A stretch of DNA of 63,028 nucleotides, the filler included, from Platydemus manokwari (taxonomy: Eukaryota), in assembly GCA_037951405.1 (NCBI GenBank). It is 6 parts of 6 records of this genome, joined end to end, with 100 filler letters (N's around TTAATTAATTAA, not from the genome) between each part and the next. Parts side by side here need not be neighbours in the genome. Positions count along the whole stretch, not along the records: positions 33,691 to 45,095 come from JBBMOY010695541.1; 5 more parts are not named here. One strand, written 5' to 3'. Below are positions 1-63,028 of this stretch, piece by piece. The translations under genes were made by a program, and so were the position numbers. Every line of letters begins with the position of its first letter. Positions within the stretch are counted from its first letter, which is position 1. The notes beneath the pieces are model-generated. The model had not been told where the DNA came from and ran no database searches. It saw only the letters and a program-made list of their open reading frames with translations.

Positions 1-3000
1 AATAATAACGAAAAGATTGTCGGAAGACAAATAAAATAGCAATTATTATTATTATCTTTTAATTGATGTCATGATTTAGATAATTGTTTATTCTTATTAA
101 TTAATTATTAAAATTATTATTATATATTCTTTGAATTATCGCGACATTTAATGTTTTACATCTTATAATCACAACTGTTTTTGTTCTCATTATATATTAT
201 ATGGAATTTGATAAATCGTTTTATTTTTGTTTTTGTTGTTAGGAATCTTGGATTTTGGTGACAAGGTAATATTTATGAATAATAAATATTAAAGAATAAA
301 CGATCGCTAAAATACAAACCAAGATTTCGTTTTTGTTTGAATTATAAATCTATTTTTTTATTTACATTCTTGCTCAATAAATTTGGAATTTTGACAAATA
401 CAATTTTCAGTTATCGGTAAATTTCTTGTTATTGTGTTTTTGATAAGTTATTATTATTATCATTATTATTATTATTTTAATGTGAAATCTATCAATCGAT
501 TATCTCTGATGAATATGTTTGTCTTAAGAATTACTAAAATATTATGATTGATTTGATTTGATTTGTAAATTTAGAAATGTGTTGGCTTTTTTAATTTATT
601 ACTTCATTAATTAAATATTATATGGATTTGGATTAAATTTCTGTTCAAGTTTTCATAAGATTATATGACAATATTAAACATGTGTAAAATAGCGAAAATT
701 GGTTTTCTTCAATAATTGTGAATCGTCTTTACAAACATAAACATGGAGCCAATAAATAGTTCGTCAAATGATGGCTATTTCGTTTAAATTGATTATCATT
801 TATCCTTGGCCGTTATACATTGTTGTGATACACGTTCTGTATATTTATATGTAGTGAAAAATACTTATAAACATCAATCAATTAGCTTGTAGGTTGTGCC
901 TGATATGGAATCGCAATTTCTTACACTATAAATAAAATACACGTCGTGTCATGTTTTGACCATTATTCGGTAACAATATGTTATTCTTTGCATATAAAAT
1001 TGAATCTTTTATGAATTGTTTTGATAAATGTCTTTGATAAATATTTATCTTGTTTATTGATTAATGAAATAAGTGAGTTAGATCAATTTTAAACATTTGA
1101 TTGAGAAATAGAAATATAATAATATTAATTGATTGTTATAAAATATGTTTACCTTTGAACTGTTTGTGGATTACAAAAATATTTTTACTTCATTCAATTT
1201 AACAAATATGATTTCATTTCAGGATTATTTTAAAATTAAAAATAATCATTAATCCGTGTATATTATCAACATAAATATAGAAACAATAAATTGGAACTTA
1301 TTGAGGTTATATGTTGTGATTTACTTTGATAATTATAATTGTTAAATAATAATTGTTTGTCTACAATAGCTGGAAATATTTTTTTTGAAAATAGCTGATT
1401 TCGTGTAAAAATTGATGGAAAAAAACTCAATCTTCACCAGCAGTACAAATCAATTAAATGTGAAGAATATCACGAATCACACCAGATACAAGCTCATTGG
1501 ATTTTGTAGTGATAAAGAAAACTAAACCCATCGTTATTAACCAAAATTTAAACATTCATCTATTATAAAGATGTTTTCAAATCGTTTAATTCTTTATGAA
1601 TGTTTCACAAGTTCTTGAGATACAAGAATTGCAGCACTATTTTCTTTCTAAAGATTTAGGATTTCGTCAATCACACTCAGATGATGTTTTGCTTTCCAGC
1701 TAAGTTAGACCATTCAGTATTTTCATAACGTTTAATATTTCCATGTTCATATTTTGTGCATTTTCGATCCTTTGAATGACATGTAGTTCTTTTTGAATCA
1801 CCAGTTTAAGATCTCCGTTAATAGTTTCAGATTGAGCGCACAAACAAATTTACTATATATTCTTGGAGGTAGAACTGGTTCGGTTTCTGACTTGAATTCA
1901 AATAAATCAAATCTTCGTGTTCAGCATTTAAAATATATAAAGCATTCGTGAAGAGCTAGAAATTGTTACCCGTTACTCCTCGTTAATGAGCACTATTTGA
2001 GATCTATAAGCTGTCACTTTGGTTGCATAGTATTTCCAGTCATTTCGCTTAGTATGTCTCCAATTATATGTGATTGTTTTAAAAATCATTTCGTATTCAT
2101 TTTGGAGATGCAACAGTAACTAAATTTTCCCTTGTCATTCCATCAAGAAAATTTCATATTCGAAACCACTCTTTAAATTCATTATTTCTCCTTAAATCAT
2201 TTTTCTAACATGGTACCATTTCATGAGTGAAGAGATGAATGCCCATCACTAAACTGTTATAATTTCATAAAAATATTTATTAAATGTATTCAAATAGCTA
2301 TTTTATTTCAAAATATAAATTGTGCGTGTTCATATTATCACTGGAATTAGTGACATTATTTAGGTGGTTAAAACAAATTAGAAATATTATCGTGATTAAC
2401 TAATTGGCTTACATTATATTTAAAATCGATATATTTGAAATATCTTTTCATAAAGCTAAAAATAGTAAATCGACATAATTATTTATACTTATTTTACTAT
2501 TACTTATTATAATCAGTAATTTAAATGGATATAATATTAAATATTTTTATGTTAACAGCCGATTGGAGATTATTCTTTGTTTTTGAATGATGTCTAGCCA
2601 TTAAAATCAAACGAAAAAAAAATCAAAAGAAAGTTGTTTGCTAAAGCCAAGCAGGAATTATCTTATTTTATGTGAAAATAATTCTTTTATATTCATCTAT
2701 ATAATTGATTGGTTATTCATCGAAAAACTTTCCTGCTTAATAGATGTGATTTCGTTAATGGAAAGATGCTTTTAAATCTAGTAAAAATGCAATCTGTGAT
2801 GACATCGATTTATTTTTATCAGAATACAATTTTGATCAGGATTATTTCTGAAGTTTCGAGAAATGTTTGTTATTTATATTTTTGGTATGTTGCTATTTGA
2901 TATCTGATCATTCAATAAGGCATTTTATCGATATTGTTTGTAAATACATTCACAATACATACGCAATATGGAATATATAAATGGATTTCTTTATATTTCA

Positions 3001-3970
3001 AAGATTAACTGGAGTTTGATGATGAATATTTAAAGAAAATCCAATACAATATAAATAATCGATTGTTGTTTTATTATTTCTCGTCGGGACCCATACAAAA
3101 TGCATTCTATTTTCTTCGATTTATATACATATGATTTTAGTGAATTTTCCGAATCTTTTAGGCCTCCAGGTGACTGCATATGATTTTTGTTAACGCATAA
3201 TCAGATAAATATTTTCGAAAATCATACCCATGTCATTTTTATTTTCTTAATAAATGATTTCTCACCCTAATCAGAATAAATTTGAAAATACTTCTGAATT
3301 TGAAAAAATTTTGTTTTCAATTTAATCGTTTTACTGAAGACCTTCCGCCTTGACTAAAACTGCAATTAAAATACTTCTTTAAATTTAATAAACTCTTGTC
3401 GGTAAAATTATTTTATCAGAAATTTTGTTGTAATATTTTAGTCTTGAAGGTCATTAAACCAAAATGTTGAAATATTCATTTGCTGGTTTGCCACTACCTA
3501 TTATAAAATTTAGTTCTCTGGAGGAAAAGCCCTCATTTATAATTTGAGAAAAATTGAATTTAATAATTCTCATTCTATTTTATTAAGCAATCATCTCAAA
3601 ACTATTGTCTTCTACATACAATACTGTTATATAGAATTATACATTTTAATAAGGAAGCCATATCACAAATATATTTCTGACAAATTCATTTTCTCTGCCA
3701 AAAATCCTGTCTTGGTTTTCTTTACCATTTATGTCAAGCAACCTTTTTATATTATATCATTTACAAGCTACAATTGAGTTTTTTGTAGATCAAAAGTTTT
3801 CTATTTTTCTTGAATTTCAAGGCTTTTTGATTTATTAATTTTTGAAGTTTAAATGGCTAAGTGATTTATAATAAGCTTTTTAATTTTCAATAAATAACCT
3901 CATACATGATTTTACATTGGTATCATAATCTGAAAAAAATATATTATGTTAATTATACAGTGACCTACAA

Positions 3971-4431
3971 CAACGCGAAATATTATATTGGGGGCGTCTA
4001 AAATTTTTAATTCTAAAATAAAATTTAGTTGTTATTATTTCTGTTTTGTTGGAAGTAATTTATTGTATGAATTAAACTCTTCATTTCATTGCTTTTTTTC
4101 AATAATATTGAAACACGGCAGATTTATGAATATTTTATACCCAGGAAAATGGATAAGTGGCTAATAAAAAGTGATGCAGAAAATGATTAAAATAAAATTT
4201 TATTTTATTGTTGCTTTATTTTTTTCAATTAATTGCAATTTTTATTTTGTGATAAAATTATTAATTAATAGAGAAGGATAATTTGAATTATATCTTGTTA
4301 TGAAGACGATATTTATTTCATTTAAATAGTATTTCATATGGGAGTTATGACCGATTACGGGACCATTTTAGGGGCGTCAGTAGCTAATATAATAAAATGG
4401 GGGCCCAATTTAAAAAGTTTGCGCACCCCTG
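3971..4431. mobile_element. Non-autonomous hAT-type (Buster/Charlie-like) MITE
   Basis: An 8-bp direct repeat ACCTACAA (3963-3970 and 4432-4439, central TA as in Buster-type target-site duplications) flanks the segment. The right end reads AAAAGTTTGCGCACCCCTG, whose reverse complement CAGGGGTGCGCAAAC is a typical hAT terminus. The left TIR is degenerate (CAACGCGAAATA). GGGGCGTC motifs occur near both ends. Confidence 0.5.
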
Positions 4432-7400
4432 ACCTACAACACCTCGCATACTACATCTTTTACAAGCTTGGTCGTAAAGCATTCGTATTAATTATGAAAC
4501 CAAATCGTAAAAGTATTGACAATTATAATTTCATATAATTTCAAACCGTTTATTTATAAATTCAGCCAACAATCGATTATCGATACATTTGGGTGATAAA
4601 TATTTATTAACTCAATCAAGGTTTCAGATTACAGTTCTAAGAGTTATTCTGTGAATTCCTCTGCAAACTTTCACTATGCCAAAGATGTTTTTCCATGAAT
4701 TTGTTAAGCTGTAGTAGAATTTTTTGTCAAATTTAATAAAATTCCATGGGAATCTCGATAATGTTTTTAGTTCATATTTGTTTTTCACCTCAATTATCCT
4801 CTGTTTTAGATATGAGTGGATAATTTGTTGAGCTCTATTCCAGTGATCATTTGGCAGCAGTAACCACCCCACATGGAATGGGAATTTGCTCTAATGGATT
4901 CTGTCTTAGTTAACGCTTCAGTGATAATCTTTGAATCACACTTTATAAAGAAATACTCGCTTAAAATTTTTGTATTTGCACGTCATGGTTTTATTTCCAT
5001 CTATTGATTATCAGCCAACCTATTCTACTAATGGACATTTTTTGGAATTTTTTGAATATTATATATATTCACTATTTACATTTTATTCGATTTATAATAT
5101 TATTTAATCTTTATTTTTGTTTAGTATTGGTTTCAAATCAAATTGCTTTTTATTAACTACTTATTATAATAAATAATATGAAATTTATTTTGAAATTCTT
5201 AATAATTATCAAACATATTCAAACAAATAGAATTTATTGTCGAATTAATATTACAATACAAGCATAATATTTAATTTTCTATCAGATCTCAATTATTTTT
5301 CATATCCTGATTTCGTATATTTTATCATATTATTTAATAATGGTTTTTTTTCTCGAAACATTGTCAAGATATAATGACAGCAAAGGAATTTATTGAAAAC
5401 GGGATGAATTATTTTTGGGGATTCAGATAATTTATTGTGGTTTTTTGATATCATTTATTGTTTTATGATCGAATTGTTCATTTGGTCGAATTGTGACAAA
5501 ATGCGAACAAATACAATTTATTTCTGAAATAGTTCTGTTTATGATCATTAATGATTCCATTTCTTATATCGACAATCAAATATTATGGTCATGTGAAAAT
5601 GTATTATCAAATCAAGTTATGCACTTATAGTATTTCTTATCCATACGAATTCCATCACATCCCTACTCTAAATCGAATTCGATAGAAGAGAAGTTATTGT
5701 GGTTCGAATGAATTTTTTTGTTGATAATTTTGGTCTTATCTTCATAAACCAACAGGTTGGAAAAAGTTTCAACATAAGAGTTACAAAAATATTCTTCAAT
5801 CAACTCGATGTTTCAATTTTAACTGACATTTTTGATTATAAAGACTTCTGAGCTTTAGAATTTTTTTATCTTTGATTATCTGTAAGTTGGGATTTTTTTG
5901 ACCACAACCAATCCATTCGTGGGGATTTATTTGATCAATTTAACTCGTTTTTTTAACTACAAGAATTGTTTCAATTCTTTCAAATAACGATTTATAAACA
6001 ACACACATTCAATGGCTTACAATTTTACTTCACACAACTTTGAAATCAAATGATTACATTTTATAGTCCTATTTTCTCATACATCTAGTGACGATTTAAA
6101 CAAAAATTAAAACATCTGGAATATGGTTCAATGAGAGCTTTAAGAAAATGAACACTATACGCGATAATGAAAGAAATACAACAAAGGAGAATGGAAAAGG
6201 ATATTGACAAGAAATTATGATTTATTATATAATTTCTGGAACACAACATATTGTATTTTTATCAAACAGTCGGCTTTCATAATATATTGAATAGATATAA
6301 CATCATAGATTCAATAAAAGATTCTTTAAACTTATTCTGTAAAAGTTCTTAAATCCGATCCAAATTATTGACAAGCCACAAGTCTTCAATCTAAAAGCAT
6401 TATCTATGAAACCTTAATTATGATTTTAAAAGCCAATTGAAGAGACTTTGTCTTATCGATATTAGCAATGTACACTTTGGGCACAATTCGATGATATTCA
6501 TTATTATTTTAAGTTCAGATAAATACACCGAGACAACTATAAGCTTTAATAATAATCTTTTTCTTCTTGGTATCAATCAATCTCAATATCATTATGAATA
6601 ATTAAGTATTAAATTAAAAGGATCGATTTTTTTTTAAAATAAACCTCGAAAAGTTTCTTCCGGGTTATTTGAGAAGTATAATTTAAACTTTCTCATTCTT
6701 GATAATCGTGCCTATACCAAATATTTTAGTATCTCAATCGATAGAAACTCGCTTTCATAATTAACTGGCTTCTGAATTGCAGTCGTCAAGTTATTCCTAT
6801 TTTAACCGATTTTTTTCCGCAAACGAAACGTTTCTAGAATTATTGATTCTCAAAACTGGAAATCATTACCAAACAATTTTTCCAGTTCCTCATCAACTAA
6901 AGAAAACGGCTCGATTTCAAGTAAAAATCAAAACATCGAATCCATCAATCAACAATCCAATGCAAAAAAAAATATCATCGATTCAAACAAAATCGTCGAA
7001 ACGAAAATATATTTTACAGTGAAATATAATTAATTAACTTTTTTTCAAACCTTTTTTCTTTCTAGCAAACTTTTCTCACATCAACAACGGAATTCCAACA
7101 TGCCAAATTGTATCATTACTATTATTATTATTATAATTTTATATTCATTATCACGATTAATAATTGATAATATTAGAAATCCAGTGATTTGATGCTCGAC
7201 AATTTCCCAAACAACAACGAGAGCAAATTAATTGAAAGAAAATTTTATAACTGTTCATTTCTGCAGTATAGCAAAGTGAATTTAATATAATTTCTTTTTT
7301 ATTTTTGGAAATTCCTTTTCTCCAAATTAACCAAAAATTTTAAGTGAGTGTTACTGGAGCAGGGCTAGTATTGATTACACGGAGACAAGATGATGGGATG

Positions 7401-9411
7401 TTCGGTGTATTAGGAAATTAGGCCGCAGATTTAAGTCAGCTGGAAACGATGCTAAAGTTATTGGACTTGCATTTCTATGAGAGAGAAAGAGAGTTTGAGA
7501 CTAATGTTTCATGCTTCACTTGTTGCAGCTTTGAGTCTGCAGACAAATCTCTTACAGTTGTAATTCAGATCTCTCTCAAATATGCAGTTTAATTGGCTAT
7601 TATAAACATTATCGTTCGATTCTTTCTGACAAAGCTACACAGGATAAAGAAATGCTTGATCTGTACTTCCTGCCAAACTCGCCAATTTGAATCTTGGATG
7701 GGGATTTCAAATTTCATACAATTCATTGATTTGGGTTTCGTTAACGTTTCTTTACAAATCGATTGATAGATTAATTACGTTAATTAATTATAAATTCGTT
7801 AAAACAAAGCCAATTTCTTCTGTTTTCAGATAGAGCTATAAGCAACAACAACAACAACAACAAAAAACAAACCTAAACAATAATTTGGTTGTTGGATTTT
7901 AATTGTATTACAAATTTTTTTTTCTTTTTTTTCCAAAGCAAATGTTTCCATCAATTAATTCTCGTTTGAATGAATTATTAAACGAATAGATTCCAATTTT
8001 TCTCTTTTCTCCAAAGTATTCGTATCAACGGTTTCTACTAACAAGCAACTCGAGCCGAAGAACAATAAATTGAAGAAATTAAACAAATCGTTCTTTGATA
8101 TCAAATATGATTTTCTTTCATCGCAACAGACATACACAAACGGATTAGATTTTTTTTTCTTTTCCGATTTTTATTTATTAGTCTTAGGTTTGATTTTGAT
8201 TTGTATTTTATTTTTTTTATCGATTTTCTTTTCAAAATGAAAAACCAAAAACCGATTTTCTTCGATGGTTTGAATCAGAAATTCCCAGTTTTTGTTTCTT
8301 ATAGGATTAAAAAAAAAGAATTTCAAAAAAAAATGAAAAAAAAAATATCGAAAATGTCTTCACCAATCGATTTTTTCAAATGTGTTTTTTGCTGTAGTTT
8401 TATTTATTTATTTTCATTTGTTTTTTTCGTGCGAAATTAATTGTCCTAATTTGGCTGGGGTTCGTGTGTAACGATCTCAATAATCCGGGGATAATTACTG
8501 GGTCGATTATGATCAAAACAACTGTGTTGCTGGAAAATACTCAGGTCAAGTCGACGAATCTACTATCTCACTCTAATCATTGTTGAGCATTGACAAAAAT
8601 ATAATTCAACAATAATAGCAAATGTTAAGTTAATTGAATATGCCTTATATGCTCAAAGTCAGTGGCCCATTTTCTTTGAACGAATTCTTTCCAATGAAAC
8701 AGCCTATAATTAGCTTTGATGTAGTTTCTATAAACATTTTACTTCTTTAATGACAAATCAACAATGAAGAAATCGTTAAAGAAACCCTATCTTGTTTGGG
8801 GAATGTTATGTCCCGGTTGTTAATAGCCTGCTATGTTGTTCTGCTACTGCTATTATTGTTTTCCTATTAACACCGTGCGACTTTCAGAGTTCTGATTGAC
8901 TATATCGGAGCCAGCATGCGAGTCTGATACTGTTGAATGTGTGTTTACATGTGCACAATACCGACACACCGGAACAGGCTATTATTACATTCTTCTGCAT
9001 TTTCATCGCGGACATGGAACACACACAGTCTTCGACTCTCACACGCTGCTCGGTTGACCGGGAGAATAACTGCAATATAATTTACTTGCCATAATTGCAT
9101 TCAATTAGTAATTGTTGGGTTACTCCTTTCATCGCAACTCTCATTATTTTATGTGTGCTACAAGAACAATTAATAAAAGTCTCACCTTCATTAGCTGAGT
9201 CTATTTGAACAAAACCAATGAGTTTCTTGTTATTAGCATAGTTTAAATATTTACTTAATTATTTTTTTTTCGAATATTAATTAAATGGAATATGGGATAT
9301 ATTCTAGAAGGGAAAAAATAATTTTAACATGGCATTTTTCAATCGATAATTTTCATTGAATTTTTTCTGTCATTATTATTATTATTATTATTATTGTTAT
9401 CGAGTTTTTAT

Positions 9412-9511
9412 NNNNNNNNNNNNNNNNNNNNNNNNNNNNNNNNNNNNNNNNNNNNTTAATTAATTAANNNNNNNNNNNNNNNNNNNNNNNNNNNNNNNNN
9501 NNNNNNNNNNN
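9412..9511. other. Artificial contig-joining spacer (44 N + TTAATTAATTAA + 44 N)
   Basis: Exactly 100 nt with a six-frame-stop linker, identical to four other spacers in the window. Confidence 0.97.
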
Positions 9512-10084
9512 ATTTTGTTTTGTTTGTGTTTTGTTTTTTTTTGTTTAGCGAAAAAACCGGAAAGGAATTACCGACACACCTGGTATTTGCAATAATAATT
9601 GATATTTTTATTATATAAAATATGATTTGTTTCTTAATACTTATTTATCATTAATATTATATATTAATGTATTTTTCTTGAAATATTTGTTTTGTTTATT
9701 ATTCGATTATTTCTTGCAATTTCACCCGTCTCTACAACAATTAATTTTTTTCTACTAGATAATTATTTATTTTCAGAAGATCTTTCTTACATTCACGATT
9801 GTTTTACACGTGTTTTCTCATACGCATTGTATTTTTCATTCAACTGTCAAACAAATAATTTCATATATTTTATAAATTTAAGATAATAAAATTGACCTAC
9901 ACCATTGTTTTTATATATAATTATGATAAAATAGGTTTGATGATTTTATATATATTCCGGGCTATACTTTTATCAGCAAGTCTCTCTCGACCTGGGAGTT
10001 TTGTCTCTTCGAGTATGCATTTTACTAGTTGAATGGATAATGTCTAAAAATAATAAATAATATTTATAATTTAAAATATCATGA

Positions 10085-14830
<4,746 letters not shown>

Positions 14831-16959
14831 TATATTTATTTAATAAGATTTTTTTGCTTTGTCATTTTTTGAAATCGGTGAATTATTATTATTATTATAG
14901 AGCCTTATGTCTTGTACAGAATTACTCAGTTTATTGCTATTTTAGCATCCTGACTGACTTCTAGATGTTTCAATTCCAGTAATTATGATGAGATAATGAT
15001 AATGATATATATATACATGAAAATAGATATTGTTGCAAGTCGTGGTGCTACTGATGATGAGAAGAGTATGATGTTTCGTTATTGTGTAGTGAAGATAATA
15101 GAAAATTAGTGTTTTTTTAAATTATTTTTTATATCATGGATTTATGATTTCATCAATTGTTGTGAAACCGATCAAATGTGTCTGTACAGGACTCGTGGTT
15201 CTTTGAGGATAGAGGGACATTTCGATAACGACTAAATGTTTTAGTTGGCCGTTTCTTTTTTCGAAATTACATGGTCTGTGTTTATAATATTAAATGATGA
15301 TTGTTTACATTTAGTCCAGTGATTTTTCTATATAATGTTTCAATATGATAATTCATGGGTCAAATGATAATGATATAACGTTAAACATATAATTGTGAAT
15401 TTGAAGTAAATTAAACAAGTGTTTGCTTTGGATTGATTTTTAAATTATATAAGCAACTTACAACACATTAAACAGTTAAGCAAAAAGATATTTTTTTAAG
15501 ATATATTACTAGAATAATGGGAAAAAATTAAACCGGCAAGTTTTGTCTTTATTGAAAATATAGATGTTATATCAAAGTTAACAAAGAAAAGAAAATTAAT
15601 TAGGAAGTTAATATATTAATAAGGAAGTTAAACAAAACCATCAGATTGTAGGAAGATAAATCAATAACAAATCATGACAACAGCAATGTACAATAAACTT
15701 AAACAAAATTTTAATAAAGAACCATGTATTCACGTAGCATTTAAACTCAGGTGATTATTTCCACTTTAAAGGATGTGTCCTGGCATTTAAGGTAGTACGA
15801 CTGATAATCGATTTTCTCGAGGTATATGCATACCGTACATTTGATAATTTGAATTGTATTTATTTTTACACATCAATTTTTTTAATAAAGTTTTATATCA
15901 TCATTTATTGTCTACTCACTTGAGACATTATTATTATTATTATTATTGAATAGCAAGTCTTTATTATTGAAAAGTAGGATTGTCATTAGGTTATATCCGG
16001 CTAAGTTAGCTAATCTTTATTTAATATCTTTGTAGTCGGATATTATAAAATATAATTTGATAAATAATTTTACAAATATAAGCCTTGTGCAGTTCATACT
16101 TCTAAATGTCATTTTTGACTTTAACCAATTAAAACACAGAGAACAAGCTTTTGAATTGTCAATTTGAACATTGTTTGGATGCAATATAGGTCTGCTTTGT
16201 AGATTATACAGAAGTAACTGTTTATAAAATCAAACACTCAAGTCTTTATCAAAGTAAAATCAATGTGATAATAACTACAATTTTTTCATTATAGATCTCT
16301 GTTATATCCATGATGTTTTCGTTGAAAAATGAAAAAATGGATAACTTAATTTATTAATCACATATTTTTTAAGCATATGTTACCACAATATCAATTAATA
16401 CCAAAAGTCAAGACTTTATTCTTATTTTAATCATTTGGTTTTATTTTAAAGGTTTATTTGAGATTGGACTAGTGTTATTCACGAAACTGCTTATATCGTT
16501 AAAAGCTTAAATTGATAACCAAAATCGATAACCAAATAATTCATGAATAAAAACATCAATAATAGAACAATTACAGACTAGTTAGAACATTTATTTAATA
16601 GAACATCAATATAGCATTGTTAATATCTCTGAAAGCCTGAATAAGATTGAAACTGACCTGAAATAATAAAATTCAAAAGTAATAATTAAGAAACCTTGAA
16701 TGTACCTAAACGCTGCTTGGAAAGTGAATAAAATAGGAATAGTAAAACAACTGAAATTGAAAGTTAATTAGAAATTTTAAAATTTTAAAATTAGTTTGAA
16801 AACTTGATTAAGGAATTAGAAGTTTAAATTGAAAATTGATAGCAGATAAAAGTTAGTTGAAAGTTAAAAATTGAATTTAAGAACATCAAAGTTCAAAATT
16901 AATAAATTATGGATAAGATAAGTTTCATATATATAGCTGATAGTACCAATGATAGGAGT

Positions 16960-17170
16960 GAATTATGAATATAATACGAACATATATGTCCCCATAAACC
17001 CATATGATGGAAAGCAAGAAACTTTCGATGATTTCTTTAACGAATTTGATAGAATTACAGGTGCACATCGCTGGACCTAGACGCAGAAAGGTCGACGTCT
17101 ATAATTATACCTTAAATGTTAAGCCTTACAAATTTATCTGGACATCACACCAGCTCAACAACTAAATGAT
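16960..17170 (+). mobile_element. Decayed Ty3/Gypsy gag (capsid N-terminal) remnant
   Basis: Translates as PINPYDGKQETFDDFFNEFDRITGAHRWT*TQKGRRL*LYLKC*ALQIY. This fits the gag pattern (F/Y)xG...F..FE...W....K...L...L...A, with in-frame stops. Confidence 0.55.
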
Positions 17171-17599
17171 TAATTAATTAACCTAGGTGAGCACGAACTC
17201 ACCCTTCACCACACTGTACTGTCCGACCATGACATTAGAGCATGCAAACTCAACTTCATCTAATCAAAATAAACCCCATTACTGGCAATGACATTATCAC
17301 TCCGACCCCGTATCAAAAACCACAATTACCCCCATTAAGTCTAAGCCGTGAAAATTTGATCGATTTCATTGTCAATGAATAACCAGTGTTGATGTCGAAT
17401 CAATCACTCAGACCCCATTTAAGACAGATAGATACAGCCCGCTAAATAAAACTATACCATACAAATTATATGGAGGCATACCATGTATAAATCAGCTACC
17501 TCTTCACCAAGACCAAAAATGTACTCAAACACTACTAGGATAAGCACAACCAAGACATCCCAACCGCTTTTACAATCTTATGTCACTGAAGTTTCTAGG

Positions 17600-19480
17600 G
17601 AATTTCATTAATTTTAAGCTCCACAGTGACAAACATGAGTGTACTGCTCTTGTTAGTGCTTCACAGTCCACCTTGAAAGACGTAGAATTAACTCCGGAGG
17701 AATCATAATGTCTTTAGTCCGTCAAGTGTATACCTTCAGATTAGAATAAATACCAAAATTCCGTACTTCATGTTCTTTGATTCGTAACTTATTGGACGGA
17801 AGTAAATCTTTGGAATATAATCGACCAATTTTTATGACCGATGTGGCACAACTCCTCATAAAGGTATCTCGATAGTTTTGACTACATTAATAAACCGACT
17901 TTTTGATTTAACTTCTTTAGCACCTTTTTGCTGAGTTAAGCACTGTTAACAAAATGCTTCGTTGATCCTTGAAAAACCATAAGCATTTCCATGATTGATC
18001 CTTTCCAATTTTGTAGTTCGAAGTTGAATCCGGATAAGTTTGCAAGCCATGTTTGAAGCTGAGGGCTAATCGGTTTGCTATATGTCAATGCCTTGTGATC
18101 ATTGCGAGTCACAAATTTCTTTTCCAGTAGATAATGCTTAAAGCTCCTTCCTCATGGCACTATACCTTTTTCATGACTGTTAAGAGTTATAGAAGTATAG
18201 GCTACTACTCTCTATATTCTAGTATCATCTAACTGGCTTAGAACACCGTCAATAACTCCGAAACTAGCATCGCTATCTAAAATCATCTCTTTGTTTAAAT
18301 CCAGAAAGGCCAAAATCGGAGCTGTGCATAATTGTTTCTTTAGGTTTCCAAAACTTTCCTCACACTCTGTAGTCCACTTCAAGTCATCATTGCATATAAC
18401 GGAGACGTAGTTATTGGGCAATCTTTGATAAATCGTCTGTAATAATTGCATAACACTTAAAGATCTTAATTGAGTGATAAAACTGGGTTTTATTGCTTCC
18501 TTAACCTTCTTTACTTTGTCGTTGTTCGTTTCGATGCCTTCTGCACTAACTGTGTGACTCTAGGAAATTCAATTTTCTAGTGCCGAAAGAGCATTTTTCT
18601 AGATTGACTTTCAAACCTGATTATTTAATCAACCTGAATACGTTGTCAAGTTTCTCATTGTGTTCCTATACTGTTCTTCTAGGCACTAAAATATCTTCCA
18701 GATAAGCAAGAATGCCTTTGTTAATCAAATCCTTGAATATCCTATTCATTAGACTCTGAAACGTTGCTGATACGGTACATTATTCAAAAGGTAGTTTATT
18801 AAAGGCAGAATTGCCCAGTTATAGAGTTGAACTTCTTTTTCAACTTAGAATCTTTCTCAAGTTCGACCTGATAATATGCTTAGCTTAACTCTATTGTGGC
18901 GAAAATTGTCGCATCAAACACCGAGTCCTTTGAATATCAGATAGAGGAAAAGAAAACTTTTCGGTTTATCGTTTAATTTTCGGAGGTCTAAATATATCCT
19001 GATCGATAGATCTTTCTTTGGAACAATAACCGAAGGAGAGTTTCAAGGGCTCTTGCAAGGCGTTATAACATTACTTTCCAGATGATTTTCTATCAATTCT
19101 TGAAATTTGGTTTCTAACTTTATTGGTTGGTCCATTTTGTTCAGATCTCGTGCTTTACCAAATCTGTTAATCCCAAATCTAACCAAGACTCTATAAAAAT
19201 TGAGCCATTTTCTTTTTATCATTTTTATCAACATTTCGATTCTGTTTTCATTGTTGTATTTATTGCCCACATCCTTGGCAAGGAATAATCCACAAGTGTT
19301 CATCATATCAACTCCGTACTGTTACTCTCAATTTTACTCCACTGTCTACCATCTGCTTTCTGATACATTTGTAAGCGCTTCTTCTTCATCTTTCTGTCTT
19401 TCTTCTTTACTTTTATTCTATCTCTAGCTGATATGTGTCCTATTGACTCAACCCCACTGACGAGATAGGCACAGGAGGTT
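17600..19480 (-). mobile_element. Decayed Ty3/Gypsy LTR-retrotransposon pol (RT + RNase H)
   Basis: Minus-strand motifs, interrupted by stops and frameshifts: VITPCKSP; FATIELS*AYYQV; KLPFE*CTVSATFQSLMNRIF; AYLEDILV (YxDD-like); WTTECEESFGNLKKQLCTAPILAF; LDSDASFGVIDGVLSQ; FKHYLLEKKFVTRNDHKALTY. Confidence 0.9.
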
Positions 19481-19512
19481 GATTCCAGTTTTTTTTGTCT
19501 TCCATGGAAAGT

Positions 19513-19612
19513 NNNNNNNNNNNNNNNNNNNNNNNNNNNNNNNNNNNNNNNNNNNNTTAATTAATTAANNNNNNNNNNNNNNNNNNNNNNNNNNNNNNNN
19601 NNNNNNNNNNNN
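19513..19612. other. Artificial contig-joining spacer
   Basis: 44 N + TTAATTAATTAA + 44 N. Confidence 0.97.
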
Positions 19613-33766: not shown

Positions 33767-35897
33767 ATCTGTAGAACAGGCATGCAATACAAAAGAATAG
33801 AAGCTAGCTATTTAGTCATGGTGATCGTATACTAAAAGAAATGCCGTAACTTTCGGAGTTATACAAATAAATAAATATATTCATATATTGTTAATATAGA
33901 GTTTTTTATGGAAATAGCCTTGTTTCATAAAACCGTGTTAAACGAGATTATAAGTCAATTAAAAAGAGGATAACACTCTGAAAAATAATTAAAAGATTTA
34001 AAAATGCTCTACTCGATTATGCGTCATGTAATACGGATTTTTCTAGGACGGAGACCCGTACATATAATATAGAATTTTTCATCAATTATAATACTAATCA
34101 TGTTAATGAATCATAAAGCTAAATATAAATTTAAAAATAAATAAACTCACAACAACGATTATTCGATAAAAATAATACTTATGAAAATAAATAATAGATA
34201 AAATATTATAAATAATTACATCCAAAGAAAATTTGGTAAAGCTTCATATTCATGCCGAATATAAATTATACAGAATTGTCTTTGATAACAGAAATTTACA
34301 AGAGTTTTATTATGGGGTTTTGGAGTAGAATATAAGTTTTAAAGAAACCTTTGGTTGACAATGAAATTATATTGAAATTGTCTATTATTCGAAAATTAAG
34401 CTTAAGATTTTTCACCGCATAAAGTACTTTATTGACGCTACAAAATAACTGCAAGTTGTTTAAGGAAACATTTCGTTTTTTCGATCATATGTGTTTTTAT
34501 TTGATCTTGAGTTTTCAATATATCTTGTTTTATTTCATGGTGTCAGTTTATAGATTACTGCGTATATAATAACGAACAATACGAATGCAGAGAAGATATT
34601 TGAAAGTTCTGAATATGGCTGGAGTTTGTTATGTTATATCATAATTATGTTTTTATTTTGTATTATGCTGAAGAATTATAAACCTATAAACATAGCCTAT
34701 ACTTATTTATGATTGTTCGCTTTCCCCACATCTAATAAATTCAAATAACACAAGAATATCACAATCATTAAATGTCATAATTTAAATTAAATGATGGTAA
34801 AAACTATGTAGTCAAGTTTGATACAAAATAATATTCTTAAAGATGACATTCAAATTACTGTTATGATCGACTAATACTAATACAACTACTACTGAATAAA
34901 ATTGCTAAAAATATATAAACATTTTAAGCATGATAAGTAAATAGAGAAAACAATCAATGTTTGATTCGATAAAGTTACATTATACGAAGATATGATTTCA
35001 TTCAAAGCATTTATTAAACAATATAATGGAAGAAATATTATATTATCAAACAAAAGCACAAGCTGCAAAGAAAATAAGCGTTACTAAAGCTTGCGCCTAC
35101 ATCGTATATACTAAAAATTAAGCCACCGACACTCATCAAAATGCAATTTTACAAGAACAATTAATACGAACTACGTTCGAAATATATTTCATTTAATAAT
35201 TAATTACAAAATGTATTGAAAGAATTGAAATTATGTCGAATCTAATTCAAAATCCTATATAATCCATGAAAAAATCTGTCACCATCATTAGTGTGGATCT
35301 GTCTTTATTCTATTCAGTATCGAAATTAATATTTTAATAGTTGAAATCACGATCATTTGGCGTTTTTAAAATTTTCGAAATTTCGTTCAGTAATTCGTCG
35401 TTTATAAATTAAGAATTCATTTAGATTTTTACATAAAATTTTTAAGATATTTATTAACATCAAGTTTCGTTTTTTTTATTTACTTAACGAGTACCTTTTC
35501 AATTTCTAACTTCGAATCTATTTTTAATCTCAAATCACCGATTAAGCTTGTGCTTTGTAAATTATAATTCAACGGCTTGTTCTTAAAATACTTGGTTTGA
35601 TTTTCCTCAAATATTTTTAAGAGATGATTCATTTTAACATTCAAATTTAATTTATTTTTCATATTTTATATTCCAAGGATAAAATATGCCTTGGAAACAA
35701 GATAATGTTTATTTTAAAACTTAATTTTTTCCATAAAATTGCATTTTCATGGCCTCTATGTATTTGCATATAAAATATGTATTTGAAAGCGTCTTGTTTT
35801 TTATGCAAAATTTAAACTACCTGGAGATAAGAAATAAATTTCTAAAGGTAGAGTAAACAAAAAAACAGGGATATTTTTATTGGCCATGCTTGCTTAC

Positions 35898-38800
35898 TTT
35901 TCTTTGAGAATTTCAGCGGTGTTGCTTTCTGAGCTGTTTATGGGTTTTTTCAAGTAAGCGAACATTAGATATTTGAGGAATGGTCTCTTAAGATGGTTTG
36001 CTATTTCTGGATGATTTAGGACGTTTAAAATGTCTTCTACTGAAAGAATGGTTTGACATAGGGATTCTATGTATCTGTTTTCTCCCTGATAACATAGTAA
36101 CCAATATTACAAAGAAGATAATATTACTTCAGCACAAGTCGCAAGCAATTCTATTAGACTAATTAGGTATTGTACATGATCTTCGCCGACTTCTTCCTTA
36201 AGCACAGCTTCTCTGTTAAAAATATTTAAATAAAATAATTAACAGTTTTTAAGTTACCTGGTTTCCATTGGTTGTTCAAGAATGTATGCCACACTACTGT
36301 AGCTCTGCATAATATACTTCATGACAAGGGTTTGATTTCTTTTCAATGCCAATCCCATGCCTTCAACTTTTACAATACCGCAAAGAAGATCGAGAAATTC
36401 TGGAGCTCTTTGTTGATGTTCAGCAGCTAAGCTGACGATTTTATGTATTTGTCGAGGTAAAACTTTCAGGCACAAATTTTGATTGTTAACAAATACTTCT
36501 TTCAATGTGATAGCGAGTTCCGATTCGACGAGTTTGACACGCAATAACATATCGAGATTTTCAAACACCTGGTTCTGTACGTCTGGATATTGAAGTGCCA
36601 TCGCTTTTAGAAGTTGCAATGCTTTTCGTAATACTTTCTCGGTTTGGGAGTACTTTTCCTGAAATCATTTGTTAACATATAAAAGTAATCGCAAAGAAAA
36701 AGAAACTAACGGTTAACTGACTGTCGGTTTCGACAGATAGGATTTCCATTATGACACCGATAACATCTAGATAATGAAATTTAGAAAGTAATTCTAGCAT
36801 GATGTTACTGGCTTGATTATATTTATGTTAATAATAAAATGAAATTAAATGATTTAATTAATATAAATGCTCAAGTTATTAATTATTATTATTATCATTA
36901 ATTATTATATTTTAAGACAAGTACTATCGCTGTCAAGAATCCGCTGATTCATCGGGTGAGGCTCTTCTGGAGCTTTTGGCAGATGGCAGAATCTATGACG
37001 GCAAGATAAATTGTCTGCTTATAATTGTAGAATAATTTACTCAATTAATTCCGAAAATATGTTTTCCATTCGACTCACTTGTTCATCTGACCATTTAGAT
37101 TTTGCCATCATTCGTAGTAAAGGTACTTGCTTTGCAACTTCCCGATGTACACAGCATGAATCCGTTGTCATCAATACTAACGATTCAGTGGCTGCTTGGA
37201 ACGTGTCCTGCCTTCCAGAATAGAGAAGATTCAAAACTTCTAACGATAGTTGATTCATTTTAGCATATTTATAATGAGCCAAATTCTGAATTCAAAATTT
37301 TGGTTCAAAATTTTAAATACAGCTCTCTTAAAAAATAGAAAATTTTCAATAAAAATAAAGTATTAAAAATAAAGTGTTAAACCTTATTTTGGGGTATTTG
37401 TAGAAATGAAATTAATTAAATGTGGTCATTTTCATATTTAAATTAAAAATGAAGGCAAATCAGATGGAAATAAATTTTAAATTTAATATTTAAAAACTTG
37501 TTTCAAAATTTATGTATTAAAAATGAAGAAAATTTGGCAACTAATAATTGTGATTTTAATTTAGCATCTAATATGGTAATATAGGTATATTAAATGCTAG
37601 TATTATAATTTGTTCTTAATAAGAAATTCTACTTTCTCCAAAATAATCTAAGCTAATCTTTAAAATACCTACTTAAAATGAAATATCAAATAACAGCTCA
37701 GCCGCTTACTTACATCCAATAGATAATTAATTTAACCAATCTTACTATTAAAATATTTGTCATTTGATCAATCTTCACATGAGTTGTGTTTTCAAACATT
37801 TCCTTGAGTTCTTTAATCATTAATTTCTGTTTACGTAATGAAGTTCTAAATAAATCATTTGAAATAACAGATGCGTTGAAAAAGTGTTTTTACGGCTTTT
37901 TTTCGTATGGCTGAAATCCCTCATATAAAGCAGGTGCTAAATAGCTTGGGTTTTTCTTCTTTATCAATCCTTCATTCCTTTCACATTCTTTGAATTTTGC
38001 CATGAATCCCTAATGGTTTTTAATAATTATTCATTTATTTTAAATTAAGAAAATATCATTCCAACCGCCAATCTAGCATTAGATTCAAAATTTAAAATCA
38101 TCTGAAGAACTTCCAGAGCAGCATATTTAGCATTGACGATAGCACTTGTTTCCTTCGATTGTAAATATCTGTCGCCTTGTTGATATTTTTGGACAATTTT
38201 CTTCTTTTCTTTGGATAATTCTAAAATTAAGAAATTTAAATAATGATCATTTTTAAAAATAATTATACCTATTATTGTAAAATGATATTTACTATTATTA
38301 TTATTATTACTATTACTATAATAATAATTATTATTATTATTTCGCCATTTAATTAATTTTAGATTAAGGATTCTATCGATGAGATTCAAAATAATGATTA
38401 ATTAAATTTAGCAATACTTCTCTTTAAATGATCTTAAGAGCAATCTTTTAATATAATAAGAAACATCTCATTTTAAAAATAAATCGAAAAAGAAGTACCT
38501 TTCCCTTGTCTCTCTGGAGGAAACGGTAAGTCTCTGCTACCATCTATCAGTCCAATAAGCTTGTCTAACAAATTTCTAACATCATCAACATCACCATAGT
38601 AGCCGAACTTTACGAGAAAATTCAGCAATCTCAGAACTTGCTCGATGAGCATATTGTGTTCAATTTTCGAAGCAATCATGAAGGTATTTTCATCTAAGAA
38701 AGCTCCAATCCAATCCCGTAAGGCCGGAAAAATGGTAACCAAATCCTTGGCAGCCTGAGAAAAATTGTTATGATATTTTAAAAACTCTAAATGATGTGAT

Positions 38801-41800
38801 AAAAATAAATGATGTTTTAAAGTATGAGTGAATCCATTTAGATAATATTTTGCGTTAGAAATTGTTGATTTATTTGTTTCATTATATGATCATTTGTCAT
38901 TTTATTTACAATTTCACAGTCAGATTATAGTATAATTAAAATAACGAATATATAAATTAAACCTGTTCTTCTATTTCCTCTATTTATTTGATACTAGAAT
39001 TATTTTTATTTATACTATCATTTGAATATATATATTTGTCAATATTGAATTCATCATACTGTGATTTTCTTGAAGGTGGGTTGAAGGACACGTCTCTCAA
39101 TTCCATTTCATTTTGCTTTATAACTTCACATAAGTTGCCCTTTCTATGAAGTTATAAAGCAAAAGGAAGTGGAATTAAGAGAGAGGAACAGTTCAATTAA
39201 CAGACTATCATAAACGTTAAAAAACTACTCATGCAAGCTGTATTTACTTTTGAAAAACTGTATTGAAAGTAAATATAACTACTAAACACTAAACGTAAAA
39301 GAACACACTCATTAGATTAAGTGTGTCAATCTGTCAGCAAAATCTGCCATCATTTTATTTTATTTTTTGCTTGATTCAAAGCTAAAATTGATTAATATAG
39401 ACGAAATAAATTATTATTGCTTTAATATCAATTATAATTTACAGCACTATTTGTTACCATGGAGATTTTATTCGATGTTAGTATTGTTAATTTCCTTTTA
39501 ATGTTTTCTTTGTTTTTGTACTTCAAAATAAACTTTATCTTTGATAATATATTAAAATAAAAATTGTTATCCATTATTAAAGTAACAATAACTCGCTGCA
39601 ATGTTGAATGTCATAATTAATTCTTAGGGCTAACTAAATTGTATATCTGAATAAAAAATAATGTCTTTCATGGGGACATTTTAAAAAATATTAGTTTGGT
39701 GATGCATTGGATCCTTTATTTATATTTTGAAGAAAAAATTCTTTTACAAATTGATAAATCAATACGAACTTCTGTCGTAAAGTCATTTTCAATACATTTA
39801 TTTTCATTTATAAAGAACCTTACGTGATGAAAAATATTTAAAAATTTTATATAATTGAAAAGGGAGTATTATTAATAAAATTTTCAAATATTTTCATATA
39901 TTAATAGATCACAAAATAATGACTCACATATTGATCAGATGTCGTAGTTTTATTTTGATCTTTAGTACCAACATATTCGTAAACAAAGCTTCTTTCAGGG
40001 TGATCAACAACGGAATAGTTATTACCAACATCGACGAAAAGACCTGAAATTACAAGGTGTAAATAAATAGCCATTTTATTTCTTTAACCTATAATCATTT
40101 CGCAGTATTTAGCCCTAACGTCATCGGGGAGAATTTCCGATTGAAGAGATAGAAATCCTTCTTCCCATGAAAGATAGCTTAAATCTTTAGTAATCAGTCT
40201 GATACAATATTCATTTCGACCCTGTTTATTTGATACAGATTTCCATAGTATAATTTGTCAAAGAAAACTTACATAGCAAATAGCGTTGAATAAATCTAGC
40301 TGGGCCAATAGAAATTGAACTTTTTCTTCATCGTAACCTGGATAATCAACCTGAATAATAATATAATTCAGTAGTATTAATACTTAATTAACTTAAGGAT
40401 TACTTGGAGAAACTTATGTAATGCCGTCCATGATTTCATGCAATCAGTACTAACGTATAAAATATTAGGTTGTTCATGAATATTTTGTCCTCTTTCAGTT
40501 AGATATACTCCTCTCTAGAAATTATAGATTTAACAAATAGCTTCATTAATTTTTACGATTAAATATATTTGAATAATATTTACCCTATCTTCTAATAGCC
40601 ATCGTTGAGCTATATAAGTTTGATTATCAACTATTCCAACTCCATTACAAACACAAAGAACTTTTAATAGCTCCAAATATCGGTAATTCTGAATTTGTGA
40701 TCAATAAATCTATCACTCAATTTATATTAATATTAACTTCATTTGTTCTTAGGGCTTCTACAAATTGGTTGATTTGAACTTTACTAATTCTGTCTACAAT
40801 TTTACGATTGTCTCTAATCAGTTCAACAATTAGTTGAACTACTTTGAGACTTATTTCAGACTTAAGTGAAAATATATAATGACTAATTAATATATAACCA
40901 GTTTACCTTGTCCAACATTTGTGATTCAAATAACTCAATGTATTTTGCAAAATATAATGCATTTTTTCTACTAGACCCAATCATGTATGTATACAATATA
41001 TCATAGCACTCCAAATGAACTTTGAGAAAATTTGCTTCATCTGGTTGACCACACAAAGGCATGTTTAATAATTTTACCAAAAGATCAATTACCTAAATTA
41101 TTTATTATAAATGAGTACATTTTAAATTAACTTACGCGTAAATTTCTTAAGAGCTTTTGTCTAGCTTTAACGGATTTTCCATTTACCATCATAAAATCTT
41201 TTATTTCTCTGAAAGCCATACAAACCCGATATGCTTCTTTAGCATGTAAAAATTTTTCTTTCAATCTCTATTTATAAAAAATATTTTTTAATTTAAAAAA
41301 TAATTAATAATTTAATTTAATATATTAAATTAAAATTTGAATTTAAAATTAATAAGTGGGATTTAATTACAATAAATATTTGATTTAATCTAAACTTCAA
41401 TTTCAACTTTTATTTTCATATGTGTTATTATATAATACTGTATATGCCAAATTAATAATTTTTCAAGGTCACTTTAAGAAATTTTGTTTGTTTAAATACT
41501 TGTTTACACTAAACACTTTTATTTTGAAAATTTATTCCACGAAGGATGCTGATTTACAAAGACATAATATCAGGTATAAATTTATTTATCATATACTTCT
41601 TAAATAATGATTTTAGGTGATGAAATAAGCAGTGATTCATATCCAATGAAGCTTGTAGATGATATTGTGTATGAATTTGAAGGAAAAAATATCACTATCA
41701 GAAATGGAATTCCTGATGAAGCTATCGGTGGTAATAAATCGGCGGATGCCTTTGACGAAGAAGTATGTGACGGTACTGAAACACAAATCGATATTGTGTA

Positions 41801-42504
41801 TGCTAATAGATTGGTTGAAACTGCTTATACCAAGAAAGAATTTACAACCTACATCAAAGTTGATTAATTTCATTATTAATTATACTTAATTGTGGATTAG
41901 GATTACATGAAAAGGATTTTAGAAGTTCTTAAAACTAAAAATGCTGATCGAGTGGAAGTATTTAAAACTAAGGCTCAAAAATATGTGGCCGAAGTTTTAA
42001 AAAATTTCAAGGAATATAAATTTTATACAGGCGAAACAATGAATCCCGAAGCGATGGTAATTTTATGTAATTATAGGGAGGATCAAATCACTCCTTATTT
42101 CATCGTTTTTAAAGATGGAGTGGAAGAAGAAAAATGCGTAAGTTTAATGATGAATAATTCTAATTTTAGTAACTTGCTTTTGCATTTTAGTAGGCGCACT
42201 CGCCATTGGAATGTTATATTAATAAAGAATTGATGACTCACATCTTCTAATAAATTTCTTATAAACGGTACAATGCCAGCGATAAAGTTAAATGGTCGAT
42301 AATATTCTCCATAAACTTTTTGAATTGTATAAGCATCGTCGTATCTTCTGTCATGGACACAGTCGACCTATTTAAACATTAAGACAACTATGCTTTCATT
42401 TGTAGAATATAAAACCTTTCTGAGTTCACCACCGTCCCATCGTATAGCATGCATTGATCTTTCATCCTCAGTGGTGCTGAATTGTTGTCTTTTATATTCT
42501 TTGT
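35898..42504 (-). CDS. Divergent inositol 1,4,5-trisphosphate receptor-like channel, internal portion covering both RIH domains; exons in transcript order 42416-42504, 42242-42367, 41136-41267, 40907-41092, 40738-40860, 40584-40688, 40404-40514, 40273-40350, 40089-40221, 39928-40043, 38499-38754, 38066-38220, 37894-38009, 37746-37845, 37041-37285, 36925-36992, 36711-36766, 36258-36658, 36128-36212, 35898-36085
   Basis: All listed exons join in frame at GT-AG junctions. IP3R-like motifs: KARQKLLRNLRVIDLL, SRKNALYFAK, ELIRDNRKIVDRI, RYLELLKVLCVCNGVGIVDNQ, QLDLFNAICYGRN, VRAKYCEMIIGLFVD, LVKFGYY, EVFVNNQNLCLKV, FLDLLCGIVKVEG...KRNQTLVM, YLISLIELLATCAEGENRYIESLCQTIL. The N-terminal and pore exons are not in this contig. 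Confidence 0.9.
39093..39182. other. Intronic inverted repeat / long stem-loop (36-bp arms, 18-nt spacer)
   Basis: The arm at 39093-39128 (TCTCTCAATTCCATTTCATTTTGCTTTATAACTTCA) matches the reverse complement of 39147-39182 (TCTCTTAATTCCACTTCCTTTTGCTTTATAACTTCA) at 33 of 36 positions. Confidence 0.85.
41546..42193 (+). CDS. TPT1: Translationally controlled tumour protein (TCTP), complete, 169 aa; exons 41546-41573, 41617-41858, 41901-42137, 42191-42193 (stop codon only)
   Basis: MLIYKDIISG / DEISSDSYPMKLVDDIVYEFEGK...IGGNKSA...DIVYANRLVET..TKKEFTTYIK / DYMKRI...YKFYTGETMNPEAMVILCNYREDQITPYFIVFKDGVEEEKC / TAG. Both TCTP signature regions are present. Introns are 43, 42 and 53 nt, all GT-AG. 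Confidence 0.97.
42221..42226 (+). promoter_or_regulatory. Probable TCTP polyadenylation signal AATAAA (second AATAAA at 42249-42254)
   Basis: Canonical hexamer beginning 28 nt after the TCTP stop codon. Confidence 0.6.
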
Positions 42505-44929
42505 CTATAAAAACCTCGAGATTAAGTAAACGATCCTTTATTGAAATTTTAGTACTTTAAATAATAGAATTATTGGTTATCATTAGAATTAAAGTTAATC
42601 ATGTGATGATTGTTAAAAATTTGTAACTATTTTACCGATATAATGTATTTGACATTATAAAGTTATACATTTGAATAAAATTTAGATATTTATTAACATA
42701 AGTTGTTTGTTTAATTCAAATGATTAATAAACCGTCGAACATGATTCATTACGAAATGTCTACAATTGAAGTTACAGAGTAAAAACTTTATCAATAATCA
42801 TTTGGATATTGTTTTTTAAATCAAAACAGAAGTCAATCAATTTATTTGTATAATCAAAACTTGTTTTGGCTTATTTTCTCCATTTAAATCCAGTTGATGT
42901 ATTGATTCTAGTGCATATCGTGTTTCAAATTTTAAACACCAGGGTTGAAGTACAATCGATAATAATTTGTTCATGAATATCATACAACCGCTATAATTGA
43001 CATAAATAATCAAAATACCGTTCGAAAAATAAAATTAGAAATCAGTTTCAACCGAACTTCGCAAATATTTATCCATTCCAACAATTGAAATTAATATATC
43101 AAAGATAATTTTGTTGAGCAATCAAAATCAATTGGTGGTTTTTTAATCAATAATTGAATTGATCAGTTTTATATTTTATTATGTTTTTAAAATTTATAAA
43201 CTTGGCATTTTATATAATCTTTTCTATGATACTAACTCAAATTTTCAATAAAAAGTAGAAATTATTGGAATTGAGTGAATAAACGGAAAGAAATTCAAAT
43301 ACTTCTTGTTATCGGGAAAATTATAAATTAAAAAAAATTGTTAACGCAAAAGACCAAAATTTTCTCAGAGATTATCTATATTACAACTTTTATCTTCCCT
43401 GAATTATCTGAAATGACTATATATGGAAATCAATCAGGAAATTGAATATATTTTCTGCGATTTATTTTGAAATTTGATAACTTTTTCTAACGAAAATTTT
43501 GAAAATATTCTTTTATGAAAATTATAATATTTTCCGTTTCTTAAAATGAAAGTTAATTATATTTAACTAATTTTATGAAAATGTAAAATTACAACTAAAA
43601 TTGATAATTTTTTTATATTTTAAAAGATTAATTAATTCCAATTATTATTTCTATTTTAAGATTCAATTTTGTATTATAAGCACTTTCTCCGTTGAAGTTG
43701 GCTAAAGTTAAAATTTGTGATTTCTGGATTAATTGGCAACAAAATAATCCATTTACAACTGTAGATCGCTTCTATAAGCTATAAAATTTTGCTAATAAAT
43801 AAATGTTGACAGATTTTTTAAGAAATATTTTTAAAATCTAGCTTGAAGTTTGTATCCTTGATACATAATTTTAATAAACTAATTATAAACAATTTAGTTA
43901 GTAAATATTATGTTTTCAACAAAATAAAAAATTTAAGTAATCGCTAGAATTTTCTTTCTTAAATTCTTTCTTGTTTAGATTCTAAATTGATAAATTAAAC
44001 TTCTTTGATAATAAAATATGAAATAATTATGAAAGAAATAAAATGAAAGTTGTTTGAAATAAAGAAAATTTTAAATTATTTCAGTCAGTCATTTTTATAA
44101 ATAAGACAAACAAACAAATTTCATGTTCGAATTAGAAATTATGTTCAAAATTAAAATTTCTAAAAGATCTTCATTGTTGTAATATGATATCTGCTAAGTG
44201 AAATTTATTTCAATTTCAAATGATTTGATTGTTGCGAATGAAATAGCATAAAATTTCATTAATATATTTAGATAAACTTTGCAAAAAATACTCAACAATT
44301 CTTCATCTAATCGCTTTAAACAATCGTTAATTGAAAAAAAATGATATTGAATTCAAATTTCAGTTGTCAAAATTGTCTCTAAGTTATCAGTAACTATCTT
44401 CTAATAATGTCAGAATTTATGGGATGACTTGAATTCCCCAATTGACGATAAAATCACTATATTTAGATTATTTTAATTAATACTGTTCACACAACTGATT
44501 AATATTTTAATTATTATTTTCAGACCAATTATCTTTTCAGAAATTGTATTTCAATTATAGAAAGTCAAATTTATAATAATATTTCCTTATGAGTATAATT
44601 TCCAATTCTTTGCTTTCAGCAATGTTTGAACTCTTCATTTCATATTGTTTCATTCTGGTTTCAGCAATTTATGAAATGATTCTGGGAAACTCTAAATATA
44701 AAACTTTTAATTTCCAAATGGAGTAAATTGTTTGTTTGTGGTTTTATCAAGAATGGAAATTTTAATCTCCATAATATAATCGAAGTATCATAAAACGTAT
44801 GTAATAGGTTACTTCAACTCGGAATTGTGATATCACATAAATTTTTGAACTCTACTTTCATATATAAAAGGAAATAACAAGCTTTGTATTATTGTGCGTG
44901 GCTATCTATGTGACTAATTAATGCACATT

Positions 44930-45095
44930 ATAAAAATAATTAATAATTATTATTTAATATTATTATTTATTATTATTAATATTAATATCATTATTATTTA
45001 TTATTATTTATATTATTATTATTTATTATTATTATTATTATTTATTATTATTATTATTATTTATTATTATTATCATTTTTTATTATAATAATCAT
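44930..45095. repeat. Degenerate (ATT)n low-complexity tract
   Basis: Seen directly at the contig end. Confidence 0.9.
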
Positions 45096-45195
45096 NNNNN
45101 NNNNNNNNNNNNNNNNNNNNNNNNNNNNNNNNNNNNNNNTTAATTAATTAANNNNNNNNNNNNNNNNNNNNNNNNNNNNNNNNNNNNNNNNNNNN
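45096..45195. other. Artificial contig-joining spacer
   Basis: 44 N + TTAATTAATTAA + 44 N. Confidence 0.97.
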
Positions 45196-45538
45196 TATAA
45201 TTAAAATTATTATCATTTTTATTATTGTCATTATTATTATCATTATTATTATTATTATTTATTATTATAATCATTATTATTATAAGCATTAATAAGTTTA
45301 TAAAATAGGAATAAATAAGAGTGAATATAATTAAGTGATTATCACATAAAATTTATCTCGCACATCACAGATCTATTTATTATATAATTAATTAATTGAT
45401 GAAAAAATTTAAATAATAAATTTCTTTTTCAATTTTTGTTTGTTATTTATCATATGGCGGAATTATTTCAATACAACATAAATATTATTTATCTCTATAA
45501 ATGATCTCGACTTTTATTCATTGAATTTTTTTATCAAG

Positions 45539-45771
45539 AAGTCGCACGAACAAGATTAAGAGAAGAAGGATCGAAATACACTGGTTTTTTCCAAACTATT
45601 CGACTTGTATTGAAAGAGGAAGGCATATTTGGACTGTATAGAGGTTTATTCACTCATTACCTACGTCAAGTACCCAATACATGTATAGTTATGGGAGTTT
45701 ATGAAGGTATCGTTTTATTGTTTGACAAATGGGGCCTTAGAGATTGTCACGAAGATAATGATAACTGCTGA
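45539..45771 (+). CDS. SLC25A36: Mitochondrial pyrimidine-nucleotide carrier (SLC25A33/SLC25A36/Rim2-like), last coding exon
   Basis: After the AG acceptor: (E)[76 protein letters not shown]. This is the third carrier repeat, closely matching the SLC25A33/36 pattern [14 protein letters not shown]...LYRGL..HLxRQIPNT. The ORF track missed it because it has no early ATG. Confidence 0.9.
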
Positions 45772-46249
45772 TGCAATGTGAGCTCATTTATTTACTAAGA
45801 TATTATCTGTGTTTCTGTGATTTGTGCCTTCACCTATTTCAATATGTGTGTATATATATTTATATATGAATATAGAAGTGATTTGGAATTTATCATTAAT
45901 GTGCCACAATTCATTTGTCTACTGACCTGATCTATCTTTGATTTTAAATGCTGTTTGTGAATTTAGATGTCATCGTATATATTGTCCGATAATTTCCCCA
46001 ACGTGGCAATATTGCGTTTGTAAATATATATAGATTTTTAATTTCATATTTGACAATAAAGATGATGTGTTTTTATTATTTGTTTTCTTATTTTTTTTAT
46101 CATATAATGCATAGCATTTCAAATAATGACGATTTTCAATCGAATCATTCAATCTAATTTTTATTAACTACTAATATATTTAATTAATTATGTTGTAATC
46201 ACATTTCGCGTGAATTTTTGTTGGAATTTAAAAAATATTTCATTTTTAA

Positions 46250-46466
46250 ATTAATTTGATCATCTTCAATGTTATCCCCACTCGATACCTAACACTCAAG
46301 TAATTGTTAAAGTCCATTTCCGAGATGGCATTCAATATCTTTATTGATTTGGTTTTTATGTCCTCTATCGAGTGAAAACGCTCCGAGCGGCTATTTGAGT
46401 TTATTGAATACCCAGAAGTCACATGGCATTATGTCATGTGAGAATGGTGGTTATGAAATGATATGC
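46250..46466 (-). mobile_element. Mariner transposase C-terminal remnant
   Basis: PPFSHDIMPCDFWVFNKLK*PL / RFHSIEDIK...ILNAISEMDF / C*VSSGDNIEDD, a decayed PPYSPDLAPCDFWLF...GDYFE. Confidence 0.8.
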
Positions 46467-49400
46467 AAAATCCAATAATTGTCTCAAATTATCTCTATCT
46501 GGGCATTTATTGGTTATTGATATTTTCTAGGTATTTAAGGGACAAACAAATAATAAAATACTACGTCATTTTATGGCTATTATAGCCTATTAATATCGAT
46601 ATGACATTGAACTGTCACAGTGCTTATTATGCAGAATAAAACGTCATGTCTTCTTACACAATCGAAAAATTGATTTTTCAGAAACCCCAACATCTTTAAG
46701 TCAATTTCAATCACAATGAGTGTTGGAATGGAAGAAGATTATTTTTGATTTGTTCATCGACAAATTGCGAACTTTACTTCGTAATAACTAAATTTCAGAA
46801 TCATGAGACATGAATGTGAATGCATAGAGTATTTAATTGATTAAGATATTACATGAAATAAATTATTGAAAATATAGAGAATGGGTTTGGGATAAACTGT
46901 GGTATTTTTGGGTTTCAGTTCAATTTCTGGGTTGTTCTGAGCAGAGACCAAATCATACATTTTTGCACTTTAATTTGGTATGTAATTTGATATTAAAATT
47001 CACCACTTAGCTAATACGTAAGCGACATTCAATCTAACGGATATATTATGCATCATTAATTGATTTATATTTCACATTAGGTTCAGCTTTTAATTATGGT
47101 AAAATAAATGTTTTATTACATTTTAAAATTCCATTGATCTCGTTCGTCTCATTTTCAAAATATTTAATTGTTGTTATGTATTTCATACTTGTTGCCCTAA
47201 CTCGTTCATATTATATTCTTCTTGCAACAACACGTAATAAGCTACTGAATCTTAATTTTCGAATATCGAATACTGGTCAAATCGATGATTTCATTGATAA
47301 CATTATATTTCTTGATTGTGAAATTACTTGATCTTGTATTCTCAAACCAGGTTATGATGGGTTCTAAATTAGTTATTTACGATTTATAATTTTATTTGTG
47401 GCTACCTACCTCGTCTATAAAAAGCAAACAAGACCGCACTAACTATGTTTAGCGTGTTTATTAATAACGAGTTCTTAGTATGGACTTGCTTCATTGAATT
47501 CATTTTATCAAGTTATGAGACCTTGAAATTTCACGTCTGACTAGTTTTACCTTTTAAACAGCTCCATTAATCGAAATTTTGTTTCTCGCTTATTTTAAAA
47601 ACAATAATTTGGGCTGGATGGTTACCAGTTAATTCTTCCAGATTATAATTAAAAGGTCATTACCACTCGTTACTTTCAATCTATAGATATCGATCGAATG
47701 ACAAGTTCTGTATCTTGGGAATAAGATTTGTATTTTTAAAATTCCCATCTGGGTTTTAATAATTAAAGTTAAAAATTTTAAAAATATTCACTTTTAAAAA
47801 TATCGAATTTAACTTTAAATATATAATATGAGAAATTTATTTCCCCTCCCGAATCAATGAAAAAATTATTATAGAATAATTGTGAAAGAATATTTATTTA
47901 TCTGAAACTGTTTATAATTATTTATATTTCTACAACTGAGTTCTTATATTCTAATATTTGTTTACATAAAATATAAACAGTTTGGGTTTTCAATCGTTAT
48001 AGTTCTTCTGATCATATAATTATCAATAAAGCTCAACATTTTGAAATCTAAATTGAGCTCACTACTAAATGAAATATGTATTGATAGTATTAAGTTTTAA
48101 ATAATGTTTCTGATCGAGTTTCTCTGCAGAAATTTAATATTCTTCTTGTCTACAGGCTATTAGAAACTTTTTAAACGTATCCTGTAAATGTCAATTCTTA
48201 TATAAGATCATTGTGGTTAATGACAGTTAGATAAATAATTATAATTCAGTTCCAGTTTCGCGTCAAAAACAAAAGTATTTCAATTTATCACTTTCAGCTA
48301 TTAATATTGGACTTCAATTTCTGGATAAATGTGTTAAAATTAATTTTGAAAATTATAATTGTTCATCACCAAACCAAAAGTAAAAAAAATATATCTTTGA
48401 TTTTGACCATATACCATAATAGATGCCTGCTTAAAAAATATTAAAACCACCTTGAACACACTCATGAAGCCACCGATCGAATCATGAAAAACTTTTAATG
48501 TTGATAAATCATATGTAACCATGACGATATATGCAGTTGGCTACGATATAGAAGCACGTGAAAAATATTCAGTTAGATCGTTAATTTTAAAGGTCAAATA
48601 AAAAATTTTCGTTTTGCTTTGGGTCGTGATTGAATTTTAGGAATTAATCGAATCAAAAGATACAAGTAGTTGCTACAATTTTGAGATAATTTTCCAGCTT
48701 ACATTGACATTAATCAAAAAGGGAAATGTGGTAAAAATATGATTTGTATTTTTAAAATTCGATTTGGCAAACATTTCAATTTGTTTAAATTAATCGAATT
48801 CTAACAAAGGAAGATTTTAACTCAACTTTTTGAAAAACCTTTAATTCAATTCGAACCAATAATTTGATTGTAACGAATGAGAACTTGTTATTTAAAACAA
48901 GAAATAATATAAATCAAAATCACAGGATTATAATGTGAAATTACAAATATATTTGTTCAAAAAAAATTCTAAATATATCTACAAATAAGGCGACAACAAT
49001 GAATTCATTTATTCAAATGTCACGAGTGCAACTTGAAATCATTTTAAAATAGTTGTTCAAATCAACAAGGTAATTGTGGAAAATTTTACAGTAATTTTAT
49101 CATTAAATTATGGACTTAATAATTTTGTTATTCATTGTTGATGGTAATTGATTGTATATTAATAGAATAGGGGTAGCATCTGTTGTCGATGTAAATTATT
49201 AAGGTAATCGTTTACTTTCATGACAGAAGTTGAAGTAATGAGTTTAGTAATTACCATTAGCATGTATTATTGGCCATTCAGGTTTTGAATGATCGAGAAG
49301 TTTAATAGGAATAAATTTTCTTTGTGAGAGCCTTTAATGTTATAAATATTTGGAATCAAAATTTTAAAAAAAGTATTAATATTGAGCATAGTGTAAGTTA

Positions 49401-52400
49401 TAGTAAATTTCTTAATCATTCTTTGACGGCATACCATCAATTTATTTATATATTTAATTCATGTCATTATTAATATTTTATAATATACTGAATTTAATTT
49501 TTACATAAATTCAAAATATGCTGTCAAAAATTGATCTATATATACACAAACCATAAAATAAAAAATGTATTATAAAAATATTTATAATTCAAATACCAAA
49601 AATGTCAGAAATAAAAAATAAATTATAATTTTTAGAAATAAAATTATTAACATATTACTGTAAATCTTCCCAATGTTTTTCTCTTTTAAACAAATATTTG
49701 AAAAACATTATTGAAAGAATAATTAATAAAAATTATTCTTATAAAAACTGATCGTAATAGTAAAAACAAAAAGGTCGTAATAGAAATTTTGGTGTCAGCA
49801 AGTTTAGGAACATTAAATTGAAACTGATACTAGGAACCAGAGGATCATTGCTGTCACACATTGTATCCACACAAAATTATAGTGCGAGGTGAAAAAATTA
49901 AAGGTAAATATTGTAGTTTTGGCCTTGAGAGGATATTCACAGATGCTGACCAAGACGACAATGATCCACAATGGAAATAAACTGTAATATTAAAATTTAA
50001 TTAGATTAATTTTCTTATACCAAAATACAAAGTAACATGAATAATCACGTTACCGAAACCTAATATTGTTTAGGAAATTAACAGCATTTAGTTCATCCAC
50101 CAATGAAAATCTAGGCAAAATTCCTCCAGTAAAATTTGCAAGAAATGAGGAGACATGCACAAGAAAATTTGAAAAATCTTGAAACTAAAAGGATTTCCCA
50201 AAGATATTGATCTTTCCCAAGTGGGTAAATTTATTCAAGTTACATTTTAAGCATGATTATATTATTTAAAAAGTAGCTCATGAAGAACTCAGTTATAAAG
50301 GTTATTGAGTTGGATTTTTGCGCAAACCGGATTTAACTCTTCTTTCATAGACCATTTGACCAAAGTTGAGAGCAGTTAGACTCTTTATTGGAATTGTGAG
50401 ATACGCAAATGCAAGCAAAAAAATAAGATATATAAAAACAAAATTATAAAATGATAGGATCTAAATATTTTGAAAATAAATAGGAAAATTATAAAAACCG
50501 TTTATTAAAAATCAATGTGAAACAGCCAGTCATCAACAAAATTTAATAATATAAACAAAGAAGAAAAGGTTAAATGCAGTAAAACAATGCTGACCAGATG
50601 ATCAAAAATATATTAGCAAAAATAAAATCAGAGTAAAGAAAGATACGTATTCTTAAAAAAACGTCAAAGAAATCCCACAAATTTAAAACGAAACAACATA
50701 GACAGCTATCATAAAAAGCGGGAACTAGCGATGAAGAAAGACAGAAATATATAGTAGAGATATTTTAATACTAGTTGTGATACTCAGTGAATGACCTCAT
50801 GACTGATAGCTGAGGCTCTTGAGGGATAAGCTACTGTACAAAAGCTATGTAATAGCTATTAATCTATTGTAGATATCTTATTCTCATTTGATCATCAATA
50901 TGTTGAGTTATTAATCTAAAAATTTGTATTAACTAAAATATTACACTCAAAGTCTTAACAACAACAGCAAATCTTTTCACAATTCACAAAGTAAATCACT
51001 CAATCTCCTGAAATTCTAAAACAATGAAAAGTAATAAAAAAGACTGATTACTAAGGTCACTGATAAGCTAAGCACTCAAGACGGGAAGATATCCATAGAA
51101 GATATCCATATCGACCTCTTTTATAGACCTATTGGGCGTGTCTGCTTGATGTCTAGAATCTTCGTTTTCCATTTCCTGAATTTGCTTGTGTACTGATCAT
51201 TTTAGGGTTCTTTCCTTGGTTTTTGAGACTATTTTGATTGATTTGTAATATACCCAACAAATATAACTCCTCGTTTAGCTATTGTATTTATTTATATTTT
51301 AAATTTCTATATTTGGAGTTACAAACCACGTCTAAAAAGGTAAATAAACAACGTTAGTGGGAATTATTAATTCATTTGTTTAATATTTTGGAGACATATA
51401 TTATTATGATACGTTTTGTTATTGTTTGCCTTTTAATTTATTCTTATTATTAGTCTACAGCTTTCTATCGGTTTAGCACAATCTCGACTAATATCAGTCT
51501 TGGAGTTCTCACAATCCCATGCAGAATTAAAACTTATATTCGATAATTTATCTTCACCTCGAACGACCAACGGGTGGGCTTATTGAACTTTTATCTATAA
51601 AATAACAACAATTCCGCTACCAAATGGTGGCGAGATGATAATAATCAAATTTTATCGATGATGACAATAGCACTATGATATAACAGAACAATTGGTTTGG
51701 GTTTATAAAGTTATATTTTTTACATTTGGCTAAAAACGTGGTCCGAATGACAGATATACATGGAAGGTGATATCATTGAATTGAGGCTAAATCAATTTTC
51801 AAAATGGTAAGCGTTTGCTCGAAAAATAATAAATTTAACGACAAATTATAGATTGACATTGATCTTCTAAAAACAGTGCTTTACTTTGAGTTCTTCCTAT
51901 AGAATACTTGGCATATTCTGGATCCCCTACTCAAAAACGATCTTCTTTAATCTGGATCGCTATCACGATTCTAGCTACTATAGTGTATTCTCCACTATAA
52001 ACTATTATCTGGTTCCGTATATGATAATAGTGCACCAATAATTGCGACTAACTGACTTTTATAAATATTGTATTATTATTACCAACACTTCCCAAGAATT
52101 TATATAGTGATAAATATGGGTCTAACTCAAGATAAGAAAGATATAATAAGTAATTACTAAATTTATATACCAAATCTTTCATCAAGATCACTAAGAAATG
52201 CACATTATGTTGACAAAACCCCAACACCTTATTGATAAAATTATTCATTTCAATTTGAACTTCTATCTCCAGTTAACTTTAAATCGAACGTATAACTTAA
52301 AGTTACAACACTCCATATTGTAAGTTTTCAGAAAGAAACATTTGATATTAAAATCTTTTATATTAGATTGCTGTGTCTAGTAAATAAAATTCGTTGCGCT

Positions 52401-54069
52401 ATTTAAGATGTAATTATTTATACCTGCAAATCATTAAAATCTAATCCCAGTGACGCACGATCTTTATGTGTCAAATATGCGTTGGATGCAATTACAACCT
52501 CAATCAGCCGTTAGAAAATTTCAATTAAATATTCTTTATATCGTTTCTTTTCTTCTTAATGTATTCTAAACACCTTATCTATATCTTCTTTCTCTTTCAT
52601 ACTTCCATGTCACAGACATTATCAGAATCGAATCCAAATATGTCGTCATTATGTAAGCCGGTACTATTTTATAAAACACGCCTTGAAAAATCACGACACC
52701 AAATCATAATTTTATTTAGAATGATTCACACAAATTTATCTTTTATCTAAATATAATAAATTTAAATTTATTATAAATCCTCACGATATTGCTCTGCTCC
52801 TTATGAAGCCATTAATTTGAAAAAATATAAAAAATCAAGAAAAAACAAAAAACAAATGATAATTTCTAATTTCAGAAAAGCTTTATTAAAATATGTTTTT
52901 ACCAAGGTGTTGTTTCCTTTCTAAATTGTAGAAGATAATTTCTTTTGCAATCTCTAATAAAACCTTTAAAGTATTCTTAAAAATCACTGTTTTAAACTGA
53001 TCGACTTATTCGGGTCCAAGATCGTATTTCATATTTTACTTCTTGTCCTTGTGTTACAGAGCAGAACCAACATCCAAATCTCAAGCATATCAATCACAGC
53101 CTTCAATTTATAAATGTCAGTCTTCAGTTTCTCAATTACTTCACCTAGTGGGATGACCTTCTCAATCCCAGACCTCAGTTTATCGGAAGTTAGGATTTCA
53201 ATCTCAAACTAAATCTTCCTACCAAAGTCTACGAAAGCTCCAAATCAATTGGAAATCAGACATTGATGATGAGAATTTATGCTTTTATTATTGATTAGAT
53301 TTTGATTTTCGTGATCATCTTTGCATGAAATGTATACAACTTATTTTTAATATGTGGAAATTTAAACATGTATATGATTTATTGTAAAATTATAATAAAA
53401 TATCTATGACTGGCGAAATTATTATGAAATTATATTTTGAGAATAATAATAATGAGTAAAATTATAATAAAAACGAAATATAAATAATAAATAAATAAAT
53501 ATGGGCCAAATAATTAAATGAGGGCGTAAATCAAATTATTGTAGGCGAAGAATAAATTAAAATTAATAATGTAGATGGATTTTTAAAATAATTTTAAAAT
53601 CCAATATGGGAAAAGAAAAAATTATTCAAAATCCGTAATAGAAAACGGTATATAAGCAGTAGGAAAATCAGAAATTCCTCTCGCACAAACAATTATAACG
53701 GTCACAAAACAAAAAAGGACTTTAGATTTCATTAAAAGAAATATTATCGAACCAAGTACTATTTTGAATAACAGCAACAACAATAATAATCATCAAAAAG
53801 GCTCTCACATATATTGTAAAATTTATCATATTTTAAAATCATATATTGCAACACAAAAGAGGTTCGCTATCAGGGCCTTCCCTCGTTGACCCTTGTTGTT
53901 AAAGTGAATGTTTGGGTAAAATTGTAATTTCGAGTTATTGAGAAGTTAATAAGTTTGATTGAATTGAAATTTTTCTTGAAAAAAAGGCATATTAAATTGG
54001 ATTTCCGTATTATTATGTAATACGATTTTTGTATACTTCTAATGAATTTAAATGAAAAGTATTGACATA

Positions 54070-54169
54070 NNNNNNNNNNNNNNNNNNNNNNNNNNNNNNN
54101 NNNNNNNNNNNNNTTAATTAATTAANNNNNNNNNNNNNNNNNNNNNNNNNNNNNNNNNNNNNNNNNNNN
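54070..54169. other. Artificial contig-joining spacer
   Basis: 44 N + TTAATTAATTAA + 44 N. Confidence 0.97.
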
Positions 54170-57100
54170 ATATCGGTCTTTCATTACAAATAAAATACAA
54201 TCAGCTTTGTAGTGAACTGAGATTTTTGAACGATAAGAATAGATGATAATTCTTCATCTTATATTCATATTCAGTAACCATTCAGTAATCATTACAGATT
54301 GGTAAAGTAGACTAATTTTGTTCTTTCTTCCACTTAAACCATGTCCATCTCACTTAATGTTTCATTAAGTTTTGAGCAATATTTTACTCCTTTTCTAAAA
54401 CATTTTCCTGATAGCTGTTATCAAACTTTACATATTTCCTTCATTAATTGGAATTCTCTCATGATAATTACTGATTATGTAATGTTATTTGGAAGTTTTG
54501 CATCAGGACTATTTTCAGAAAAAAAGGTGAAAATACTTCAGGACATAAAAAAATACTCAGAAATTATTTTTATAATAAATTTTTTCACAAATAAATCAAT
54601 GATTTCATCAAAGAATTACAAATACCTATATAATCACCTAATATCAAAAACGAAAAAGTTTCCATAACTAAGTAATTTTAAAAAATGCTAATAACAAAAA
54701 ATAATGAAAATCAATCTTAAAAAATTCTAAAATAATGCCAAACAACATTTATATCAACTCATATAAACAAATCTGTAATTCTAACAAGTTTATGAACAAA
54801 ACATTAAACTATTAAACATTAAGTATTTTTGACATAGAGTACCTTATCTTCGATAATATAGTTTGGCACTAATTCTATCAATATTTTTAAAATTTTGTCG
54901 ATTTCTGCGACTAAATAAATTTAAAAGCAATTTAAATAATTCTATTTCAGTTTAATTCACATTTGCTCTTGCTTTATTTCTCTGCTTAATTAAATATCTA
55001 TTATAAATTTAATCGGTTTATGTGCTAGTAAATCAAATAAAGAGAGATACATAGCAAACATCTAATAGGCTTCCATTAATTATCAAACAATATTATTTCC
55101 AAGCAAAAATTTCAGTATACATGTTTTACAAACATTCTTTTCTCGATAATCACCTGGTCATTTTTATCAAGTAATCAAACGACATTAAGTTATTAGTATC
55201 TTATTGAGATCAATAAGACTAAAAAGAATTGAACTCAACATTTTCATTATTAAAAAAAATTAATAATACTAAGACAAAATAAAAGGTAAAAATATTCCTG
55301 CTTGAAATAAATATTAAAATAAAATAATATGAAAAATAGATATTAAAATTAAATATTGAAATAAATGCAAGTTGTTTATTTTAATTAATATATATTTTAT
55401 ATATTTTATATATTTTATTTGATAAAATCTAAACCATAAAGAAAATATTTTTAAGAAAAATTTATTTGATAAAAATACTAATTGGAAATAAATAATAAAT
55501 TTCTTGCAAATGTAACAAATCCTTGATAAGTAAATAATCAAACATTGTTTTATATTCCATCTATCATATTTAATATCATAAAATAAATAATACACATTTA
55601 CATATTCTTAATTCATTATTTTGACATTTTTCAGGCAATGGTAAGCAAATAAATTTATAATTTCAATTATTAAGCTTGGAAATTTTGATTTTTTAAATCG
55701 ATATAATACTGAATGTCCTAGCAACAACCGTTATTTGATATATTATTATAGGGAGGAACTACTGAATAATCAGTGATTGGCAAAATAGATGTATGAAAAC
55801 TCTTAGGAAATACAGTCTCAACAAGCAATCTATTTTCATTTATAAATATAATTAAAATCTTGAAAGCAAATTATATATATATACTCCCAAATTTTAATAA
55901 TAAATCGAAAATTTAGAAAGAAAGTTAGGCTAGCTAAGAATTGAATGTATATTGATAACTATTTTATATGTCTGATATATTTATATATGAGACAGAAATT
56001 GGCCTTTTGTGAGTTCAAATCTTTAATACCTAACATTTCCATTTCAGTTACATGATATTTCCATAATAAAATCAATATCTTTAAAACATTTCTGTTAATA
56101 TTTTTCTAATTTATTAATCAGTAAATATTAAAAACAACTTTGATTATTAATGATCAACATTGACATGAAAATAGAACAAATGCAATGGAGAAAACCTAAT
56201 ATTTAACTTGTTAGAATAATACCTATCCAGATTAAAACAGTCACGAACTACTTCAATAAGACATAAAAAAGCCAATTAAAATAGCATAGCTTTCGATGCC
56301 GTCTTATAGATTAACAAAATTAGTTAATTACGAGAACCTAAAATTTTGATTTGCAATAAAAATAAGAATTGTGAAGATTTGAAAATTTATATGTAAAACA
56401 TTTTATAAATTAATGTCAGAGATACTATTTTGTTGAAATAATTATAGCTAAATATATAGTTTTGTGTTTCAAAACCGGTTGAGAACAATACTTAATATCG
56501 CAAAATTTTAAATGTTTTGCTCTAAAGAATTCTCAGAAGTAACTAGAATTTTGTATATATAAAATTACAAAATCTTGGAAGCATTAATTAATAAAAATAA
56601 TTTGAAATAAATTCGACACACAAATTACCGATGTCCAAATAATGTATTTTAAAATTTTAGATATTTTATCCCAAATCTTTTAGGTATAAAAGAAATCAAA
56701 ACTAATGAGTCTTAAAAAATCAAAATGTGCTTGACTTTATTATTGAAAATGAGGAAAACATTTATTTCACCACAAACTCTCAATACCTTGAGATATATTA
56801 AATATTAATTATTTTACAAGATTGTATAAATTTTTATCAAAGCTATTAATTTGTTTAAATATTTATAGTCAAATATATAATTTTGTGTTTCAAAACTGGT
56901 AGTGTGCAATAGATAATATCGCACGATTTAAAATTTACAAAAATAATGATCCATGTAAGTGATTTTGCTCTGTTCTTTATCATAATTTTTTAGACAAATA
57001 CTACCAGACACACTCATCAAGATAACATACACAGTGAAATATAAATTCTTCATGAATTTATCCATTATAATTGATATGGGAAAAATATGAAATGTTGATG

Positions 57101-57802
57101 TTCTCTAGTGAAGAATGATATCCATTTGCATAACTTAAAATAATAAAGAAAACTCAAGCATATATATATATCTGTCAATGACTGTAAAGCTGCTATCAAA
57201 TTCACCAGTAAACTTTGTAACATGGAATTTAAAACTTGCTTGTTTTTGTACATTTTATTGAGATTGAGATGCTAAAATTGCTTGGGATCTGAGCTGTTTA
57301 CCTGATAATAACTTATTTTTTTTCATAAAATACTTTTATAAAAACTTTGTTTATACAATATTAACATTTTCTAAAAATTTTAAAATGAAAGACCGATTAA
57401 AATATATTATTAAAATATATTATTAAAATATATTATTAAAAAGGAAAACAAAATAATAAATTAAATCATTGATATTAAAAATTTTTTTTCATTTTTCATT
57501 TTTTAAAATTTGGAAAACTAAGCCTAAAATAAAGCAATAATGACATTTACTTTACCGCAAACTCTCAGTAGTTTGAGATATATTTAATATTAATGTAAAT
57601 AAATTAATTTAAAATCCACATGAGATCAATGAAAAATATCGTTTTAACGATAAAATAAAAAATGAAATTCACATTGAACACTTTTGGAGACGCAACTCTA
57701 ACATAAATCTAACATAAATCTTTAGAATATTTGTGTTACTACAAAGTAAATAATATAAGATCAAGGTGCATTTATAGATTTTCACCAATTATCTAAACCA
57801 TA

Positions 57803-58704
57803 TTATTTACAATGAAAATATTCTAGTGTATATCTGCCACAAGCATTAGTTTCTTGGTAATCACCTGATCCTTTTTCATTAGATACGCAAAACCCATATT
57901 GTCTTATTAGGATCTCAACCTCATTTGTTGGTATTATATCGCGGGTAGCAGAAGTAAAAATAATTCCCCATTTATATATAACTGCGTTCTTAATGAAACT
58001 AGATACATCAAATCGAGACAGTGGCAAAGCCCCGAAAACCAGATACTTGACACCGATGAACTTGTCAAACTTTTCTATTGGATGGTAACAGCTAAAATAA
58101 CTGATGCACTTTCCATCTGTTAAATATGAAGCAAAATTATTAGCTAAAATTTGTATACTCGAATTAAAGTAATCTATGCCATTCAGTGGAGCGTTTGGAG
58201 ACCACACGCCTAGCTTGGTATTATTGTAATTTCCAATACCTACAAATACGAATTCCTTATACTTTATAAATGCTTCAACTTCTCTATCACTTGAAGCTGT
58301 AAAAAGAACATTTTTATTCAATTCCAGAGGATAGTCCAGTCCTTTAAATATCATATATTGTCCATAGGTGGGAGATACGAACTAGAAATAAAAGTGATTG
58401 TTATCAAAACTAAAAACAATTGATATACTTCATCTAAATAATTGTCATTGAAATATGCTTTCACATATTTACAATAATTCTTTGAGTCACATGTCTCGCT
58501 AAAAGTGTAGAAATAGCATTTCATTGTTTTCTTATCAAAATAAAATATTGGGCAATTAGCAGAACTGCATTGAATTGCACAATTGAAAAGGTCACTTGTA
58601 TTGATTGTGCTGTATTCCTCAAATACGCAAACCATTTTGCCAACAAAATTAAATTTGCATTCAATAAATGATAAATTGAGAATTATTAAACCAAACTTCA
58701 ACAT
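57803..58704 (-). CDS. Secreted Cys-rich orphan protein, ~284 aa (signal peptide + PAN/apple-like module + unknown domain); exons 58429-58704 and 57803-58381
   Basis: A 47-nt GT-AG intron (58382-58428) joins the two listed ORFs in frame (...NDNYLDE / FVSPTYGQYMIFKGLDYP...). The N-terminus MLKFGLIILNLSFIEC is hydrophobic. The pattern CAIQCSSANCPIFYFDKKTMKCYFY resembles PAN/apple CxxxC...C..F.F.....C. Confidence 0.75.
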
Positions 58705-59799
58705 TGAAAAAAATTATTGTACAAGAAAAAGTAACAGCAATATATGCTTTTACATACTTTACATACTGTTGTGTATATTTTCTTTCTTATTTTTACTGAA
58801 TTAATTAATCCTACTGGTTTGTGGCATTATTGTAATAGATGATGACAAGAAATACCTATTAATAGAATTTCCTAAAGCTCCATTTATCTCTTCATTTAAT
58901 AATAATTTAAGTGTAAAAGACTTTTTATTTTAGAAATGTTCAATAATTTTAAAACATACACGTTCCGTGTTCTTTGTTCCTTGTACAGTATAAATACTTT
59001 TATTCAGAATACCACATTGGCCATTTTCAATCAAGCCTTGTTGTGAAATCTTTCACCATGTTTGTTTCTTTAAAAGCGAATTATCAACTTCAAGGACTAA
59101 TTTATCAATAAATCAATTATAATATCCCATTATAAAAAGACACGCGCAGTATTTATAGATTAGTTACTATCATTGGTTTCTTAGTTGTATTAAACAAATG
59201 TAGATAGCCATTGGTAATGACTAATGGTTTTATAAAGGATATTATGATATTGTATTAATTGGTTCCTTAGAATTCGTGTTGAAACCTTGGGTAAAGATAT
59301 TCGAGTTAAATCCTGGAGAGATGTGTTACATTTCATTTAAATTAGAGGTAAATCAATGTAACCTGTATAATTTAGCTAACATTCCAACAACCTTATTTCT
59401 TATTTTTCTAGTATTTTTATTCTCATTTTATTTACTGGCATTCCTAAATATAATAATTTATCATTACTAAAATTAAATTAATTTGAAAGGTTAATTTGAA
59501 ATATACAATGAAAGGGCAAAAAGCAAAGCACTTTCTATAATCTAAAAAATCTAAAAATTTTCAAACGCTTACTTCAAAAAAATATTTAAAATGAAAATTA
59601 TTATATATAAAGTTGATCATTTTAAAATGTTTCTTCCAATACCTAGTCCACAATTAATAAACATAATTTGTTAAATTTTTATATATATTATTATTATTAT
59701 TTATATATTTATTATTATATATTTATTATTATTTATATATATTATTATTATTAATTTATATATATATTAAAAGAATAATAAAAGATCAAGACTAATCAA

Positions 59800-61275
59800 A
59801 TATATAATTTCCCGTATTACAAAAGAATCTCATGAAATTTTAAAAATCTTAAATAAATATTCAAATATTAAATTTCACAAAAGTGATAAGATTATTCTGA
59901 AAAATATAAATCACAATACAAATAAATATGATTACTTTACAATCACATTAAATTCAAATCAAGTATTAAAAATTGGTGAAGATACATTTATTGCAGATCA
60001 ACTATTCGAAATAATCAAAGATTTTTTCAGAAATAAGATGATGATTTGTTAAAAATAAAATGTTGTGGTTTGAATATATTTGAATTAGGAAACATAAAAA
60101 TAAATATTTCAAAACAAATGTGTTATTTGAAAGTAATTATAAACCTTTACATTTTGGAAGTAATGACATAGTAAATATAGAAAATTATGATAACAAATGT
60201 TTTATATATTCAATATTAGCTCATTTATTTCAACTCAATAAAGATCCAAATAGACCAAGTCATAATACAAAATATTTTGATAAATTAAATTTAGGTCGAA
60301 AAACATTTCTAACAACCATTAATGAGATAAAAATATTGAGAAGAACAATAACTTTAAAATATATTTTTATGGTATTAAGGATAAAAGAAAACAACGTAAA
60401 GATAATAAATTATTCCTGATTTATATTTTGAAGAAAAACGAATTTTAAAATTTTTGTAAAAGAAACTAGTTTTATTAATGATTAACAAATACGTGGTAAA
60501 GATGGTAAAGATATAACAAGAGTATTTATGCCAAGTAAACAAAATAATATTTTAAAATTTTAGAATTATAACCACCAAATATTAATTCCATTTAAACATA
60601 GTAGCTGATACAGAATATCTAAATATAGAAACCAATAAGTCAAAAGGTTAAGCAACAAAAGTTATATGTAATCAAATACCGTCTTGTGTTTATTTATAAA
60701 TAATTTCAAGATATCCAAATCTAATTGAAAACGAAAGCTAATTATTTCAATGAGAAAATTGTGTAAAAGAATTTGTTCAATGGATAGTTGATAATGAAAT
60801 TAGATTTGAATTAAAACTAAAAACAAAAGATGGAAATAATATAACTAAAGAACATGAAAATCACATTAATAATTAGACGAATTGTATTTTTTGTAAAAAG
60901 ATATTCATTGAAAAAACAAATCTTTCATTTATTAACTGGCATGAACTTAGTCTAATTAAGGAACCAGTATTTAAAGTTAGAGATCATGATCACTATTTCA
61001 AAAAAATAAAAACAATTACAGAGGACCTGTATGTGAAAAATGTAACTTATTAGTGAGGAAACCAAAAGGTTTTTCATTATATTTTAATGATTGCTCTAAA
61101 TATGATTTTCATCTAATAATAAAGGTTTTGTAAAGGAATCTGATAAAAATTTGAAAGTATTACCAATAATTGATGAGATTTACTTCTCCTTTAATTATGG
61201 TTGTATAAGATTAAAATATTCATTAAAATTATTTCAAAACTCTTTAGATAAAGTAAGTAAATCAATAAAACCAAT
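59800..61275 (+). mobile_element. Decayed Polinton/Maverick-like protein-primed DNA polymerase B (N-terminal + exonuclease region with endonuclease-VII-like insert)
   Basis: Motifs in order across frameshifts: NIKINISK; VNIENYDNKCFIYSILAHLF...PNRPS...YFDKLN; VADTEYL (Exo I DxE); CIFCKK...KVRDHDH...YRGPVCEKCNL (EndoVII-type zinc/His motif); YFNDCSKYDFHLII (Exo II); IRLKYSLKLFQNSLDKVSK. Confidence 0.8.
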
Positions 61276-61799
61276 AATAAATTATAATGTTATATATGTC
61301 TGCAAGTAATGCAACTTTCGTTTATAAAAGTATATTTTATATCCCAATAATAATTTTCATAGTCATTCCTGACATTATATCTGACTTTATATATAAAGTG
61401 GCTGCATCCATGTATCCAAAGATTGGTATTCATCCCTGCTGAAAAGCCGGTTGAAGTTGGCACTTACGTGGCTTATTAGATTTCTTCATCTTCAAAAAAC
61501 TATAAAAGAAGGGGAGATTTTTATTAAAAAGTTAAAAATAGTAGCCGAAACCACTAATTGCAAATTTTCAAACCTAAATTTGATATTATTTTAAAAAGCT
61601 TTCATAAACAACGTTCTGTACCATATTTTTTGTTTTTTCATTGGTGTCTAGGTGCATATGTATTCACTTTCTTGAAATATTTATCGAATTATGTCAATAT
61701 TGAATTTTCGATATTTTAATATAACATTTTATGATTTGATGAATTTGTATTTTTCTGATTATTAATGTTAAATATCTACCAAAATGATTAATTTGTATT

Positions 61800-62330
61800 G
61801 TAGGATGAGAACGAAAGTCTTCACCGATAGAAAATTTTATTTATTTAACCTATCAAAATAAAATGTAAACCGAAAATTACAAACAAAACATTACTTGTTT
61901 ATATTTCTGAAATGTTGAAAATGAGTCACCTTTAAAGTCATTTACCAGCGTTCTTGGAACCACTTTTCCAAATCGTCGTTATCATCTTCAGCGAAATAAT
62001 ACGTTTTCCAACCAAGTGAGTTTTTCATAGGAGATAACAGGTAATAGTCTGAAGAGACAAGGTCTGGGAATAATTGTGGATGCGCTTTTACCGTAAAACT
62101 GAGCTTATATTGAGTTAAACTTGCTGTATGCGGTGGAGCCTTATCGTGAAAAAAATGGGACTTTTCAAAACTGTTTCCACACAGCCAGCTCGTATCGCAT
62201 CTTGGAGTTTGTCCAACTGAGTGAAGTAAATTTCTGCGTTTGTTTTTTCCTTGAGGAATTATATCACACAGAGGAATTCCTTTCACATTCTAAGAAATAG
62301 TTGCAAGGTGCTTTTATGTTGTCAAACATC
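61800..62330 (-). mobile_element. Mariner transposase catalytic-domain remnant
   Basis: KHLATIS*NVKGIPLCDIIPQGK; FFHDKAPPHTA (HDNAxPH); AHPQLFPDLVSSDYYLLSPMKNSL (HPPYSPDLAPSDY); DLEKWF...RW. Confidence 0.85.
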
Positions 62331-62952
62331 GACGAATTGATATTTTTGGTTGATCACAGGCACTGTACCAATATCAGACGTGATAATATCAATTGGCATT
62401 GTTCCAATAAACCCACACCTCATCCACAATTATTGAATTATAAGATAGAAATTAAACATTTTAATAATGTTTCAATAATACATTTAAACCAAACATTTTT
62501 TCATCAAACATTGAAATTTGTTTGATTTACAGATGATTGATGCTTTGTTTATATTTTCAATTGACATTTTGTCTTTATTGGTTAAATAAATATTGTTTTC
62601 TATCGACCAAGACTTTTTTTCAAATGCTATATCTTGATATAATAATCTAAATATATTTTCAATTTAAAATTTACGGTAAATTGAAAATACTAAAAGTCAT
62701 TAAATGATAAAAAATATTTATGTATTTATATTAATTTTTTCTAATCTAATTAATTTAAATAATCTTACAAAAATTGTCATAATTTTCATTTTTACAACTA
62801 AAACACACCAGATAAATATTTATTTATAGCAAAATATTTTAACACGTTCTGTAAATTTATTAAACATCCATTAGAACACATTAACATAAACAATATCTTT
62901 ATTTACAAATCAAAATAAAATCATGACATGCCACTCAAATTGGTATTTCACA

Positions 62953-62953
62953 G

Positions 62954-63028
<75 letters not shown>
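62953..63028. repeat. (AAT)n microsatellite at window end
   Basis: Seen directly in the sequence. Confidence 0.97.

Follow-up and report, generated by a model that had tools for sequence, protein, structure and literature searches.

A complete TCTP gene lies antisense within a single intron of an IP3-receptor (IP3R)-family gene in the genome of Platydemus manokwari (assembly GCA_037951405.1). The window analysed is a stretch of 63,028 nucleotides, filler included, and both genes are located on one contig within it (JBBMOY010695541.1, positions 33,691–45,095). Coordinates, reading frame, splice consensus, homology and shared composition agree on a 974-nt host intron holding the whole TCTP unit, as in the original prediction. 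Judged from the sequence, this is a real, ordinary antisense nested gene, and nested genes as such are common; in D. melanogaster they account for 9.5% of genes and usually lie on the strand opposite their host (PMC3814207). The explanation we favour, and consider likely to be correct, is that a native, intact TCTP gene sits in a pre-existing, positionally ancient IP3R intron of a compact, AT-rich metazoan genome.

The host gene, encoded on the minus strand, is assigned by homology to the IP3R family, with only the middle of the gene on the contig. It contains the RIH (RYDR_ITPR) domain PF01365 (Pfam, E = 2e-8), all ten of its ten matches among solved structures are IP3R1–3, and its best full-length library matches are annotated IP3Rs, not RyRs, colinear on the minus strand. 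Local tblastn places the IP3Rs of Pomacea and Tubulanus and the entry P0003 colinearly along the same strand. The best relatives, from molluscs, a nemertean and one UniParc entry, are 44–56% identical, and the closest fragments, at about 70% identity, are on contigs of less than 1 kb from metagenomes, groundwater among them. Assignment to an ‘IP3R-B’-type channel was considered and set aside, as a secondary citation of this type (PMC9113742) does not match the taxa seen here.

The exon upstream of the TCTP-bearing intron (42242–42367) ends with the residues L-E-D, followed by GTGAGT, and its alignment to the Pomacea IP3R reaches residue 424. A 48-nt intron separates it from the next exon upstream (42416–42535), which gives an N-terminal IP3R HMM match (E = 9e-8). 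The exon downstream of the TCTP-bearing intron (41136–41267) starts in phase 0 and aligns to Pomacea IP3R from residue 427. Searched alone against the PDB, neither of these two short flanking exons returned a match, and their identity as IP3R exons is based on local alignment to full-length IP3Rs. Seven further exons (41092–40907, 40860–40738, 40688–40584, 40514–40404, 40350–40273, 40221–40089 and 40043–39928) are separated from one another by introns of 46, 49, 69, 53, 51 and 45 nt. They are followed by a second long intron (38755–39927, 1,173 nt, GTGAGT..TCTCAG) without recognisable coding content, and then by the downstream exons (35897–38754), which include the RIH-domain exon (36658–36257) and align to Pomacea IP3R residues ~752–1303 and to residues ~1220–1337 of the solved IP3R1–3. 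At both contig ends, over 2 kb is devoid of recognisable IP3R coding sequence, and the contig edge at 33691 precedes the part of the gene encoding RIH_assoc and the six-helix channel.

The intron holding TCTP (41268–42241, minus strand, GTGAGT..AAATAG, phase 0) is predicted to be spliced at a junction, GAT/GTGAGT...AAATAG/AGA, that keeps the host frame. In local tblastn, residues 396–424 of Pomacea IP3R map to 42328–42242 and residues 427–445 to 41210–41154, as consecutive residues, and residues 163–247 and 245–284 of P0003 map to the same two exons (42367–42242 and 41267–41136, respectively). Alignment to annotated IP3Rs revealed no residue missing or duplicated across the intron. TCTP, which occupies about 70% of it, resembles the host in composition (GC 0.325 and GC3 0.271, compared with 0.341 and 0.265) and in intron regime (42–53 nt, compared with 43–69 nt for the host mini-introns). 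The neighbouring host introns had been described as only ~43–70 nt long; this is correct for the two adjacent ones (48 and 43 nt) and for seven more (45–69 nt), but the same gene also has TCTP-free introns of 1,173 nt (39927–38755), about 460 nt and 278 nt, and the size of the TCTP-bearing intron alone is therefore unexceptional.

These observations bear on whether the arrangement could be an assembly artefact, or whether flanking exons from different IP3R-like genes were falsely joined around TCTP. The contig is just 11.4 kb long, its termini are (ATA)n and (ATT)n microsatellites, and N-terminal IP3R exons, which may lie beyond the contig end, were not detectable in the ~2.5 kb upstream (42560–45095). 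An artefact is nevertheless extremely improbable: the flanking exons are consecutive in protein alignment, in phase, without duplication and bounded by consensus GTGAGT and AAATAG, and the two genes share composition and intron sizes. A search around the TCTP unit for target-site duplications or transposon-like repeats found none, leaving its edges free of repeats. All sampled words of 40800–42700 are present in the Logan contigs of run X2, which is possibly the source data.

The TCTP gene is complete by its sequence, with no signs of decay. A local reading-frame script identified an intact plus-strand gene with an ATG at 41546 and a TAG stop at 42191–42193, comprising 169 codons (510 nt), no internal stops and GT..AG boundaries at all three introns; an in-frame stop (41525–41527) lies upstream of the ATG. 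The gene has four exons, the last containing only the stop codon and 3′UTR. Exon 1 (41546–41573) encodes MLIYKDIIS plus one nucleotide and ends at the donor GTATAA of intron 1 (41574–41616, 43 nt, GTATAA..TTTTAG). Exon 2 (41617–41858) matches positions 8–89 of the Pfam TCTP profile (73.5 bits, E = 3.2e-20) and is followed by intron 2 (41859–41900, 42 nt, GTTGAT..GATTAG). Exon 3 (41901–42137) matches positions 90–164 (101.7 bits, E = 6.7e-29) and encodes the C-terminal EEEKC; together, exons 2 and 3 cover positions 8–164 of the 164-position profile (PF00838, gathering cut-off 24.3 bits). Intron 3 (42138–42190, 53 nt, GTAAGT..TTTTAG) is positioned right behind the last sense codon and, if left unspliced, would extend the reading frame by 30 codons. 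The last exon (42191–42241) consists of the stop codon and a short 3′UTR. TCTP signature motifs 1 and 2, as PROSITE-type patterns, are both matched (at 41724 and 42006), which is a weak test.

Nested genes often arise as short, young duplicates inserted into long introns (PMC5174743), and the nested copy might accordingly be a second, redundant or silent paralogue, with the main TCTP gene elsewhere in the genome. We regard this as unlikely in view of the intact reading frame, the strong full-profile Pfam scores, the consensus splice sites, the upstream in-frame stop and the poly(A) signal, together with a codon composition matching that of the host gene and the absence of any sign of decay. 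Under the favoured explanation of a native TCTP gene in an older intron, the gene would have arrived by DNA-level relocation or duplication, and not by retroposition, which is disfavoured because the introns are kept.

The TCTP 5′ flank (41268–41545, plus strand) is 278 nt long with 15% GC and contains a TATA-like TATATA at 41429. It is all that lies between the ATG and the host exon, so the TCTP promoter and 5′UTR must fit within it, in agreement with the predicted maximum of ~280 nt; its first ~40 nt double, on the opposite strand, as the 3′ end of the host intron. At the other end of the gene, a poly(A) signal (AATAAA, 42221–42226) lies 28 nt past the TCTP stop and 15 nt short of the edge of host exon 42242–42367, within which another AATAAA is located (42249–42254). 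The TCTP 3′ end probably adjoins the host 5′ splice site or overlaps it; given one signal 15 nt from the host exon and another within it, an antisense overlap with that site is plausible.

In the mechanism that we propose, a small promoter of its own within the AT-rich flank would drive TCTP; the transcript would lose its three mini-introns by splicing and would be polyadenylated at or just past the AATAAA at 42221. The host polymerase would cross TCTP in the antisense direction, and the spliceosome would discard TCTP as part of the 974-nt intron. A functional link between TCTP and its host would not be required, and the only likely interaction would be generic transcriptional or 3′-end interference, since the TCTP 3′ end appears to abut the host 5′ splice site. 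TCTP is of ancient origin, and its expression is normally very high; strong interference with the host might be expected for that reason.

Other IP3R loci were compared at the homologous position, all of them distant relatives with at most ~60% identity in the RIH exon. In seven further IP3R loci covering this junction (L003/L004, L007, L018, L068, L071, L079 and, by annotation, L006), the homologous intron lacks TCTP; neither those seven nor Pomacea contain a TCTP gene or motif there, or room for one. A metagenome scan with alignment A1 recovered 80 loci, compared with none for a scan with a single exon, and the TCTP signature was absent from all 89 related IP3R loci scanned (455 kb in total; the window served as positive control). 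In L003, L071 and L079 the alignments of the upstream exon all stop at one shared residue, and in L068 a GTAAGT-type read-through begins right after that residue, in keeping with an ancient position of the host intron, at which these loci have only ~250–480 nt. As to whether the nesting is conserved in relatives, every other IP3R locus examined, all of them distant, lacked TCTP, and the nesting is probably lineage-specific.

The original prediction had also proposed a coupling of Ca2+ and apoptosis regulation, or interference between the two genes. In a selected form of this coupling, IP3R expression would be tuned by convergent antisense TCTP transcription, or by an RNA duplex covering the host exon and its 5′ splice site, and an anti-apoptotic protein that binds Ca2+ would thereby be tied to the channel releasing Ca2+ from the ER. 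The poly(A) signals near and inside the host exon are compatible with such coupling, and divergent expression of nested genes in Drosophila has been taken to reflect transcriptional interference (PMC5174743). We consider it distinctly unlikely, as TCTP is missing both from the homologous intron in the seven loci and from the 89 scanned loci, a literature search found no report of a TCTP/IP3R nested pair, and Drosophila nested and including genes share expression or function less often than nearby non-overlapping genes (PMC3814207). We regard as very unlikely a selected arrangement in which antisense TCTP transcription, at a high level, runs into the 5′ splice site of the host and its upstream exons and so gates the synthesis or splicing of IP3R pre-mRNA, with reciprocal control of the two genes in this lineage. 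The proposed coupling is accordingly unsupported, and the TCTP/IP3R pairing does not open a new question on Ca2+ or apoptosis signalling. It is not conserved where testable, and the mere adjacency of two genes says little about a shared function.

If transcripts confirm the structure, the ordinary nested pair described here would instead provide a clear-cut and very compact system in which to study how a nested gene and its host interfere: a normally very highly expressed gene would end a few bases from the 5′ splice site of its host, in a genome where introns are usually ~50 nt long.

The host resembles IP3R1–3 and invertebrate IP3Rs in its RIH domain and in colinear similarity of 30–63% over about 950 residues to mollusc, nemertean and hemichordate IP3Rs; it differs in that the contig, which covers the middle of the gene only, shows neither the ligand-binding beta-trefoils of the N-terminus nor the channel domain. 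The nested gene has the hallmarks of the TCTP/TPT1/fortilin family (PF00838), with a full-length domain, the typical 169 residues, the N-terminal MLIYKD, the C-terminal EKC and both motifs. No difference from the family is apparent at the protein level, and the genomic location alone is unusual.

As with the LRRTM genes inside alpha-catenin genes, a protein-coding gene is located in an intron of an unrelated host; however, the LRRTM pairs have persisted in many vertebrate lineages (PMC3933685), whereas no other IP3R locus examined here contains the TCTP/IP3R pair. As an ancient and normally highly expressed gene, TCTP is atypical among nested genes, an observation that counts against the ordinary-nesting view. 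In Drosophila, nested genes are typically young and fast-evolving, with narrow expression (PMC3814207, PMC5174743). Opposite-strand nested and including pairs are well known in Drosophila (Lee & Chang 2013, PMC3814207), an example being 2mit in an intron of timeless2 (PMC3786989). The TCTP/IP3R pair shares with these a whole gene, with introns of its own, on the opposite strand of one host intron, and an apparent insertion into a pre-existing intron. It differs from them in that TCTP is an ancient, highly conserved, housekeeping-type gene rather than a young, fast-evolving or narrowly expressed one, and in its setting: a genome with ~50-nt introns, where TCTP takes up about 70% of the host intron and its 3′ end probably touches the host exon.

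The TCTP gene at 41546–42193 on the plus strand is complete and intact. An in-frame TGA at 41525 lies upstream of its start codon at 41546, and a 43-nt intron (GTATAA..TTTTAG) comes after exon 1 (41546–41573), which is delimited by reading frame and splice sites. Exon 2 (41617–41858) is separated from exon 3 (41901–42137) by a 42-nt intron, likewise placed by reading frame and splice sites, and a 53-nt intron (GTAAGT..TTTTAG) precedes the TAG stop codon (42191–42193). Joining the exons in a local script gives 169 codons with no internal stops. Exons were searched individually against Pfam (PF00838, cut-off 24.3 bits): exon 2 matches profile positions 8–89 (E = 3.2e-20) and exon 3, which ends in the residues EEEKC, matches positions 90–164 of 164 (E = 6.7e-29), and both matches lie far beyond chance. 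Within the gene, 19 nt at the start of exon 2 (41619–41637) are 95% complementary to 42086–42104 near the end of exon 3 on the same strand; this could be a long-range mRNA stem, or chance (roughly estimated at 0.05–0.1 in 1.5 kb of AT-rich sequence).

The minus strand carries a run of open segments, linked by GT..AG introns, that encodes an IP3R-family protein. Three annotated IP3Rs align colinearly by local tblastn, and the matches reach from 42520 (Pomacea residue 348) to 35897 (residue 1303). The exon at 36658–36257 contains an RIH domain (Pfam), and the only solved structures that it matches are IP3R1, IP3R2 and IP3R3 (residues ~1220–1337); its best full-length matches among 1.84 billion representative proteins are annotated IP3Rs of Pomacea, Patella, Tubulanus, Saccoglossus and Branchiostoma (41–56% identity). 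Its nearest relatives, at 67–71% identity, lie on short environmental metagenome contigs (L008/L009, from groundwater and other sources, L010, L075, L077 and L078), which suggests a source among small invertebrates that have been poorly sampled. Beyond the aligned region, the contig continues on either side for over 2 kb (42560–45095 and 33691–35896) that looks non-coding and contains no host exon detectable by tblastn, and an N-terminal IP3R HMM likewise found none in the upstream stretch, 42560–45095. The protein should extend in both directions: either the host introns exceed 2 kb there or the contig stops short of the remaining exons.

The placement of TCTP within a 974-nt intron of this gene, on the opposite strand, was borne out as originally predicted. 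The two flanking exons are consecutive in the alignment, with Pomacea residues 396–424 at 42328–42242 and 427–445 at 41210–41154 (tblastn), and residues 163–247 and 245–284 of another of the three IP3Rs (P0003) align to the same exons. The junction is a phase-0 consensus (GAT|GTGAGT...AAATAG|AGA), and the host residues are complete across it, which leaves no host exon to be expected within the intron. The nested structure is very probably real. The TCTP unit of ~700 nt leaves ~280 nt of the intron. Compactness of the surrounding introns held in part: nine host introns measure 43–69 nt, but others measure 1,173 nt, ~460 nt and 278 nt, so that the 974-nt intron is no outlier for its gene. The longest (38755–39927, minus strand, GTGAGT..TCTCAG, 23% GC) shows no recognisable coding sequence on either strand by eye, and the 278-nt intron holds a (TTA)18 array at 38289–38341.

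TCTP resembles its host in coding composition (GC 0.325 and GC3 0.271, compared with 0.341 and 0.265), and the mini-introns of the two genes are of the same size class. No direct or inverted repeats were found bracketing the TCTP unit, and a retrocopy is ruled out because three introns are retained. The contig as a whole (33691–45095) has ~25% GC, ~50-nt introns and invertebrate-type genes, features that speak against a human origin; in 400-nt windows it is very AT-rich throughout (16–37% GC). Trinucleotide microsatellites terminate it on both sides, (ATA)25 at 33691–33766 and ~46 copies of ATT at 44939–45086, and are typical break points of short-read assembly. All sampled words of 40800–42700 are present in the Logan contigs of one DNA-like sequencing run, which may be the assembly's own source; a second, possibly an RNA run of another organism, contains 9%.

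Conservation of the nesting did not emerge from related loci. In Tubulanus polymorphus (L006) and Saccoglossus (L007), the annotated IP3R gene encloses no called gene; that of Pomacea holds two small genes, both without a TCTP domain. Eighty additional IP3R loci came from a profile-guided scan of JGI metagenomes. TCTP signature patterns, applied to six-frame translations, detected the window's own TCTP as a positive control and nothing credible in 89 related loci (455 kb). The homologous junction is spanned by L003/L004, L007, L018, L068, L071 and L079, with ~100–660 nt between flanking alignments (248 nt between the homologous exons in L003, a metagenomic relative). Less unaligned host residues, this spacing is too small for a TCTP gene; the sole larger gap, in L079, contains the next IP3R exon. 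The upstream alignment stops at exactly the window's residue in L003, L071 and L079, and a GTAAGT-like read-through comes after it in L068; together these suggest an old intron position that TCTP came to occupy in the window's lineage. As far as could be tested with these distant relatives, of at most ~60% identity in the RIH exon, the nesting is lineage-specific. In L079, a GC-rich (50%) relative, the IP3R segment ...FMVVNGEPNKQRQKLLRNLRIVELLVKLL... (2448–2612) is a single exon where the window has a 43-nt intron (41135–41093), so this mini-intron position is not common to both. The TCTP and IP3R genes of human, fly and C. elegans are on separate chromosomes.

The 3′ end of TCTP lies close to its host. 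One AATAAA (42221–42226) lies 15 nt short of 42242, the edge of the host exon, and another, at 42249, falls inside that exon; a TCTP transcript cleaved at the customary distance would end on the 5′ splice site of the host or in the exon itself.

A functional coupling of TCTP and IP3R, as originally proposed from their common Ca2+/apoptosis theme, is very improbable: the theme is a resemblance of annotations and not evidence of coupling, a literature search returned no report linking TCTP nesting with IP3R genes, and nested pairs share expression or function less often than neighbouring genes (PMC3814207). The arrangement is best read as an ordinary nested gene on the opposite strand. Nested pairs are a common feature of genomes, involving 9.5% of D. 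melanogaster and 2.7% of C. elegans genes, and nested genes with introns prefer the opposite strand (PMC3814207). Although the effect is generic, the abutting TCTP 3′ end offers a reasonable test case for interference between nested partners of the kind inferred in Drosophila (PMC5174743).
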